Shown here one piece after another: positions 1 to 64,000 of a stretch of 64,000 nucleotides of DNA. A model generated the notes under the pieces. That model had not been told where the DNA came from, did no database searches, and saw nothing but the letters and a program-made list of their open reading frames with translations. The position numbers and the translations under genes are program-made. The stretch comes from a virus (Duplodnaviria; Caudoviricetes): the IMG/VR virus record IMGVR_UViG_2885360797_000005, one strand, 5' to 3'. Positions within the stretch are counted from its first letter, which is position 1. Each line of letters opens with the position of its first letter.

Positions 1-91
1 TCTGCGCGGCCCAGTCCGCTGAACCTCTTGGGGGGTCAACTGGGGTGGCAGCTTGGCTCTGCTCATATTGTTCTTCAGTATATCCTGCCAT
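1..91 (-). CDS. 5' part of a hypothetical phage protein (MAGYTEEQYEQSQAATPVDPP...), truncated by the window edge
   Basis: ATG at 91-89, 13 nt after the stop of the 105..596 gene; open to the edge. Confidence 0.55.
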   Translation of the reverse strand, partial: MAGYTEEQYEQSQAATPVDPPRGSADWAAQ

Positions 92-104
92 ATGTCACAA
101 AGGA

Positions 105-596
105 TTAGAAAGCACCTGCTATGCCTGCGCCTGCCTGTGCCACACCCTGCACGGCTGACGAGATAGCCTCGGCCTTTTTCATTTCAAAATTGTTGAGCGC
201 GTCATTAATCTGCGCGTCACGTTGCTGATACGTTTGCTCGATCTGGTCTTTGCGTGCCTCTGCATTGACGGCAATCTGCGATGTGGCATCGGCGAGAGCC
301 TGATTGTTGGCGGCTTTGGCGGCCGCAACACTCTCTTCCGTTCCACCCATCACAGCCTGCGCTCCGGCGGCTTGTCGGTTGCGGTTACGGATTGATTCCT
401 CGGTTTTGGTTAGGATACGCTGTGCGTCCGCACGCTGGGTCGCGTCCTCATTATATCGGCGGTCATACCAGTCTTGGTTCGCCTGCTTCTGCTGTTGCAG
501 ATTCTTCTTGACCTTTTTCATTGCTTTGCTTGCCGAGATACCGCCGAAAATGCTCCCGACAGCCGACAAACCTGCGCCTACTAAACTTCCTATCAT
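105..596 (-). CDS. Putative phage internal virion/DNA ejection protein
   Basis: Gly/Ala-rich N-terminus (IGSLVGAGLSAVGSIFGG), Gln/Ala-rich coiled coil, GA-rich C-terminus, as in ejection/pilot proteins. Confidence 0.6.
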   Translation of the reverse strand: MIGSLVGAGLSAVGSIFGGISASKAMKKVKKNLQQQKQANQDWYDRRYNEDATQRADAQRILTKTEESIRNRNRQAAGAQAVMGGTEESVAAAKAANNQALADATSQIAVNAEARKDQIEQTYQQRDAQINDALNNFEMKKAEAISSAVQGVAQAGAGIAGAF

Positions 597-675
597 GATA
601 GCGATGTTTCAAAAGTTATAATTCGTGCGCTAATTTACAGCACTATCTTTGCAGGCAACTTTTAAGTTTTGTATC

Positions 676-1104
676 ATGGCAAAAGGTAAGAAAACAGGTG
701 GGCGACAAAAAGGTACGCCCAACAAGGAAAACCCTCTCAAAGGGTATCTTCGCGCTCATAGCCTCGCATACTTTGAGCCGCGTGTACAGACCGACCCCGT
801 AACTGGAGGATTGCGTGAGATTCAGCGTCAACGCCTCACGCAGGACGCCGAGGGAAATGTTTACAAGGTCATCGACCTTATTCCACTTACTGACTCCAAA
901 GGCAACCCTGTCACGATGTCAGACTTCGAGGCCGACATGATTGCGCTCAATCCCAACGAGCGTGTCAGCGCGGAACTGCGCCTGCTTGAGTTCCATACGC
1001 CGAAGATGAAAGCCGTTGAGGTGGATATGGAAGTACACTCGGCAGTCACCATTGAGGACAGATTGCGCGAACTCTGCGGAGAAACTGACGAGGAAGAGGA
1101 CTGA
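676..1104 (+). CDS. Putative terminase small subunit
   Basis: N-terminal KGKKTGGRQKGTPNK motif typical of TerS-like proteins; TATCTTTG promoter element at 644-651. Confidence 0.55.
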   Translation: MAKGKKTGGRQKGTPNKENPLKGYLRAHSLAYFEPRVQTDPVTGGLREIQRQRLTQDAEGNVYKVIDLIPLTDSKGNPVTMSDFEADMIALNPNERVSAELRLLEFHTPKMKAVEVDMEVHSAVTIEDRLRELCGETDEEED

Positions 1105-1190
1105 CGCGCCCGGCCGTCTATCCAATCTACTTTTAGACACAACCATAGGTTTTTGCTCATAGTGAATAACGTGAATAATTAATAAACTCG

Positions 1191-1226
1191 AAAGCGACCC
1201 GTCCGTGAGGATATGTCGCTTTTTTC
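1191..1226 (+). terminator. Intrinsic terminator
   Basis: AAAGCGAC...GTCGCTTT stem with inner GTCC-GTGA-GGAT hairpin, followed by a T-run. Confidence 0.7.
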
Positions 1227-1381
1227 TTCCACCGACACCGCCATTTCAATAACCGAGATAGAACCAAACGAAAACCAAAAGCAAACCAAAGTGTAACCAA
1301 ACACAAACCAAAACCTAACCAAAATATAACCTATGGTTTCCACCGACACCGCCATTTCAATAACCGAGATAGAACCAAACG
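1227..1381 (+). repeat. Perfect 44-bp direct repeat (1227-1270, 1338-1381) flanking ~11-bp-period AACCAAA iteron-like repeats
   Basis: TTCCACCGACACCGCCATTTCAATAACCGAGATAGAACCAAACG occurs twice. Confidence 0.9.
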
Positions 1382-1763
1382 CATACCTTCACGCGCGCGC
1401 GTGGGAATATCCTTTATGGAATTCCTCTATGGATTAGGACGTATATATTAAGTCGAATATATACTATGGATGTAGAAGAAAAATTTAAATCAAAATTTTT
1501 CTATGGAGTAGGAGTCGGAATATAGTTCGCTTCGCTCCGACGACGCCGACATTAAAAAATTTTTTTTGAAGATTTTTTTCTTTTGGCTGACGCGCCATAA
1601 CCTGCTCCGCAGAAAAGAGAAAAAGAAAAAAGTTCCGCGCAAAAAGAAAAAGAGAAAGCCCGGCTCTGCTGTGAAACAAAGTCGGGCGAAAAACAAAAGT
1701 TAAAAGGCAAGGGGGCCGGGGTGCGTGCTATCTTTGCAGGTGAAATTTCAAAATCATATAGCG

Positions 1764-1991
1764 ATGAATAGAAACTACAACTCAATCAAGGCTCTTGTTG
1801 GCGTAACCAACATCATCATCACTTCCGAACTTAGATACTCGGAGTTGCACGCCCTCGTTGAAAAATCTGCTGTCCTCGAAAATGGCATTCTCACAATCAA
1901 GGTCAAGGAATGCACCCTCGGCACTGAAGAGATAAACGCCCTTGCAAAACTGGGAGGAAAATATGTCGCATTTGATTTGACCGAATGCTAA
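1764..1991 (+). CDS. Small hypothetical protein (moron-like), convergent with the integrase
   Basis: 75-aa ORF with its own TATCTTTG element at 1729-1736. Confidence 0.55.
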   Translation: MNRNYNSIKALVGVTNIIITSELRYSELHALVEKSAVLENGILTIKVKECTLGTEEINALAKLGGKYVAFDLTEC

Positions 1992-3481
1992 AACCCTTTC
2001 CCTTTCGTGCGCTCATACACCGCCTCGCGGTCAGCGTCCACGTCCTTTATGCGAAACTGCACGGCACACCCGGTCGGGATTGTGTCGGGCAACTGCCCGG
2101 CAAGCCGGGCGATGACCTCATCAACGGTCCCGAAGCCGATGTCGCTGACCTCGGAAAGAACCTCTCCGCGAAAGTAGGCACGGGCATAGACCATCCGCTT
2201 GGGAGAAAGCCTGAACAACTTGTCGGCAGGCTCATCGACCCCTCGCGCCATTCCCTGCTTGCTCTTTGCCGTGGAGAAAAAGATAAAGTCAATCACTTTG
2301 GCATTCAACTCCCAGGCCGGAGTGAAATCAATCTTGATGTAGCCTCGCGTTATCGTATGCCCATGCGAATGATTCATACCAAACGCCACCTCCGCAATGC
2401 TCGCGCCACAGTCGTTCTGCGCCACAGTACCCCAAGTGTGACGGAACGTGTATGCGCTGTACCAACGCTCCTTCGGTATCCCCATGCTCTTGCAGAGCTG
2501 CTTTATGCCATTGTTCACATTCGCGTTGAACGAGTCCGAGGACGTGAACCGCTTGTGAAAGTTCAGCAAGTAGGGGTCGTCAGCCTCGGCCAGATATTTC
2601 TCAACTAAAGGCTGAATGATAGGCTCGACACGAATCTCAAAGTAAGCGTCATCGGCGCGGAACTTCTTCGTCTTGGCTCTCTTGTAGCAGATACAGCCGT
2701 TTCGGTAATCCTCCTTGCGCAGCTCGTAGATGTCGACCGTGTTCATGCCTGCGAGACACAGCACCATCTTCGCCACATCGCGCCCCAGTTCGGGCAACGG
2801 ATCGACCATGCGTGTATCCGGGAGAGGTGCGGTAAAGAACAGCCTGCAATCCTCCGGGCTAATAGCTTTCTTGACCGTGCGGTCACTCTGTGGAATCTTT
2901 ACCTTTCCCCACGGATTGACCTTTATGCGCAGATTGCCGTTGTCATAGTCATTGTACTCCTCAACCGCAGCCTTGAACACCTGCCTCATACACACCGGGT
3001 ACATCTCCTTTGCCCTGTGCGTATGCTCCAGCGACTGAATCCACCTCGTTATCTGCGTTGAGGTAAGTTGCGCGAACATGATTTTGTTCGTGCCATAGAA
3101 CCGCTCCATGTGTCCGAGAGCCTGCCGATAGTTCTGCGCCGTGCGCAACTGGTACCGGTCCACCATGCGGTCGATATGGTGGCGTGCGTAGTCGCTGAAG
3201 CAGATGTCAGCGTCACCTTGTGTCACATACTCGATAATCTGACGTACTGTCCACTTTGCGCAATCCTTGCGGTTGAGTTTGTCAGTATAGAGCAATATCA
3301 TTCTCGCACAATACTCGTTCACGAAAGGGTCATTGATATTGCCGTGCTTGTCCACCATCTGCTTGGTGACAATCTTGTCGGTCTTGATATATCCCGGCTT
3401 GGTGTTCTGTGTCACCCGAATATAGACCTGATAGAACCCGTCCTTGCGCGGAGTTCTTACAACTGCTTTGAATGTTGCCAT
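1988..3481 (-). CDS. Tyrosine recombinase/phage integrase with a C-terminal extension
   Basis: Arm-binding-like N-terminus, SAM-like domain, YKRAKT, YTFRHTW, MNH and GY catalytic motifs. Confidence 0.93.
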   Translation of the reverse strand: MATFKAVVRTPRKDGFYQVYIRVTQNTKPGYIKTDKIVTKQMVDKHGNINDPFVNEYCARMILLYTDKLNRKDCAKWTVRQIIEYVTQGDADICFSDYARHHIDRMVDRYQLRTAQNYRQALGHMERFYGTNKIMFAQLTSTQITRWIQSLEHTHRAKEMYPVCMRQVFKAAVEEYNDYDNGNLRIKVNPWGKVKIPQSDRTVKKAISPEDCRLFFTAPLPDTRMVDPLPELGRDVAKMVLCLAGMNTVDIYELRKEDYRNGCICYKRAKTKKFRADDAYFEIRVEPIIQPLVEKYLAEADDPYLLNFHKRFTSSDSFNANVNNGIKQLCKSMGIPKERWYSAYTFRHTWGTVAQNDCGASIAEVAFGMNHSHGHTITRGYIKIDFTPAWELNAKVIDFIFFSTAKSKQGMARGVDEPADKLFRLSPKRMVYARAYFRGEVLSEVSDIGFGTVDEVIARLAGQLPDTIPTGCAVQFRIKDVDADREAVYERTKGKGF

Positions 3482-3607
3482 TTACGTTTGTAATTATGTT
3501 TGTAAATTCTTGTAAGTGCCTTGCTCGAATGATATAGCCGATTTTGTAAGTTTTGCCGACACATTCTGCATGATTATCGTGCAGAATGTACGAATCTCCC
3601 AAGCGCA

Positions 3608-3652
3608 ACTTAGGCGGTAAGCTCCTTTTTATCGGAGCGTTACCGCCTAAGT
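3608..3652 (-). terminator. Strong hairpin downstream of the att/ppdK-like 3' end
   Basis: ACTTAGGCGGTAA...TTACCGCCTAAGT perfect 13-bp stem plus inner GCTCC/GGAGC stem. Confidence 0.75.
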
Positions 3653-3674
3653 ATCGGATTACGTTAAGTTACGC

Positions 3675-3698
3675 TTACTCTTCGATGGCAGCCTGCGC
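3675..3698 (-). other. Attachment site copy 1: orphan ppdK-like 3' end (AQAAIEE*)
   Basis: Reverse complement reads GCG CAG GCT GCC ATC GAA GAG TAA, matching the PPDK C-terminus RLAAAQAAIE; adjacent to integrase and TGTAAG arm-like repeats. Confidence 0.7.
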
Positions 3699-3792
3699 CC
3701 TTTCGATATAAACTTAACAATCAAACACTTGACTTTTTGGTGTAAGCCTACAGTAAGCGAATATTTGTTTAATGTTTATCTAATTGAAGAAC

Positions 3793-3821
3793 TTAATCTT
3801 CGAGGGCGGCTTGGGCCGCAG
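3793..3821 (-). other. Attachment site copy 2: orphan ppdK-like 3' end (AAQAALED*), probable ICE boundary
   Basis: Reverse complement reads GCG GCC CAA GCC GCC CTC GAA GAT TAA; arm-like TGTAAG/TGTAAA repeats at 3858-3876. Confidence 0.7.
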
Positions 3822-4003
3822 TAATATGGTACTAATATACAGAAACTTACATCTTATATGTAAGCGTTTTGTAAACACCACATAACAACAAAATCCCTTT
3901 GCATCTAAGAATGAAATGACGAGTTTAGTGCTAAAAAGACCCTGCTTTTTCGTCATTAAAGCGACTCATTCATCATTCAATGGCAACATTAATTTCTAAT
4001 TCT

Positions 4004-4465
4004 TTATCTCCTTTCTTTTAATAGTTCAATGATAGCGTCCTTATCCTTTAAGTTGGAGTCAAGACGATTTATTTGTGCATTAAGACTATCAATCTGCTCC
4101 TTCAAGAGCTTGATGGTCTCTTTTAGATTTTCTGTATTTGATTGTTCTTTCTCCAGTTGAACTGCAAGTTCTGCATTACCTATTATATTATGGGCGTTTC
4201 CCTGTAATGAGACTGCCCCCCAATTAGCGGAAATCGGTTGCGGAATAGGACAGAACAAAGAGAAGAAATTACAATCCAAAGCCTCACTCACCTTGACGAG
4301 ACGGTTTGTTTCCATGGTCTCCCTCTCCAAGATGCGATTTACGTGCTGTTGTGGTACGCCAATCCTGCGCCCCAACTCGGATTTGGACAACCCAAGTTCG
4401 ACACGCCGTTTCTCGATTTCTGCACCCACATGCACGTGCTTGATGCTTATTTCCATAGGTTTCAA
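4004..4465 (-). CDS. XRE-family HTH repressor with C-terminal coiled coil
   Basis: IEKRRVELGLSKSELGRRIGVPQQHVNRIL HTH_3 pattern. Confidence 0.85.
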   Translation of the reverse strand: MKPMEISIKHVHVGAEIEKRRVELGLSKSELGRRIGVPQQHVNRILERETMETNRLVKVSEALDCNFFSLFCPIPQPISANWGAVSLQGNAHNIIGNAELAVQLEKEQSNTENLKETIKLLKEQIDSLNAQINRLDSNLKDKDAIIELLKERR

Positions 4466-4505
4466 TCATTAAATAGAGATTAAACCAAAAAATATCAAAT
4501 ATTTA

Positions 4506-4597
4506 TTTGGCTACCTAAACATTATTGTGTTACTTTGCAAGCGTTATACACTTGATTAGTATATGCAAAGTTAAACATTAAACATTAAACAACCAAG
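4506..4597. promoter_or_regulatory. Face-to-face promoter pair with TAAACAT operator-like repeats
   Basis: + strand TTTG(4506)-N20-TTACTTTG(4530-4537); - strand CTTG(4597-4594)-N20-TAACTTTG(4573-4566). Confidence 0.6.
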
Positions 4598-4601
4598 TAT
4601 T

Positions 4602-4793
4602 ATGGCAGAAATTATTGTAAAAATCCGTCCCGCCCTCACTGCGCTCAAAATTGGAGAGTCCATCACTTTCCCTATTTCCAAGTTGAAAAGTGTCCGCACC
4701 CAAGCCTCTGAACTGGGAGCCATTTACAACCGGCAGTACAAGACTCAGACCAACAGGGAGAATATGACTATCACCGTGAAGCGTATTGACTAG
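4602..4793 (+). CDS. Small DNA-binding (Cro-equivalent) protein
   Basis: 63-aa basic ORF divergent from the repressor. Confidence 0.7.
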   Translation: MAEIIVKIRPALTALKIGESITFPISKLKSVRTQASELGAIYNRQYKTQTNRENMTITVKRID

Positions 4794-4806
4794 CCGGTTT
4801 AATTAT

Positions 4807-5121
4807 ATGGATATTAAAATACTCCAAGTCTTAGACCGTTTGATTCCATACGACACCTTTCTGAATGACCTCGCGGCCAGAATTGTCAAGATGATGAAGG
4901 CTGACAACAACGACCCTGAATTTGTTAGCCAAAGAAAGGCATACGAGCTGTTTGGACGACGCAATGTAGAAAGATGGAAACGGCAAGGAAAAATAGAATC
5001 CTATAAAAGACCGGGAAAGGTGGAATACAGGACTTCCGACCTCCGCCTTTTGCAGCGTACCACCCAGGATTACTTCAAGACTCCTCCTTTAAAGAACAAC
5101 AGGAAGAACCCCGAAAAGTAA
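4807..5121 (+). CDS. Excisionase-like winged-helix protein
   Basis: VSQRKAYELFGRRNVERWKRQGKI, an Xis/HTH_17-like pattern. Confidence 0.7.
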   Translation: MDIKILQVLDRLIPYDTFLNDLAARIVKMMKADNNDPEFVSQRKAYELFGRRNVERWKRQGKIESYKRPGKVEYRTSDLRLLQRTTQDYFKTPPLKNNRKNPEK

Positions 5122-5212
5122 ACACTATTATGGCTATATATAAGAAAAGCCCATATAATAATATCCATATTTGATATGGAACAATACAAATAAACTGATT
5201 GGTAAGCATATT

Positions 5213-5416
5213 ATGAAAGAAGTAATGCCAACTTGCAATCCTAACGGTGTTTATTCGGTAAAACGAACTTGTGCCGAACTGGGCATAAGCCATAAGACCC
5301 TTCATAAATATAGGAACAATGGTTATATCAAGCCATTGAATCCCCAAAACATTTACCGTCCCAAATACTCCGGCCAATCCATCATAGATTGCTGGAACCT
5401 CATGAAAACAATATGA
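5213..5416 (+). CDS. Excisionase/MerR-like HTH protein
   Basis: YSVKRTCAELGISHKTLHKYRNNGYI; stop overlaps the primase start. Confidence 0.75.
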   Translation: MKEVMPTCNPNGVYSVKRTCAELGISHKTLHKYRNNGYIKPLNPQNIYRPKYSGQSIIDCWNLMKTI

Positions 5417-8400
5417 TTAGCGACTCCACCATCAACCAGGTCAGGAATCTTACCATTGAGGATGTCCTTCGTCCATACGTCAAACTTTCAAGGAAAGGTT
5501 CGACATTGATGGGACTTTGCCCTTTTCATCAGGAAAAGACAGGCTCGTTTGCGGTTACGCCAGCCAAAAATCTATTCCATTGTTTCAGTTGCAACCGTGG
5601 TGGGGATGCCATCACTTTCATCATGGAGAAGGAGAACCTCTCCTTCATGGAAGCCGTGGAGTTCATCGCCAGGCACAATAACATTGCCATTGAATATGTC
5701 CGGGAAGAAAAGAATGAGGAGCAGATAGCCGAGGCCAGACACAGGGAATCCCTCCTTGTTATTCTCGACCACCTGCAAAACTATTTCACAGAAAACCTGA
5801 GAATGGCAGACAATGCGGAGTGCAGGATGGCACGTGACTATGCCTATGGAAGATGGCCGGAGGAGTTTTGTTCTGTAAGCGGTATCGGATATGCTCCAAA
5901 GAATGGCAGCGACTTTATAGAGTATTGCCGTAAGCTTTCGCTTAACGAGGAACTGTTATTCGAGTTGGGTATGCTCAAAAGGGCGGAAGATGGTAGCACA
6001 TACGCCATGTTTCGCCAACGAGTCATGATACCCATCCGCAATCGTTGGGGACGAATAATCGCTTACACCGCAAGATACATAGGAACTAATCCCCAAGCCC
6101 CCAAGTATATCAATTCATCCACAAGCATTGTTTATTCAAAAGGAGAGACCATCTTCGGCATAGACAGAGCCAGCCGCCAAAGGAACGCCGACTATTATAT
6201 AATAGTAGAAGGTGCACCGGACGTATTGAGAATGCAATCCGTTGGATTCGAGAACACCGTGGCGGCATTGGGCACCGTATGGACGGAAAGCCAGTTTGAG
6301 CAACTAAAGAAGTACACCAACTCCCTCTGCTTCATTCCGGATTCGGATATAACCGAGGGAAAAGCGTTTGGCCCGGGTTTTGAGGCCGTGATGGAGAATG
6401 GATCTGCTGCCCTCAAGAAGGGATTTCATGTGACGGTCAGGGAACTTCCATTTGCGACAGCACCCATAGAAGATGACGAAGGACTATCTGAACCGGATTC
6501 TGGTTACGAAACAGACTTAAAAGCGACAAAAGTCATCAAGAATGATGCGGACAGTTTCATTCGCTGCAAAGAAGATTACATCTCACTTGTAGAAAAACAT
6601 TTCATCACTTGGCTGGCTCAAAAACGATTCTATATCGCCTCTTCATTAGTTGAAGAACGTAAATGCGTTTCAGAGATAGCCGACCTCTTGCGCTATATCA
6701 AAGACCAGTTGGTATTTGACCAGTGCATCGAACAACTGGCCAAAATCCACGGCAAGGCAAAACTATGGAGGGATGCCGTAACACAGGCACGTGGCGAGGC
6801 AAGAAAAAGGAATGACCGTATCTCCTCCATGAACGACATGCAGCGTGAAGCGGAATTATTGCGCCAGTTCGGACTCTATATCCGTGAGAACTGCTATTAT
6901 TCCGTTGGTAATGAAGATGAAGACCCGTCCAGAATATCTAACTTCATCATGGAGCCATTATTCCACATTGAGGACGAGAACAACGGCACACGTATCTTCA
7001 GAATGCGTAATACTTATAATATCTGCAGAGTCATCGAACTCCGGGAATCTGAAATGTGCTCATTGAGCAACTTCCAGCAGAAGGTCGGCTCACTGGGCAA
7101 CTATGTATGGCTTGCCAAGATTGATAAGCTCAACCGGGTCAAGGAATACCTGTATTCCAAAACAGACACAGCCGAGCGCATCCGCAAGCTGGGCTGGAAC
7201 GGCAATGAGAATTTCTTTGCCTTCGGCAATGGGATTCTGACCGATGGAGTTTTTAAGGAAGTAAATGAATTGGGTATCGTAAAAAGCCCAAACGGAAAAG
7301 CATTTTATATTCCGGCCACCTCAAAAATATACATCCACAATCAGGAAATCTTCCAGTTCGATCGGTTGATGATACACGAGAACAGAAACGGAGTGAAGCT
7401 ACACGGCTTTGCATCCAAACTGATGGACGTGTTCGGTGAGAACGCTTCCATAGCCTTGTGCTACCTCTTCTCCACTCTTTTCCGTGACATCATTTTCAGA
7501 CGTACCCGGCATTTCCCGATACTCAACCTGTTCGGAGAGAAAGGAACGGGCAAGACCACCTTAGCCACTTCCCTCCAGTCCTTCTTCCTGCACGGAGTAG
7601 ATCCGCCAAACCTCGGTGTGACCTCCGTGCCGGCAATGAACGACCGGGTATCACAAGCCGTAAATACGCTTGTGGTACTTGACGAGTATAAGAACGACCT
7701 CGACATACGAAAGATAGCCTACCTCAAAGGACTATGGGGAGGTGGTGGCCAGACCAAGAAGAACACCAGTACGGACGGGATGGCTACCCAAACCATCGTG
7801 ACCACAGGCGTGGCACTTTGCGGGCAGGATAAGCCCACGCAAGATATGGCACTCTATACCCGTGTCATATTCCTGGCTTTCTCAAAGACCTCCTTCAATC
7901 AGACAGAGAAGAAACACTATGAGGATTTGGTATCACTCTGCAATTTAGGCCTAACACATCTGACAGTAGAGATACTGAATCACAGAGAACTCTTTGAGAA
8001 AAACTTTCCTGAAACATACGCCATCACCAAACGGGAACTGGCTACGAAGTTGGAGAACGAAACCATCCACGACCGCATCTTTGGGAACTGGGTCATACCA
8101 TTGGCCACGTTCCGCACGTTGGAAACGGTAGTAGATGTACCATTCAGTTATACCGAACTCTTTGAGACCGCCATCAAGGGAATACGCAATCAGAACGAGT
8201 TAGCCCAGGAAAGTTCAGAGATAGCCGACTTCTGGAATATACTCCAAGGCTTCCAGACATCAGGGAAATGTATTGACCGGGCGCATTACCGCATCCGCTA
8301 TATGAAGTCATTCCGTCCCATATCAGCCAAAGAGGACATCGAGTTTCAAGAAGCCCGACCTATCCTTTATCTGAATATGGCAGCCATATCTTCACTGTTC

Positions 8401-8721
8401 AACAGCCGGAACATGAATGCGACCGCCAACCGTTCCAACTGGTCCACCATCATGTCGTACTTGAAATCCCATTCTTCATACTTGGGATTGAAGCAAGACC
8501 GCTTTACTATCCTGCTGCCAACTGGCTTACCGGATTTTACCATTGAAGTGATAGGCAACAACCAAACTGTTAAGAAGGTCAAGGTCAATCGTCCAAAGGC
8601 GTTATGCTTTGATTATCTGCAACTGAAAGAGATGTTCGGATTGGATTTGGAAACAGAAATGGTAACGGATGATGTGGATTTTCAAGAGGAGAATACTGCA
8701 ACTCATAATAATCCCACTTAA
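5413..8721 (+). CDS. DNA primase-helicase fusion (CHC2 zinc finger, DnaG core, TOPRIM, C-terminal P-loop NTPase)
   Basis: CPFH...CFSC, PKYINS, VEGAPD, IPDSD, Walker A GEKGTGKT, Walker B VVLDE. Confidence 0.92.
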   Translation: MISDSTINQVRNLTIEDVLRPYVKLSRKGSTLMGLCPFHQEKTGSFAVTPAKNLFHCFSCNRGGDAITFIMEKENLSFMEAVEFIARHNNIAIEYVREEKNEEQIAEARHRESLLVILDHLQNYFTENLRMADNAECRMARDYAYGRWPEEFCSVSGIGYAPKNGSDFIEYCRKLSLNEELLFELGMLKRAEDGSTYAMFRQRVMIPIRNRWGRIIAYTARYIGTNPQAPKYINSSTSIVYSKGETIFGIDRASRQRNADYYIIVEGAPDVLRMQSVGFENTVAALGTVWTESQFEQLKKYTNSLCFIPDSDITEGKAFGPGFEAVMENGSAALKKGFHVTVRELPFATAPIEDDEGLSEPDSGYETDLKATKVIKNDADSFIRCKEDYISLVEKHFITWLAQKRFYIASSLVEERKCVSEIADLLRYIKDQLVFDQCIEQLAKIHGKAKLWRDAVTQARGEARKRNDRISSMNDMQREAELLRQFGLYIRENCYYSVGNEDEDPSRISNFIMEPLFHIEDENNGTRIFRMRNTYNICRVIELRESEMCSLSNFQQKVGSLGNYVWLAKIDKLNRVKEYLYSKTDTAERIRKLGWNGNENFFAFGNGILTDGVFKEVNELGIVKSPNGKAFYIPATSKIYIHNQEIFQFDRLMIHENRNGVKLHGFASKLMDVFGENASIALCYLFSTLFRDIIFRRTRHFPILNLFGEKGTGKTTLATSLQSFFLHGVDPPNLGVTSVPAMNDRVSQAVNTLVVLDEYKNDLDIRKIAYLKGLWGGGGQTKKNTSTDGMATQTIVTTGVALCGQDKPTQDMALYTRVIFLAFSKTSFNQTEKKHYEDLVSLCNLGLTHLTVEILNHRELFEKNFPETYAITKRELATKLENETIHDRIFGNWVIPLATFRTLETVVDVPFSYTELFETAIKGIRNQNELAQESSEIADFWNILQGFQTSGKCIDRAHYRIRYMKSFRPISAKEDIEFQEARPILYLNMAAISSLFNSRNMNATANRSNWSTIMSYLKSHSSYLGLKQDRFTILLPTGLPDFTIEVIGNNQTVKKVKVNRPKALCFDYLQLKEMFGLDLETEMVTDDVDFQEENTATHNNPT

Positions 8722-8867
8722 AAATGCCAATTCTAAGCAAAAACGCCAAACCAATAGCCACTAAACATCATATTAGCTTTGCAAATACGCATTTCTTATG
8801 TAAATATCACAATCTAATAGATGAAATACCGTTTATTTTATGTAACTTTGCCTCAAAAGTAAATGAC

Positions 8868-10076
8868 ATGATAGCTGAAATTAAGTTTAAGAACATGTAC
8901 TCATTCAAGAATGAGACTATTCTAAGTTTTGAGGCCGACAAGAGTGAAGATATGGCATCCTACCACGTAGTTGAGCTAGCTCCTGACGTGAGGCTGCTCA
9001 AAGTAGCTATTGTATATGGAGCCAATGCTTCGGGCAAAAGCAATATTGTGAAGGTGTGCGATTTCATCAAATCGTTCATCACACACACACCGCTCAACAA
9101 AGCAGAGCAAGTAGGTGTAGTGCCTTTTTTGTTGAATAAGACAACTCCGTCCCAATTATCGGAGTTCTCTATCTCATTCTACATTGTCCAAGACGACAAA
9201 GCTGTACACTATGTTTACAGCGCATCGCTGGATAGAGCCCATGTAGCCAATGAATCCTTGATATTTTATCCAAGCCAGCAACCGGCTACAATTTTTGAGC
9301 GTACCACAGAAAACAATGTGTCCGCTATCAAATTTGGTCAGAAATTAAAGGTAAGCAACGCTGTTAAAGAAGAAATCACCCTAAAATGTCTGCCCAATAT
9401 GTCTGTGTTCTCAGCATATATGCAGGTAAACACGAGCATCAAGGAGATTGAAACGGTGCTGAACTATCTGAATGAACGTATGATGTCAGCCGTTACTCCC
9501 ATGGTATCACTAAATGCTTTTGCAGAGAAGTCTATCAAGGAAGAGGTGGCTAAGGATTATATTTTACGTTATTTGCAAGAAGCAGATTTCAATATTTCCA
9601 ATATTTCCACCAAAGAGCAAGAGACAAAGAAAGGAATGATAAACTACACCCTGTTTCAGCACAAGGTTTCAGACCAGGCAGGAGAATCGAATTTTTACGA
9701 TTTCCCAGAAATGTTTGAGTCCGATGGCACATTGCGCACCTTTGGCATGGCAGCGCATATCCAGCATATTTTGAGACAGAATGCGTTTTTGGCTATTGAT
9801 GAAGTGGATAATTCGCTACACCCAAAATTGATAGAGTACATCATTGAGCGTTTCTTGAAAGAATCCCAACAAGCACAACTACTACTTACAACCCACTATG
9901 ATGGTTTGTTGGGCGAAGAAGACCTGCTTAGAAAGGACACCATCTGGTTCACAGAGAAAGGACCTGAAGGTGTTAGCGAGCTTTACCCTCTAACCGATTT
10001 CAAGGGTCTCAACAGAATCAGCTCGCTACAGAAAGCCTATAAGTTCGGGAAATTCGGTGCGGTTCCTAACCTCTAA
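8868..10076 (+). CDS. RloA/AbiLi-like AAA ATPase (AAA_21)
   Basis: YGANASGKSN, ESDGT, IDEVDNSLHP, TTH, YKFGKFGAVP; TAACTTTG promoter element at 8843-8850. Confidence 0.88.
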   Translation: MIAEIKFKNMYSFKNETILSFEADKSEDMASYHVVELAPDVRLLKVAIVYGANASGKSNIVKVCDFIKSFITHTPLNKAEQVGVVPFLLNKTTPSQLSEFSISFYIVQDDKAVHYVYSASLDRAHVANESLIFYPSQQPATIFERTTENNVSAIKFGQKLKVSNAVKEEITLKCLPNMSVFSAYMQVNTSIKEIETVLNYLNERMMSAVTPMVSLNAFAEKSIKEEVAKDYILRYLQEADFNISNISTKEQETKKGMINYTLFQHKVSDQAGESNFYDFPEMFESDGTLRTFGMAAHIQHILRQNAFLAIDEVDNSLHPKLIEYIIERFLKESQQAQLLLTTHYDGLLGEEDLLRKDTIWFTEKGPEGVSELYPLTDFKGLNRISSLQKAYKFGKFGAVPNL

Positions 10077-10087
10077 ACTAGAATAAT

Positions 10088-10660
10088 ATGAGAACAGCAA
10101 GAAAAAATGTTGCGACCAGACAGGTCATACATATTGTTGGTGAGGGACTGACCGAGTTATTCTATTTCAGCCACCTGAAGAAACTTCTAGGTTATCGGTA
10201 TGCTATATCTCCACGTCTGTTTGAGAACAACAGCATAGAGAAGATTGAGAAGAAGATAAAGGAACTTCTGAGTGAAGACGTCTTTGTCATCTGCGTATTT
10301 GATGCGGATGTAAGCCGTCGTTCCGATACCGAGAATCGAAAGATGGCAGCCTTGAAGAAGCGCTACGAAAAGAATCAGAATGTCATTCTTTGCGATAGCT
10401 TGCAATCTATAGAATACTGGTTCTTGCTTCATTACGAAGATACTTGCCGTCATTTCCAAGACTCTGCCGCCACAGAAAAGGCTCTAAAGAAATATGTTCC
10501 GTCATACGACAAATCCCGGAAGTATCTGGAAAAAGAGAAATGGGTGGCAGACATGATTTCAGATGACAAAATGAAGAATGCCTGTAATCTGGCAGAAAAA
10601 TACCAAGGCAGAGATTCGTATAGTGAAATATACAAGGCAATCCGAAAAATCGAAGAATAA
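10088..10660 (+). CDS. rloB: RloB-like (AbiLii) TOPRIM-fold protein
   Basis: GEGLTELFYF, CVFDAD, IEYWFLLHY motifs; paired with the upstream ATPase. Confidence 0.85.
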   Translation: MRTARKNVATRQVIHIVGEGLTELFYFSHLKKLLGYRYAISPRLFENNSIEKIEKKIKELLSEDVFVICVFDADVSRRSDTENRKMAALKKRYEKNQNVILCDSLQSIEYWFLLHYEDTCRHFQDSAATEKALKKYVPSYDKSRKYLEKEKWVADMISDDKMKNACNLAEKYQGRDSYSEIYKAIRKIEE

Positions 10661-10672
10661 GACCAAATCGCC

Positions 10673-11389
10673 ATGGTACAGAAATTTTTGCAACAATACA
10701 AAGAAGCCTTCGGGGATGCAGCCCCACTTCCAATAGTTTTCGGCTATAGCCATGCGGCAGCCACGGAAGTACACAAAGTGCCACGCTGTATGATTGGTGC
10801 CATCCGTAAGGTTTGCAACGGAGAAGCTTTGACCTTGACCGCCGACAATGTACTTTGCGGTGGTGGAAGTCTATACACAAGATTTGCCCCCATGCAGGAG
10901 CGAATACCTATGTTCGTCTCTGAAACGGAGCGCTACAAACAGACCCCCGAACAAGTAAAAGAGTACATACGGAATCTGAATATAAGCCTTGTAAAGAAGC
11001 CATACCTCAATTTCATCAGAATGGATCAGCTTGCCACTCTTGATGAAATGGAAGGCATCTTGTTTTTCGCTACCCCGGATATGCTATCCGGTTTATGCTC
11101 ATGGGCATTTTATGACAACAATGCGTATGATGCCGTATGCACAAAGTTCGCATCAGGATGTTGCAGCATCGTGACCTTTGCCGTACAAGAGAATCAGAAA
11201 CAAGGGCGAAGCTGCTTCATCGGAATGCTTGACCCCTCTGCTCGTCCGTTAGTCCCTGCCAATGAACTGACGTTTGTAATCCCAATCAACCGTTTCCAAG
11301 AAATGTCGGAGACTATGGAACATTCCGCATTATTCCGCAAAGCATACTCCATCGTTAAGAAACGAATAAACGGAGAGATAGGGAAATAA
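10673..11389 (+). CDS. DUF169-family protein
   Basis: RC...G...CGGG and SGC...G.LD.SAR patterns. Confidence 0.7.
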   Translation: MVQKFLQQYKEAFGDAAPLPIVFGYSHAAATEVHKVPRCMIGAIRKVCNGEALTLTADNVLCGGGSLYTRFAPMQERIPMFVSETERYKQTPEQVKEYIRNLNISLVKKPYLNFIRMDQLATLDEMEGILFFATPDMLSGLCSWAFYDNNAYDAVCTKFASGCCSIVTFAVQENQKQGRSCFIGMLDPSARPLVPANELTFVIPINRFQEMSETMEHSALFRKAYSIVKKRINGEIGK

Positions 11390-11417
11390 AAAAGCTCACC
11401 ATTTTATACCTATAATA

Positions 11418-11448
11418 GAGGTCATCTTCCCGGATGGCCTTTATTTTT
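11418..11448 (+). terminator. Intrinsic terminator
   Basis: AGGTCATC/GATGGCCT stem followed by TTATTTTT. Confidence 0.6.
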
Positions 11449-11550
11449 CACACCTTAATCTTGATAACAGATAACTCCATTTTCTTATCCTTATTCAGGG
11501 TTTACTATTGTTCTTCAAAAAATAATATGTACACATTTTAAAGGTGACGG

Positions 11551-11794
11551 CGTTGACAAGACCTAATCCTTTATGCTGCAACAATATCGTTTCAAGATGT
11601 TGCGTTGACAAACGTTGACAAAGGTAGCCACTTTTTGAAATCTCAAAAAAATTGGAGCCAACCGTTGACAAATCACGAACTTCTATATATTATTCTCTTT
11701 TTAGAAGAAAAAAGATAAAGTATTGTATTATAGAGCATTCTCACGCACCTCCTTCTTCATTTTTGGCGTTGGCTTCGTTGTCAACGCTGTCAAC
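11551..11794. repeat. CGTTGACAA iteron cluster around an AT-rich core (putative oriV)
   Basis: Direct copies at 11551, 11603, 11613, 11663; inverted copies at 11778 and 11788. Confidence 0.7.
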
Positions 11795-11979
11795 CTCCAA
11801 ATATATGCCTTTCTTATTCTTGGGAAAATGCTATTCCACCAACAGATGTCCATCGCATAAGCCAAGTATTTGTAGCGAGTCCAACAAACTTCGATATAAT
11901 CCAATGAATTACAGATTGTTCCCATATTTAACATCTTGTGGCATTATCGTTATCCGCCTACCTTTACGGAAAAACAACT

Positions 11980-12225
11980 ATGATGAAGCACAAAGATTTC
12001 ACAGGAATAATCCCGGAGCAGACCTATTCGGTGAGTGAGGCGGCACGATACTTCGGTGTTCACCGCTGTACTGTCTATGCCTATATCAACCATCCCACAA
12101 AACCTTTGCCATTCGTGAGGTTGCCCGATAAAATCAAGACTGTCTTCCGTGGGATTGATTTGATTGCTTACAAAGCAGCCGGTCTCCCGAAGAGAGGACG
12201 CAAACGACAAGGGGACACCCATTGA
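11980..12225 (+). CDS. HTH_17/excisionase-like DNA-binding protein
   Basis: YSVSEAARYFGVHRCTVYAYI. Confidence 0.78.
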   Translation: MMKHKDFTGIIPEQTYSVSEAARYFGVHRCTVYAYINHPTKPLPFVRLPDKIKTVFRGIDLIAYKAAGLPKRGRKRQGDTH

Positions 12226-12249
12226 TAAGCATCCCCGGTAACCTTCCAT

Positions 12250-12660
12250 TCAGTTAAGTCCATTCTTGGTGAATGCTGATCGGAAGGGCTTTTTACCCGA
12301 CAACTCGGACAAGTCGCAAGCCAACAGCCACGCCTTGTTTCTTATATCTTCCATATCCGCTACAGCTTGCAGATACCAGGACGAGTCCATCGCCCCGGAT
12401 TTTATCATCCATTCTTTAGCACACGTGGCGGGATTGATGGCATCCACAAAAGAAACGACCTCATTCGTAAGGCTGCAAATCTTATCATCCTTGACCTCAG
12501 CGGTGAAACTGAAAGGCACACCACTGAGGGTTTTCCGATGGAAGTCATAACAGCGGATGCCGTTCTTTATACTTACAAACACATTCCAGCCATTCTTGGT
12601 TGCAATACCATAGATTTTACTTTCTACCATTAGTCTCTTCTTTAGTGGTTCATTCTTCAT
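12250..12660 (-). CDS. Hypothetical protein, paralogue of 12650..13024
   Basis: Shared NGW.V...T..G..FSF.A..KDD pattern; start uncertain (12660 or 12630). Confidence 0.65.
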   Translation of the reverse strand: MKNEPLKKRLMVESKIYGIATKNGWNVFVSIKNGIRCYDFHRKTLSGVPFSFTAEVKDDKICSLTNEVVSFVDAINPATCAKEWMIKSGAMDSSWYLQAVADMEDIRNKAWLLACDLSELSGKKPFRSAFTKNGLN

Positions 12661-13024
12661 CAATTTCTCTGATGGCATCAAGCAAACTTTCAATGTTTCT
12701 CTCTGCCGCCTCCATATCTTCAAGCACATCCCTCATACGATATGGCGCACCATTTGTTCCGTGCCCGTTATCGTCAAGCCATAGATAGGCTTCCGAATCC
12801 ACATCAAAGCCTTCATAGTATTCTTCCATATCAGCCACCAAAGAGTCAAGGCTATCATCCTTCATCCTTGCCGAAAAGGAGAAGTCTTGCCCTGCAGGAG
12901 TGTATTTGGAAAACTCAAAAACGACAATGCCTTTCTCTTGGTCGGTGTCAGAACTCACACTCCATCCGTTGCTTTCGGCACATTCAGTTATCTTATCAAT
13001 GATATTATGCTTGTTCATATTCAT
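12650..13024 (-). CDS. Acidic hypothetical protein of the leading-region operon
   Basis: 124 aa, very Asp/Glu-rich; FSKYTPAGQDFSF and NGAPY motifs. Confidence 0.75.
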   Translation of the reverse strand: MNMNKHNIIDKITECAESNGWSVSSDTDQEKGIVVFEFSKYTPAGQDFSFSARMKDDSLDSLVADMEEYYEGFDVDSEAYLWLDDNGHGTNGAPYRMRDVLEDMEAAERNIESLLDAIREIDEE

Positions 13025-13079
13025 ATATATAATGGTTATGTCAGCCGTAACGGGGTAGCTACGGCTGACGAATTAGTTG

Positions 13080-13439
13080 TTATTCGAGGTTGGCAAGAAA
13101 GCGTTGCAACCTATTGTCCTTCAACTGGCTCAACTTGGTAGGTTGGAAATTCTCCTGTTGCCGGACTTGCAGCTTGCCGAAGCCTTGTGCCGTATAGTCA
13201 AGCTCCACCTCCGAAAGCTCGTTCAGTGAAATGTAGCCGTATTCATCTTCCATCATTCCGATAACGATACCAAAGAGAATGGTGTCCTTTCCATCTGTTT
13301 CTCCTTCAAGAATGTACCACCGGATTGAGCCGAGAGCGAATATCGCGCGACAAACTGCTTCTTTTCCTTTGCCATCCTGGGAATAAAGCGGAAAATCTTT
13401 TAAGGTTTCCGCTAATTGGGGTGTCATTAACCTGCACAT
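13080..13439 (-). CDS. DUF2958-like protein
   Basis: PLYSQDG...WYILEG...LFGIV...EYGYISLNEL. Confidence 0.75.
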   Translation of the reverse strand: MCRLMTPQLAETLKDFPLYSQDGKGKEAVCRAIFALGSIRWYILEGETDGKDTILFGIVIGMMEDEYGYISLNELSEVELDYTAQGFGKLQVRQQENFQPTKLSQLKDNRLQRFLANLE

Positions 13440-13440
13440 C

Positions 13441-13608
13441 TCAATCAAATTCTATTTCGTCCTCATAAACATCTATCTCTGCGCCACTGCTGAACTGCAC
13501 AGTAAAACCTTTTGCAGTCTTGGCTACTATCGTACCACGATGATAACCACGCCATGGGGTTATCAGCTCGCATTGCCGCCCGTATTCCGGAAAATCTTTC
13601 TCGTCCAT
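13441..13608 (-). CDS. Small hypothetical protein (SH3/KOW-like)
   Basis: 55-aa ORF tightly packed in the operon. Confidence 0.6.
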   Translation of the reverse strand: MDEKDFPEYGRQCELITPWRGYHRGTIVAKTAKGFTVQFSSGAEIDVYEDEIEFD

Positions 13609-13609
13609 A

Positions 13610-13930
13610 TCAACCAACTTTAGGGTTAGTAAATTCGGGGTCATAGATAAGCTCACACTCAACCAAATGTCCGTATGCCTCGGATGCAAGTTTGGATGCC
13701 CACTCGTTCCGTTGGTCATAACATCCTTTTTGATAGTTGTATGCCAACTGGCGCATAAAGCCAAGGAACACCTTGAACATCTGTTGCTGAAGGTAACGGT
13801 GCGCTCTGGTCATTTCTCTGCCTGTCTGGTTGGCTGACACCATAACACCATTCGTAAAGTTCGCAAATTGCTTGGCGAACTCTTTGTCTCTCTCGGAGGT
13901 CATAGCTCCTGATAATTCTTGATAGTCCAT
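13610..13930 (-). CDS. Hypothetical protein, first gene after hairpin 1
   Basis: 106 aa; HRYLQQQMF and YDQRNE motifs. Confidence 0.7.
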   Translation of the reverse strand: MDYQELSGAMTSERDKEFAKQFANFTNGVMVSANQTGREMTRAHRYLQQQMFKVFLGFMRQLAYNYQKGCYDQRNEWASKLASEAYGHLVECELIYDPEFTNPKVG

Positions 13931-13985
13931 AATCCTTTATATTTTTAAGTCTCAATTCTTTTCCCTTTTGTTTGAAGCCTTTTGG

Positions 13986-14208
13986 CTTCTTGGTCGGGAG
14001 AACCGTTTTTCGTGCGGTAATCCCTGCGGACAACAGGGAGGATTAGGCAAGTGTGAGGTCAGAGAGCGCGACGGAATACCCAAATTTTGGAGGCACGAGA
14101 AAATTTGTGGAAGGCTGCCGGAAAGCCCTCCGACTGAAAGCGAAGCGTCACTTGACGTTCCTCCTGTCCGCAGTACCTTTGCACGGGAAAATGGTCCTGA
14201 CCAAGAAG
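13986..14208 (+). promoter_or_regulatory. Long imperfect hairpin 1: putative ssDNA (Frpo/ssi-like) promoter
   Basis: Nested inverted repeats; CTTG(14151)-N19-TACCTTTG(14174-14181) in the 3' arm; homologous to 38328-38533. Confidence 0.65.
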
Positions 14209-14941
14209 AGCAAAACGAGCAATCGACAATAGAAAAAGATTTTTCCGTAAGGAACGGAACAGACGTTTTCAGATTAGACTACAAAGAAAAACAGTGATTC
14301 TGCTATTGCAAGTGAAACCTGCAACAGAAAAATCACCGACTAATATTCTCAGACTAACAAGTTTTCTAAAAATCCGATGTTGATGTGAAAGCCTTTGAAG
14401 TGGAACTTGTGTAGCCTCAAAGGATTTCTCTTTAACATCGGAATGGAGTTATCCACAAATAGCATGAACCTATCGGCTGAACTTACTTGGTGTAGTATAC
14501 ACGGAGGAAGTTAGACGGGATGTAGAACTGATTCATAGTCAGTTCATAAATAAACTATTTGTAACAAAATTATCATTGGCCTATAATTTTATATTCCTGA
14601 TATTATTGCAATAAGACCAACTGAGATACTTGCCAGTATATAAATCTTCATACATGCAAAGTTATGAATTATCATTCGAATATGACAGCGGAATTTATCT
14701 TAACCTCCTTGAAAAACAGCCCCATCCAGACTTTTATAACGAAATGGGGCAATATAAGCAAAGTTCCAGTAAAAACAAAAGGAATTCCGAAAGAATATTT
14801 GTATCTTTGCAAATGAATGGTAACTGCATTAAAATGACCTAATAGAGAAAATAAAACGATACATTAAACTCCTTTGCTGTCTTTATAGGCTTGGTCAGCC
14901 TTGCAGGGACTGCTAGGAGTTTTTTTTGTTTATTATAGAAT

Positions 14942-16480
14942 ATGGCAAAGAAAAAAACAACGGACATAGTAAAGAAAACCATTGAGCAAACGCTATGGGA
15001 TTCGGCAAATGAGTTGCGAGGTAATCTTGATGCTGCCGAGTATAAAAGTGTGGTGCTTGGACTGGTATTCCTAAAATACATCAACGACTGCTTCAAAGTT
15101 AAGCACGATGAACTTGTGGCTGAAGGCGAAGGCTTTGAGGAAGACCCTGACGAATATATTGGCGATAACATATTCTTTGTTCCTGTCGATGCTCGTTGGG
15201 AAAAGGTTGTCAATGCCTCTCTTACTGCCGAAATCGGAGTTGTCGTTGATGCGGCAATGGAAGCATTGGAGAAAGAGAACAAGCAACTCAAAGGCATTCT
15301 TCCCAAAAACTATGCTCGCCCGGAACTTGATAAACGCCGCTTAGGTAACGTAATTGATATTTTTGAAAACAACCTCCACTTTACAGGTTCGGAAGCTCGT
15401 GATGTGCTTGGACGTGTATATGAATATTTCCTTGGAGAATTTGCCCGTGAAGAAGGCAAGAAAGGTGGTGAGTTCTATACTCCTTCATGTGTTGTTCGCA
15501 CCATAGTCGAAGTTATCCAACCCTACAAAGGAAAAATCTTTGACCCCGCTTGCGGTTCGGGTGGTATGTTTGTGCAGAGTAGTAAGTTTATAGAACGTCA
15601 TCAAGGTAATATCAATAAAATATCCGTCTATGGTCAGGAACTTAACAGCAATACGTGGAAATTAGCGCAAATGAACCTTGCCATTTGTGGAATTGAAGCA
15701 AATTTTGGCGACAGCTTCGGAGATTCTTTTCACGATGACAAACATCCATTTTTGAAAGCGGATTTCGTAATGGCAAATCCACCGTTCAACATTTCCAAAT
15801 GGGGCGGTGACCAATTACGTGATGACCCACGTTGGCAATATGGCATACCGCCGGAGGGAAACGCCAACTTTGCATGGATGCAACACATGTTATATCACCT
15901 GGCAGACAATGGACGCATCGGTTTGGTTCTTGCCAATGGCTCGTTATCCTCACAACAAGGCACAGAAGGGAATATTCGTGAAAACATCGTCAAAGCCGAT
16001 TTGGTGGAAGGTATTATCGCCATGCCATCCCAACTGTTCTATAATGTGCAGATTCCATGCTGCTTATGGTTCTTAACAAAGAGCAAAGCACAACCGGGCA
16101 AGACGCTTTTCATAGATGCTCGTAACATGGGCTATATGAAAGACCGTACACACCGTGAACTCTCTTGTGGGGAAGAAACGGAGGATCATGGCAACGACAT
16201 AGCACGTATCGCTGATACTTTCGAGCAGTTCCGTGCAGGAACGCTTGAAACCGAAAAGGGATTCTCTGCGATTGCCACGATTGAGGATATAGAGAAACAA
16301 GACTTTATCCTCACTCCAGGACGTTACGTTGGAATTGCCGAGGTTGAGGAAGACGGTGAACCTTTCCAAGAAAAGATGGAGCGTCTTACTTCCGAACTTT
16401 CTGATTTGTTCGCACAGTCACACACGCTCGAAGACGAAATACGCAAGCAATTGGCAAAGATTGGTTTTACCGTCAAGTGA
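14942..16480 (+). CDS. hsdM: Type I R-M methyltransferase subunit
   Basis: GEFYTP, FDPACGSGGMF, NPPF. Confidence 0.97.
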   Translation: MAKKKTTDIVKKTIEQTLWDSANELRGNLDAAEYKSVVLGLVFLKYINDCFKVKHDELVAEGEGFEEDPDEYIGDNIFFVPVDARWEKVVNASLTAEIGVVVDAAMEALEKENKQLKGILPKNYARPELDKRRLGNVIDIFENNLHFTGSEARDVLGRVYEYFLGEFAREEGKKGGEFYTPSCVVRTIVEVIQPYKGKIFDPACGSGGMFVQSSKFIERHQGNINKISVYGQELNSNTWKLAQMNLAICGIEANFGDSFGDSFHDDKHPFLKADFVMANPPFNISKWGGDQLRDDPRWQYGIPPEGNANFAWMQHMLYHLADNGRIGLVLANGSLSSQQGTEGNIRENIVKADLVEGIIAMPSQLFYNVQIPCCLWFLTKSKAQPGKTLFIDARNMGYMKDRTHRELSCGEETEDHGNDIARIADTFEQFRAGTLETEKGFSAIATIEDIEKQDFILTPGRYVGIAEVEEDGEPFQEKMERLTSELSDLFAQSHTLEDEIRKQLAKIGFTVK

Positions 16481-16526
16481 TATGACTTCTACTCTTCGTT
16501 AGGTTCACCATATAATAACGAAGAAT

Positions 16527-17519
16527 ATGAAAGAAAAATTAATTCAAGAAATCAGCACCGCAATGGCAGAAGTGTTAAGTTTTGAACAAGTAGCTCACCT
16601 TAATAGCGTATTGCTTCAAGTCGTAAGCCAATACACTATTACCGAAGATGGCGAGACGCTGCACGAAAATGCAGCGTCTAACGACCGTCTGCTTGACATA
16701 TTCCTGTCTGCAAAACAAGTGGAGGGTTGCACAACTCCGACAATCAAATACTATGGTTCAACCATTCGGCAGTTATTCAAGAAGATGCCTAAAAAGGTCA
16801 CCGACTATACTACAGAGGATATCAGAGCCTACCTTGCTGTATTTCAGCGAAAAAACAAATCAAGCAAAGTTACCATTGATAATATTCGTCGGATATTTTC
16901 TTCGTTCTTTGCTTGGCTTGAAGAGGAGGACTACATCGTCAAAAGCCCTGTCCGCAGAATACATAAGGTGAAAACAGGAACACAGGTCAAGGAGGTGTTG
17001 AGTGATGAGAATATCGAGCAACTCCGTGATAGTTGCACTAAAATCCGTGACCTTGCCATTATCGACTTGTTGGCTTCAACCGGTATGCGTGTTGGTGAAT
17101 TGGTAAAACTCAATCGTGAAGACATTAACTTCACAGAGCGTGAATGTATCGTATTTGGTAAGGGCAACAAGGAACGTATAGTTTACTTCAATGCTCGCGC
17201 AAAGATTCATTTACAACAATACTTGTCTTCTCGCAAAGACCGAAACAAGGCTCTCTTTGTCTCTTTAGCTAAACCGCATAAACGCTTGGAAATTTCGGGC
17301 GTGGAAACTCGTTTGCGTAAAATTGGGCGCACTGCAAAGATTGTACGTGTTCATCCTCACAAGTTCCGCCGTACATTGGCAACAATGGCAATTGACAAAG
17401 GTATGCCTGTGGAACAAGTGCAACGCTTGCTTGGTCATGTCAAGATTGACACTACCATGCACTATGCAATGGTTAATCAAAACAATGTCAAACTCTCACA
17501 CCGTAAATTCATAAATTAA
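16527..17519 (+). CDS. Tyrosine recombinase (XerC/D-like) inside the R-M locus
   Basis: TGMRVGEL, GKGNKER, HPHKFRRT, LLGH, HY. Confidence 0.95.
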   Translation: MKEKLIQEISTAMAEVLSFEQVAHLNSVLLQVVSQYTITEDGETLHENAASNDRLLDIFLSAKQVEGCTTPTIKYYGSTIRQLFKKMPKKVTDYTTEDIRAYLAVFQRKNKSSKVTIDNIRRIFSSFFAWLEEEDYIVKSPVRRIHKVKTGTQVKEVLSDENIEQLRDSCTKIRDLAIIDLLASTGMRVGELVKLNREDINFTERECIVFGKGNKERIVYFNARAKIHLQQYLSSRKDRNKALFVSLAKPHKRLEISGVETRLRKIGRTAKIVRVHPHKFRRTLATMAIDKGMPVEQVQRLLGHVKIDTTMHYAMVNQNNVKLSHRKFIN

Positions 17520-17520
17520 C

Positions 17521-18165
17521 ATGTGGTATTGTTCGACATATAACAGTAGCTCATCTTTCCTCAAAAATAAACAAGGAAATGATAATTTAGAGCAGCAGGC
17601 GCAAGCGTTGTTCAAGTCTTGGTTTATTGAAAATGCCATATATTCAGGGGATAAAATAGCGGATTATTTTATGCCAATTAGAGGTAAAAATCTGCTAACA
17701 TCAGAAGCTACGGGTGGTAACGTTCCTGTAGTTGCAGGAGGCCTAAATCCTTCAGCTTATCATAATACAGCAAACACAGATGCTCCTGTAATCACAATAT
17801 CCGCTTCTGGTGCGAATGCTGGTTTCGTAAATCTTTGGGGAATTCCCGTATGGTCTGCTGATTCATCATATATAGATAGTTCCGTAACACCTTATGTGTA
17901 TTTTTGGTATAATCTATTGAAATATAAGCAAAAGAATATATTTGAGGCACAAACTGGTTCTGCACAACCCCACATTTATCCTAAGCATATTGGAGATATT
18001 GAAATTCCAAACTTAGATTTATCTCAAATACAGCTATACAATAATGTCGTTTCAACTTATTACCATAAGATTGATGAGAACAATACAGAAAACTGTCGTT
18101 TGGCTACATTAAGAGATACACTTCTCCCAAAACTTATGGCAGGGAATATAAGTCTTGATTATTAA
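17521..18165 (+). CDS. hsdS: hsdS C-terminal half cassette (conserved helix + one TRD), probably silent
   Basis: NDNLEQQAQALFKSWF...TGSAQP...LRDTLLPKLM; no N-terminal TRD. Confidence 0.85.
   Translation: MWYCSTYNSSSSFLKNKQGNDNLEQQAQALFKSWFIENAIYSGDKIADYFMPIRGKNLLTSEATGGNVPVVAGGLNPSAYHNTANTDAPVITISASGANAGFVNLWGIPVWSADSSYIDSSVTPYVYFWYNLLKYKQKNIFEAQTGSAQPHIYPKHIGDIEIPNLDLSQIQLYNNVVSTYYHKIDENNTENCRLATLRDTLLPKLMAGNISLDY
17577..17624 (+). repeat. hsdS repeat A site 1 (core AAATGATAATTTA + right arm)
   Basis: 46/48 identical to 20090-20137. Confidence 0.9.
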
Positions 18166-18183
18166 TCATTTAGGCAAAACAAT

Positions 18184-18435
18184 ATGATTGAAAAGATAAT
18201 AAATAGGAATATAGGAAAGAGTCAAAAATGTAGGGTGAAATATGGAAACAACTCTGAATTTGATCTTTTGATTGTCAACATCAATGATGGCGAAAGGGTA
18301 CGCAAGTTCTCAATAGAAGCAAAACATCTTTCCTCTGAGAAAGATTCTATTTATTTCTATCCTGAGACAAAGAACGATGTGGTTACAATAAGATGGAATC
18401 ATGAGATTGAAAACTACATAAACGAAGTACAATAG
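18184..18435 (+). CDS. Small hypothetical protein
   Basis: 83-aa ORF between the hsdS half and fic. Confidence 0.6.
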   Translation: MIEKIINRNIGKSQKCRVKYGNNSEFDLLIVNINDGERVRKFSIEAKHLSSEKDSIYFYPETKNDVVTIRWNHEIENYINEVQ

Positions 18436-18472
18436 GCTACGAACATTTGTAGTCAAACTACTATATTATGTT

Positions 18473-19561
18473 ATGAATGACTTTGAAGAATATATAAGAC
18501 AAGGTGAGCCTCAAAAAAGAGAAAAAGGCTATGCTTGGCAAACAGCCATCGGATTGCAGGCGGTGGATGCCTTGAAGCCCTCGGAATATCTGATACAAAC
18601 GGCACGTCAGCATATTGAGGGCGATATAACTATCGAAGAAGCCAAACAGCTTATAGATAGTTATTATCAATCAAAGACCGTTAGAGCAGACATCGAAGAC
18701 AGAACAGAAGAAGCCGATAAGGTTTCAGCACGTATTGCCGAAATATTATCGGAGAAGACGTTTACATTTTCGCCCGTTGAGTATATCACCATTCATCGCC
18801 GCCTGTTCCAAGGCATCTATAAATTTGCAGGAAAGGTCAGGGATTACAATATCACCAAAAAGGAATGGGTGCTGAAAGGCGAAACTGTACTTTATGCCAG
18901 TGCCGACAGTATACGTGAAACGCTTGATTTCGATTTCATGCAGGAAAAGAATTTTAGCTATAAGGATTTGAACATCAATGATGCTATCACACACATCGCT
19001 AAGTTTATTTCCGGAGTTTGGCAGATTCACGCTTTCGGTGAGGGAAATACCCGTACAACGGCAGTGTTTACAATCAAATACCTGCGCACGTTTGGCTTCG
19101 ACATCAGCAATGAAGCGTTTGCCAATCACTCTTGGTATTTTCGTAACGCTTTGGTTCGAGCAAATTATAACAACTTGAGCAAAGGTATTTACGCTACCAC
19201 CGAATATATCGAAGCGTTCTTTAGAAACCTTATTCTTTCCGAGCATAACGAACTAAAGAACCGAGCAATGCTTGTGCAAGAACTTTCTGCCCAAGACATT
19301 CAAAGTGCAAACACGATAAAAGAAGTCTCTCCAAAGTGCAATATTTGCACTTTAAATTGCACTTTAGAAGAAATTGCCGTACTGAACTTCTTGCGAGAAC
19401 AGCCTAAAGCCACGCAAAAAGAAATTGCAGCGCATATAGGCAAATCTGAGAGAACAGTGAAGACCATTACCGTAAATTTGACCGAAAAAGGTATCATAGA
19501 GCGCAAAAATGGTAAAAGAAATGGCTTTTGGGAGATTATAACGAATGATTTAAACAGCTAA
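18473..19561 (+). CDS. Fic-domain protein with N-terminal VbhA-like antitoxin region and C-terminal HTH
   Basis: AIGLQAVDAL N-terminus, HAFGEGNTRTT Fic motif, ATQKEIAAHIGKSERTV HTH. Confidence 0.9.
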   Translation: MNDFEEYIRQGEPQKREKGYAWQTAIGLQAVDALKPSEYLIQTARQHIEGDITIEEAKQLIDSYYQSKTVRADIEDRTEEADKVSARIAEILSEKTFTFSPVEYITIHRRLFQGIYKFAGKVRDYNITKKEWVLKGETVLYASADSIRETLDFDFMQEKNFSYKDLNINDAITHIAKFISGVWQIHAFGEGNTRTTAVFTIKYLRTFGFDISNEAFANHSWYFRNALVRANYNNLSKGIYATTEYIEAFFRNLILSEHNELKNRAMLVQELSAQDIQSANTIKEVSPKCNICTLNCTLEEIAVLNFLREQPKATQKEIAAHIGKSERTVKTITVNLTEKGIIERKNGKRNGFWEIITNDLNS

Positions 19562-19592
19562 ATTCTCATTTATGGAACAGTGGAAAGAATAT
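19548..19592 (+). repeat. hsdS repeat B copy 1 (upstream stop + leader + MEQWKEY)
   Basis: 44/45 identical to 20761-20805. Confidence 0.92.
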
Positions 19593-20774
19593 CAATTAAA
19601 GGATGTAACCACCATTTTAGGTGATGGTTTACATGGAACTCCAGAATATGACGAAAATGGAACTGTGTTTTTCATCAATGGTAATAATCTTGTTGATGGG
19701 AAAATTGAGATAAAAGATTCAACAAAGCGTGTTTCAGAAGAAGAAGCTAATAAGTATAGGAAAAATCTAACCCAGCGAACTATATTCGTTTCTATCAATG
19801 GAACAATCGGCAATGTTGCAAAATATAAAGGAGAAGCATGTATTTTGGGCAAAAGTGCTTGTTACTTTAATGTGGCTGAAAATTTCGACTTGAATTTTAT
19901 ATATTATGTTGTAGCCTCGCAACAATTTAAAGATGCAATAACACGTTTAGCTACAGGTACTACAATTAAAAATGTATCATTGGAAACAATGAGGAATTAT
20001 TCATTTATGGCACCAAGCATAAATGAACAAAAACGCATCTCGTCTATCCTTTCTTCTCTCGACTCTAAAATTGAGCTGAACCGCCGGATAAATGATAATT
20101 TAGAGCAGCAGGCACAAGCGTTGTTCAAGGCTTGGTTCGTGGAATTTGAACCATTTGGAGGCACAATGCCAAGCAATTGGGAGATTTGCGAAGCTCAAAA
20201 ATACTTCAATATAAATATAGGGAAAACTCCTCCACGGAATGAAATGCGATGGTTTAGCCAAAAATCAACAGATTGTAAATGGGCCTCTATTTCAGATCTT
20301 GGCAAATGTGGACTTTTCATTAACGATACGTCTGAATATCTGACTAAGGATGCGGTAGAAACTTTTAATATAATCGTTGTGCCAAAAGGTACTATCTTGT
20401 TAAGTTTCAAACTCACGCTTGGACGAGTTTCAATAACAACTTGTCCACTTACAACAAATGAAGCTATTGCTCGATTCTTGATTAATCACGATTATGAACG
20501 AGAGTATTTGTATTTGCTTCTAAAGCAATTCGATTATACGTCTCTGGGTAATACATCATCTATTGCTACTGCTGTTAATTCTAAAATAATAAGAAGTATG
20601 CCGATAATGATGCCAACAGTTGATGTTCTACAGCGATTCCATCATATTGTTAGTCCTATTTTTACAAGAATGCGTTTTTTGTCGGATGAAATAATGCAGC
20701 TTACAGATACTCGTAACACAGTTCTCCCACAACTGATGTCGGGCGGGCTAAAAATTAACAATTTAAACTGCTAA
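19572..20774 (+). CDS. hsdS: Full-length type I specificity subunit (two TRDs)
   Basis: TRD1, EQKRISSILSSLDSKIELNRRINDNLEQQAQALFKAWF, TRD2, LPQLMSG. Confidence 0.95.
   Translation: MEQWKEYQLKDVTTILGDGLHGTPEYDENGTVFFINGNNLVDGKIEIKDSTKRVSEEEANKYRKNLTQRTIFVSINGTIGNVAKYKGEACILGKSACYFNVAENFDLNFIYYVVASQQFKDAITRLATGTTIKNVSLETMRNYSFMAPSINEQKRISSILSSLDSKIELNRRINDNLEQQAQALFKAWFVEFEPFGGTMPSNWEICEAQKYFNINIGKTPPRNEMRWFSQKSTDCKWASISDLGKCGLFINDTSEYLTKDAVETFNIIVVPKGTILLSFKLTLGRVSITTCPLTTNEAIARFLINHDYEREYLYLLLKQFDYTSLGNTSSIATAVNSKIIRSMPIMMPTVDVLQRFHHIVSPIFTRMRFLSDEIMQLTDTRNTVLPQLMSGGLKINNLNC
20059..20137 (+). repeat. hsdS repeat A site 2 (left arm + core + right arm)
   Basis: Left arm matches 21302-21345; right arm matches 17577-17624; core at 20090-20102. 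Confidence 0.9.
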
Positions 20775-20805
20775 ATTCTCATTTATGGAACAGTGGAAAG
20801 AATAT
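20761..20805 (+). repeat. hsdS repeat B copy 2
   Basis: ATTTAAACWGCTAAATTCTCATTTATGGAACAGTGGAAAGAATAT. Confidence 0.92.
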
Positions 20806-21366
20806 AAAATATCTGAAATAATAGAAGAAATCGCAATGGGGCCTTTTGGCTCAAATATCAAAGTCGATAACTTTATTGACTCTGGTATTCCTGTCCTTAA
20901 TGGCTCAAATTTGCAGGGTATCAAATTAAATGAGGATTCGTTTAACTACGTTTCTGAAGAAAAAGCGGATACTCTTGGTAGAGCTAATGCCTTCAGGGGA
21001 GATGTTGTTATTACCCATAGAGGTACATTGGGGCAAATAGTGTATATACCTCTTGATTCGAAGTATGAAAGATATGTTATATCGCAAAGTCAATTTAGAT
21101 TGAAACTCAATAAGGATATTATAAGACCGGATTTCTTTGTATATTTTTTTCACACACGTTTGGGGCAGCATAGATTGTTGGTGAATGCTTCTCAAGTGGG
21201 AGTACCTGCATTAGCAAGGCCAACTTCCACCTTTAAGGAAGTATTTATTCCCGTCCCACCAATGGAAATGCAAAATAAAGTAATGGGCGTACTCCATTCT
21301 ATCGACTCAAAAATCGAGCTGAACCGCCGTATAAATGATAATTTAATTCCAACCTATTATGCCTAA
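20785..21366 (+). CDS. hsdS: hsdS N-terminal half cassette (one TRD + half helix)
   Basis: MEQWKEY...MGPFGS...IDSKIELNRRINDNL then a stop; overlaps the hsdR start. Confidence 0.88.
   Translation: MEQWKEYKISEIIEEIAMGPFGSNIKVDNFIDSGIPVLNGSNLQGIKLNEDSFNYVSEEKADTLGRANAFRGDVVITHRGTLGQIVYIPLDSKYERYVISQSQFRLKLNKDIIRPDFFVYFFHTRLGQHRLLVNASQVGVPALARPTSTFKEVFIPVPPMEMQNKVMGVLHSIDSKIELNRRINDNLIPTYYA
21302..21345 (+). repeat. hsdS repeat A site 3 (left arm + core)
   Basis: 41/44 identical to 20059-20102; identity ends right after the core. Confidence 0.88.
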
Positions 21367-24300
21367 AACGTTCCATTTTACAGAAGATTCATACGAGCAG
21401 TCGATTATCTCCTTGTTCAAGGATATGGGCTATGAATATCATTATGGCCCGGAACTCGAATCCGATACCTGTCGAGAACTCACTGATGCTACCATACCGG
21501 GAGCATTACGCAAAGCAATGTTGATTATCAATGGAACAGACAAAACTGGAGCCGTTGACGAAGCTATCCGACAAATCCGTGAACTATTCAGCCAGCCTTT
21601 GGTTAGCGCAAACGTGACCCTTACCGACTGGTTACAAAATGGTTTGGACGTTACATTCAAAACCGGGCAAGGAACATTGCGCAGTGACCATATCAAAATA
21701 ATAGACCCTGTTAATATAGACAACAACTCATTTGTAGTTGCCAATCAATGGACGGTTGTAAACGGTAACTCCACCAAACGTGCTGACATCGTGGTGTTCG
21801 TCAATGGTCTGCCTGTCTCAGTCATTGAGTTAAAATCTCCTTCCCGTGAAGTTACCAATTCGGAGGAAGCACACCAACAGTTGCAGAACTATATGCGTAT
21901 CGTTCCACAACTCTTTACTGCTTGTCAAATGCTTGTGATAAGCGATATGGCTGATACTCGTGTGGGTACTATTACAGCCCCTCTTGACCGATATATGGAG
22001 TGGAAAACCACAGATGGAAGTTACGAAAGCACTGCATTTGCTGACTTTGAGACTTTTTTCAATGGCATCTTCACCAAACATCGCTTCATTGATATTATGT
22101 CAGATTTCACTCTTACAATGGGAGTGGATAAAAAAGTCCGTATACTTGCAGGCTACCATCAATATTTTGCCGTTAAGAAAGCTCTTGACTGCACAAAACA
22201 AGCCTTACAACGTAATGACGGTAAAATTGGTGTATTTTGGCACACACAAGGTTCTGGCAAGAGTCTTTCAATGGTATTCTATGCCCATCAACTTTTGAAA
22301 AATCTGCTGAGTGCCACCTTACTTGTATTGACCGACCGCCTCGATTTGAACGACCAACTGCATAACACTTTTGCGGCTTGTAGCGATTACTTACGCCAAA
22401 CGCCTATAAAGGCTACTGATGGCGAACACTTGTATGAACTGCTTGAAAAGCGTAAAAGTCATGGTATCATCTTTGCCAACATCCAAAAATTCAAAGACCG
22501 TGACAAACTGATTACCAATCGTTCTGATGTAATTGTGATTAGTGATGAAGCCCATCGTACACAATCAAACACAAGAACAAAGGTAGATACAGAAACCGGT
22601 GAACTAAAACTTGGCTTTGCGGCTATCGTACGTAAACTTTTGCCTCATGCTGCGTTCATCGGTTTTACAGGTACACCTATCGAGCAAGACGATAACGATA
22701 CAAGAGAAGTATTCGGCAACTATATTGACATCTACGACATGACCCAAGCCGTGGAAGACGGTGCCACTGTTCCTGTCTATTATGAAAGTCGCTTGTTAAA
22801 ATTGGATTTGGATGCCGATACGCTTAAATTGCTGGATAACGAGTATGAAAAGCTTGCGGAAGAAGGAGCAGAGGAACAGGACATCAAACGCTCCAAGGAT
22901 GAAAACGCACGTATTCATGCCCTACTCTCAGCACCACAAACTATCGATACCCTGTGTAAAGACATCATAGGTCACTACGAGAACAACCGTGCCGATTTGC
23001 TTACGGGCAAGGCTTTGATTGTGGCGATAGACCGTGCTACCGGAATTGATATTTACAAAAAGCTGATAGAACTTCGTCCTCAGTGGAAAGACATTATTTG
23101 TGTTGTCATGACACAAGGAAACCAAGATCCAGTGGAATGGAATGACATTATTGGCTCTGGCGCACGAAAAGAGGAACTGGCTCGTCAGTTCAAAGACAAC
23201 AATTCACCATTGAAAATCGCTATTGTCGTGGATATGTGGCTCACAGGTTTTGATGTACCTTCGCTTGCCACGATGTACGTTTACAAGCCCATGAAGGGGC
23301 ATAATCTGATGCAGGCTATTGCCAGGGTAAATCGTGTTTTCCCGGAAAAGAGCGGTGGTTTGGTGGTAGATTATATTGGCATAGCCAAGGCTCTTAAAAA
23401 AGCCATGCACGACTATACAGGACGTGACAAGAAACGCTTTGGTGACCCGAATATCAAGACTACCGCTTATCAGCAATTTGTTGCTGCACTAAAGCGTTGC
23501 CGTGAATGTATGGATGACTACGACTATTCAGCGTTTGCAGACTGTTCCAACTTGCAACGAGCCAATCTTATAAGAGGTGGTGTAAACGTGCTGCTTGACA
23601 AGAACAATCTTGTTTCCTCTCAACCTACCACCCAGACTGATGAAAACGGCAACATTATTTTAGTGGACTCCGTTCCTGCCGAAGCACAAAAGGTATTTAT
23701 GGAAGAAAGCAAACGTCTGGCACAAGCTGCATCGCTTTGTCGTAGCCTGCTGACTCCAGCGGAACGTTATGAAGAAGCATACTTTGAAGCGGTTAGGACA
23801 TTGCTTTTGCGCCTTACGGGAAACAAAAATATTACTCGAAAAATTATAGACGAGCGTATTACACAGTTGCTCAAAGTGGCTATCAAGGCTGACGGCGTGG
23901 TGGAAATACTCAGCACCAAAGGGACTGAATTTTCTCTTTTTGACGAGAATTTTTTGAAAGAGATTGCCGAGATGAAAGAGAAAAATTTTGCGCTCGAACT
24001 TCTCAAACGTTTACTTGAAGAACATATCAGGAAACATGCTAAAAAGAGAATGGTAGAAGCCGAAAAGTTTAGTGAAATGCTTGATGCCCGACTTGCCGAA
24101 TACTTGCGTGGCTTGATTTCCAACGAGGAGGTGATAAAAGAGTTGCTAAAAATGGCGCAGGAGCTGAAAGCGAATGCAGAGCAAGCATCAGAATTGGGAC
24201 TGACAGAAGAAGAACAAGCATTTTACGATGCTTTGACAAAACCACAAGCCGTAAGGGATTTCTACGAAAACGACCAACTTGTTGCGATGGCAAAGGAACT

Positions 24301-24484
24301 GACCGAAGCCTTACGCAGTAGCAAAACGATTGACTGGCGGCAGAAAGAGTCGGCTCGTGCCAAGATGCGCTCTATGGTGAAACGATTGCTCAAAAAGTAC
24401 AAATACCCACCAGAAGAACAAGAAGCTGCACTTGAAACAGTTATTCGTCAGTGTGAACTCTATGCAGATTCAGACGAAGTATAA
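21359..24484 (+). CDS. hsdR: Type I R-M restriction subunit
   Basis: D..VFVNGLP...IELK, HTQGSGKS, DEAHR, FTGTP, LTGFD, QAIARVNR. Confidence 0.97.
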   Translation: MPKTFHFTEDSYEQSIISLFKDMGYEYHYGPELESDTCRELTDATIPGALRKAMLIINGTDKTGAVDEAIRQIRELFSQPLVSANVTLTDWLQNGLDVTFKTGQGTLRSDHIKIIDPVNIDNNSFVVANQWTVVNGNSTKRADIVVFVNGLPVSVIELKSPSREVTNSEEAHQQLQNYMRIVPQLFTACQMLVISDMADTRVGTITAPLDRYMEWKTTDGSYESTAFADFETFFNGIFTKHRFIDIMSDFTLTMGVDKKVRILAGYHQYFAVKKALDCTKQALQRNDGKIGVFWHTQGSGKSLSMVFYAHQLLKNLLSATLLVLTDRLDLNDQLHNTFAACSDYLRQTPIKATDGEHLYELLEKRKSHGIIFANIQKFKDRDKLITNRSDVIVISDEAHRTQSNTRTKVDTETGELKLGFAAIVRKLLPHAAFIGFTGTPIEQDDNDTREVFGNYIDIYDMTQAVEDGATVPVYYESRLLKLDLDADTLKLLDNEYEKLAEEGAEEQDIKRSKDENARIHALLSAPQTIDTLCKDIIGHYENNRADLLTGKALIVAIDRATGIDIYKKLIELRPQWKDIICVVMTQGNQDPVEWNDIIGSGARKEELARQFKDNNSPLKIAIVVDMWLTGFDVPSLATMYVYKPMKGHNLMQAIARVNRVFPEKSGGLVVDYIGIAKALKKAMHDYTGRDKKRFGDPNIKTTAYQQFVAALKRCRECMDDYDYSAFADCSNLQRANLIRGGVNVLLDKNNLVSSQPTTQTDENGNIILVDSVPAEAQKVFMEESKRLAQAASLCRSLLTPAERYEEAYFEAVRTLLLRLTGNKNITRKIIDERITQLLKVAIKADGVVEILSTKGTEFSLFDENFLKEIAEMKEKNFALELLKRLLEEHIRKHAKKRMVEAEKFSEMLDARLAEYLRGLISNEEVIKELLKMAQELKANAEQASELGLTEEEQAFYDALTKPQAVRDFYENDQLVAMAKELTEALRSSKTIDWRQKESARAKMRSMVKRLLKKYKYPPEEQEAALETVIRQCELYADSDEV

Positions 24485-24499
24485 TCAAAATAGAATGGT

Positions 24500-26860
24500 A
24501 TGGAAGCTAAAGATAGAGAACAATTATATAACGATTTTCAAAAGGCATTCCCTCTAGAGAAATTGAAGGACATGACTTTGGAGCAATATACAAATTTGAA
24601 CAGGGAAGATTCATTTTGCTATTGGCTTGAATCAAAGACATCCGAATTAGGGTCAATATGGGGAGGTGCCGCCTATAAATTTGGTATATTCAAGTTCGAC
24701 AAATTTCCTAAGCAGGATAATGGGAAATATACACATGATGATAACTATTCTTGGAGTAGTCGTTTAGGCAGTACATCAGAAGAGGCATTTAACAATGTCA
24801 AGAATGCAATAGTGAAGATAGCTGAACACGCCAGTAATGCACAATGGAACGAAATTGAAAAGATAAACGAGTTGTGGCCTGTAACTACATGGAAGATTGC
24901 TTTCTTATATTCCAATATGTCCCTTGTCCCCATTTATAAACGGGATATGTTGGACACATTGGCAAGATATTTTAAGATAAACACCCTTAAAGGGAAAAAG
25001 ACATCTGACATACAGCAGTTCTTGATGAAGCAAAAAGGAGACAAAAACCTCTTTGTCTTCTATGGGGAACTTCTGAGTATTCTGGAAGCTGAAAATAAAA
25101 AGAAAACAGAAACAAAGCAGGAAATCAAATACTGGATTTGCGCACCGGGTGACCGTGCAAGTAAATGGGATTTATGCCAACAAGATAACATCATCAGTAT
25201 CGGATGGGACGAAATGGGCGATTATCGTCAATACCCATCTCTTGATGATGTAAAGAAACGTATGCAGACAATCTATGATAAGCCTGACGCATCATTTAAG
25301 AATGACAGTTTGGCCATTTGGCAATTCTGCAACGAAATGACCCCGGGAGATATAATATATGCCAAAGCCGGACAAAAGAAATTTGTCGGTCGTGGCATTG
25401 TGATGTCTGAATATATCTATAACGAAGATTATTCAGACTACATGAATGTCAGAAGGGTTAAATGGACGCATATTGGAGAATGGGAAGCTCCGCATAATAC
25501 AGTTCAAAAGACCCTGACTGACGTTACTCAATACACCAATTACGTTAGAACCTTGGAGGATATGTTTGAGGGTAAAGAATCCAGACGATATTGGTGGCTT
25601 GTGGCCAGTCCCAAAATATGGAGCTTTGACAAAATGAAAGTTGGTGAAGAACAAGATTATACGCTATATAATGATAATGGCAACCAACGACGGATATTTC
25701 AAAACTTTCTGGATGCTAAAGAAGGTGATTTGATAATAGGATATGAAGCCACTCCTACAAAGAAAATTGTAGCCTTAGCAGAAGTGTCAAAGGATACGGA
25801 TGACAAGTATTTCTATTTCAAAAAGACAGAAACATTGCTTTCTGCCATTGATTTCCTATCTATTAAGGAGAATCCTGTTTTTGCGGGGATGGAATTTTTC
25901 AAGAATATGAATGGTTCTTTATTCAAACTTTCCACAGATGAATACAAGGAACTGATGGATGTCATTCGGGAACAGAATCCAATTCGTACGGATGTAAAGT
26001 CGCAAAAGTATGAAAAAGAGAATTTCTTGTCTGACGTGTTCATGAACGAAGAGGAATACGACAAATTAACTATGCTTCTCAAAATGAAGAAGAATGTAAT
26101 TCTTCAAGGAGCACCCGGTGTGGGCAAGACTTATTCTGCCAAACGATTGGCTTATGCCCTAATGGGAGAAAAGGATGATTCCCGAATAGAATTTGTCCAG
26201 TTTCATCAGAACTACAGTTATGAAGATTTTATCATGGGCTACAAACCAAATGCAGAAGGAGGTTTTGAGTTGCGTAATGGTATTTTCTATAACTTCTGTA
26301 AGGTTGCTCAGAACAATCCAGAAAAGCAACATTTCTTTATTATTGATGAGATTAACCGTGGTAATCTGAGTAAAATCTTCGGAGAATTACTGATGCTGAT
26401 AGAAAGTGATTATCGCGATACAGAAATCAAATTGGCTTATAAGGACGAACTGTTTTCTGTCCCCAAAAATCTATACATCATCGGAATGATGAATACAGCT
26501 GATAGGAGTTTGGCTATGATAGACTACGCACTTCGTCGTCGTTTTAGCTTTTTCGAGATGAAACCCGGATTCGATTCTATAGGATTCATAAAGTACCAAA
26601 AAGAAGTTATAGGAGATACTTCTTTTGTTAAAGTCATAGATGGGATTAAGAACCTCAACGACACAATAGAAAAAGAGTTCGGAAGAGGATTCTGTATCGG
26701 GCACAGTTTTTTCTGTAAGCCTAATACAGAAACATATACCATTGCATGGCTGAAGAATGTGATAGAGTTTGACATTAAACCCATGATTCTTGAATATTGG
26801 TTCGACAATGAAAAGAAAGCCCAACAGGAGATTGACAAACTAACTCTTTTACTTCAATGA
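24500..26860 (+). CDS. mcrB: McrB-family GTPase with a long N-terminal region including two EVE/PUA-like domains
   Basis: GAPGVGKT, QFHQNYSYEDF, IDEINRGN, MNTADRS, ALRRRF, IGHSFF. Confidence 0.93.
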   Translation: MEAKDREQLYNDFQKAFPLEKLKDMTLEQYTNLNREDSFCYWLESKTSELGSIWGGAAYKFGIFKFDKFPKQDNGKYTHDDNYSWSSRLGSTSEEAFNNVKNAIVKIAEHASNAQWNEIEKINELWPVTTWKIAFLYSNMSLVPIYKRDMLDTLARYFKINTLKGKKTSDIQQFLMKQKGDKNLFVFYGELLSILEAENKKKTETKQEIKYWICAPGDRASKWDLCQQDNIISIGWDEMGDYRQYPSLDDVKKRMQTIYDKPDASFKNDSLAIWQFCNEMTPGDIIYAKAGQKKFVGRGIVMSEYIYNEDYSDYMNVRRVKWTHIGEWEAPHNTVQKTLTDVTQYTNYVRTLEDMFEGKESRRYWWLVASPKIWSFDKMKVGEEQDYTLYNDNGNQRRIFQNFLDAKEGDLIIGYEATPTKKIVALAEVSKDTDDKYFYFKKTETLLSAIDFLSIKENPVFAGMEFFKNMNGSLFKLSTDEYKELMDVIREQNPIRTDVKSQKYEKENFLSDVFMNEEEYDKLTMLLKMKKNVILQGAPGVGKTYSAKRLAYALMGEKDDSRIEFVQFHQNYSYEDFIMGYKPNAEGGFELRNGIFYNFCKVAQNNPEKQHFFIIDEINRGNLSKIFGELLMLIESDYRDTEIKLAYKDELFSVPKNLYIIGMMNTADRSLAMIDYALRRRFSFFEMKPGFDSIGFIKYQKEVIGDTSFVKVIDGIKNLNDTIEKEFGRGFCIGHSFFCKPNTETYTIAWLKNVIEFDIKPMILEYWFDNEKKAQQEIDKLTLLLQ

Positions 26861-27903
26861 GTGTGAATAAGAACATATTCATCAAGAATATCTACTATAT
26901 GTTGGCATACGCTTTCCAAGAGTTGCAACGTAATCAGTATGAAGATATTCAGAGTGAGGATTTCGACGAGATACATCAATTGCTTGCCGAAATTCTCATT
27001 CATGGTGTATCGTTTCAGTTAAAAAAAGGTCTGCACAAGGAGTACATTTCTAAAACTGAATCTATAGCATCAGTGAAAGGGAAAATAGATATACCGGGCA
27101 CTGTGCAGCACCTTATGCAGAGAAAAATGCGTATATCATGCCAGTATGATGAATTGTCAGAAAATTGTCTATTTAACCAAATCATTAAAACAACATGTGA
27201 GATACTTTTATCACATCCATCTGTAAAGACTAGCCAGAAATTTACGATTAAACGTCTAATGCTTTTCTTTTCAGAAGTGAATGAAATACCCCCTCTTTCT
27301 ATTAAGTGGAACTTGTTGCGTTATGATAGAAACAGTAGAACATATCAAATGTTGCATTATATCTGCTTCTTCATTATTGACAATATGATACTGACAAGCC
27401 AAGAAGGGAAATTCAAAATGAGTCGCTTTTCTGATGAGCATATGTGCAGATTATATGAAAAGTTTGTCTTAGAGTATTATCGAAAGGAACATCCCGAAAC
27501 AAAAGCCCGTGCAGCTCAAATCAAATGGAATATTGACGAACAGCTATCAACAACGGATATATTACCCATACTCCAAACAGACATCTATCTTACACTAAAA
27601 GATAGAACACTTATAATTGATACGAAGTATTATAGTCAAACTATGCAGGAGCATTTTGATAAGGTAAGTATTCACAGTGCTAACCTTAACCAAATACTTG
27701 TCTATGTTTTAAATGAAGATGATAATATGCAGGGGAAAGTAGATGGAATGCTGCTATATGCAAAGACAGATGAAGATATTGTACCTGATGGTCAATTAAA
27801 ATGGAAGACTGGTAGCACTATATATTTCAGGACACTTGACTTAGGTGTTGATTTTAAGTATATTCGCAAACAACTGGATGATTTTTTAATCACTAAATCA
27901 TAG
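26857..27903 (+). CDS. mcrC: McrC restriction nuclease subunit
   Basis: IKNIYYMLAYA, LYEKFV, TDI...IIDTKYY; ATGA overlap with mcrB. Confidence 0.92.
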   Translation: MSVNKNIFIKNIYYMLAYAFQELQRNQYEDIQSEDFDEIHQLLAEILIHGVSFQLKKGLHKEYISKTESIASVKGKIDIPGTVQHLMQRKMRISCQYDELSENCLFNQIIKTTCEILLSHPSVKTSQKFTIKRLMLFFSEVNEIPPLSIKWNLLRYDRNSRTYQMLHYICFFIIDNMILTSQEGKFKMSRFSDEHMCRLYEKFVLEYYRKEHPETKARAAQIKWNIDEQLSTTDILPILQTDIYLTLKDRTLIIDTKYYSQTMQEHFDKVSIHSANLNQILVYVLNEDDNMQGKVDGMLLYAKTDEDIVPDGQLKWKTGSTIYFRTLDLGVDFKYIRKQLDDFLITKS

Positions 27904-27928
27904 TTTTAGATGAAACCAACAATCCATA

Positions 27929-28603
27929 ATGAAGAATAAAATGTCAAGAGCACCCATCTTTACCATCAGCAGGCTCCGTATGGGGACAGACGGACATGGA
28001 GTAACCACGCTTGTCGCTTTCATGGGGTGCCCACTCAAATGCAAGTATTGCCTGAATGAGAAATGCCATGAGCCGATATACGAAGATGATGGAAAGACTC
28101 TGAGGAATGGTATTATGCTGCTTACTCCAAGTGAGTTGTATGATTTGGTAAAGATTGACAACATCTATTTTCAAGCAACAGACGGAGGCATTTGTTTTGG
28201 AGGTGGAGAACCGACATTATATCCAGAGTTTATTGAGGAATTCTGTGACCTTTGTAACGAAAAATGGAAGATTACAATAGAAACTTCGTTGCGCTGTTCC
28301 GGTGAAACTATCAGGAAATTAAGCAAGGCAATAGATTACTGGATTGTGGATGTCAAATCTTTAGATTCGGATACATATTCTTCATACACACGTGTATCAT
28401 CTATGATAGAACAGCATTTGACGATACTGAAACGATGCGTTACGGATAAACAAGCAACGATTAAAGTGCCTATCATTCCCGGATTCAATAACGAAAGTGA
28501 AGCAGATAGAACCGCCGAAGACATCAAAAAAAGGTTTAGGTTTACCAATGTAGTTAAGATTAGATATATAACAAAATATTGTTGTCCAACAAAAATTGAT
28601 TAA
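27929..28603 (+). CDS. Radical SAM protein (activating-enzyme-like, compact)
   Basis: TDGHG...F.GCPLKCKYCLN (CxxxCxxC), GGICFGGGEP, IETS, DVK, P.IPGFN. Confidence 0.9.
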   Translation: MKNKMSRAPIFTISRLRMGTDGHGVTTLVAFMGCPLKCKYCLNEKCHEPIYEDDGKTLRNGIMLLTPSELYDLVKIDNIYFQATDGGICFGGGEPTLYPEFIEEFCDLCNEKWKITIETSLRCSGETIRKLSKAIDYWIVDVKSLDSDTYSSYTRVSSMIEQHLTILKRCVTDKQATIKVPIIPGFNNESEADRTAEDIKKRFRFTNVVKIRYITKYCCPTKID

Positions 28604-28648
28604 TGAAATAACTCCAGTTGCAACATAGGTTTACAAAATAATAGAAAT

Positions 28649-29527
28649 ATGACATCAAGAAAGAATAGCGATGAACACTATGTCATCGATTTATGCGATG
28701 AAGTTCTTGGTTTAAAAGCATCAAGGCAGCAGACTTTTGACTTTCTGCGTGGCGATGGGAATCCCGGAAAGAAACTTCCTGTTGATGCGTATTATCCCCA
28801 ATTAAAACTCGTTGTAGAATATAAGGAGCGGCAACACACAGAATCGGTGGCTTTCTTCAACAAGAAAACCACTGTGAGTGGTGTATGTCGCGACGAACAG
28901 CGACGTATTTATGACCAGCGACGCAGGGACGTTCTGCCCAAGCACGGTATTAAACTGATTGAAATATCATACACTGACTTTAAGTATGACAACCATAAAC
29001 GCCTCATTCGTAATCGACAAGCAGACATGGCTGAAATACGAAGAATACTTTCAAAGACTCAAAATGAAAATCAAAAAGTTGAACATAAAAATACAGATAA
29101 GCAGACAAAAAAAGATGAAAGAAACAATCTAAGGAGTAAAACACCTGTAAAAGATGGAAGACATACTTGGGTTTACTCTGCATATAGTAAGTTTGGCTGC
29201 CTGTTTATATTGGCAGTTGTCTTTTGTACACTATTGATTTCATCTTATCTCACTATATCTGTTTTCGATTTTAACGAAGGTTTATCATTAATAATTATGT
29301 TTTTCTCTTTATTTGTAGTATCATTCATTTTTCATCACTACACAACAGGGGTGGATGAAAAGTTGGATAAGGAAAAATATAAAAGAAAAGAAGTATCTTC
29401 TATTTATAGTAGTACGAACCATAATCCTGTCTGCTGTCCCCAATGTGGAAGTCATACTATAGGTCTGTCAGATAATGGAGGATTCGTCTGTATAGACTGT
29501 GGGGTGCAGTGGTATCAAACATATTAA
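28649..29527 (+). CDS. Putative Vsr/PD-(D/E)XK-like nuclease domain + two TM helices + C-terminal zinc ribbon
   Basis: LPVDAYY...VVEYKERQH; two hydrophobic segments; CPQC...CIDC. Confidence 0.6.
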   Translation: MTSRKNSDEHYVIDLCDEVLGLKASRQQTFDFLRGDGNPGKKLPVDAYYPQLKLVVEYKERQHTESVAFFNKKTTVSGVCRDEQRRIYDQRRRDVLPKHGIKLIEISYTDFKYDNHKRLIRNRQADMAEIRRILSKTQNENQKVEHKNTDKQTKKDERNNLRSKTPVKDGRHTWVYSAYSKFGCLFILAVVFCTLLISSYLTISVFDFNEGLSLIIMFFSLFVVSFIFHHYTTGVDEKLDKEKYKRKEVSSIYSSTNHNPVCCPQCGSHTIGLSDNGGFVCIDCGVQWYQTY

Positions 29528-29659
29528 CTATCATAGAAGAACTGTTTCGGGATTGTGGAGGGAGTCCGTTCCTTATCCAATTATGCCTCAAAATCATAAA
29601 TTTTCCACAAAAAAGTTTACCAGACAGCGATAATTACAGAACATTATAAAAATAAGGTC

Positions 29660-30805
29660 ATGAGTACAGGAAAAGAAAAATGCGAAATGCTAAAAGCAAT
29701 CAGAAAACAGATTGCAGAACGATACAACTTAGAGTACACACCATCAGAATGCACTCACAAAGGAAATTGCCTTGGTACATGCCCTAAATGCGATGCCGAA
29801 CTCCGTGACCTTCAAGAACAGTTAGAACGAAGAGGAATAACGGATATTGATTGGAATGTGGAAATTCCCGAAGAGGAAAGTAGTGTAGATCCAGAGGATT
29901 CTGCCCGCTCTATTCTGCAAGGTGATGTTGAATCACCGAAAGAGCCTGAATTGATAAAAGTAACAATGGGGATGCCCGCTCCTCCATACCTATATAGAGA
30001 TAAAAAACGCGTTCTCTACAAGGAGTGTCAGGTAGCAGGTATTACGTTCCATAACCTTGAAGAAGTTTGGGATGAGTTATATGAGGGGGCTGAACTTGCA
30101 TTAGTCAGAGAAAAAGACAACAAGCACGACAAATATGCTATTGCCGTAGCCTTGGCCGATGATTATGATGGGGAACCGGATGACTTTGATTTTGACTACA
30201 TCTTGGGATATGTACCTCGGTCGGATAATAAGGATTTGGCTGACATGATGGATATGGGTTGGGCAGAAGCTTTTGAATGTGAGCTTAGTCAGGTCAACGG
30301 TTCTAACCCCTATAAGGGAAGTCTGTGGATGAAGATATACATCGTCAGCAAAGACGAGGAAGAATATGAGAATACAGAACACCTGTTGCATGCCATGGAA
30401 CTGGATGATGAAGCATACGAAGAGTTTACCACTTGCATAGAAAATCATGGCTGTGCTTATTTTAGGTGGGGAGGTTTCCAACCGTGTGAATACCACAATT
30501 TCCCAAAGAAAGGCGATAAAGTTGTATTCATACACAAAGGAGAAAATATCTCAGAATTATATCTAATGTATTGCATAGCTGTAGGCGATGATAATGCAGC
30601 CTACTTCGTAGAGGACAAAACCTCATTACATGCTATTGATGACAGTTGCTATTATGTGTTCACTACCATTCACGGCCCACTAAAGGTAAGCAATAATCAA
30701 ATTTCTTTTCTTGAAGATGAGATTGTTTGCGATATTCAAGCTGATGAATACCTTTCAGAAAATGCTTCGACCAAACTACAACTATTATTTGATAGCAGGA
30801 AATAA
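29660..30805 (+). CDS. Cys-rich N-terminal domain + HIRAN domain protein
   Basis: CEMLKAIR...ECTHKGNCLGTCPKCDAE; VAGITF...LVREKDNKHDKYAIAV...LGYVPR. Confidence 0.78.
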   Translation: MSTGKEKCEMLKAIRKQIAERYNLEYTPSECTHKGNCLGTCPKCDAELRDLQEQLERRGITDIDWNVEIPEEESSVDPEDSARSILQGDVESPKEPELIKVTMGMPAPPYLYRDKKRVLYKECQVAGITFHNLEEVWDELYEGAELALVREKDNKHDKYAIAVALADDYDGEPDDFDFDYILGYVPRSDNKDLADMMDMGWAEAFECELSQVNGSNPYKGSLWMKIYIVSKDEEEYENTEHLLHAMELDDEAYEEFTTCIENHGCAYFRWGGFQPCEYHNFPKKGDKVVFIHKGENISELYLMYCIAVGDDNAAYFVEDKTSLHAIDDSCYYVFTTIHGPLKVSNNQISFLEDEIVCDIQADEYLSENASTKLQLLFDSRK

Positions 30806-30807
30806 AT

Positions 30808-32214
30808 ATGATAGGCACAATTATTGGTGATTTGGCGGCTTGGACGTATGAGAATGAGAGAGAAACATTTTGGAATCAACTCATATCATACAACTATGAT
30901 AAAGTTGAGTTGTCCCTATATGCTCATGCTTATTTGCAAGCAGTCAGCATAAATGTACTTAGTGTACCCAATCAAAATGTCAACATAGTAAGGAATACAG
31001 AATGGTCACCCGAAGAATGGCTAAGAGTTGGCGGACAGTGGTTGATGTGGCAACTTATGTGTGCTTGGAATGACAACTTGGTTTACCCGAATGGTAACGA
31101 GAAACTTCCTTCTGTAGAAAAGGAGGAATACTATGCTCGAATGTTTATGGTAGGACTTATCAGAAAACTCCGACATGGCTACACTAAAAGCGATGCTTAT
31201 CACTCTGACGAAATGTTTGTAGATTTTAGCAAACATTGGAAATGGAAACCTTGGCAAGAATCTATTTCAGAAAAAGATAATTATAGCATCCTTACCTGTG
31301 TGTTTCGTGCTTGGGACTCTTTCTATAGAGGCTTTGATTTCACCTCCTCCATTCATAACGCAATGAAATGGGAAGGAAATAGACATCTTATAGCTATGCT
31401 TACCGCTTCGTTTGCAAGTGCCATGTATGGTTGCCAATACAATCTTATCAAGAAGAAATTTGCGAAGAACGGACAAATAAGCCACTTGTTTGAATTGTAT
31501 TGCTTAGGCGAACATTTTGGCTATCATCATGCCTTATGTCACGAAATGATGGACGAAAACAACGGATTCAGGACATTTTACCCCAAGAATAGAGCTTTAA
31601 CAAACGTGGAACGTCATTTTTGGCAAAGTGTAGCAAACCCTTTTGACCGTCTTATATTTTCAGAATCAGATTATAAAAACATAATGAAGTGCTCACCGAC
31701 GGGATGGGATAACAGATATGGCTTATATTTGGATGATGGATGGTTCTATGTATATAGGAGTGGATGCCTAATAGGACGTTTCATGTTAATAGAAGAAGAT
31801 GGCTATTGGCTGATAAAGAACGTACAATTATCGGGCGAACAACCATGGAGAGAGTTTTGTAATGCCTTATTCTGTGCGTTGACAGAAAGCTGCAACTTAC
31901 GTGGATTTTCAGGAAAATATGAAGATTATGCTTCAATATTCAAGTATTATCAAGGAGAACTGACCTGTCCAGAAAAGTGGAAAAATAACGTATCAGGAAA
32001 GTTTTGGCACGGAGAAATGATGTTCTGCACTAATCATATCAGCATTGAAGAGTGGACGAAAAAAGCCGAGAATGCTCTCAAAAATATGGAACCCGATAAA
32101 CAGAAATACGCAAAATCCATGTCTCTTCGTCAGTTTGGTGTGATATTATTTATTGAAACCCTATATAGTAAATGGTGTTCTTACGATAATATGGATTGGA
32201 TATATGAGTATTAG
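30808..32214 (+). CDS. Degenerate ADP-ribosylglycohydrolase-like multidomain protein
   Basis: MIGTIIGDLAAWTYE resembles the ARH start MLGAIIGDI.GS.YE; GNRHLIAMLTASFASAMYG aligns with GDSDTIAAI.G.IAEA.YG. Confidence 0.6.
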   Translation: MIGTIIGDLAAWTYENERETFWNQLISYNYDKVELSLYAHAYLQAVSINVLSVPNQNVNIVRNTEWSPEEWLRVGGQWLMWQLMCAWNDNLVYPNGNEKLPSVEKEEYYARMFMVGLIRKLRHGYTKSDAYHSDEMFVDFSKHWKWKPWQESISEKDNYSILTCVFRAWDSFYRGFDFTSSIHNAMKWEGNRHLIAMLTASFASAMYGCQYNLIKKKFAKNGQISHLFELYCLGEHFGYHHALCHEMMDENNGFRTFYPKNRALTNVERHFWQSVANPFDRLIFSESDYKNIMKCSPTGWDNRYGLYLDDGWFYVYRSGCLIGRFMLIEEDGYWLIKNVQLSGEQPWREFCNALFCALTESCNLRGFSGKYEDYASIFKYYQGELTCPEKWKNNVSGKFWHGEMMFCTNHISIEEWTKKAENALKNMEPDKQKYAKSMSLRQFGVILFIETLYSKWCSYDNMDWIYEY

Positions 32215-32308
32215 ATTGATTCTATTCAAATAGATTTCGCTATAAATCACAAAATCACATTCTTAAAAGGCTTATATTTGCAGATTATAAGGAATTAGTT
32301 GATAGCAT

Positions 32309-34537
32309 ATGCAAAAGCTCCGTTGTGTAGTAGAACGAATCACCTACCAAAATCCCGAAAACGGGTATTCGGTGATGAGGGTCAAGGTCAAAGGATACAA
32401 TGACCTTGTAACCCTTGTCGGCAATCTGTTGGAAGTGCCGGCAGGGAGTGTTCTGCTGTGCGAAGGGGATTGGAAAGTGGATAAGCGATACGGCAACCAG
32501 TTTGTAGCGGAGAGTTGGGAAGAGGTCATGCCCGCCACCATCTATGGCATAGAGAAGTACCTGGGCAGCGGACTGGTGAAAGGCATCGGCCCGAAATTCG
32601 CCCAACTTATCGTCAGTCGTTTCGGACTGGAAACCATCGATGTGATTGAAACCGATATTGAACGGCTCCACGAAGTGCCCGGCATCGGCAAGAAACGTGT
32701 GGAGAAGATTGCCGAGAGTTGGGAGAAGCAGAAGGACATCAAGAACGTGATGCTCTTCCTGCAAGGTTATGGAGTCAGTACCGCATACGCTGCCAAAATC
32801 TATCGTCAATACGGAAAAGAAAGCATTGATACCGTCAAGGCCAATCCCTATAAACTGGCAGATGACATCTGGGGCATCGGTTTCAAGACAGCCGACGGCA
32901 TAGCCGCCAAGATGGGTTATGAGAAGAACGACCTTCGTCGTTGCAAGAGCGGCATCACCTACACACTCAGCCACCTTTCCGAAGAAGGACACGTCTATGC
33001 CGAAGAGGAACAACTCCTGAATGCGGCCATCGAACTCTTGAAGGCGGACGAAGAACCCATCCGTCAGGCTATGTCAGAAATGTTGCAGAGTGAAGACCTG
33101 ATACAAGACGGTGACGCACTCTATATGCCACCCTTCTATTATGCAGAAGTAGGAACAGCCAACCGTCTGAGCGGATTATTGAATAATGCGGACGGAAATC
33201 TCTTCCAAAAAGCATTAGACATCGCTGCCATCTCCAAAGCCTCCGGCATAGAGTATGACGAAGTGCAGGTGGAAGCCATCCGTGAAGCAGTCGCCTCCAA
33301 GGTTATGGTGCTGACAGGTGGTCCCGGAACGGGAAAGACCACCACCACACAAGGAATCATCGCAGCCTTGAAGAGCATGGGACTGAGCATCCTGCTTGCC
33401 GCACCTACCGGACGAGCCGCCAAACGAATGAGTGAAGCGACAGGGATGGAGGCAAAGACCATCCACCGCCTATTGGAATACAATCCGAAAGACGGTTACA
33501 AACGCAATGACGAGAACCCGTTGGAAGGGGATGCCCTTATCGTGGACGAATGTTCCATGATAGACATCATTCTGATGAACAACCTGATGAAAGCCTTACC
33601 AACGAATATGCGCCTGGTATTGGTGGGCGACATCGACCAGTTGCCCAGCGTAGGTGCCGGAAACGTACTTCGTAACATCATCGACTCTGAGAGAATACCG
33701 GTCATCCGCCTGACACGCATCTTCCGACAGGCACAGACCAGCCGTATCGTCATGAGTGCCCATGCCATCAACAAGGGACAGTTCCCCGACACCAGCAACG
33801 GCAAGCAGACCGATTTCTTCTTCATGCAGATAGAAGAACCGGAACAGGTGGCGGAAACCATCGTCAAGTTGGTAAAGGAACGATTGCCCAAAGCATACAA
33901 CCGCCCGGCAAGCGACATCCAAGTCCTCACACCTATGCAACGAGGGGTGGTAGGTGCAGCCAATCTGAATATAGCCCTACAAGCCGTTCTGAACACCTCC
34001 CAGTTGGTACTGACCAGAAGTGGTTATTCCTTCCGTCAAGGCGACAGAGTGATGCAACTCCGCAACAATTATGACAAGGATGTGTTCAACGGTGACCTGG
34101 GATATGTAGAGAAAGTGAACTTGGAAGATAGAACCCTGCAAGTGGACTTCGATGGCAAGTTAGTGGAATACGAAGTTTCGGAACTGGACGAGCTGACCTT
34201 AGCCTACGCAACAACCATCCACAAGTCGCAAGGCTCGGAATATCCCATCGTGGTGATGCCTGTCCTGATGACGCACTACGTGATGCTCCAACGCAACCTT
34301 ATCTATACAGGTATCACCCGTGCTAAGAAGATTTGTGTACTGGTAGGAACAAAGAAAGCATTGTCTTTCGCCATCCGCAATATGTCGGTGCTGAAACGCA
34401 ACACGAAATTGAAAGAACGGCTGAATCCGGCATTAACACAACCCGGCAAAGCCACGTCCCCCAAAGAATATATGCTTCCGACACAAACGGAGTACGGCAT
34501 GGTAGCAGAAGAGAAAACTGAATACGGAAAGAAATAG
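32309..34537 (+). CDS. recD2: RecD2-family SF1B helicase
   Basis: OB-like N-terminus, HhH repeats, GGPGTGKT, APTGRAA, VDECSM, GDIDQL, TIHKSQGSE, YTGITRA. Confidence 0.95.
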   Translation: MQKLRCVVERITYQNPENGYSVMRVKVKGYNDLVTLVGNLLEVPAGSVLLCEGDWKVDKRYGNQFVAESWEEVMPATIYGIEKYLGSGLVKGIGPKFAQLIVSRFGLETIDVIETDIERLHEVPGIGKKRVEKIAESWEKQKDIKNVMLFLQGYGVSTAYAAKIYRQYGKESIDTVKANPYKLADDIWGIGFKTADGIAAKMGYEKNDLRRCKSGITYTLSHLSEEGHVYAEEEQLLNAAIELLKADEEPIRQAMSEMLQSEDLIQDGDALYMPPFYYAEVGTANRLSGLLNNADGNLFQKALDIAAISKASGIEYDEVQVEAIREAVASKVMVLTGGPGTGKTTTTQGIIAALKSMGLSILLAAPTGRAAKRMSEATGMEAKTIHRLLEYNPKDGYKRNDENPLEGDALIVDECSMIDIILMNNLMKALPTNMRLVLVGDIDQLPSVGAGNVLRNIIDSERIPVIRLTRIFRQAQTSRIVMSAHAINKGQFPDTSNGKQTDFFFMQIEEPEQVAETIVKLVKERLPKAYNRPASDIQVLTPMQRGVVGAANLNIALQAVLNTSQLVLTRSGYSFRQGDRVMQLRNNYDKDVFNGDLGYVEKVNLEDRTLQVDFDGKLVEYEVSELDELTLAYATTIHKSQGSEYPIVVMPVLMTHYVMLQRNLIYTGITRAKKICVLVGTKKALSFAIRNMSVLKRNTKLKERLNPALTQPGKATSPKEYMLPTQTEYGMVAEEKTEYGKK

Positions 34538-34571
34538 TATCATCATATTATATTTGCCCCAAAAGTAGATT

Positions 34572-35579
34572 ATGAAACACGCTGAATTTAAGGCTATAGC
34601 CAGACAACATCAAATAGATTTCAAGGTCAATGACCCGGAGATTAACATTGCCGCTGATAGATTTCCTATCCGTACTATTCGGAAGAACGGCAAGAAATAT
34701 AAGATAGAGGTAAAAAGTTCTTTAACTTGGAAGGATTGCCGTGATGAGCATAACCTTTATCGCATTTTCTTCAGCGGATTCCGAAAAGAGATAACGGAAG
34801 AAGTTGACAAAGAAGCTTCTTTGACAAAAGGGCAAATGGTTACAAATCTTTTGCGCAGCGAACACATCCCATACAACGTATTCTTTCCCATGCGACATGA
34901 CCTGGATGGGACAGCCCGCCTGTTCAATCGTATTCTCGGAGAGGAACGAATAGCTACCATCAGCCAGATACTTGTTGAGCATAACCCCGGAGGGCTTAAA
35001 GATGGCACATCCTTTGATGTTTACATCGAATATGCTCCCATGGGAGCAAATCCCGGTGAGAAGGGCGGCATTGGCATTGAGGTGAAATACACGGAAAAGG
35101 AGTATCTTATCAAGCATGGCACGAAAGAATGGGAAGAAACACATAATGCTTCCGGCATTCATCTTGCAGACAATTACAGCAACCCAAGCAATGCCTGCGG
35201 CTGGTTCAAACCGGAGTTTATAGCAGACGTACCGTTTGAAGACAAAGAGAGGATGACATCCCATGTGACAGCCAACCGTTACCGCCAGATATGGCGCAAC
35301 CACATTCTTGGTGCATCCATGATACTCGGATTGTGCGAGAACCAAGATGATAAACTTACGGAGTTTACAAGTCTCACGGTTTATCCCAAAGGAAACGGGC
35401 ATTTCTCGGAAATCTGGGGCGAATACGAATCCAAGCTGACTCCGGCCGGATTGCAAACATTCAAGCACATCACCTACGAAGATCTGTTCCCCTTGATGCA
35501 GGAGTGTCTGAATGAAGCCAACATTCCTAATCTCAATGAGTGGATGGATTACCTTAACAGACGATATATCATAAAATGA
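34572..35579 (+). CDS. PD-(D/E)XK putative restriction endonuclease (PGN_0703-like)
   Basis: NLLRSE...N.F.P, TSFDV, IGIEVKYTE, QIWRNH. Confidence 0.72.
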   Translation: MKHAEFKAIARQHQIDFKVNDPEINIAADRFPIRTIRKNGKKYKIEVKSSLTWKDCRDEHNLYRIFFSGFRKEITEEVDKEASLTKGQMVTNLLRSEHIPYNVFFPMRHDLDGTARLFNRILGEERIATISQILVEHNPGGLKDGTSFDVYIEYAPMGANPGEKGGIGIEVKYTEKEYLIKHGTKEWEETHNASGIHLADNYSNPSNACGWFKPEFIADVPFEDKERMTSHVTANRYRQIWRNHILGASMILGLCENQDDKLTEFTSLTVYPKGNGHFSEIWGEYESKLTPAGLQTFKHITYEDLFPLMQECLNEANIPNLNEWMDYLNRRYIIK

Positions 35580-36169
35580 GAATTTTACACCTATCAGATA
35601 CTCACGGTTGCCATCATCGGCTATACGACTTGCCCGAAGCGGACATTCTTGTCCATTCTGGTGATTTCACTATGTCAGGAAGCGAGAAGGAAGCCCTTGA
35701 CTTCTTGAACTGGTTTTGTGACCTCCCATATCCGCACAAGATATTCATCTGTGGTAACCATGATGAATGTCTGTATGGGGCAAACATCAGTGGCCTTAAC
35801 AACAATGTCCATTATCTATGCAATTCCGGTTTGGAAATTGAAGGTTTGAAGTTCTATGGTGTACCCATGTTCATGAGTGACTGCATCAGTGACCGACAAA
35901 ACCGGAACTATGCCGAAATACCTTCCGATACCGATGTGTTGATAACGCATTGTCCGCCATACGGCATATTAGACTTTGATGATAACATAAACTACGGCTC
36001 GGAAGAATTGTTGCAACGGATTACACAGATTCATCCACGGCTGCACTTGTTTGGGCATATACATATACAACATGGAATTACCCATAATGGCGCAACCACA
36101 TTTTCCAACGGTGCCATTATGAACGTAGATTATTCTCAACTCAATGATGCTAATCTGATAGAGCTATAA
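35576..36169 (+). CDS. Calcineurin-like metallophosphoesterase
   Basis: SDTH, GDFT, GNHD, THCPP, FGHIH; ATGA overlap with the upstream gene. Confidence 0.92.
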   Translation: MRILHLSDTHGCHHRLYDLPEADILVHSGDFTMSGSEKEALDFLNWFCDLPYPHKIFICGNHDECLYGANISGLNNNVHYLCNSGLEIEGLKFYGVPMFMSDCISDRQNRNYAEIPSDTDVLITHCPPYGILDFDDNINYGSEELLQRITQIHPRLHLFGHIHIQHGITHNGATTFSNGAIMNVDYSQLNDANLIEL

Positions 36170-36173
36170 CTCT

Positions 36174-36239
36174 CTTTATATATGTTCAAACTCCGACCCA
36201 CGCCTCACGGCGGAAGTCGGAGTTTGAACATATATAAAG
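36174..36239. terminator. Bidirectional terminator between cargo and backbone
   Basis: Perfect 24-bp inverted repeat CTTTATATATGTTCAAACTCCGAC / GTCGGAGTTTGAACATATATAAAG between convergent genes. Confidence 0.8.
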
Positions 36240-36243
36240 GAAC

Positions 36244-37521
36244 TTATGCTGTTGCCCTTTTTGCCTCCAAGAAGCGGTGGGCATTATCATTCACCAACTT
36301 GATAATCCTATCGTGGTATTCAGTGTTGCTGTTGCAAACTCCACGACTTTGTACTACTTTCCCTTGGCTCAAACTGAACTCCACGGTCTCGATGCGGTTT
36401 CCTTGATGGTCGTGAGCCGATAGAATAACAGAGTCAGTCTTGGCATAGTATTCGCATTGGAAAACACAATGCTTCATCTTGTTACCCTCTTCCTTGTAAG
36501 CCTCCAGCGAATCCAATACGGAAATTTCTATATCTTCATCGCTGATGACAATGCCGAAGAAGCAGGACTTGTTCCTGTAAAACTCGGCTTCGTGTGCCTT
36601 GGCTTTTGCCATCCGCTCCATATCCCTACGCTTTTGCTCAATGGCATCCGCTTTCTTCAACCAATGGTCATGCCCGGTTTTCAAGTTTATCGGACAGATA
36701 TACTTGACATTACGGATGTCCTTACCGCACTTGTCAAGCAAGCGGATGATGTCGCACCAAGTACCGAAGTCCTCAATCCGATAATGATGCCGTGAAGCTA
36801 CTTTGTACGACTGCCAACAGTTATTAAGGTCGAAAGCGTGATAGACAAAATACTCAACCGCCTTGTAGTCTCTCGTTTTCATCATTGTTTCCATCCGGTG
36901 GTCAGATAAGAGAGATTTCATCAGTTTGAGCGGATGGCAATCGGGCAATTTGCCTTTCATTCCGTTCCGTCTCAATTCGGGAAGGGCAGAATAATAAGGA
37001 TAGATATAAGTATCGGATATGACCATATAGATATCAGACAATCTCCTCAACTCTATCGGACTGGCAAAACTAAAGCGGTCTTGATAATAACCTCTGGTTT
37101 TCATTCTTGAAGTAACCGCCACTTGTCCTTTGGCATTGAGCCACAAACGGCATATTTCATAATTATAGAAATCCATCGGTTTCCCTTTGTGGTAAATGAC
37201 CGTCAAAAGGAATACTCGCTGCACTTGCAATCCGTCAATCGCTTCAAGGGTAGAAAAGTAGCTCCTCTCCTGGTACTTGCGCTTCAACGTATCGGTTACT
37301 TGCAAGCGGTGTCCGCAATGAGGACAACGTACAAACTTACCTTTTCCCTCATAATCAAACTTTTCTCCGCAATCGCCACACGTACATTTACGGTTTGATG
37401 TACGGAACGCAATGTGTTTCACGACGTTTCTTATTGCCCACTCCACGGCTTTAGAGCCGATGGCGGTCAGCTTCTCATTGGAAGCTGCCACCAATTTCTC
37501 AAACTTGTTTCTTGGTTTCAT
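36244..37521 (-). CDS. PcfJ-domain protein
   Basis: Zn-finger CGDC...CPHC; EEGNKMKHCV...ETVEFSL...QSRGVCN. Confidence 0.88.
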   Translation of the reverse strand: MKPRNKFEKLVAASNEKLTAIGSKAVEWAIRNVVKHIAFRTSNRKCTCGDCGEKFDYEGKGKFVRCPHCGHRLQVTDTLKRKYQERSYFSTLEAIDGLQVQRVFLLTVIYHKGKPMDFYNYEICRLWLNAKGQVAVTSRMKTRGYYQDRFSFASPIELRRLSDIYMVISDTYIYPYYSALPELRRNGMKGKLPDCHPLKLMKSLLSDHRMETMMKTRDYKAVEYFVYHAFDLNNCWQSYKVASRHHYRIEDFGTWCDIIRLLDKCGKDIRNVKYICPINLKTGHDHWLKKADAIEQKRRDMERMAKAKAHEAEFYRNKSCFFGIVISDEDIEISVLDSLEAYKEEGNKMKHCVFQCEYYAKTDSVILSAHDHQGNRIETVEFSLSQGKVVQSRGVCNSNTEYHDRIIKLVNDNAHRFLEAKRATA

Positions 37522-37525
37522 ACGC

Positions 37526-37948
37526 TTAAAAATCAAATAGTGATAACTCGGTTTGTTGGGGAACTTTGGGTTTGCTTGGCTTGGGTCGGGAGTTTCTGAC
37601 TTGTATCTTGCGAAACTCCTCCTCTTGATAGCGTTTGAGGGCGATGTCCCTTTGTTCAGCCTTTTCCTCCTCTGTCAAGTCTATATGGTGGTTCACTACA
37701 ACATTACAAGATAATGGCTCGCCAATTATCAATGTTGGCTCTTCTGCTGCATGGACTGCCATAGAGAACACCTCCATATCGGAAAAACCGCAACAACCTG
37801 AATGTTGAACTTCATTGAAAATATAAGTTACAATATCATCAATGCTACGTGCTGTAGCTTCATACTTGGCACGAAAAAGTTCATCCTCCTTTGCTCGGTT
37901 ATCAAGGTAGTTTTTGATAATCTCTTTAAATTGCTCTGTTCCTTTCAT
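37526..37948 (-). CDS. PcfK-like protein
   Basis: MKGTEQFKEIIKNYL...SGCCGFSD.EVFSMAVH...LSLFDF. Confidence 0.85.
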   Translation of the reverse strand: MKGTEQFKEIIKNYLDNRAKEDELFRAKYEATARSIDDIVTYIFNEVQHSGCCGFSDMEVFSMAVHAAEEPTLIIGEPLSCNVVVNHHIDLTEEEKAEQRDIALKRYQEEEFRKIQVRNSRPKPSKPKVPQQTELSLFDF

Positions 37949-37978
37949 ATATGTTCGTTTTAAGTTGTTATACATTTA

Positions 37979-38284
37979 CTATCCTATCGGCAACCTCTCT
38001 AAAAGTTCCTCCAATGGGATGGTATTGATGTCCTCACTGCGGAACAACACTTTCCACTCCGGCTTAACCAACAAGCGATGGAAACACTCAACCGAAAAGC
38101 CTTTATTATTAGAGTAGCACTCTATCAAAGCGAAGTTCTTGCCATCCTTGCGGATATGAGCATAATCGGGAGCCATACCGAAAGCGCATCTGCGGATGTC
38201 CTCTCTGTTCCACAACAAGGTCAGTTCGTAAACATTCCCTTTGAGGTTTATCTTTTCCTCTCTGTCTTTAAGTGTGATTGCCAT
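37979..38284 (-). CDS. Hypothetical protein, first gene after hairpin 2
   Basis: ATG at 38284 (MAITLKD...); the longer ORF-track start runs through the hairpin. Confidence 0.65.
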   Translation of the reverse strand: MAITLKDREEKINLKGNVYELTLLWNREDIRRCAFGMAPDYAHIRKDGKNFALIECYSNNKGFSVECFHRLLVKPEWKVLFRSEDINTIPLEELLERLPIG

Positions 38285-38327
38285 ATGTTCTAATTTTTTC
38301 CCTTTTGTTTGAAGCCTTTTGGCTTCT

Positions 38328-38533
38328 CGCTTCCGGGTGATTTTTACGATGCCATCACACGGAGGAACAAGGGGCGTAAGGCAAATGTGGCAAGCGGAAA
38401 GAAAGAGACGGAATACCCAATTTGGCACAAATTGCGGAAGGCTGCCGTCTGCTTTCCGTGCAGACAAGAGCAGCGGCATTTGCTGTCGGCACCGCCCTCC
38501 GTTACTTTGTATCGGGAAATAGAACCGGGAGCG
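38328..38533 (+). promoter_or_regulatory. Long imperfect hairpin 2: putative ssDNA promoter
   Basis: Nested inverted repeats; TTTG(38479)-N19-TTACTTTG(38502-38509); shares GACGGAATACCCAA and GGAAGGCTGCCG with hairpin 1. Confidence 0.65.
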
Positions 38534-38639
38534 CGGATGACCGAATGAAGATAACAGGCACAAAAATCCCCGACACCCTTGAACCTTGCGGTTCCCGGAT
38601 GCCGGGGCAACACATTATGAAAGAGGAAAAATATATTTT

Positions 38640-39176
38640 CTACATCAAAGGAATCTCAAAAGACTTGATGACACAATGAGCCTCTTTGTCTAATATGAAC
38701 CAGTATTCGGAATGATAAGGCTTGCCATTGGCATCAACATTTTTGTATTCAATCTTGACTTTCCAACCGGTAAATGATTTTTTGACATTATCATTTGACT
38801 GTGGAGTCATAGAACGAATTACCGACATCGCCTCCATCTGACGCTCCATCAGTCCGGCAATCTCCTTGTCGTCAGGATTGAAGTTCTCCAACCCGTCAGT
38901 CAGTATCATCACCTTCTCGTTGATTTTCATCATCGCCATAGAGAGAATCATCTTCTCGTCCATCGTAATATACTCCCTGCCAAACACGGAATCCGGCTGG
39001 CTGATACCGATAATCTTGACAGCTTTCGGATTATCCACCGAAGCCTTCAATGCCAGTTCAGCCACCTCGACGGCACGCTTCTTCGGATTATAACCACGGA
39101 AAACGAGATAACCCACAACGCCCCAAAACAGAATAATCGAAGCCAATATAATGGCTAATCTTGTACCCGGTCTCAT
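38640..39176 (-). CDS. Membrane-anchored hypothetical protein
   Basis: N-terminal TM helix; stop/start overlap with the upstream gene. Confidence 0.75.
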   Translation of the reverse strand: MRPGTRLAIILASIILFWGVVGYLVFRGYNPKKRAVEVAELALKASVDNPKAVKIIGISQPDSVFGREYITMDEKMILSMAMMKINEKVMILTDGLENFNPDDKEIAGLMERQMEAMSVIRSMTPQSNDNVKKSFTGWKVKIEYKNVDANGKPYHSEYWFILDKEAHCVIKSFEIPLM

Positions 39177-39724
39177 ATCTTCACAATTTGGAGTTTGTCA
39201 GGAGAGACACCCAGACGCTTGCGGTACACCGAACCGTCCTCACGATACATCTCCAGTTCATTAGAAGTGATGCCTTTCTCACAAAGTTCCTTGGCTTCAG
39301 CCAAAGTTACCTGATGCCCACCGATATTTCGCCAGATGGCAAACGAACAGGGAGATTCCTGATTGCCATAGTTGGAACAGTTGAAGGCACGACTTCCCAC
39401 ACGGATTTCACCGCCACAATGAGGACATTTACCGATAACCGCCTGCATATTGATGTTCCCGTCATCAGCCAGTTCAAGTACGGTAGGAAAGGCTTTTCCT
39501 TCCTTGCTGGTGAAGCCATCCAATAGAACGGAACGATTGGTAAGCAGTTCTGCTATCTCATTATCCGCCATTTTACGGTTGCCAAGAATGGCATTGATGT
39601 TCAGCACACACGAGGGATGTTCTCCCATATTATTCTCGCAGCGATAACCCTTGCAGGTCTTCACTACGTTGCCGCCACAAAAGGGGCAACGACCAATGAT
39701 TTTCTTTTCTGTTGTCATTGTCAT
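39173..39724 (-). CDS. Stand-alone topoisomerase III C-terminal Zn-ribbon repeat protein
   Basis: Two GxCPxCGG...CxN...C.F.I repeats with GF.SK.GK.F. Confidence 0.8.
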   Translation of the reverse strand: MTMTTEKKIIGRCPFCGGNVVKTCKGYRCENNMGEHPSCVLNINAILGNRKMADNEIAELLTNRSVLLDGFTSKEGKAFPTVLELADDGNINMQAVIGKCPHCGGEIRVGSRAFNCSNYGNQESPCSFAIWRNIGGHQVTLAEAKELCEKGITSNELEMYREDGSVYRKRLGVSPDKLQIVKI

Positions 39725-39789
39725 ACTATTTGAATGTTGATTATACGTTATTTGATTATTATTCTAATTGAGTTCTAAATCCATTCGAT

Positions 39790-40542
39790 TTACCATTTAA
39801 GCAAGTAGCCTTGATTCCATTCCGACACAATGCCGTCAATGATATTTTTGCCAGACATCACACTTGCCCAACCCTCCGGGTCAAGAGAGAACCAGAGGTC
39901 ATTCCAGGATAAGGTACGAACCTGCCATGCCAATATGAATAAATCCGTGTTGATGGCTTCCAGTCGGGTCACCACCTCATTGGCGATATAGTACCGCTCG
40001 GAGGAGTTGAGCAAGTTCACCTTGTGCTTCTCGTTCTTCCCGTCCCCACCGGGCACGTTGTAACTGCCCGAAGTCACTAACTGTTTCATGAACGGATAGA
40101 GAGCCGCCATCTGTGTTGCCGCATCCGTCAGCTCGTCCGACACGATGGCAGCGATAGCCGTACCTTTCAGATTATGCCCGACAGATTTGGTCAACAGGCT
40201 GCAGTTCTTTGGTATCTCAGTCGTAACCAATTCCCCTGCACGTTTAATCTGGTAGAGGTTCTGCATCGCACCCTGCGCATTGGAGAGGTATTCCAGCATC
40301 TTGTTCTCCACAGAGTGAATACGGTCAAGGGCCAAGGTCACGGCTGTCTCGGCAGCGATAATCTGTTCCTGTCTTTTCTTACGTTGCTTGTGGATATTCT
40401 TCAATTCCACCGTCTGGGCAATCACCGCACCCGTCAATGCCGGGTCGGTCTGCTGGGCAAATGTAGGCAAGCCGTTCATCAGGGAAACTGATAGAATGGC
40501 CAATGCCGCCACTTTTGATTTTATTCTTATCATATACTTCAC
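39790..40542 (-). CDS. Secreted helical conjugation-associated protein (paralogue of 55357..56097)
   Basis: Signal peptide; ER...AN and DPEGWA...W motifs. Confidence 0.7.
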   Translation of the reverse strand: MKYMIRIKSKVAALAILSVSLMNGLPTFAQQTDPALTGAVIAQTVELKNIHKQRKKRQEQIIAAETAVTLALDRIHSVENKMLEYLSNAQGAMQNLYQIKRAGELVTTEIPKNCSLLTKSVGHNLKGTAIAAIVSDELTDAATQMAALYPFMKQLVTSGSYNVPGGDGKNEKHKVNLLNSSERYYIANEVVTRLEAINTDLFILAWQVRTLSWNDLWFSLDPEGWASVMSGKNIIDGIVSEWNQGYLLKW

Positions 40543-41723
40543 ATTTTAAGACCTGCATTTCTGCGTTCAGTCAAGTTGTGTTCACGTTCCTCTTTATGCG
40601 GAGAGATTATCGGCATCATCGACTTGTTCATCAGACAGTCGTTCCAATCCTTGAAAGCCTTGGGTGGTAGCCATTGACCCATCTTGTAACGAATGGATAG
40701 TTTCTCGCTGACCTGTGCCGTTAAAGAGCGTTCCGTATTCAATTCAAAGGACTTTCCTTTGGCTTCAATAGAAAGAACATCATCCTTTTTACTGATTTTC
40801 ATTGGAATATCCTCCAGTATCGCCATCATACGCAATCCATAGATACGTCCGGCTAAATCATTGTCGAAACAGTCAAACGCCCTCGCATTAGGGAAACGTG
40901 CCATAGTCTCGGTTATCTGCTTGTCAGAGAACGTACCACCCAATGAGACCAAAGCCACATCCGTACCTAACAGTATCTTGTTCATTTGATAGAAAGCCAT
41001 TGCATCGAAAGCTGACTCACAGAAGAACACGCTTCGTACAGCCTCACGATTGCCACCTGTCAGGTCTGCTACCCAAGCCGAAGAGGACGAATCCGTACCT
41101 GCCGCCTTTGATTTGTAACCGCCATAGCCACGAATCTCGTAGCCGTTGGCTTCGTCACTATGTCCGTTGGTATAAGGAAAACCGATGTTGTAACCGTCAA
41201 ATTTTCCGTTCCGCTTATCTCTGACAAGAAAAATAAAAGATGAAAGTTCTTTCACGGTATCATCCGAAATGCCCCGTTGGGAGAATAGTACCGGTATTTT
41301 GTTGGTATCAATCGGCTTTACTTCATAGCGTGATTCATCAAATACGGCATCGTGTCTGACAGATTTGATATACTCTCTATCTTCCCGGTATTCGGGTTCG
41401 GGCATATTGGCAAAGCGTGCCATTACTTTGGCAATCTTCTGCCAATCGTCCTTACCCGATACCAAGAATGAATTGAGATTCTCACGGATGAGAGTGACCA
41501 CATCACCTTTGGAGCCATCCCTGCGGAAGAAAGTCTGAGCCGCCTTGTTATGCGGATGGCTTACAATGAGGGTGTCACGTCTGTTGTTGCCTTCGCCCAA
41601 TACCAGCTCGATATATTTGCCGACACCGGCTTTTCGGTCCAGACGGTAGCCCAACGTATAAGCTACGTCATCCACACCCACACGGGATTTCATGTCTTTG
41701 AAGTTTACTTTGTAATCACTCAT
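40539..41723 (-). CDS. TOPRIM-domain primase (TraP-like)
   Basis: RGIS, GFPY...GYEIRG, ESAFDAMAF, FDNDLAG, KDWND. Confidence 0.85.
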   Translation of the reverse strand: MSDYKVNFKDMKSRVGVDDVAYTLGYRLDRKAGVGKYIELVLGEGNNRRDTLIVSHPHNKAAQTFFRRDGSKGDVVTLIRENLNSFLVSGKDDWQKIAKVMARFANMPEPEYREDREYIKSVRHDAVFDESRYEVKPIDTNKIPVLFSQRGISDDTVKELSSFIFLVRDKRNGKFDGYNIGFPYTNGHSDEANGYEIRGYGGYKSKAAGTDSSSSAWVADLTGGNREAVRSVFFCESAFDAMAFYQMNKILLGTDVALVSLGGTFSDKQITETMARFPNARAFDCFDNDLAGRIYGLRMMAILEDIPMKISKKDDVLSIEAKGKSFELNTERSLTAQVSEKLSIRYKMGQWLPPKAFKDWNDCLMNKSMMPIISPHKEEREHNLTERRNAGLKM

Positions 41724-41746
41724 AATCGCTAAGATTTACAGAATGA

Positions 41747-43084
41747 TTACAAGCTAATCCCGGAACTTACCTTCTGACTTCTCCGCATAACTGTCAACTC
41801 CGGCTCGTATGTCTTACGTGCCGTCATATTCAGAAATGCCGACTTATCTTTTTGGTCAGTAAGCTGAAAGAACGTTTTTGCCGTGTCCTTGGTAACTTTC
41901 TTCAATCCCAACTCCACACCATTGTAAGAAGCACGGATGGCATAGTCACCGGAACGGGTCTTGATAATGGCGGCATTCTTGAAGGGAATTTCCTCATCAG
42001 CACCCAAGGGAGCAAAAGGGTCGTTCTTGGCAAGGTAAGGCTGTTCGCCCAATGCCAACCGTTGCTTGTCCACGTGGTCAAGTATCAAGTCTGATGCCTT
42101 GTTCACATCCGCCATGATGGAAACGATGAATTTCGGTTCCTTCTTCAGGACACCAATCCACGAATCCAGATAGGCTGCTGAGTTGTCCGTTATCTTGGAA
42201 TCAAATCCCATCGAATGGCTGATCATGGCAGCCGTCAGTTCCGCCACCAATTCCTCCTTCGCATATTTCGGGTCTCCGAACTTGCCACCCATTTCTCGGT
42301 TCAGTCGTTCAGCCGTCATGGTCGAGTGCGTCATTTCGTGGAGCATGGTGGAATAATACTCCATACCTCCGCGATAGATTTCCTCCGGTGTATTACCGAT
42401 GTTGAACTGCTCCTTCAAGGGAACAACAATCCGGTCTGCCAAGGGAGAATAATAAGCACCGTCCACCCGCTTGTCCGCCTGTATCGGGCAGAGCCACCCT
42501 TGGGTCTGTACCATACGGTCAAGAGCGGCATGGGCATACATACCTTCGGTATCTCGAAGCTCCGGTACTTTGAATTTATCCAGCAGCTTTTGCATACGTT
42601 CCGGCTGTACCTCTGCCAGATTGGTCTGCGCCACGTTATAAACCGGGAAAGCCTTGATAAAAGGTATCGCTTCCAAATCTTTCCGTTCCTCGCGGCTCAT
42701 GGCACGGTATTCATCCGAACTGATTTTCTGTCCGTTCTTGTCCTTCACCAGCATATCCCAATAGACCACCGGAAAGGCGTGTTCTCCTTTCAGTACATGG
42801 GCTTTGAGGTTATGCGCCTGCTTGAAGGTCAGGTAAACAGGGAGGTCATAACCATTCGCTGCCGTATGAAGTTGGAGGAACAACGAGTTGGAGCCGGAAT
42901 AGTTCCTGCCGCCCACGTTCTGCGGCAAGCCGGCATAACCCGATGCACCGCCAATCCAGCCTTTCTTCCAGTCGGAGGCTTTCATCTGCTCCATACGGTC
43001 AATCATCATCGCCGCAAACTTATCCAAAGCGACCTGACCGGCATTGCCCGAAGCTGATGGATTGTAATTAGTTCCAGATGCCAT
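41747..43084 (-). CDS. ardC: ArdC-family ssDNA-binding/zincin antirestriction protein
   Basis: YSGSN, YLTFKQA, V.KGE, VYNVAQT, LHEMTHST, YAKEELVAEL, YLDSW. Confidence 0.88.
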   Translation of the reverse strand: MASGTNYNPSASGNAGQVALDKFAAMMIDRMEQMKASDWKKGWIGGASGYAGLPQNVGGRNYSGSNSLFLQLHTAANGYDLPVYLTFKQAHNLKAHVLKGEHAFPVVYWDMLVKDKNGQKISSDEYRAMSREERKDLEAIPFIKAFPVYNVAQTNLAEVQPERMQKLLDKFKVPELRDTEGMYAHAALDRMVQTQGWLCPIQADKRVDGAYYSPLADRIVVPLKEQFNIGNTPEEIYRGGMEYYSTMLHEMTHSTMTAERLNREMGGKFGDPKYAKEELVAELTAAMISHSMGFDSKITDNSAAYLDSWIGVLKKEPKFIVSIMADVNKASDLILDHVDKQRLALGEQPYLAKNDPFAPLGADEEIPFKNAAIIKTRSGDYAIRASYNGVELGLKKVTKDTAKTFFQLTDQKDKSAFLNMTARKTYEPELTVMRRSQKVSSGISL

Positions 43085-43319
43085 AGTCCTCGTCGTCCAT
43101 TACCTGACGGTCCATCTGTTCGATGTCCGTCTGCTCGATATAAAACTCTGCGGATTCATCCGAGGGGTCTGTGCCGTGGGTACGGCACCACTCTAAATAA
43201 TCCTGTTCGTTCTCACTCTCCATGACAAAACGGAGATAACCGATTTTACCCTCCTGAAGGAGTTCCACCAACTCCTCGTGCTTCATTTTTTCACTCATAT
43301 CTTGTTTTTCTTTTATCAT
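43068..43319 (-). CDS. Small acidic hypothetical protein
   Basis: In the operon, overlaps the ardC start. Confidence 0.65.
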   Translation of the reverse strand: MIKEKQDMSEKMKHEELVELLQEGKIGYLRFVMESENEQDYLEWCRTHGTDPSDESAEFYIEQTDIEQMDRQVMDDEDYGIWN

Positions 43320-43339
43320 TAAATTGTTGTCTGATTGCG

Positions 43340-44599
43340 TTACCTTTTCATGGATGTAGATTTCTCCACCTTGACACTTTTTGCCGCAAGCATACCTGTG
43401 ATTTCCGTATTGAGATACTTGGCTGCAATCTGTTCCCGGGTGGCGGTCTTTGCCTTGAAAAGGGAATAGCCGTCATCGAAGGAGATTTCATGCTTGGTGG
43501 TGCGGCCTTTGTCGCCCATATCCACGGACACCTTCCACTTGTTGTCACCTCGGTCTTTCGCCACACGCACACCTTTCGGGTCTATGCCTTCGGGAAGCTG
43601 GTACTTCTCGTAGGCTGATTTCAGATGCAGACGCTCACCGAAGTTCTTTTCCACCAACTGGGCCGGAGTCATTACCCGGTCGAAGTAGGCATTCAAGTCC
43701 TGTCTTGAAGCGACTGCCGACATCTTGGAATCACCGATTTGCGCGTAGAACTTATACTTGCCATAGTCGGCACGCTGCTCATCCTTCTCCTTATAAACAT
43801 TGAACTTCTCCACGGAGATATTACCTTCCGGTCCGGCAATGGACTTCGGCATCTTGAAGGCTTCCTCCGAAACCTTGGGCATCAGCTTGGTGGGATAATA
43901 GCGTTCCATCAACTGAGGCACGGTCATTTCCTTCTTCTGGTAGGCGGCAAGGTCGGCAGCATCCATCCGCTGGGGCTTCAACTGCTTGCCGTCCATCTTG
44001 GCGGTGAAGTACCACTCTTCAGGATTGGCTTTGCTTTGGTAGGCATGGCCGTGGGTCACTTTCTCACCGGCGGCAGTTACCATTTGAGGCTCGCGCGGTT
44101 TGCGTTCCTGTTTCGCCTCGGCTTTCTGTTCACTCTTGGCTTCCACTTGTGTTTCCACCTTCTTTTCCTTGGCAGGTTTCTTCCCGGCTGCGTTCTTCAC
44201 AGTCTTGGCAGGCTCTTCCTGCACAACCTTCTCTTTACTCTTCTTTGTCATATCGATATTGTTTGATAGGATTGGCTCCTCATTCTTCCTTATTTTCTCT
44301 ACAACTTCAAGCCTGTCACAGATGGCGACACGTGCTCCGGCACGGATGAGTTTGGGCAGATAGGTGTCCAATACGGTTCTTGGAAACTCGGCGGTCTTTA
44401 TCTTCTTCTCAATGCCCGAAGTCAGTTTGTCCATCGTGGCTATACCGAGAATCAAGGCGGCTTTTACGGCATCTTCTTTGTAGAGTTTATAGAAGTCACC
44501 CTCCCGAAAAAGGAGCATCGCATCTGGATGCTTTGCCTTCAGATTGCTGAACTCTTTGGGTAGTCCGGCTTCCAGCTCTTTATCTGATTGCTTTGCCAT
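43340..44599 (-). CDS. MutS domain I fused to repeated C-terminal domains
   Basis: [18 protein letters not shown]...DA..AA.ILGI...[15 protein letters not shown]. Confidence 0.75.
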
Positions 44600-44604
44600 A
44601 ACCG

Positions 44605-45390
44605 TCAGCGTTTAAATGTATGGCTTGTTTTTTCTTCACGGGAGGGTTTAAGGTGGATGGCCCGTTCCTTGGACTGGGCATCCACGACTTTTTGATATTC
44701 CCAACGGTTCTTGTCCGTCATTACCAGCCCCAGGTATTCAGGATGCTGCTCGTCATAACGGAGTTTTTGCTGCCGTTCCCACTCCTTCATATCGCCTTGG
44801 ATAACTTTGAAGCCTTGTGGCTCTTTCAAGTCCACGCCCACGGAAACTTTCTCACCGCCTACATTGAGTTCGATGGGCTTGCCTTCGCGTACCTGTTGCT
44901 TCTGCTGGGTGCCCAATTCAATGTCATTGACCTTTTCCATATCTTTGAGCTTCTGCTCCAGTTGGATGTCGGTTACTTTGCGGTGGATGACCGATTGGGT
45001 TTCCGGGTCTAATTGAAGATACTGCTGCGTTTTCTCACCGTTTACTTCCACGGCTTTTTGAAGCACCTCGCCATTCCGTAACCGTGCGGCTTCCTGCTCG
45101 GTCAAGCGGAGAACCTTGTTACGTTCCACTTCAAGTTCCGCTCTGACCGGATAGGCGATAAGAGCCGGATTACCGTTCTTGTCAGCCGTAAGCTGCAACT
45201 TCACAGGCAAGGTGATGATGTCGCCATTGCGGGCATGGATAGAGACCTGCATCAGCGGAGTAACCTCGCCTGACACCAGTCGCTCCTTTACCTCTTTGGG
45301 CAACAAATCCGCTTTCTCCTTGTCGATGCCCAATACTGCCAGCTTCTCGTAAGGCAGCATTTCGGATAGATTTCTGTTGTGTAATTCCAT
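44605..45390 (-). CDS. DUF4099/DUF3945-like ICE protein
   Basis: [11 protein letters not shown]...L.SG.VTPL pattern; tra-region context. Confidence 0.7.
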
Positions 45391-45474
45391 TTGAATGATG
45401 TTGAACTGTTAATTTTGCGGTGTCGTTACCGCTTGGATGTCACAAAATTATCTACATCAAATCCCAAAGAAGAA

Positions 45475-46095
45475 ATGCGCAACACTATTCTGACTGCAAT
45501 GATTCTGATGCTGATGCCGGAAATGGCATCGGCACAATTCTATACGATAACGAAAGAAGCTGAAATAAAGCAAATTCGAGCAAACGATAATGCAAATAAC
45601 ATTGATATTAAGGATAATACAGCACGAACAGAGCCTAATAAAGAACTGGAAGGCACATTAAAAGCTCAACCTGATATTAGAACAAACAAGCGTCTATGCA
45701 CCCGAAAAGTGGACGGTAAAACGTCCCAAAAATTCAAGCGAGTTAAAGCAAACGAGCTTCTCCCTGAATTAACCATCCCCAATCTTTATGCAGAAATCAA
45801 ACGGAACGGCATCCTATATCCGAAAGTAGTATTGGCACAAGCCATTTTGGAAACGGGCTGGTTCACCTCTCCGCTGTGCAGGAATAGGCACAACCTCTTT
45901 GGATTGACCAATCCGCGTACCGGGAAGTATTATGAGTTTGACCATTGGTCGGAAAGTGTACGTGCTTATTATACCAAGGTACAGTACAAGTACAAACGAG
46001 AAGATGGGAACTATCTGCTTTGGCTCAAAAAGATTGGGTATGCGGAAGCTCCCGATTATGTTCCGGCAGTTATCAGTGTGCTAAAAATGTTATAA
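45475..46095 (+). CDS. Glucosaminidase (GH73-like) peptidoglycan hydrolase, VirB1 analogue
   Basis: Signal peptide; AQAILETGW, NLFGL, GYAE. Confidence 0.85.
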   Translation: MRNTILTAMILMLMPEMASAQFYTITKEAEIKQIRANDNANNIDIKDNTARTEPNKELEGTLKAQPDIRTNKRLCTRKVDGKTSQKFKRVKANELLPELTIPNLYAEIKRNGILYPKVVLAQAILETGWFTSPLCRNRHNLFGLTNPRTGKYYEFDHWSESVRAYYTKVQYKYKREDGNYLLWLKKIGYAEAPDYVPAVISVLKML

Positions 46096-46771
46096 CGCAC
46101 CATATTAGCAGCAAGTGTACCGGATAGAAAGCATAAAATCCATACTTTGCGACATTGCCCTTGATAAATCCTCTTGCGCCATCGTATAAGAATATGGTCA
46201 TACAAGCCAGCAAAGCACCGATGCTGCCATAGTGCATCATCAATGGAAAAGCACAAAGAAGCTGCATCATTCGACCATAGGGAAAAGGAAGATTATCGTT
46301 TTGATTTCGTAACAGATTGAAAACTAAAATCATCAATATCCCTCGCCACTCATAATCCACTCCTGACCAAGTGGCAAGATAAGCAATAGAGAGAATAGCA
46401 ATCCCACAAAGGACGCTATTCTCTTTCAGTTTCTCCAGTACAGCCAAAGCCACCACACCCAAAGCCAACGTGAACATCACATTGTGCGTACCGTCCGCTC
46501 CATTCAACAGATACCAAGAGACTTCGCTGATAACGGCAAATACCAATAGCCGTGTAAAGTACCTCTTTCTGTTATGCGTATAAGCGAAGCCTTCCGCTAT
46601 CAAGAAGGCAAACACCGGGAAAGCGATACGACCAACACAGCGCATGGCCTCGTAAAGTGTAGAATTGTTATCCATCAGAAAATAAGCACAATGGTCTATT
46701 ACCATAGATACAATGGCGATAATCTTTAGTACACTACCGCTAAAAGTGGGTATCTTCGCAAGTCTTTCCAT
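46073..46771 (-). CDS. traX: TraX-family membrane protein (pilin acetylase-like)
   Basis: LKIIAIVSMVIDH, GRIAFPVFAFLIAEGF, FYAFYPVHL. Confidence 0.88.
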   Translation of the reverse strand: MERLAKIPTFSGSVLKIIAIVSMVIDHCAYFLMDNNSTLYEAMRCVGRIAFPVFAFLIAEGFAYTHNRKRYFTRLLVFAVISEVSWYLLNGADGTHNVMFTLALGVVALAVLEKLKENSVLCGIAILSIAYLATWSGVDYEWRGILMILVFNLLRNQNDNLPFPYGRMMQLLCAFPLMMHYGSIGALLACMTIFLYDGARGFIKGNVAKYGFYAFYPVHLLLIWCVITFLAH

Positions 46772-46773
46772 AA

Positions 46774-49083
46774 TCAACTCATTCCAAGCAGTTCCTTGAC
46801 CATATCCTCGACCTCCTGATTAACACGTTTGAAATTGCGGTTCAGCATTATCTCTTTCTCACGGTCATTCTTAAACTCATAGATTTTAGGGAGAACCACA
46901 TAGTGGTCTTCCTCCATCTTAATCTTCTTCATATCGAAGTGGGTCTTGCAGAAATACTTCGTGGTCTTGAACTCCTCCGACTGCTCAATGTCGAAGCTGT
47001 TAAGCATCTTGTCATCGGTAGCGGTAAAGTCACGTGCCGCCTGACCTGCCAGCCAACCGGTAGCCATGTCCGCTATCTTGGCTGCCGGAACAAGGTAGTC
47101 CATCTTCTCCGAGATGGTGGTAGATACCTTTTGGTCGTTGATGGAGATTGAGCGTGAGGTCTGCTTCGCCTTGCCGAACACGTCATTCTGTGCCCATTCC
47201 AATGTTTCCTTGTTACGAGCCGCCCCCATGAAGATATTACCGCAAGTGGTGATAATCTTCTGCATACCCACCTTGCCATAGTCCGCTTCCAACTGAGGCA
47301 ACTCTTGGAAACCCAATGTGACGGCTACCTTGTTGGAGCGTGCCGTACCAATCAGCCGGTCTATCTTATGGAAATACAGAGTGGGCAGCTCGTCCACGAT
47401 GATGCTTACCGGGATGTTCCCCTTAGAGTTCACTCTTGTAATCAGTCGGTTCAATACCAGAGCGTTCAGCGAACCGATTACCTGTTCCTTTTCCGGGTCG
47501 TTGGCTATGACTAAATAGCTCGGATGCTCCTTGTCAGAAATCTTCAAGTCGAAGTCATCACCCGTAAATACCCAATAGGCTTCAGGAGATACCAATCTTG
47601 CGGCATTGACACGAAGCGTACCAACCATACCTTCCAACTGGTCATTCGCCTTGTTCTCAAAAGCACTCTTGAAGGGAGCCATTAGTGAGGCTATCTTGTC
47701 ATCCTGCATCAGGATGTTGAACACCTGGTCGTAAGACCTACCAAGGAAGGACAATACGTGCGGCATATCAGAAAACTCGCCCGTAATGGTGTCCGGCTCA
47801 ACCTCATTGCCGTGTTCATCCTCATACCAGCAGCGTTCAATCTTAATCAACCTTTTGGTTCTGTCCTTATAAGAAAAGCCGTTCAAGTCCACAAACATCC
47901 TATCCTCATCCGTAGAAACATCATTGCCGTTCTCATCAACAAAGTCTAACACCACGTTTCCCTTATCGTCTATGGCATTGAAGTCATCCCAATTCCGAAT
48001 AACAATCTCCAGTTTCTTTCCCTCCAGTAGAATATAGCGTTTCAACTTCTTTCCGTTCCTGAACCCGACAGGGTGGAAGTTTACAAAGAAATAGATAATC
48101 GCTGCCAGGAAGTTCTCTGCCGAATTGGTGAAGAAGGCTTCCGAGCCGCCTTTCTTCTCGCCACCTCCCTTGTTCAAGGATGCCAGCAAAGTAGCAGCCG
48201 TTTCAGAAGCCGCCGCCAAGTCCGGGATATACTTCCGTTGAATAGGATTGATTCGGTCTGAGTATTCCACATCCGTAAAGTTGATGGTACGGAAACCACA
48301 ATTAGCTGGAAGCCTTCCGGCTTTCCGATTCTTGCAGAACTGATAGAAAAGCGTCTTTGCCAATGTCGGGTACTTGAAATCGTACACCATCATGGCAAAC
48401 CCTTTTGCGGCGTGTTGTCTTATGAACGGGTCAATGATACCGAAAGACTTACCCGAACCAGGAGTACCGAGAACAATCGTGCCACGGAACGGGTTGATGA
48501 TATTGATCCAACCCTTGTGCATCTTCCGTTTCCAATAGTATATCATCGGTATGTTTACCGAGTAGTCGTTATTGGCAAGCACTTCCGACTGTTGGAAGGA
48601 CTCATTCTCGAAATTGAAACGGTCATCACCAACCTTATAGTTGTAATACTTGGCGATGCCATCCAATCCCTGATGCACCAGCATGGTACCTACCACAGAA
48701 CATACGGCATAGAGAATACGATTGGCAGGGAATCCCATCCAACTCATTCCGAAGTCCATCTTGTGAAAGAGGAAACAAAGTCCGACAAGGGTCAATCCGA
48801 CTAATACAGGGTAGATGACCATTGTCTTCACATTGAACTTCAATGCCTTCTTCGCCTTTGTGCCAATACACACCACACAGATGCAGACCAGTTCCACCAT
48901 CTTGCAACCCGAAACGGACGTGAACACGGGGAATCTGCCTAACAGGTCAAGAATAAACTGCGTAATACGGTTATCTGCCGCAATGGGCAGATTCATAATT
49001 ATCTCAATGATGAGAAAGATGTAGATGCAGCTACGGAAGTAGTTATACATCTGCTGCTGTTCCCTTGTTTCTTCAAATGCCAT
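46774..49083 (-). CDS. Type IV coupling protein (VirD4/MobC-like)
   Basis: N-terminal TMs, GTPGSGKS, YDFK, VDELPT, ARSNKVA. Confidence 0.93.
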   Translation of the reverse strand: MAFEETREQQQMYNYFRSCIYIFLIIEIIMNLPIAADNRITQFILDLLGRFPVFTSVSGCKMVELVCICVVCIGTKAKKALKFNVKTMVIYPVLVGLTLVGLCFLFHKMDFGMSWMGFPANRILYAVCSVVGTMLVHQGLDGIAKYYNYKVGDDRFNFENESFQQSEVLANNDYSVNIPMIYYWKRKMHKGWINIINPFRGTIVLGTPGSGKSFGIIDPFIRQHAAKGFAMMVYDFKYPTLAKTLFYQFCKNRKAGRLPANCGFRTINFTDVEYSDRINPIQRKYIPDLAAASETAATLLASLNKGGGEKKGGSEAFFTNSAENFLAAIIYFFVNFHPVGFRNGKKLKRYILLEGKKLEIVIRNWDDFNAIDDKGNVVLDFVDENGNDVSTDEDRMFVDLNGFSYKDRTKRLIKIERCWYEDEHGNEVEPDTITGEFSDMPHVLSFLGRSYDQVFNILMQDDKIASLMAPFKSAFENKANDQLEGMVGTLRVNAARLVSPEAYWVFTGDDFDLKISDKEHPSYLVIANDPEKEQVIGSLNALVLNRLITRVNSKGNIPVSIIVDELPTLYFHKIDRLIGTARSNKVAVTLGFQELPQLEADYGKVGMQKIITTCGNIFMGAARNKETLEWAQNDVFGKAKQTSRSISINDQKVSTTISEKMDYLVPAAKIADMATGWLAGQAARDFTATDDKMLNSFDIEQSEEFKTTKYFCKTHFDMKKIKMEEDHYVVLPKIYEFKNDREKEIMLNRNFKRVNQEVEDMVKELLGMS

Positions 49084-49117
49084 ACGTTACTTTGTTTAAT
49101 CTAAAATTATCACTCGG

Positions 49118-49588
49118 TTAAAATGGTATCTTTATGCCCAATAGCAATCCGTTACGAAAAGTGTCCCCATGCAGAAAGTTCACGTTATTTTTTTGGGTTA
49201 TTACAAACTCGCATCCGTTTCTGAAAACGTAGCTGTATTCAAAGCCCGCTTCCAGTCCGAGAAAGAATTTCCTTTCCACCGCACCGAATTGAGGGCCGAA
49301 ACGGAAGCGAAGCATACCGTTCTTATATCGGGCAAGCCGTTGTTTGTAAACAATACCACCATCCCAGAAGTAACCTTTCCAAAAGTCATCTTTCCTCCAG
49401 TGGTTGCCCACCTCGCCATACAACTCCACGGCATTGCCGTAGGACAGCGGATGTTCATAGCCGACCGTGGCGTTCAACGTGGAGGGGAACTGGAAGCCTG
49501 CATTTATCGTGAGTTTGGCATCTTGTGCTTGTGCGGATGTTCCTATGGTCATAACCGCACAAAGTAGAATAAATAATAGTTTTTTCAT
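49118..49588 (-). CDS. Outer-membrane beta-barrel-like conjugation protein (TraO position)
   Basis: Signal peptide, amphipathic strands, C-terminal Phe. Confidence 0.65.
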   Translation of the reverse strand: MKKLLFILLCAVMTIGTSAQAQDAKLTINAGFQFPSTLNATVGYEHPLSYGNAVELYGEVGNHWRKDDFWKGYFWDGGIVYKQRLARYKNGMLRFRFGPQFGAVERKFFLGLEAGFEYSYVFRNGCEFVITQKNNVNFLHGDTFRNGLLLGIKIPF

Positions 49589-50472
49589 TGTACGTCAGAG
49601 TATTTAATGTAGTGATACGGATAATAATCGCAGTTCTTCAAGATGTCCGAGTCAAAGCCGTCGGCATTGAGGATGTCCTCGTATTCGATGGTCAGCACGA
49701 TGACGCGGCCGCTGATTTGGTTCTCTGAAATCTCCAGTCGCAGCACTTTCTCGTCCGGGAATGTCAGCTTGGGGAGCACCAACACATTGCGATAGTTCTT
49801 CTGGAACTTCTTGGCATAGTTAAGCGAGAATACCGGAGTCAGTTCGATGGTCTGTGAGTTGGTTGCCTTGCTCTGCTTCTTGTCGGTCAGCTTCACTCGC
49901 AGTTCTTCTATGTCGTAAGGAATCTTTGTCTTGTTTTGCAACGAGTAATCAATGAAGAAGTAATCCCCGATGGCATAGATGTTATTGACTACAGCCTTCA
50001 TACCGTGCGCCTTTGACACCACCTGATTGAACTTGCGGTCGCTGCCATAAACCGCCCACGCATAGCGGGCCATTTCCGACATGGGCATAGACACCTCCGG
50101 GTTGATATAAGATTGCGTATCGCTGTATGGCACTTGGAAGATGGATGCCGCCAATGTGGGGGATTGTGTATAGACAATATCATACTGCGCGATATGCCGT
50201 TCACCTATCAAAGTAAGCGTACCTAACAGTTCATCTTCCTTATAATCGCATACCGAAATGAAATCGCTCTCTTGAAAAGGTCTGATACGCACAATGTTGT
50301 CGGCACACTGGTTGCCGATAATCTTGGGAGTGGATATATCCACTAACTTGATATTCTCCGGCATGACGATGTGGGTGGTCACTCCGCTATTGACATAGAT
50401 TCTTTCGTTGGCAGATGCGTTGCCCACGACAAAGAAGACACTGAGAATGAAAAGAAAAATCTTGGATTTCAT
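49585..50472 (-). CDS. traN: TraN/VirB9-like protein (DUF4138)
   Basis: TTHIVMPENIKLVDIS; K.TFPDEKVL..EISE; synteny after traM. Confidence 0.82.
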   Translation of the reverse strand: MKSKIFLFILSVFFVVGNASANERIYVNSGVTTHIVMPENIKLVDISTPKIIGNQCADNIVRIRPFQESDFISVCDYKEDELLGTLTLIGERHIAQYDIVYTQSPTLAASIFQVPYSDTQSYINPEVSMPMSEMARYAWAVYGSDRKFNQVVSKAHGMKAVVNNIYAIGDYFFIDYSLQNKTKIPYDIEELRVKLTDKKQSKATNSQTIELTPVFSLNYAKKFQKNYRNVLVLPKLTFPDEKVLRLEISENQISGRVIVLTIEYEDILNADGFDSDILKNCDYYPYHYIKYSDVQ

Positions 50473-50515
50473 ACGAATTGAATTATAATTTTAATGATTC
50501 TTGTTTTAATAATCT

Positions 50516-51706
50516 CTACCTTGCTTCATCCGAATTTATCAGATACACAATGGTATTGTACTTGATTTTCGCCTTGTTCTTTCGGATATTGGAGGATATG
50601 GCCGACGATGCCGAGTTATACATATTCTGCAAGGTCTGCAAGGCGATGGCTTCAGCCGATATGCCGGTTTCATATCCGCTTCCCGAATCAAAGCTGATAT
50701 TCTGCTGCGCCGCACTGGAACCGGCATCCTTTACGAAGTCACGGAACTGAGATTCGGGAACATAGAAGCCTTCCATACCATCATTGTCAAAAACGGACAG
50801 ATTGACCTTTACGAACTTGTCCCCAACCAGGATGCTGGTGATGGCCGCACGTACACGCTGCTGCCCGAAACCTGTCACCGTTCCATAAAGGTAAGTGCCT
50901 TTCTTCAAGTTGATGTCGCTAACCGTCACATCGTCCAATAGTTTGAATCGAAGACGGGTACCTTCACGCGCCTTGGTGGTCTGGTCAATCATCGCACGGA
51001 TCAGTTTGGCATCCACCGCATCGTCCGAAGAAGATACCGTGTGGAACTTGTCCGCATTGGTATCGGAGGATTTGATAACCAGCTTGGGACGGTTGTGTTC
51101 TTTCTCTTCCTGCCTGACTTTGGCTATGGAATCCGCACGTTGCCTTTGCAAAGCCTCTTCCTGCTCCGGGTTGGTTATGCCCAACCCGCTCTCGATGGCT
51201 TTCTGCCGTTCATAACTCCTGCGTTGGATTTCCTCCAAATCTTGGGCAAACTCGTCTTTAGATGAGTAACTTTCACCATTCTGTGAAGGGTCGCCATAGG
51301 CATATTCATTGATATGCTTTCGGGATTCTGCAAGGGAACGCTCCAGTTCTTCCATTTCTTTCTGCTGACGGATGCGTTCCGCCTCGGCTGCATCAAGCAT
51401 ATTCAGTTCTTCCTCGGTGTAACCATGTTCCAGTTCCTCGGTCTCATTCTTCTCCTCACCGATGGCACCGACTGCGGTAAAGGCATCCTCGTCACCAAAT
51501 CTGCGTGACATTTCATACATCTTATCTCCAGCTTCTTCCGCACGGGCTTCGGGAAGTTCCATGTTGATGCGGTCGGTGGCTACCGACTGACCGGTATCAC
51601 CATCACCGGAGAACATCTGCATCACGAAGTATATCAACGCGCATAGCGGCACGAACACCACCAGCGGAAAGATATACTTGGGTTGTTTGAAATTGATTTT
51701 AATCAT
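50516..51706 (-). CDS. traM: TraM/VirB10-like protein
   Basis: N-terminal TM; G.RLRFKLLD; SVFDNDGMEGFYVP. Confidence 0.88.
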   Translation of the reverse strand: MIKINFKQPKYIFPLVVFVPLCALIYFVMQMFSGDGDTGQSVATDRINMELPEARAEEAGDKMYEMSRRFGDEDAFTAVGAIGEEKNETEELEHGYTEEELNMLDAAEAERIRQQKEMEELERSLAESRKHINEYAYGDPSQNGESYSSKDEFAQDLEEIQRRSYERQKAIESGLGITNPEQEEALQRQRADSIAKVRQEEKEHNRPKLVIKSSDTNADKFHTVSSSDDAVDAKLIRAMIDQTTKAREGTRLRFKLLDDVTVSDINLKKGTYLYGTVTGFGQQRVRAAITSILVGDKFVKVNLSVFDNDGMEGFYVPESQFRDFVKDAGSSAAQQNISFDSGSGYETGISAEAIALQTLQNMYNSASSAISSNIRKNKAKIKYNTIVYLINSDEAR

Positions 51707-52203
51707 TTGGTCTCGTTATTATTAAGGGATTTGACAATGTTTTCAAGCTGACGGTATCGTTGAACGATACGGGTGGAATCCATCCTTGACTTATGCGGTA
51801 CGGCAATCATGGAATCCAATTCCTCACGGAGTTCCTGACCTTGGACTACCAAGTCCATCAGCGTGTTGCGCTGGATGTCCTTGTTTGCCTGTATGGTATG
51901 GAAGCCTGTGAAAAGCGGTTCCATGTTGCTTATCAGATTTTGATTTGCTTCATTCAATTCGTTAGAAGAATCTACATTGGCCCCACTAATCCAAATGTTG
52001 CCCACCAGAACAAAAGCCAATGTCCCGGTTACATAAGCGAATGTACGCTTCGGATGTTTGGTCGCCCATGCGTTGGCCAAACGTATTCTTGCCGCCAGCC
52101 GATACTTCGTACCGATTGCCCCCATCTTGGGTTGCAGCCATGCCCGAACCTGTTGGTGGGTTTTCAGACGGCTTTCATGCAATATCTTTCTGAGTGATTT
52201 CAT
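51703..52203 (-). CDS. Single-TM conjugation protein (TraL position)
   Basis: One TM + coiled coil, between traK and traM. Confidence 0.65.
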   Translation of the reverse strand: MKSLRKILHESRLKTHQQVRAWLQPKMGAIGTKYRLAARIRLANAWATKHPKRTFAYVTGTLAFVLVGNIWISGANVDSSNELNEANQNLISNMEPLFTGFHTIQANKDIQRNTLMDLVVQGQELREELDSMIAVPHKSRMDSTRIVQRYRQLENIVKSLNNNETK

Positions 52204-52214
52204 TGTTGCTGTTT

Positions 52215-52811
52215 TTAATAATCCAAATCCTTGTTCTCTATGGTGCGCCAGTTGGTAATCATCAGTCCGTGGGGATTGTTCCTCGTCTTCGGCACATTCT
52301 CCAAATACCCGGTCGTTACCATCGTCCGTTTCAAGTCACGGGTGCGCCGCTTGATTAGCTGCGTACCGTAGTAGGTGAATTTCCGTTCATGTTCGTCAAA
52401 CTGGATGGAATCGCACATAATGGTGCAGACTGCCGATGACGATATGATGTCGGAATAAAAACCGTTCTCGTCCATCGCCTGTTTCTGTTTCAAAGCGGTA
52501 CCGTCCGCCATATACATCGCCTTGCTGACCGTCCACTTGATATAGTCGTTATCGGGTGGCAGGTTGAAGAAGTATTGATGAAAGAGCTGGATGTGCGCCT
52601 TCGCCTCCATAATAAAGTTCGCTTCCAAATTGGCACGTTCCGCCAAGAAAGGAATGTCACCGTCCAATACATATATCTGCTGCCGCTCCTTGGTGACCAA
52701 AGAGATGCAGCACCAGACCGTGAAGCCGCAGATGACGGCGCAACCTCCGATGGTTGCGAGTACCGTCATCATGGCAAGTCTGGTTTTCTGTGCTAAAGAT
52801 TCTATAAGCAT
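52215..52811 (-). CDS. traK: TraK/VirB8-like protein
   Basis: IYVLD, FHQYFFNLPPD, KAMYMAD, NPHGLMI. Confidence 0.9.
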   Translation of the reverse strand: MLIESLAQKTRLAMMTVLATIGGCAVICGFTVWCCISLVTKERQQIYVLDGDIPFLAERANLEANFIMEAKAHIQLFHQYFFNLPPDNDYIKWTVSKAMYMADGTALKQKQAMDENGFYSDIISSSAVCTIMCDSIQFDEHERKFTYYGTQLIKRRTRDLKRTMVTTGYLENVPKTRNNPHGLMITNWRTIENKDLDY

Positions 52812-52834
52812 ATCGTTTTGTTTTAAGATTACAT

Positions 52835-53956
52835 TCACTTGGATTTAATTACCGAGCCTGCCGCACCTGCCGTTGCACCGACCGCTCCTCCGGCGATAGA
52901 ACCAGCCGTAGCAGCCATACCTGTAACAGTAGAACCTGCCGCAGAAGCCGCACTCGAACTTACGCCACCGGGTATCAGCCAAGAGGCCACTTCGGGAACG
53001 AAGCGGATGATGTAGGCACCCACCAGCATACCCATCGCATACATGCAGTTAGAGCCGATGCCCTGCAATCCCAATGCGCCAATCTGTTCCCACGTATTGA
53101 CAGAACCGTGCAGGAGGTGGTTGTAGGCTACCATGTCTTGCTGAAGGTTATAGAGCAGGATGAAGTCAATGTAGTAAAGGCACATATAGGTAACGAAGCC
53201 CCATAACGAGAGGGAAAGGAACTTTGACATCCATTGGCTCCATGCCGAACTCCAAGGTGGAGCAAGCGATAGCGCGAACATGATCGGGCAGAATATCATC
53301 ATAATGGCGATGAATATCCGTTGCGCCACTAATATGCCGTAATAGGACATCTGGAATATCAGTTCACCGATGAAGCGTATGACATCGTTGATCCACTCGC
53401 TGACCTTGGTCTCGGCAGCCACGGCTGCACGTTGGGCATAGTTGTTGATGGTACTGCCCAAGTTCTCCACATTGTAGATAAGTTTGTCCCACCAAGCCGC
53501 ATCCTCACCGATGGCTGCCACCTGTTTGGCGGTCGCGATGGAATCCTGAACGGCTCTCAGCCGGTCCAAGTATTCACTCTGCTTTTGTGCTACCTTTAGC
53601 TCGAAAGCGGCCACCTCTTTGTTTTTGGAGTGTGCCATCGCTTTGGTGGCTGACTCCAATCCCTTGCCCGGTACTTGCAATGCGGAACAGATCCATGACG
53701 AGGAAGAGATACAGATGGAGATACCGACAATGCGCAGGAGCTTCATCACATCCATACCGCGCCGTCCGAGTATCATCATCCAACATTCGTATGAGCCGAC
53801 ACAAAGGGCAAGCAGCAATCCGATGACACGTGCCAGTCCGACCGCGTCACCCAATACCGCCACATTCGGGAAGGTTTCCATGGCAACCAAGAGTTTGTCC
53901 AGACTCTCGTCAATGGCGGGCAAGCCTATGGTCAGGAAAATTGATAATACATTCAT
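52835..53956 (-). CDS. traJ: TraJ/VirB6-like polytopic membrane protein
   Basis: Multiple TMs; PIMFALS...W...F....LW; VP.VASWLI; Ala/Gly tail. Confidence 0.85.
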   Translation of the reverse strand: MNVLSIFLTIGLPAIDESLDKLLVAMETFPNVAVLGDAVGLARVIGLLLALCVGSYECWMMILGRRGMDVMKLLRIVGISICISSSSWICSALQVPGKGLESATKAMAHSKNKEVAAFELKVAQKQSEYLDRLRAVQDSIATAKQVAAIGEDAAWWDKLIYNVENLGSTINNYAQRAAVAAETKVSEWINDVIRFIGELIFQMSYYGILVAQRIFIAIMMIFCPIMFALSLAPPWSSAWSQWMSKFLSLSLWGFVTYMCLYYIDFILLYNLQQDMVAYNHLLHGSVNTWEQIGALGLQGIGSNCMYAMGMLVGAYIIRFVPEVASWLIPGGVSSSAASAAGSTVTGMAATAGSIAGGAVGATAGAAGSVIKSK

Positions 53957-53976
53957 TGTTATTCTAATTTTACAGT

Positions 53977-54663
53977 TTAATAATGCGTTGCTGCCACTAC
54001 GCACAAATGGGCAGTCTGGTTGACCAGTTCCTGCATCTTCGTTTTGGCTTCCTCGTATGCCTGTTGCCGTTTGGCATTCTCCAGTCCGTAGCCGACACCT
54101 GTCTTATGGATATAGGCGATGCCGGAACAAAGAATCTCGTTCTGCCGGCTCAACTCGTCCACCTGGTATTTGAGTTTGCCGTCACTCTTCTTCATGCAGT
54201 AGAGCAGTCCGTCAGTGATACACTTCTGCATACGGTCAAACTCGTCCTTGTAGGTGGCGTATGTCAGATCAACCGACCTGTCAGCCTCTCGAACCAGCTC
54301 TTCCTTGTATAGTTCCTCGATGTACTTGCGCTCCGTTTCCACCTTCTTCACTTTCTGCCTCTGGGTCTCTTCCGCCGTCACACGGGTAGGCATGATACGT
54401 TTTACATCGGAGTCCTTTTCCTTGAAGCGAACCCGGAAGCCGGACTTGAAGCCTGCCCACTTCCAATACATTTCCGCACCGGAATACTTGTTGTGCAAGA
54501 AGTAATAGTACCAATCGGGAGCAAAGTCCCAAGGCCCGTTTTCCATGGACTTCCATTGTTTTTCTTTCTCCTTGTCACGGGTCGGGCGTTGGGCTGACAT
54601 TGTAATTGGAGTGCCCAATGCCATAAATGTGATTAAACCGAGTATGATGTTTCTAACCTGCAT
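53977..54663 (-). CDS. Secreted conjugation protein (DUF5045-like)
   Basis: Signal peptide; QWKSME.GPWDFAPDWYYYFLH. Confidence 0.7.
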   Translation of the reverse strand: MQVRNIILGLITFMALGTPITMSAQRPTRDKEKEKQWKSMENGPWDFAPDWYYYFLHNKYSGAEMYWKWAGFKSGFRVRFKEKDSDVKRIMPTRVTAEETQRQKVKKVETERKYIEELYKEELVREADRSVDLTYATYKDEFDRMQKCITDGLLYCMKKSDGKLKYQVDELSRQNEILCSGIAYIHKTGVGYGLENAKRQQAYEEAKTKMQELVNQTAHLCVVAATHY

Positions 54664-55360
54664 ATCCTTGATTCCATTTATTGATTACTTTATTCGCTAT
54701 CTCATCCTTGACATTGGAGTTCAAAATCTCCCAGATATAATCCGGCTTCCAACCGCAATCCGTTATCAGGAAGCAGTACAGATTGGCGTTGTCAATGATG
54801 TACCGTGCCCTGTCAATGGAGGTTTTGAGGGTCATTACCAGATTCAGTTTTTCGTCCATGCTTGCCTTCATCAGGTTGATACCCGAAGCTGCCACGGAAG
54901 CATAGAGCTTGTAGCAATGGCTTATCTCCCTTGATATGGCTACATTGGCATCCGCATAGTACCAGCCGACAAAAGGCTTCTTCGAGACATACTTGAAGGT
55001 ATTGCTCGTAAAGTCCTTGTACTCTTTGACCAACTGATAGAGGGAGTTGGCGGTGCTTGATATGGCACCTGCCAGTACAAGGTACGAATGGGCATTGCCC
55101 AACTTGGTATCGAGTGTTGTCCGTACATCATTGAACTTGATGGCTCCCTTGGCTACAAGCGACTGCTCCCCGAAGCTGGTGGCCACCCGTTTCAATGCCT
55201 GGTCTTCATCTTTCTTCACGGCTTTGTGAAGGGCTATCAGGGCTTCAATGGTCGGCAGGTCTTTCGGGATGACATAAGCGTGAGACTTCGCCGAAAGCAG
55301 TATTGACAATGTTATACAGAGCAATCCAATTCTTATATTAAAGTCTTTCATACTTCTCAA
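54653..55360 (-). CDS. Secreted helical conjugation protein
   Basis: Signal peptide; C-terminus ...INKWNQG. Confidence 0.7.
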   Translation of the reverse strand: MRSMKDFNIRIGLLCITLSILLSAKSHAYVIPKDLPTIEALIALHKAVKKDEDQALKRVATSFGEQSLVAKGAIKFNDVRTTLDTKLGNAHSYLVLAGAISSTANSLYQLVKEYKDFTSNTFKYVSKKPFVGWYYADANVAISREISHCYKLYASVAASGINLMKASMDEKLNLVMTLKTSIDRARYIIDNANLYCFLITDCGWKPDYIWEILNSNVKDEIANKVINKWNQGYAG

Positions 55361-56097
55361 TAATTAGATGTAACCAATCCGTTCCAGTCATTGATAAGAC
55401 CGCTGACATTGTTCTTCATCGTCACCACATTTGCCCATCCCTCCGGGTCAATGGCAAAGAAAAGGTCATTAGCAGTGGCATATTGGGCCATCAGTATCAT
55501 GCCCTCCACCTTGTAACGTATCTCCAAAAGGCCGGAATAGATGGAATTGGCAAGTGACAATCGTTCATAGCGGTCAAGCATATTATAACCGTCATTTTTC
55601 TTCTCAGCCGTACCTTGTCCTTTAAGTGGATTCTGTATCGTGGCATTGTTCACGATATTGACGAAATTGCCCACCAACTGCTGGGTTTCCGTCACAAGGT
55701 TGCCCAGTTCATTCAGGCATAGCAGCTTGTTGGAGAACTTTGCCTTGCTTACCGTTTGGATAAGTTCCGGCACATCTTTGAGGATGTCGTATGCGCATAG
55801 TCCAATCTCCTTGTAGTATTTGCTCTCCGTACCGAAGCCCGACACGTTCTGCATTGTCACCTTATAGAGTTCCTTGATGGTAGCCATGCTCACGGTATAG
55901 AGTTCCACCTTCTTCTTTTTCTCGGCTATTGAGTCCAGCCTTTGGTTATGCTGACCCTCAATCAGCTTTTGAGAGGCAAGGTTGCTACTTACCACCTTGA
56001 TGCAGTTCTTGTCTATGACTACCTTCCATGCGGCGAATAAATTTGGAGTGGCCACTATTGTTATGAGTGCCACAAGTATCATTCTAATTCTTACCAT
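55357..56097 (-). CDS. Secreted helical conjugation protein
   Basis: Signal peptide; ERLSLAN, DPEGWA. Confidence 0.7.
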   Translation of the reverse strand: MVRIRMILVALITIVATPNLFAAWKVVIDKNCIKVVSSNLASQKLIEGQHNQRLDSIAEKKKKVELYTVSMATIKELYKVTMQNVSGFGTESKYYKEIGLCAYDILKDVPELIQTVSKAKFSNKLLCLNELGNLVTETQQLVGNFVNIVNNATIQNPLKGQGTAEKKNDGYNMLDRYERLSLANSIYSGLLEIRYKVEGMILMAQYATANDLFFAIDPEGWANVVTMKNNVSGLINDWNGLVTSNY

Positions 56098-58928
56098 AAC
56101 GACATCACTTTTTGTTGTTGATTGACTTTTCTTGCGAATACCAGATACTTGTCATCACCGGCTTGCTTCCTGTCCGCCTCGATTCTCGTGATTGCCTCCT
56201 GCATATTGCCATAGTAGGCAAGGTAAATCTTCAAGGCTTCCTTCTCAGTCCGCTCGGTGGTGTATGCCCAATAACATTCGGGCGGTTCCTCCACCCCATA
56301 GACATCGGAGTTCTGTCCCCGGCATATCCATACCTCCTTGAAGTAGTTGCGCCCCTCCCGGTTGTTCAGGGCGTTGACGGTAAAAATCTGCTGCCGCTGT
56401 ATTTGGGTCAGTCCCAATATGGCGGCTATCTCATCGTACCTGTCCTTAAACTTGGTCTGGTCTAATAAAACCTTGACATCCGAGTTATTGATAATGGCTT
56501 CCTTTACGATGGGCGAATCTATCACGTCATTCAATTCCTGAGTGACCACTCCGGCAATACCGTGAAACTTCCTTACCGTTTTATAGAGGTACTTGATATA
56601 CTCTGCCATCGTAGGAGAAGCAATCGCTTTCCACGCTTCTTCGATTATCAGTGCCTTGCGTCCTTTCTTGATACGCATCTTCTGAAGGAATACGTCCATG
56701 ATAATCAGCACCACAATAGGGAAAAGCACGGGATCATCTTTTATTTTGTCAATCTCAAAGACGATGAACCTCTCATCAAAGAGGTTTACATCCAAGTCGG
56801 AGTTCAGTGTGGTTTCCAACTCACCGCCCCGATAAAATTGCTTCAAGATAGCGGCGAAGTCCCGGATGCCGAAACTGATTTTCTCCTGCGAAGTGATTTG
56901 CGGGATGCGTTCCAAAGCAAACTCATAATAGGAGTTGAAGGACAGTTCCTTTACCCTGAGCCTGCGTTTCTGTACTTCCAAGTAATCAATCTGCTTCTCA
57001 ATCTTTATCAAGAAAGAGTTCTCATAGAGTTCCTTCTTGAATTTCTCCATGATGCACAAGGCACGCTCCCTTTCTGCCTGAGTAGCCCCTTGATCATGGG
57101 CAAGCGCATTTAGGGAACGGTATTGACGAATCAGCTTTTGTCTGTGAGCCTCGGTAGGCAGCATCAACATACGGTTCTCCTCAATCTTGGAAGGAGGCTC
57201 TTCCGTATTTATCAGTTCGTCTATGTCCTCCATCCTGGTGGAATAGTTATCATAGTCTTCTTCCATCTTTGCGTCCACAAGCAACTTCTGGCGTAAGCCT
57301 TCACGTTCCTTCTCTGTGAATTTCTCAAAGGGATGGAAATAGGCATCGTAATACTCCACGATGGTCTGGTTCACCAACATGTCCTCTATCTTCGTGGGCA
57401 ATTCGTTGCCTTTGAATATCAGAAATATCAGAGATTTTAGGAAGTTTTTCTTCTCGCCAAAATTCAGTTCGTATTCTTCCTTAGTCACCTTAAAGGGGTT
57501 CATGGAAATAGGCTTCTCTTTGGTATAGGAGATATACGTGCCACCGAAGTAGCTGCAGATTCCTTCGTATGAATCACCTGTATCTACCATCACCACATCC
57601 GTGTTTTGTTCCAACAACTGGCGGACGACCGAGTTTGTGTGAAAAGATTTTCCGCTTCCGCTTGGCCCGATGCAGAAGAAATTGGCATTGTCGGTCATCT
57701 TGACTTTGCCTTCCTTTCCCGTGAAGTCTATGCAGACCGGCAATCCTTGTCGGTCTGTATAGTAGGTGGTCAAAGGTGTCTGCTCAGACTCCTTTAAGTG
57801 TTCTTTGAAGAAAAAGCACAATGCCGCATCAGATAAAGTCAAGAACAAATCGTAGTCAGGATTGAAAGCGTAGGCGTTTCCGGGAAAGCTATCCGTGAAT
57901 AGTTCCAACTGGTTGTAAGCTGTCCGTGACGGCATGATGCCACATTCATATAACTTGGTTTCCAAATACGATGTAACCGGGGTTACTTTATCCGCAGGAC
58001 AACTGACCAGGATATTGAAATTGGTATATACCAACATGGAACTGTCCACGGCAAGCCGGTTCAAGACTTCCTCGATATCAGCCTTGGCTATTTTGTTGCT
58101 GGGGTCAGGCATGGAGCCGTGACGCTTTGCCTTGGCTTGTAACTTCCTTAACAGTTTTCTCTGATTGGGTATCTGGACCACTTGGTTGAATACCACACAA
58201 TCCGAAAAAGGGATGTTGGTCAGGAACGAGAACAGGTCGGTGGCGATGGTATATCCGTTGATATTCGTCTGCGTATAGGGCTTGATGACTGACGGCAGGT
58301 TTATCTCGTCTATATCCACCAACGGGTAGGAACGGATGATGCGCTCCCCGGTTCTCAGGTATTCATCCGATGACTTGAAGTTGGTCATGGAAAAGGCACC
58401 GTGCCGGAACTGAAATGCCATAAAGCGGTGGCAATACTCGGATGCTTCAGCTTTGCTGAGTTTACGATGGCGGATGCCTCGCTCGGTCAGGATATCATCC
58501 ACCTTGGAAACCTTCGTATGAAAATCCAGCCATGTTTTCGGGTCGTATTGCACGAACTGGCTGCGCTGCGCCTCTTGCGTCACTATCAGGTACGTGCGTA
58601 TCTCCGTGAACTCCCTTCCCTCGAAATAATTGAAATAGCTCCGGGTCAGGAACTCCGCATCTTCCGGCACGTCATGGTGGTAGGCTTGTTTGCAAAGGAT
58701 GTCCTGCTTCTGCAAGGCATACCCCTCGCCGAGGGTCTGTACCACATTGGATAGTACATCCTGAAAACGTATATACTGCCCGGCATCAGTACAGAACTGC
58801 TGCACCGGATTGGTCATCTCGAAGATGACGGACGGCTCGCCCTTGGCTGAAAAAAGGACGACATTGCCGTCCGTTTCCTCCAGCCCGGCATAGAGGCCGT
58901 CAAAGACTTTTTTCTTGGTTTGTGCCAT
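56091..58928 (-). CDS. traG: TraG/VirB4 conjugative ATPase
   Basis: GPSGSGKS, VD.GDSY, IEEAW, RKFHG...VTQE. Confidence 0.95.
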   Translation of the reverse strand: MAQTKKKVFDGLYAGLEETDGNVVLFSAKGEPSVIFEMTNPVQQFCTDAGQYIRFQDVLSNVVQTLGEGYALQKQDILCKQAYHHDVPEDAEFLTRSYFNYFEGREFTEIRTYLIVTQEAQRSQFVQYDPKTWLDFHTKVSKVDDILTERGIRHRKLSKAEASEYCHRFMAFQFRHGAFSMTNFKSSDEYLRTGERIIRSYPLVDIDEINLPSVIKPYTQTNINGYTIATDLFSFLTNIPFSDCVVFNQVVQIPNQRKLLRKLQAKAKRHGSMPDPSNKIAKADIEEVLNRLAVDSSMLVYTNFNILVSCPADKVTPVTSYLETKLYECGIMPSRTAYNQLELFTDSFPGNAYAFNPDYDLFLTLSDAALCFFFKEHLKESEQTPLTTYYTDRQGLPVCIDFTGKEGKVKMTDNANFFCIGPSGSGKSFHTNSVVRQLLEQNTDVVMVDTGDSYEGICSYFGGTYISYTKEKPISMNPFKVTKEEYELNFGEKKNFLKSLIFLIFKGNELPTKIEDMLVNQTIVEYYDAYFHPFEKFTEKEREGLRQKLLVDAKMEEDYDNYSTRMEDIDELINTEEPPSKIEENRMLMLPTEAHRQKLIRQYRSLNALAHDQGATQAERERALCIMEKFKKELYENSFLIKIEKQIDYLEVQKRRLRVKELSFNSYYEFALERIPQITSQEKISFGIRDFAAILKQFYRGGELETTLNSDLDVNLFDERFIVFEIDKIKDDPVLFPIVVLIIMDVFLQKMRIKKGRKALIIEEAWKAIASPTMAEYIKYLYKTVRKFHGIAGVVTQELNDVIDSPIVKEAIINNSDVKVLLDQTKFKDRYDEIAAILGLTQIQRQQIFTVNALNNREGRNYFKEVWICRGQNSDVYGVEEPPECYWAYTTERTEKEALKIYLAYYGNMQEAITRIEADRKQAGDDKYLVFARKVNQQQKVMSLW

Positions 58929-58930
58929 AA

Positions 58931-59221
58931 TTAGGAGCTTTTTCTCAGTTTGTTGTAAATATAAATGCCCTTGTCTCTCCGCTTGTTGTGCAGTCCTCCG
59001 CGCTGTTTGATGAAGATGGTCACCAGCCCGATGACTGCCATGACAAGCATGGCGACGAATCCGGCGAGCTTTCCCAATACAATGGAGAACAGTATGAAGC
59101 CGACAAACGACACGCCGATGGCCAATGCCGCCAACGTGAGGAAGCGTCCACGGATGCCCATGAACTCCAGCGGCTTTTGCAGTCCCTTGAATACGGGAAA
59201 TTCCTCCTGATTCATCGTCAA
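58931..59221 (-). CDS. TraF/VirB3-like protein (DUF4133)
   Basis: FKGLQKPLEFMGIRGR followed by two TMs. Confidence 0.82.
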   Translation of the reverse strand: MTMNQEEFPVFKGLQKPLEFMGIRGRFLTLAALAIGVSFVGFILFSIVLGKLAGFVAMLVMAVIGLVTIFIKQRGGLHNKRRDKGIYIYNKLRKSS

Positions 59222-59239
59222 TATCTTGTTATGTTTCTA

Positions 59240-59340
59240 CTACTTGAAGAATAGCGGAAGAGCCTCGGACAAAGCGATAAAGGCGATACAGCCACCGATG
59301 GTGAGCATGATGGTCTTCTTCACGTCCTGGTCGCCGTTTG
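59240..59340 (-). CDS. Exon 2 of the TraE/VirB2 pilin-like gene (DUF4134-like)
   Basis: (S)NGDQDVKKTIMLTIGGCIAFIALSEALPLFFK*; in frame with exon 1 after intron removal. Confidence 0.85.
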
Positions 59341-61874
59341 GTAGGCTCGACACAAAGCGCGTTACCGCATTGCTGCGGCACGTTTCCACGTGTCTGCCCC
59401 CGAACCGGACGTACATGTCTCCATGTATCCGGCTCTCCAGTGGTTTAACTCTATGTGTCATAAGCAAGTGTCTCATTTCTTTTTCTGATTGATGATTTCC
59501 ATACAAGATTTACATACTGCAAGCGTCTTTCTCCTGCGTCTGAGCATCTGCCTACCCCAAGGGGTATCGTTGTCAAGCTCAGACAGCAACCGCACATGGT
59601 GCATATGGAGCTGTTGGTTTTCTTGACCGCATAACTCACACTTTCCCGCTTTCAGACGGTTGATTAGAGTCGTTTTCGGCAATTGCTCCGCGACTGCCTC
59701 AAGATGTGTCTGCTCGTCATAGCCCTTGGGCTTCCTTGCGAATCCCATGTTGTAGAGGACGGTCTCCTTGGTGGTTCCGTTCTTATCCTTATGGGTAATC
59801 ACGAATCTACCTTTCTTGGAGTAGCGTCTTTTGACCTTGGATTTGGTCAGGTTCAGCTTTTGGGCCAGCGTTTTGCATAGACTGTATTCCATGATGTACG
59901 CGAATGACGAACATTGTCTTGAACAGTTATTGGCGATGCAGTAGTAATTGTAGAATCCTCTTATCTCCGAATTGAACCTGCTGAGGATAATGTGCGGTTC
60001 CATTGCCAGCATCTTTGTACGCGATTTCGGCATCCACACGGTTTTGCCGTCCAACTCACGGTATGTGACGGCATCGTGCTTTTCAAGAGCCTTTCTCACG
60101 GTCTCGGAATTTACAAGCAACTGCACTTTTCCTCTATGGTTGCGTTGGAGAATGCCCCTGCTGTTTCTGCTCATCATGTCGGAGTTCAGCACCGTAATAT
60201 CATAGCCAAGGAATTTTGCGGTTTCCTCGCAATGGGTTATCAAGGTCTTTTCGGGCGACAGTTCGAGTTTGAGGCAATCACGCATATGTGCAGTGATGTC
60301 TGCCTTGATGTTCTCGCAGTCTGTCTTTGACCCGATTACGCCTATAAGGAAATCGTCAGCATACCTTGTATATACGATACGTCGGTAATCTTCGTCCATA
60401 TCGAGCTTGCAGGGAATGGTTCTCAGTTGAGCCTGCATGACGGCAAGCCGTTCCGTCATGTCAGCCCTCTTGTTTTCATCTGTCTCTTGGCGCAGTTTGC
60501 GTCTCAACGCACAAGTTTTGGTATTGAGATTGAAATACGTCGGATTGCGCTTGCGACCTACACCTCTGTTAAAAGTCTTGGCATAATCTTCCATGTATCT
60601 GTCGAAGCGGTTAAGGTAGATATTGGCAAGTATCGGGGAGATAATGCCACCTTGGGGTGTGCCGTGATAGGATTCATGGAATTTCCAATCCTCGACATAT
60701 CCTGCATTGAGGAACTTACGAATCATACGGAGAAAACGCTCGTCGGAAATCCGCTCACGCAGGATGTCGATGAGTGTGTCGTGGTCGATATTGTCGAAGA
60801 AGCCTTTTATGTCACCTTCGACAAACCACTTCACACCCGTGAACGTCCTTTGAATCTGAGTCAGTGCGGTATGGCAGCTCTTGTGAGGTCTGAAGCCATG
60901 GGAGCGGTCGGAGAACGCACCCTCATAGATGGCTTGCAGAATCATCCGCGCTACCTCCTGCACAAGCTTGTCACTCCATGACGGGATTCCGAGAGGACGC
61001 AGTTTCCCGTTTTTCTTCGGGATATATGTCCTCTTTGCAGGATGTGGGGTATAGGTCTCATCCTTGAGACTTTCAATCAGTCGCTTAATCTTCGCGAGGC
61101 TCATGCCGTCCATGGTCTCCCCGTCAGTGCCGGGCGTCATGTTGCCCTGCTTGACTTTGAGCCTCTCGTAAGCGGCATAATACATCTCCTCATTGAAGAG
61201 CAAGCGGTAGAGACGCTCGTACTTATAGTCCGAGGTCTTGCTGTGTGAACACAGAGTGTCGATTATCAACTGTGGATTTCTCATACGTCTCTCACGTCTT
61301 CTACGGTTGATAACTGACAGCCACCTGCCACCCTTCGCCATGTACGCGGCTTTCCCGCGCTCGGACTACTATGGTGGCTCCGTTGCCATGTCGGGTATTC
61401 ATGACCTTTGTCAATAGCCTTGCGGCATCCCGATTTAGGCAATCTTCGCTTAGATATATAGCAACAGGCACAGCATACTGTCGGATACGACTTTCGTTCT
61501 TCTATCCGCTTATTGCGGTCGCTTCGGGACTGACTCGTTGCCTTGCGCGAAAATGCAGGTCGCGCAGGTGTCCCGATACGGCGTATGTAACTGCTTTCCG
61601 CCGTAGCCACTTCTAAGGCCGCTGAACTATCGTTCAACCAATCAGGCTTTATCCTCATGTATGCCTTTCTTCCTTGCACCTCAGTCGCGGATTTGCAGTT
61701 ATCCGACTCGGCACTTTTCAGACATGCTGTTTTCCTCCCTTGGTTTCCCGCAGAAGTGTCCGCTCCGTCACCACAAGGGTGGCAGAGAGTAAGTCTGATG
61801 GAAGTAGGTAAAATTGAGTCCATACCTAAACTATTGCTATTTAGTTATTTGCTATATATCCTATACGAACGCAC
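59341..61874 (-). mobile_element. Group II intron (2534 nt, LtrB-like)
   Basis: 5' GTGCG at 61874; domain V GAGCCGGATACATGGAGACATGTACGTCCGGTTC; domain VI ending ...AGCCTAC at 59341; IEP inside. Confidence 0.93.
59473..61284 (-). CDS. ltrA: Intron-encoded reverse transcriptase/maturase/endonuclease
   Basis: PKKNGKLRPLGIP, GDIKGFFD, GTPQGG, RYADDF, X domain, CELC...HHV...C..C endonuclease-like domain. Confidence 0.93.
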   Translation of the reverse strand: MRNPQLIIDTLCSHSKTSDYKYERLYRLLFNEEMYYAAYERLKVKQGNMTPGTDGETMDGMSLAKIKRLIESLKDETYTPHPAKRTYIPKKNGKLRPLGIPSWSDKLVQEVARMILQAIYEGAFSDRSHGFRPHKSCHTALTQIQRTFTGVKWFVEGDIKGFFDNIDHDTLIDILRERISDERFLRMIRKFLNAGYVEDWKFHESYHGTPQGGIISPILANIYLNRFDRYMEDYAKTFNRGVGRKRNPTYFNLNTKTCALRRKLRQETDENKRADMTERLAVMQAQLRTIPCKLDMDEDYRRIVYTRYADDFLIGVIGSKTDCENIKADITAHMRDCLKLELSPEKTLITHCEETAKFLGYDITVLNSDMMSRNSRGILQRNHRGKVQLLVNSETVRKALEKHDAVTYRELDGKTVWMPKSRTKMLAMEPHIILSRFNSEIRGFYNYYCIANNCSRQCSSFAYIMEYSLCKTLAQKLNLTKSKVKRRYSKKGRFVITHKDKNGTTKETVLYNMGFARKPKGYDEQTHLEAVAEQLPKTTLINRLKAGKCELCGQENQQLHMHHVRLLSELDNDTPWGRQMLRRRRKTLAVCKSCMEIINQKKK

Positions 61875-62127
61875 ACATCTTGAAATACACGTTGAAAGCT
61901 CCCACCAAGGCGATTACGGCTGCGATTGCCTTCATCAGGTTGGAAACCGGGGTCTGGTAGGAACTGATTTCGGTGGTGGCTTTTGTAAAGCCGGCCGCAC
62001 CTTTGCTTGCCGCCATCATGTCACCCACGGAGATGGTAAGTGCGGTTACTGCCAACAAGCTTTTGTGTGCGAAAGAGGAACCCATGAAGCGGTCATACGC
62101 ACGTTTCAGTTTTTTCTTGAATTGCAT
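61875..62127 (-). CDS. Exon 1 of the TraE/VirB2 pilin-like gene
   Basis: Leader + AIAAVIALVGAFNVYFKM; 253 + 101 nt = 354 nt, a 117-aa spliced ORF. Confidence 0.85.
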
Positions 62128-62240
62128 TTTTTTTGAAATTGTTTATCTGATTTCATCACCCAAGGAACAGAGGTCGCTAAAGGAACGTGTGGGCTTCTTT
62201 TTAGAAGCTATATATTGTTTTGTCGGGTAAGTTTCTATGC

Positions 62241-62678
62241 TCACCTTGCTTTCTCACACTCATGGATGACCTTACTTAAATCCGATTCTCCATTCTCTGC
62301 CATCTTATTTGCTTCTACAACCAAATCTTCAACCAAGATGCCATCTGTCATGATAGGTTCACGGAAGCCGGGGCGGTGGAATGGTTGTTCCGTGCTTGAT
62401 TCAGGTTGTTTCCGGTCTGACGTTGTTTCAGAATTAGAATCCGATTGTTTTTCCGATTCATTCTGATTCTCAGTTTCTTTCTGTTTCGACTCATCCCGGC
62501 TGATTCTGAATGGCTTGAAGGTCTTTGCTTCATCCGATATGTCTATGTCTTCTTCTGATTGTGATTCCAGTTCCGCCACCTGTGCTGCCTTGGCTTTCAT
62601 GATGTCGAGGACTATCAATGCCGCATAGTAGAACAAGAGGACGATGAAAAGCAGGAATACTATTTGTCCGTATTGCAT
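62241..62678 (-). CDS. Membrane-anchored acidic protein (TraD position)
   Basis: N-terminal TM followed by an acidic low-complexity region. Confidence 0.7.
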   Translation of the reverse strand: MQYGQIVFLLFIVLLFYYAALIVLDIMKAKAAQVAELESQSEEDIDISDEAKTFKPFRISRDESKQKETENQNESEKQSDSNSETTSDRKQPESSTEQPFHRPGFREPIMTDGILVEDLVVEANKMAENGESDLSKVIHECEKAR

Positions 62679-62690
62679 GGTGCTATGTTA

Positions 62691-63278
62691 TTATAAGGTG
62701 AATACTACTTGCAGATTAGTTCCTGACATTGGCAGGAAGCTCAATCCCAACTTGACGGCTTTGTTTTCTAGCTTAGTCTTGCGCTCGAAGTTGTCCGTGG
62801 CATACAACAGGATACGCTCGCCGCATACGACATACCCCAGACTTTTGAGCCGTGAGCGGAGCCTTACCCTGGCACGGTTGGAAACCACCTTGATTCCTGT
62901 CAGCGGTTCAAGCCCGAAGATTACATGCCGCCTTTCCCGTTTGATTAGCTCATTCCGGGTTTGGGATATGATAAGGGATGTTTCTCTCCGGCTGCGTTTC
63001 AGCCCCAACTTGGCGGCGATGTTGCATACATTCGTCCGGCTTGTACCCAAATCACGGGCCATCTGTGTGAATGACTTGTAATGGAAATGCCTGCGGATAT
63101 AGTCGGCACGCTCCATCCATTTCGTCTTGGCAACTTTTACCAGCCCTAATTTGCGGGCTTTCTGCTTGACAAGGGTCTCGCTTACTCCCAATACTATGGC
63201 GGTATGGGAAGTTGTTTCCACCGGGTACAGTTCCGTCAAGAGGGTTGTCATCTGGTCAGTCCATTGGATTGTCCTCAT
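62691..63278 (-). CDS. Basic protein with two tandem HTH/Myb-like repeats
   Basis: WT...L..LYP...A..LG.S...V..KA.KLGL pattern repeated. Confidence 0.65.
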   Translation of the reverse strand: MRTIQWTDQMTTLLTELYPVETTSHTAIVLGVSETLVKQKARKLGLVKVAKTKWMERADYIRRHFHYKSFTQMARDLGTSRTNVCNIAAKLGLKRSRRETSLIISQTRNELIKRERRHVIFGLEPLTGIKVVSNRARVRLRSRLKSLGYVVCGERILLYATDNFERKTKLENKAVKLGLSFLPMSGTNLQVVFTL

Positions 63279-63661
63279 GCTTTTGCCTCCTTATAGTTGG
63301 TGAAAAGCGACTTGTTATCACGGCGGTACTGCGCAAGCTGTGGCAGGTAGGTCTTGAAGAACGTGCGGACAATGGCGTTCACTATGTCGGAGCGGCTGCG
63401 GTTATGGATGTTGCACTCGTCCAGTGAGTCGGCAAGGTCGCGGTCTAACTTGCAGATCATCCGTTCTCCTTTGTCTTCCTGGGTATCTGTTTCAAGATAG
63501 GACAAGAAGGATTGCCAGTAGTCGGAGTTAGCCGATTCAAAATCTTTGGTTATTTCCACTTGATAAGTAGTAGCAGTTTCCGTATGCTCATCCGTAAGAG
63601 CCATTTCAGGGTCATTGATGCCTTTGAGAAGGTCATCTATTTCGGGAATGTCTTTTGTCAT
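63275..63661 (-). CDS. Hypothetical protein (possible RHH partner of ParA)
   Basis: Downstream of the ParA-like gene; SRSDIVNAIV. Confidence 0.65.
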   Translation of the reverse strand: MTKDIPEIDDLLKGINDPEMALTDEHTETATTYQVEITKDFESANSDYWQSFLSYLETDTQEDKGERMICKLDRDLADSLDECNIHNRSRSDIVNAIVRTFFKTYLPQLAQYRRDNKSLFTNYKEAKA

Positions 63662-63678
63662 TGCTTCTATGTTGATAG

Positions 63679-64000
63679 TTATTGATTCTCTTTTGCTTTT
63701 CTTTTTAATTCCGCCTCCAAATTTTCGGTCAGTTGTATTCCTGTCAATTTCGGCTCCCGGATGGATTCGGTCGTGTCAAAAATGTAGGAGTAGATACGTT
63801 CAAAGACCGGGGTAACGATACCGCTCTGTTTATCCAGAGCCGCCATCGTACTGAAACGCTCCATGTCGGCACGTTTGGGGATTCTTCCGGTTACAATTCC
63901 ATAGTTGCAGAAGGTCTCTCTGGTGTTCTCCCAAATAACCAGTTCAGAGCGTTTGCCCACTCTGCCGTCATGCAGGTTGGGGACAATGAAAAGCTGTGCT
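63679..64000 (-). CDS. C-terminal part of a ParA/TraA-like protein (truncated by the edge)
   Basis: Frame open to the edge (AQLFIVPNLHDGRVG...IPKRADMER); position at the head of the tra region. Confidence 0.55.
   Translation of the reverse strand, partial: AQLFIVPNLHDGRVGKRSELVIWENTRETFCNYGIVTGRIPKRADMERFSTMAALDKQSGIVTPVFERIYSYIFDTTESIREPKLTGIQLTENLEAELKRKAKENQ

Follow-up and report, generated by a model that had tools for sequence, protein, structure and literature searches.

Integrative conjugative elements (ICEs) of Bacteroidales are the main vehicles of gene flow in the human gut, antibiotic resistance included. The stretch of DNA analysed here—64,000 nucleotides, referred to below as the window—is such an element. 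Its minus strand carries genes for TraG, TraM, a DUF4138 TraN-like protein, a coupling protein, TraX, ArdC, and a Toprim/DUF3991 primase; just past the right end, and on the same strand, lie genes for ParA, a PF03432 relaxase, a NikA-like protein, and an integrase, after which chromosomal genes follow. A group II intron (59341-61341; Rfam RF00029 domain V match, 622-aa ORF) sits on the minus strand among the upstream tra genes. Two similar tyrosine recombinases of ~500 aa are also encoded on the minus strand, ~66 kb apart (1988-3481 of the window and L132:3916-5418), and since the one on the left could be part of a neighbouring element, the left end of the ICE is uncertain.

Two long hairpins, here called copy 1 and copy 2, stand before minus-strand operons, and between these operons the + strand carries defence cargo (type I restriction-modification with a recombinase, McrBC, and others). 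All defence-type cargo lies on that strand, at 8724-11389 and 14942-36169—it comprises AAA_21/RloB/DUF169 genes, the type I system with its recombinase and a spare hsdS, an EVE-McrBC system, a RecD2-like helicase, and a PD-(D/E)XK nuclease.

Copy 1 occupies 13986-14208 and is an imperfect hairpin with a 5' arm at ~13986-14060, an apical domain, and a 3' arm at ~14140-14208. The arm pairings described in the initial annotation are present in the sequence: CTTCTTGGTC (13986-13995) pairs with GACCAAGAAG (14199-14208), ACCGTTTT.CGTGC (14002-14015) with GCACG..AAAATGGT (14181-14195), CTGCGGACA (14025-14033) with TGTCCGCAG (14165-14173), and CAAGTG (14048-14053) with CACTTG (14149-14154). When folded as single-stranded DNA (ssDNA), the + strand of copy 1 forms one long hairpin of -53.8 kcal/mol, compared with -34.4 +/- 3.2 kcal/mol for dinucleotide shuffles (z -6.1; 0/200 as stable); the minus strand folds at -48.5 kcal/mol (z -4.1).

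The 3' arm carries two promoter-like boxes, arranged on the + strand as CTTG-N19-TACCTTTG, just as first annotated. The -33 element CTTG (14151-14154) is separated by exactly 19 nt from the -7 element TACCTTTG (14174-14181). The TTG of the former (14152-14154) is paired with the CAA of the 5' arm (14048-14050); in the latter the first T is paired, the A-n-C-T-T region forms an internal loop, and the G is paired again. Further along the same, non-template arm lies a conserved G/A-AAAA run (14186-14191), the predicted start region, whose template partner in copy 1 is a T-run in the 5' arm (14006-14009). The apical module (14071-14120, + strand) consists of a stem, an internal loop in which AATA faces AAGGCTG, and a stem-loop; it served as the source of our search pattern. 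The two-box motif TTG-N18-21-TAnnTTTG is rare, with only 3 occurrences on both strands together in the whole 64-kb window.

Copy 2 is a homologous hairpin at approximately 38328-38533, recognised by alignment and fold, and in the same + orientation as copy 1. It has a -33 TTTG (38479-38482), a 19-nt spacer, a -7 variant TTACTTTG (38502-38509) with one mismatch to TAnnTTTG, and an apical module at 38408-38448, all on the + strand. The + strand of copy 2 folds at -42.6 (z -2.8; 0/200 shuffles as stable); the minus strand reaches only -36 (z -1.6; 12/200 shuffles), and the long hairpin is absent from its fold.

On the minus strand, a start codon follows each hairpin at a distance of 40-60 nt (13930 for copy 1, 38284 for copy 2), and the two have a conserved leader in common. 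In copy 1 this leader of the predicted transcript spans 13931-13985 on the minus strand and contains a small hairpin, GAAGCC-N4-GGCTTC (13974-13989), and a purine run, GGGAAAA (the complement of 13960-13966). Operon 1, behind copy 1 on the minus strand (11950-13930), consists of five small genes (ORFs 13610-13930, 13080-13448, 12650-13024, 12250-12729, and 11950-12249); its first gene has no family match, and its second has a weak DUF2958 match only. Operon 2, behind copy 2 on the same strand (36244-38284), consists of a 101-aa gene (37979-38284) followed by PcfK (37526-37975) and PcfJ (36244-37536), the last two assigned with Pfam. A protein atlas was uninformative for the first genes of both operons.

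Hairpin homologues and covarying stems

The apical-core pattern matched more than 116 places in contigs representing one genome per species. Matches at L104, L122, and L024 were excluded as chance or partial matches, and 102 instances remain; there are thus at least 102 distinct hairpin homologues, which fall into 12 sequence subfamilies. Nearly all of the source titles shown are Bacteroidales—Bacteroides, Phocaeicola, Prevotella and relatives, Muribaculaceae, and Parabacteroides. One hairpin contig is labelled as an Oscillospiraceae MAG (L034, CAYNXA010000117.1); this is probably a mis-binned Bacteroidales contig, and possibly a transfer event.

A BLAST search of 400 genomes of the order returned only two true relatives, and the apical-core pattern was far more productive. 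A second pattern, built from the leader and the -7 box only, recovered further members in which the apical core differs in sequence and has the same shape. Because members found independently of the core keep its shape, the core can be regarded as a real conserved module rather than a search artefact. Variants of its internal loop include AATG/AAAGTTT and AAGACTT, as compared with AATA facing AAGGCTG. The module may be a factor binding site, a folding nucleus, or an UP-like element.

Covariation was measured on a structure-blind MAFFT alignment, with the structure voted from single-sequence folds; with RNAalifold, the global MAFFT alignment yielded two helices only, and the voted structure was used instead. 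The initial annotation had named a lack of covariation as evidence against its reading, and the stems do covary: 57/75 pairs show compensatory changes, many of them with three or more pair types (for example GC 32, CG 27, and UA 21). Standard pairs fill 84.1% of cells, compared with 36.6-44.3% when partners are slid by 1-3 columns, and both-sided changes occur in 1093 cells, compared with 237-343 for slid partners. A covariation score of 0.342 was obtained, compared with 0.104 at most, and 0/500 shuffles reach 0.342.

The + strand is the more stable one in 84/105 instances with DNA parameters and in 83/105 with RNA parameters. Helix cells with G.T outnumber those with A.C across the alignment (352 vs 239), as do site-by-subfamily occurrences (114 vs 68); the count of isolated mismatches is nearly balanced (47 G.T vs 37 A.C), and one subfamily is reversed. 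Taken together, the wobble and stability data give mild support to the + strand as the folded strand.

Covarying structure would fit RNA equally well, and the hairpin could be read as a structured 5' leader—with a role in regulation, processing, or stability—of an operon transcribed from further upstream or by read-through, its internal loop binding a protein or RNA. In favour of this reading, the hairpin is always found just upstream of a gene, with a conserved leader; the gene upstream of copy 2 is co-directional, making read-through possible, and the wobble asymmetry is weak. Several observations speak against this reading, which we consider unlikely: the + strand folds better even with RNA parameters, the minus strand of copy 2 lacks the hairpin, and a search of the hairpin region against Rfam 15 gave nothing at the gathering score, with chance-level matches only at E up to 10. 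The promoter boxes and the genes behind the hairpin, described below, also count against an RNA leader.

Putative promoter boxes, leader, and downstream genes

The primary sigma factor of Bacteroides, sigma-ABfr, has a published consensus of TAnnTTTG at -7 and TTTG at -33, and the TTG-N19-TAnnTTTG boxes of the hairpin 3' arm agree with it (PMC7366714). In instances anchored on the -7 box, its base frequencies are T 1.00, A 0.82, n, C 0.87, T 1.00, T 1.00, T 0.88, and G 1.00. The TTG exactly 19 nt upstream occurs at 0.76/0.94/0.73 under the same anchoring and carries 2.0/2.0/1.9 bits per alignment column. The A-run lies 13-17 nt past the first T of the -7 box, with frequencies of 0.81-0.99 at 14-17 nt, and the T-run columns are nearly invariant. 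An exact TAnnTTTG stands at the expected + strand place in 72/92 homologues, and the full two-box motif in 68/92. The spacing of 19 nt is near the lower limit of what is usual for sigma-ABfr promoters. Counting against a promoter, the -7 boxes of copy 2 and its relatives are imperfect (TTACTTTG, TTACTTCG).

The two boxes differ in how they are held by the fold. The -33 TTG is paired (unpaired probability 0.06-0.08), and its CAA partner on the 5' arm is conserved as well, at 1.7-1.8 bits. Conservation of the -7 box is confined to the 3' arm; the T at its start and the G at its end take part in pairing, and the A-n-C-T-T between them is unpaired with a probability of 0.58-0.70, within a loop whose length is 5 nt in 102/102 instances. 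The opposing stretch of the 5' arm is variable, being 6-8 nt in 97/102 instances (3-9 nt overall), with no position above 0.4 bits. The mismatched bubble at -7 proposed in the initial annotation is therefore real and conserved across homologues, as a fixed loop facing a variable stretch, and so are the fixed spacing of the boxes on the 3' arm and the combination of a paired -33 with an unpaired -7.

In the open complex of sigma-70-family factors, the upstream element is read as duplex and the downstream element as a single non-template strand after a paired fork T. By analogy, the combination of a paired -33 and a looped -7 looks like a mimic of a fork-junction, or pre-melted, promoter. Duplex sigma-ABfr promoters have the same two boxes and a purine-rich start region downstream. 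Unlike these, the hairpin has its boxes on the strand opposite to the genes it would serve and inside a covarying stem that holds -7 unpaired.

The position of the boxes also sets a direction. Lying on the 3' arm, they point to the hairpin base, which makes the 5' arm the template; a polymerase would exit along the + strand to lower coordinates, making RNA of minus-strand sense. In 93/102 instances a minus-strand gene starts at most 200 nt beyond the 5' arm, so that the sequence geometry fits the suggested exit off the 5' arm into the operon. Frpo logic—that of the single-strand promoter of the F plasmid—further predicts that the minus-strand operon has no conserved duplex promoter of its own, and this is what was found: within 500 nt upstream of the hairpin on the minus strand, the full motif occurs in 1/92 homologues, and any -7 box in 21/92, at scattered positions. 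The same result weighs against an RNA leader transcribed from upstream, for which a sigma consensus at exact 19-nt spacing on the opposite strand would moreover be a coincidence.

In duplex DNA the boxes of the hairpin could also fire rightwards, and we count this against a single-strand promoter. The hairpin could then be an ordinary duplex promoter on the + strand, with an inverted repeat that serves as an operator, cruciform, or protein-binding site unrelated to ssDNA; the boxes match sigma-ABfr well in duplex too, and hsdM, which comes next to the right of copy 1 (14942), is a + strand gene. We find this highly improbable. The right flank is not conserved, the nearest ORF to the right is on the + strand in 46 cases and on the minus strand in 40, and in copy 2 it is antisense; conservation instead runs leftwards into the leader and gene start. 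A rightward promoter also leaves 200 nt of covarying stem, and the template-side mismatch opposite -7, unexplained. The 730-nt non-coding stretch between copy 1 and hsdM (14208-14940) is what rightward duplex firing would transcribe.

The genes behind the hairpin belong to more than 15 unrelated families, which also argues against an RNA leader. Most are small and of no known family; others are PcfK, PcfJ, weak DUF2958 matches, and a 650-aa ParB-like protein, and, as a point against the promoter reading, searches of the driven genes against known anti-defence, SSB, or PsiB families gave no match. Other genomes repeat the order of 101-aa gene, PcfK, and PcfJ behind hairpins of the copy-2 type. 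A single hairpin subfamily can stand before as many as 8 first-gene families, and one gene family is found behind 6 hairpin subfamilies—a mixture that, judged from sequence, fits a portable general promoter cassette better than a gene-specific RNA leader. Two further candidate identities were rejected: an intrinsic terminator, for want of a T-run, and a MITE-like repeat, given the stable position before start codons with a conserved leader.

Candidate oriT and the predicted transferred strand

The relaxase is usually the last to enter the recipient (PMC11541004); the template strand of the relaxase is therefore the predicted transferred strand. In the window ICE the relaxase, NikA-like, and tra genes are all on the minus strand, which makes the + strand the template for the relaxase operon. 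In 11/11 ICE loci with an identifiable relaxase (16 hairpins, from the window and ten other genomes), the hairpin and the relaxase coding sequence are on opposite strands, although most of these loci are syntenic and hence not independent. All hairpins within one ICE are on the same strand. In one of the 11 loci, on contig 1 of genome G407, TraG is found on the other strand and the hairpin follows the relaxase, 7.6 kb away.

A candidate oriT lies ~2.8 kb past the right end of the window (L132:2767-2817) and ~50-100 nt upstream of the NikA-like gene; it consists of a 19-nt inverted repeat and then ACAACTTGCT on the + strand. This block of inverted repeat and ACAACTTGCT has the same orientation in three diverged ICEs, including those of G406 and G407. 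Origins of the RP4 type are laid out in the order relaxase side, inverted repeat, and nick region, and by analogy the polarity of the candidate appears to match transfer of the + strand. ATCCTG was considered as a nick marker and dropped, as it is not conserved between ICEs. The possibility that the hairpin itself is the oriT was rejected, the candidate being elsewhere, beside the relaxase.

From gene order and the analogy with known origins, we infer that the + strand is transferred, with the tra genes and relaxase entering last. The candidate oriT is separated from copy 1 by ~13 kb and from copy 2 by ~37 kb, which places copy 2 outside a classical leading region and counts against the reading as a single-strand promoter; given + strand polarity, the two hairpins would enter ~13 kb and ~37 kb after the predicted nick. 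The strand of the defence cargo is not that of the conjugation and hairpin-driven genes, and the cargo hence could not be read from the predicted transferred strand.

A second ICE type, with a TraG ~50% identical, has a different arrangement. It is located at G404:C1:1313000-1393000 (loci L151-L154), with similar places in G403, G409, G401, and G402. Here TraG and the coupling protein are encoded on the strand that bears the hairpins, the hairpin-driven genes converge on the tra operon, and a 27-kb block containing ParA, a ParB-like gene, and a 1658-aa methylase-helicase is co-oriented with the hairpin-driven operons. A relaxase was sought in this type and none was found by PF03432 at E<=10, Pfam on 30 ORFs, phmmer, PDB, or BLASTP. 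In G402 the two nearest relaxase genes share the strand of the hairpins, from which they are separated by 45-60 kb with transposase insertions; if either is cognate, it would count against the strand model.

Predicted mechanism and related systems

Single-strand promoters let conjugative plasmids express anti-defence and establishment genes ahead of the host reaction. To our knowledge, they have been demonstrated only in enterobacterial (E. coli-type) plasmids with sigma-70 boxes, and in the literature searched we found no paper tying Frpo or 'ssDNA promoter' to Bacteroides or Bacteroidota in this sense. Frpo of F and ssi3 of ColIb-P9 are stem-loops that rebuild promoter boxes on the entering strand (PMC9849209, PMC11541004); they turn on leading genes before second-strand synthesis, and F has two copies, Frpo1 and Frpo2 (PMC9849209). 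A wide survey of Frpo-like elements used sigma-70 boxes and left Bacteroidota unmentioned (PMC11541004).

The Bacteroidales hairpin resembles Frpo1, Frpo2, and ssi3 in several ways. It is a long, imperfect stem-loop of one strand; boxes for the primary sigma factor of the host are rebuilt on one arm; transcription would leave the hairpin into small genes for which the folded strand is the template; each element has more than one copy; and the predicted folded strand is also the predicted transferred strand. It differs in using the -33 TTG and -7 TAnnTTTG of sigma-ABfr in place of the -35 and -10 of sigma-70, in its conserved apical module, in being ICE-borne and 13-37 kb from the candidate oriT, and in its driven genes, which are not ssb, psiB, or ardA; promoter activity is predicted here from sequence. 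There is also no detectable sequence similarity to Frpo or ssi3—blastn against PLSDB (72,556 plasmids, which should include F-type) found no similar DNA—and we therefore regard the hairpin as an analogue of these elements rather than a relative.

The initial annotation had interpreted copy 1 in terms of Frpo logic, and every sequence-level test we ran supported that interpretation. On this basis, and by analogy rather than homology, we think it likely that the hairpin is an Frpo-like promoter that acts in single-stranded DNA.

Other folded elements have a comparable anatomy. The ssoA-type origins and the minus-strand origin of filamentous phages are folded ssDNA promoter mimics recognised by host RNA polymerase. 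The Bacteroidales hairpin could be an RNA-polymerase-dependent single-strand origin of this kind, yielding a short primer only, with downstream expression incidental; the promoter-mimic anatomy is the same, the ICE needs conversion to duplex DNA in the recipient, and Frpo has also been described as serving primer synthesis, to judge from the title of Masai and Arai 1997 (cited in PMC11541004). However, whereas the known origins make a short primer without a coupled reading frame, the hairpin is tightly coupled in 93/102 instances to a leader and a start codon, about 60-80 nt past the hairpin. At least two copies are present per ICE, each before an operon; the leader has no terminator-like T-run after the start region; and the ICE encodes its own primases. 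An origin in this narrow sense seems quite improbable to us, and use of the same hairpin RNA as a primer alongside gene expression is possible.

As a single-strand promoter, the hairpin would work as follows. The ICE would enter the recipient as a single + strand, and 13986-14208 would snap back into the long hairpin, presenting a duplex -33 (TTG/CAA) to RNA polymerase with the Bacteroidota primary sigma factor. The non-template A-n-C-T-T of -7 would be already unpaired and its first T paired, like the upstream fork of an open complex. Initiation would occur near the conserved A-run with the 5' arm as template, and the polymerase would run off the hairpin at its base and follow the + strand to lower coordinates; the transcript would consist of the conserved leader, ~75-80 nt, and then the mRNA of the small genes at 13930-11950. 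Copy 2 would act likewise for the operon of the 101-aa gene, PcfK, and PcfJ. Once the complementary strand is made, the hairpin would be lost and the boxes would point the other way—expression of the operon should then stop. The start site, the dependence on ssDNA, the timing, and the function of the driven genes (establishment or anti-defence) are predictions of this model.

A broader proposal, to which we give an even chance, is that these hairpins form a phylum-specific class of single-strand promoters that mimic the fork-junction open complex of sigma-ABfr. They would define a 'zygotic' regulon not seen before—dozens of uncharacterised small-gene families, PcfK/PcfJ, and ParB-like genes—expressed only during the minutes that precede second-strand synthesis, with the apical module as the place where a factor of the host or the ICE docks and links this burst to establishment. 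If true, the hairpin would provide a sequence signature that marks the transferred strand and early genes of Bacteroidales ICEs, many small uncharacterised proteins would be nominated as establishment or anti-defence factors, and the same physical trick would be seen to serve a very different sigma factor. The conservation of -7 on one arm is a natural test of how sigma-ABfr reads non-template DNA.

The leader, whose columns hardly vary across the 102 instances, has features of its own. Its small hairpin overlaps the base of the long hairpin, and the GGGAAAA run lies 14-30 nt before the AUG (13931-13989 for copy 1 and 38285-38326 for copy 2); the leader hairpin and the long hairpin may compete.

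Follow-up and report, generated by a model that had tools for sequence, protein, structure and literature searches.

A probable two-gene cassette of a compact radical SAM enzyme and a five-cysteine-head HIRAN protein in a gut Bacteroidales conjugative element

The window (the whole 64,000-nucleotide stretch of DNA that was analysed) holds a locus on a conjugative element of gut Bacteroidales, marked by genes for a T4SS coupling protein, TraG, ArdC and PcfJ. Four consecutive ORFs on the + strand begin 25 nt past McrC (26857-27903), with intervening gaps of 45, 132 and 2 nt. The ORF coordinates agree with the co-orientation and spacings given in the initial annotation, which had read the four genes as one module, and the sequence features that it claimed for all four are real. 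The surroundings are a variable cargo region with Type I R-M, McrBC, GmrSD and BREX genes and do not adjoin the leading-region genes. The features are as follows.

27929..28603, + strand: compact radical SAM enzyme (224 aa) with CPLKCKYC and GGGEP, of the subfamily that pairs with five-Cys heads (Pfam, NCBIfam, subfamily HMM, tree)
28649..29527, + strand: inserted non-core gene (292 aa) with a PD-(D/E)XK-like N-terminus (residues 1-137), two TM helices (~177-233) and a C-terminal zinc ribbon
29660..29833, + strand: five-Cys head, residues 1-58 of the Cys-HIRAN protein (29660-30805, 381 aa; alignment)
30026..30271, + strand: HIRAN domain, residues 123-204, with a conserved N-x-H-D-x-x-A motif (PF08797)
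30362..30805, + strand: conserved C-terminal domain of the Cys-HIRAN protein, residues ~235-381 (alignment)
30808..32214, + strand: ARH-fold pseudoenzyme (p468, 468 aa), from an AF2 model and structure matches
32309..34537, + strand: RecD2-type helicase (Pfam, PADLOC)
34572..35579, + strand: PD-(D/E)XK nuclease of the PDDEXK_13/REase-ARP family (PF20796, E 1.8e-41; PF22558, E 1.5e-21)
35576..36169, + strand: calcineurin-like metallophosphoesterase, PADLOC candidate PDC-S10 (Metallophos, E 1.3e-14; PDC-S10, E 6.3e-78)

The start of the phosphatase gene overlaps the REase-ARP gene by 4 nt. Since all genes from Type I R-M through to the phosphatase point the same way on the + strand, the shared orientation of the four genes says little.

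The radical SAM ORF matches Radical_SAM in Pfam (E 3.5e-15). Its nearest NCBIfam models are glycyl-radical activases, all under cut-off (TIGR02494, 112.8 bits against 174.35; PflA, 75.5 bits against 231.75), and the best structural match of a modelled family member is PflA (3c8f, Z 22.4 over 208 residues, 24% identity). There are 3653 homologues. In the tree the subfamily is a clade apart from ordinary activases with 100% support, and the subfamily HMM separates the window enzyme (347 bits) and subfamily members (at least 183 bits) from ordinary activases (105-112 bits). Thus the enzyme does not group with ordinary PflA or NrdG. Only three cysteines are conserved, and the alignment to TIGR02494 passes over the ferredoxin-like insert. 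The enzyme was initially described as activase-like with no glycyl-radical enzyme in the window, and no Gly_radical domain is found on the window's contig; elsewhere in the genome, contig C27 has a PFL and contig C36 has an ordinary activase. A reading of the gene as an ordinary activase, of glycyl-radical or NrdG type, that just happens to lie here would account for the top NCBIfam models and the top structural match, but is exceedingly improbable given the missed curated cut-offs, the separate clade, the PFL and ordinary activase at other sites, and the strict co-occurrence and fusion of the enzyme with the five-Cys head described below. Identity as a viperin was rejected (NCBIfam viperin, 26 bits against a 180-bit cut-off).

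The cysteines of the Cys-HIRAN protein (8, 31, 37, 41 and 44) have exactly the spacing initially described, C-x22-C-x5-C-x3-C-x2-C, and are fused to a HIRAN domain that is above cut-off (PF08797, E 6.9e-9, 35.9 bits against 24.7). In the alignment G4, C8, L11, R15, C31, G35, C37, G39, C41, C44 and L51 of the head are invariant; its Pfam matches are weak (Fer4_7, E 0.012; Zn_ribbon_6, E 0.063). HIRAN domains bind 3'-OH DNA ends, and in HLTF an Asp of the conserved core binds the 3'-OH. The domain is matched in 28/28 family members, with a profile match to lp_0118 (3k2y) and weakly to HLTF HIRAN structures. The C-terminal domain (consensus FRWGGF...P.KGDKVVF...DDC..YVLT..GP) has no sequence match in Pfam or PDB, is linked by the ESM Atlas only weakly to HIRAN proteins and to one PUA-like cluster, and is also found in three headless HIRAN proteins (L058, L059 and L061). 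No TM segment is found, and the layout is that of a cytoplasmic protein with head, acidic linker, HIRAN and beta-rich C-terminal domain. The window's genome has one enzyme and one head, with no other head-bearing protein.

The gene between these two begins with a domain weakly like PD-(D/E)XK (PvuRts1I_N at E 9e-5, under the cut-off), followed by two TM-like segments and a C-terminal CxxC...CxxC ribbon. It is absent from 16/16 other Cys-HIRAN loci; in one of these (L034) its position is occupied by an unrelated 551-aa gene. The order sample has eight further genomes with its nuclease-like domain, and this radical SAM subfamily is present in 0/8 of them. This gene is separate cargo, inserted between two core genes.

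The last of the four genes, p468, has no Pfam match. Its AF2 model (pLDDT 92.8) places an ADP-ribosylglycohydrolase fold in residues 1-256, followed by a predicted KA1/TBP-like alpha/beta domain in residues 270-368 and, at the C-terminus, a helical domain (371-468). All nine top PDB matches are chains of ARH fold (Z 12.5-14.8), with a drop to Z 6.1 after them, while the metal-binding GGDxDT position reads EGNRHL. An ARH fold with eroded catalytic motifs had been proposed from the sequence, and on the model p468 is a genuine ARH-fold pseudoenzyme.

The family of p468 comprises 209 representative clusters. It directly follows Cys-HIRAN in the window, in another sample of the same element (L036) and in the distantly related L033, and in no other of the Cys-HIRAN loci; its presence in two distant loci suggests that some tie to the cassette is possible. 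A single co-evolving defence module of all four genes would be consistent with the tight spacing, the common orientation, and the recurrence of the Cys-HIRAN/p468 junction in L036 and of a p468 homologue in L033. However, the nuclease/TM gene has an independent phyletic pattern, p468 is absent from 9/9 other family-sample loci and in seven other genomes is found with no radical SAM gene, and the co-orientation extends well beyond the four genes. The four-gene module is thus very unlikely, and for the nuclease/TM gene that reading is largely refuted.

Elsewhere, p468 homologues adjoin REase-ARP in L082, an HD phosphatase together with a headless HIRAN in L088, and WYL regulators in L086, and the C-terminal domain of p468 occurs in WYL-HIRAN-ARH operons (L090 and L091). 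Its relatives go together with HIRAN-C-terminal proteins, REase-ARP nucleases and phosphatases whether or not a radical SAM gene is present. REase-ARP homologues adjoin a homologue of p468 in L082 and a stand-alone HIRAN in L089. These contexts fit p468 belonging to a network of HIRAN, ARG, REase-ARP, phosphatase and helicase genes that continues downstream in the window as RecD2, REase-ARP and the calcineurin-like phosphatase. The RecD2-type helicase probably belongs with the ARH-like gene and not with the radical SAM gene. In L062 a 79% identical RecD2 adjoins a HIRAN protein whose head is degenerate. A 95% identical RecD2 is kept in L031, after the radical SAM and Cys-HIRAN genes and an unrelated 265-aa gene, and p468 is absent there, which counts against an association of RecD2 with p468.

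The initial annotation stated that the Cys-rich domain is found repeatedly next to this radical SAM subfamily, with C-terminal fusions that vary, and proposed that the enzyme modifies or partners it. The recurrence and the partnership are both borne out: the two form a dedicated pair with modular C-terminal fusions. In an order-wide sample of 201 genomes, four have the subfamily enzyme (E<1e-40) and exactly these four have the head (E<1e-22); one of them has one enzyme and four unlinked head proteins. In 14/17 Cys-HIRAN loci a radical SAM gene precedes the Cys-HIRAN gene in the same orientation, and none of the three headless HIRAN-C-terminal paralogues has one next to it; in two of the three genomes with such paralogues the subfamily enzyme is not found genome-wide. 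Head and enzyme are lost together: genome G299 (99% complete) has no subfamily enzyme and a head that lacks C8, C41 and C44, and in G207 the enzyme gene is reduced to a 37-residue remnant. Natural fusions exist in both orders, as X-head-rSAM (~500 aa, ~30 clusters), head-rSAM (~311-329 aa) and rSAM-head with no further domain (~288-349 aa; P0230 alone has 115 member sequences). Most heads are carried by TonB-like membrane proteins in housekeeping contexts, which suggests that the pair is a general-purpose module. The window pair is a soluble variant of this widespread enzyme-partner system, whose usual partner is of membrane/TonB type. The core of the locus is thus very probably a two-gene cassette that encodes a PflA-like radical SAM enzyme of minimal size and its client, which has a dedicated N-terminal five-Cys head; the other two genes lie outside this core.

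How the pair acts is less certain. We infer, tentatively and with a slight lean over a role as substrate, that the head is a metal- or Fe-S-binding docking domain that completes the enzyme. This is favoured by the five invariant cysteines with their C-x3-C-x2-C spacing and the Fer4_7 lead in Pfam, and by an enzyme that has only three conserved cysteines and skips the ferredoxin-like insert. It is also favoured by the confident AF2 model of a natural rSAM-head fusion (pLDDT 89.8, pTM 0.87, head 85-97), whose structural alignments to the SPASM/twitch enzymes SuiB, anSME and PqqE extend into the head region, a SPASM-like placement given by alignment ranges alone. The C-x5-C-x3-C core of the head presumably has the same spacing as in the SPASM motif. 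The head would stand in for the auxiliary-cluster domain missing from the minimal enzyme, and any head-bearing protein could then become a subunit that positions the radical SAM chemistry. Here, HIRAN might recruit that chemistry to, or control it at, the free 3' ends of DNA that invades or is transferred, and the ARH-like sensor and the helicase, nuclease and phosphatase genes may act alongside the cassette.

Alternatively, the head may be the enzyme's protein substrate or a regulatory tag, and a modification (e.g. a thioether or other Cys cross-link, or a glycyl or thiyl radical) would mature, switch or destabilise the client, here controlling the HIRAN protein. This is plausible, though doubtful. 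The nearest structure, PflA, is a protein-modifying activase; up to four head-bearing clients per enzyme, with a small tag common to many proteins, is the pattern of a modification system; clients have headless paralogues, so that the head looks like an add-on control element; the invariant Gly35 and Gly39 among the cysteines would suit a modification site; and enzyme and head are lost jointly. A periplasmic TonB_C that directs a cytoplasmic enzyme is also hard to explain by docking, and fits a regulatory tag better. However, rSAM-head fusions without a further domain are common and make little sense as just enzyme and substrate, the head has no RVxG-type glycyl-radical motif, and the enzyme lacks the SPASM/twitch clusters that Cys-cross-linking enzymes normally have. 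Taken as a whole, the two-gene anatomy together with the docking mechanism is the best explanation, and is given an even chance of being right.

The cassette matches no named defence system in PADLOC, as the initial annotation had expected. Cys-HIRAN loci are often in defence islands, after McrBC, GmrSD, BREX or McrC; however, several are chromosomal and have housekeeping neighbours, so that defence is not a general role. The cassette might instead serve the conjugative element, with HIRAN acting in the recipient on the 3' end of the transferred strand, or on nicked or ADP-ribosylated DNA, and the pair protecting, repairing or priming DNA or countering host defences that ADP-ribosylate DNA. 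The element carries ArdC, PcfJ and a primase, L033 and L062 are likewise on conjugative-element DNA, ARH-like genes lie downstream in the window and L033, and in L053 and L054 the radical SAM gene is immediately preceded by NADAR, a DNA/ADP-ribose glycohydrolase family. L053 and L054 are close relatives and count as one observation, and the position of the cassette among restriction and defence cargo, away from leading-region genes, and the chromosomal loci beside housekeeping genes make such a role unlikely.

The row from 30808 to 36169 resembles the ARG-centric conflict systems of Iyer, Burroughs, Anantharaman & Aravind 2022 (PMC9503650, section 3.8), themselves predictions only; in line with that paper, relatives are accompanied by WYL regulators, an HD phosphatase, NADAR and HIRAN. 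The row has in common with those systems a protein of ARG/ARH fold, a helicase, a REase that evolves fast (REase-ARP in Pfam) and a phosphatase of calcineurin-like type; however, the window's ARH domain lacks the GGDxDT metal site and no WYL or Nudix regulator was identified adjoining its gene. PMC9503650 makes no mention of radical SAM enzymes or the Cys-rich head. As in HLTF and bacterial stand-alone HIRAN proteins (PF08797; 3K2Y, 4S0N), the HIRAN domain is above the Pfam cut-off and keeps the N-x-[HY]-D-x-N-A core, but the window protein adds the head and the C-terminal domain, and its DNA binding is predicted. The prokaryotic viperins (pVip) are known radical SAM antiviral enzymes and also lie in defence islands, and PADLOC gives weak pVip matches (31 bits); the window enzyme is however much smaller, and its partner is a protein where pVip has a nucleotide kinase. 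With the SPASM/twitch enzymes (anSME, SuiB and PqqE), which have C-terminal auxiliary Fe-S domains, the pair shares a Cys-rich accessory domain beside a radical SAM core. The head, though, is usually on a separate polypeptide, N-terminal on unrelated clients, has no sequence match to SPASM models, and is only predicted to bind metal. Compared with the PflA and other GRE activases (TIGR02493/TIGR02494; PDB 3C8F/3CB8), the window enzyme is below curated cut-offs, in a separate clade and without a glycyl-radical enzyme partner, lacks the ferredoxin-like insert of most TIGR02494 members, and, unlike PflA, is partnered by a 58-residue five-Cys domain that has no RVxG motif. Common to both are a radical SAM fold in the form of a compact partial TIM barrel, a G-rich loop at the N-terminus, the motifs CX3CX2C and GGE, and a dedicated protein partner.

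Four open reading frames, all on the plus strand, follow McrC in the window at the positions where the initial annotation placed them, with 25 nt between McrC and the first and further gaps of 45, 132 and 2 nt:

27929-28603, plus strand: gene 1, a 224-aa radical SAM protein with the motif CPLKCKYC
28649-29527, plus strand: gene 2, weakly PD-(D/E)XK-like at its N-terminus, with two TM-like segments and a zinc ribbon at the C-terminus
29660-30805, plus strand: gene 3 (Cys-HIRAN), with cysteines at residues 8, 31, 37, 41 and 44 and a HIRAN domain at 123-204, without a hydrophobic segment
30808-32214, plus strand: gene 4, encoding a protein of 468 aa (p468) with no Pfam match

These had been proposed to form a single four-gene module. 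What is conserved as a unit is the radical SAM enzyme together with the five-Cys head that begins gene 3, and the two are a dedicated pair. The pair abounds in anaerobes of the gut and rumen, with thousands of enzyme homologues, and is unstudied: a literature search found no description of it, and the head has neither a Pfam model nor a curated family name.

The head of gene 3 has the spacing C-x22-C-x5-C-x3-C-x2-C and retains all eleven positions that are invariant in the head alignment, the five cysteines included; Pfam and NCBIfam gave no match above cut-off. A profile built on the N-terminal ~60 residues of gene 3 matches strongly in exactly the same four of 201 order-sampled genomes as the enzyme. 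In one of the four, the only enzyme gene is unlinked and four membrane proteins bear heads, combined with TM and CarboxypepD_reg (twice), TM and TonB_C (once) or TM only (once). The genome of the window encodes enzyme and head once each. Within the family to which the window belongs, heads occur in roughly 45 of 400 species genomes sampled. As stated in the initial annotation, this Cys-rich domain recurs beside the radical SAM subfamily with variable fusions; its carriers include TonB_C proteins, an RpoA-CTD-like HhH protein and HIRAN proteins of about 50 clusters. Client proteins unrelated to one another share the head, which is portable.

Searches of genomes, metagenomes and the window's own family yielded 17 head-bearing HIRAN loci, and the enzyme gene lies upstream on the same strand in 14 of these. 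The other three are G207, where a 37-residue enzyme remnant is left, G299, which has no subfamily enzyme, and L035, on a contig too short to judge. The genome of G299 is 99% complete, and the head has lost three of its five cysteines where the enzyme is absent. Headless paralogues carrying the HIRAN C-terminal domain (n=3) have no adjacent enzyme gene, and two of the three genomes yielded no subfamily enzyme. The core genes are 10-60 nt apart in most other Cys-HIRAN loci; in the window they share a strand but are separated by 1056 nt, which hold one inserted gene. Cys-HIRAN is frameshifted in two MAGs, at an A-run after the head (L024:7656-8797) and inside the Cys cluster (L025:5287-6392). Each has a single break, and the sites differ; assembly error or decay is the probable cause, and recoding was rejected. 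In the phage collection, enzyme and heads are found only in two short unannotated faecal 'Bacteriophage sp.' records, where the enzyme adjoins one (MT838070.1) and three (MT837469.1) head-bearing genes. These records resemble bacterial fragments and not phage genomes, and do not speak for a phage origin.

The gene that separates the two in the window is an insertion. Gene 2 had been counted as part of the module, but it is missing from every other Cys-HIRAN locus. An unrelated 551-aa signal-peptide gene takes its position in L034, and the genes between enzyme and client in the window, L034 and L020 are mutually unrelated. Residues 1-137 of gene 2 are found at 40-62% identity in eight other order-sample genomes, none of which has the enzyme subfamily, and this N-terminal domain stands elsewhere alone or after a different N-terminal domain. 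Once, the gene beside a gene 2-type domain is a putative Type I specificity subunit, as judged from the sequence of the open frame.

Gene 1 has the radical SAM core CX3CX2C and GGE, as CPLKCKYC and GGGEP. Its best matches are glycyl-radical activase models, each under its curated cut-off (TIGR02494, 112.8 versus 174.35 bits; TIGR02493 (PflA), 75.5 versus 231.75; NrdG2, 46.4 versus 131.15). It scores 347 bits on an HMM of its own subfamily, the enzymes of which are ~205-230 aa long, and on this HMM fusions of every kind found score at least 183 bits versus 105-112 bits for ordinary activases. In the 201-genome order sample, there is a clean separation between subfamily members, 40-46% identical and 203-229 aa long, and ordinary activases, 29-37% identical with open frames of 260-299 aa. 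The protein collection holds 3653 enzyme homologues, of which the best 120 are 61-100% identical. Grouping with ordinary PflA or NrdG is not seen: a quick maximum-likelihood tree sets the family, with gene 1 inside it, apart from them (100% SH-aLRT, stem 1.48). Five of six HIRAN-associated enzymes form one clade with the top database matches (99%), with the L033 enzyme outside. As noted at the outset, the window's contig lacks a Gly_radical domain; the genome has PFL on contig C27 and a separate activase, above cut-off, on C36. Thus, given its separate clade and the presence of PFL and an ordinary activase elsewhere in the genome, gene 1 is not a stray PflA or NrdG. The enzyme is like a PflA-type activase in the way it works, but is set apart from that group by cut-offs, clade and partner. 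Some HIRAN-associated enzymes carry a conserved N-terminal extension of ~90-120 residues with no Pfam match (L055:565-1476, L056:2693-3709 and L057:1499-2392).

Enzyme and head are also joined in single proteins. A Lachnospiraceae (Wujia) protein has an unknown N-terminal domain followed by the head and then the enzyme, an architecture seen in about 30 clusters in a search with this protein. Head-enzyme fusions are 311-329 aa long, and enzyme-head fusions with no other domain are many (288-349 aa), one cluster having 115 members. The fourth kind of fusion found has an FtsK-gamma winged-helix DNA-binding domain N-terminal to subfamily enzymes without a full head (P0222, P0249, P0251 and ~40 more clusters). 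The C-terminal helix of these fusions, which is like helix 1 of the head, was considered as a minimal docking element and set aside, as only a subset has it. Further subfamily enzymes are fused to HAD_SAK_2 or LpoB-like domains. In P0301 and P0302 the enzyme is joined directly to a TM helix and TonB_C and the five-Cys part is absent; these could be deletion products or assembly artefacts.

We infer that enzyme and head bind each other. An AlphaFold model of the natural enzyme-head fusion P0228, from a 49-sequence alignment, has a pLDDT of 89.8 and a pTM of 0.87, with the head blocks at 85-97. In the modelled head, two helices flank a Cys-rich loop of 20 residues. The core of the model is nearest to PflA (Foldseek E 1.9e-15; VIA Z 22.4 over 208 residues with 3c8f), followed by QueE (Z 17.9). 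Structural alignments with the SPASM/twitch enzymes SuiB, anSME and PqqE run into the head region, and these alignment ranges would fit a head that sits where auxiliary-cluster domains sit. The leading reading, a tentative one, is that the head is a metal or Fe-S docking subunit, which would add the missing part of a minimal enzyme and direct that enzyme to the client's own location. This is favoured by the fusions of enzyme and head only, by the confident docked model, and by the five invariant cysteines, which have a weak Fer4 resemblance, beside an enzyme without extra cysteines. A head that is a substrate or switch modified by the enzyme is a serious possibility too, and only slightly less likely. 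It is favoured by the kinship with PflA, the single enzyme for many clients, the headless functional paralogues and the invariant glycines amid the cysteines. The weight left after these two goes to something else. Natural controls are at hand: headless paralogues without enzyme, a head that has degenerated in a genome lacking the enzyme, and fusions in either order.

The client in the window is of an unusual kind. The HIRAN domain of gene 3 (PF08797) scores 35.9 bits versus a cut-off of 24.7 (E 6.9e-9), is matched in all 28 relatives and keeps the conserved N-x-H-D-x-x-A core; from this sequence, gene 3 is predicted to bind 3'-OH single-stranded DNA ends. Its C-terminal domain has no match above cut-off in Pfam or NCBIfam, a PDB sequence search gave the HIRAN part only, and ESM Atlas gave weak leads. 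In the usual form of the pair, the head precedes a TM helix or a signal peptide, together with an envelope domain (TonB_C, CarboxypepD_reg); gene 3, in contrast, has a linker, the HIRAN domain and a soluble domain there, with no TM-like segment (maximum 19-residue hydropathy 0.81). Thus, gene 3 is a soluble variant, and such a client in the cytoplasm speaks against a role of the head in connection with protein export. The window holds a single-client version of the pair without a membrane anchor, which should be much easier to express and assay than TonB-type partners. Whether the head is a docking subunit or a substrate, radical SAM activity in this locus would be coupled to a predicted 3'-end-binding protein. 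In a further reading, which is rather unlikely, the HIRAN protein brings the enzyme to free DNA 3' ends by way of a portable five-Cys Fe-S adaptor. Its radical chemistry there would target nucleic acid or an ADP-ribose adduct linked to DNA, and the enzyme would be the effector or sensor of an immune or counter-immune system carried by a mobile element; through this adaptor, one enzyme could be plugged into membrane proteins of the TonB-like type and into DNA-binding domains other than HIRAN. Should the enzyme act at DNA ends, it would show a type of radical SAM function that is new to conflicts of mobile elements.

The window belongs to a conjugative element, of which it is the cargo region, and carries a T4SS coupling protein, TraG, ArdC, PcfJ and a primase. 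Upstream there is a series of defence genes (AbiEii-like ATPase, Type I R-M and EVE-McrBC), and many restriction and ADP-ribose-related genes surround the pair. The pair may serve defence of the host or the element, or else establishment of the element. In PADLOC-DB 2.0 the four genes match no named system, in line with the initial annotation; weak domain-level matches are to pVip (31 bits), mREase_II (18.9 bits) and, via HIRAN, PDC-M03B (30 bits), with none for p468. A promoter and terminator scan, in which Bacteroidetes promoters are not modelled, gave counts close to shuffled expectation. The McrB homologue at 24500-26860 is an unusually composite reader-McrB, with a PD-T4-1-like N-terminus (E 1.6e-25), a PDC-S02-like region, EVE and an AAA_5 GTPase module. 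The element's conjugation region also contains, at 59473-61341, an HNH-bearing reverse transcriptase/maturase of a group II intron.

The fourth gene of the proposed module has other company. A model of p468 built from 59 homologues (pLDDT 92.8) bears out the ARH fold assigned to it earlier: residues 1-256 match nine ARH-fold chains with Z 12.5-14.8, the next match being at Z 6.1, and DraG and ARH proteins are the top Foldseek matches. Residues 270-368 resemble a KA1/TBP-like domain (Z 5-6, weak), and the C-terminal domain is helical. PF03747 of Pfam does not match p468 of the window, and gives 16.8 bits versus a cut-off of 26.2 for the L033 homologue. The catalytic motif is eroded, as had been observed; in a profile alignment, EGNRHL (family consensus p-g-d-k-h-l) stands where 2cwc and 6dre show GGDADT or GDDADS. 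On the model, p468 is an ARH-fold pseudoenzyme with its own network. No homologue of it follows Cys-HIRAN in the nine other family-sample loci; one does so directly in a distant locus, L033, behind BREX genes.

Relatives of p468 adjoin a PDDEXK_13/REase-ARP nuclease (L082) and an HD phosphatase with a headless HIRAN-C-terminal protein (L088). By sequence reading, others are near a putative BrxL and a helicase-like gene (L085) and near a putative WYL-type regulator and a putative PARG-type macro-domain gene (L086). The C-terminal domain of p468 is found in two operons with a WYL regulator and a stand-alone HIRAN, together with a canonical ARH in L091 and a different radical SAM gene in L090, and a REase-ARP homologue adjoins a stand-alone HIRAN in L089. 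The L090 gene (L090:7079-7822, genome G382) encodes a 247-aa radical SAM protein with CSKQCSFC, in an operon that also has a Sel1-repeat protein. This gene is unrelated to the subfamily, and L090 is a second, independent link of HIRAN and radical SAM. In two Cys-HIRAN loci of one lineage, the gene immediately before that of the radical SAM enzyme, or before its remnant, encodes a NADAR domain (E ~1e-55; L053:220-789 and L054:2802-3950), which adds to the ADP-ribose theme.

These contexts match a published template. Iyer et al. (2022) predict ARG-centric systems that combine ARG with a phosphatase (calcineurin-like or HD), REases, helicases and WYL or Nudix regulators (PMC9503650, section 3.8), sometimes with Macro or NADAR and with an ARPP component linked to HIRAN; a WYL or Nudix one-component regulator is present in about 42% of those described (PMC9503650). 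Because the contexts of its relatives match this template, p468 is assigned primarily to the ARG-centric network, which the HIRAN-C-terminal protein is taken to bridge to the radical SAM pair. No ADP-ribosyltransferase was seen among the scanned neighbour genes of p468, and no WYL or Nudix regulator among the genes scanned at 24500-36169. The metallophosphoesterase at 35576-36169 matches the PADLOC single-gene candidate PDC-S10 (E 6.3e-78); its gene and that of REase-ARP share 4 nt, an overlap that hints at PDC-S10 being one member of a multi-gene unit. The window ties the pair to HIRAN and to the predicted ARG-centric and ADP-ribose conflict systems, with which it shares a row of p468, RecD2, REase-ARP (E 1.5e-21) and Metallophos, a calcineurin-like phosphatase.
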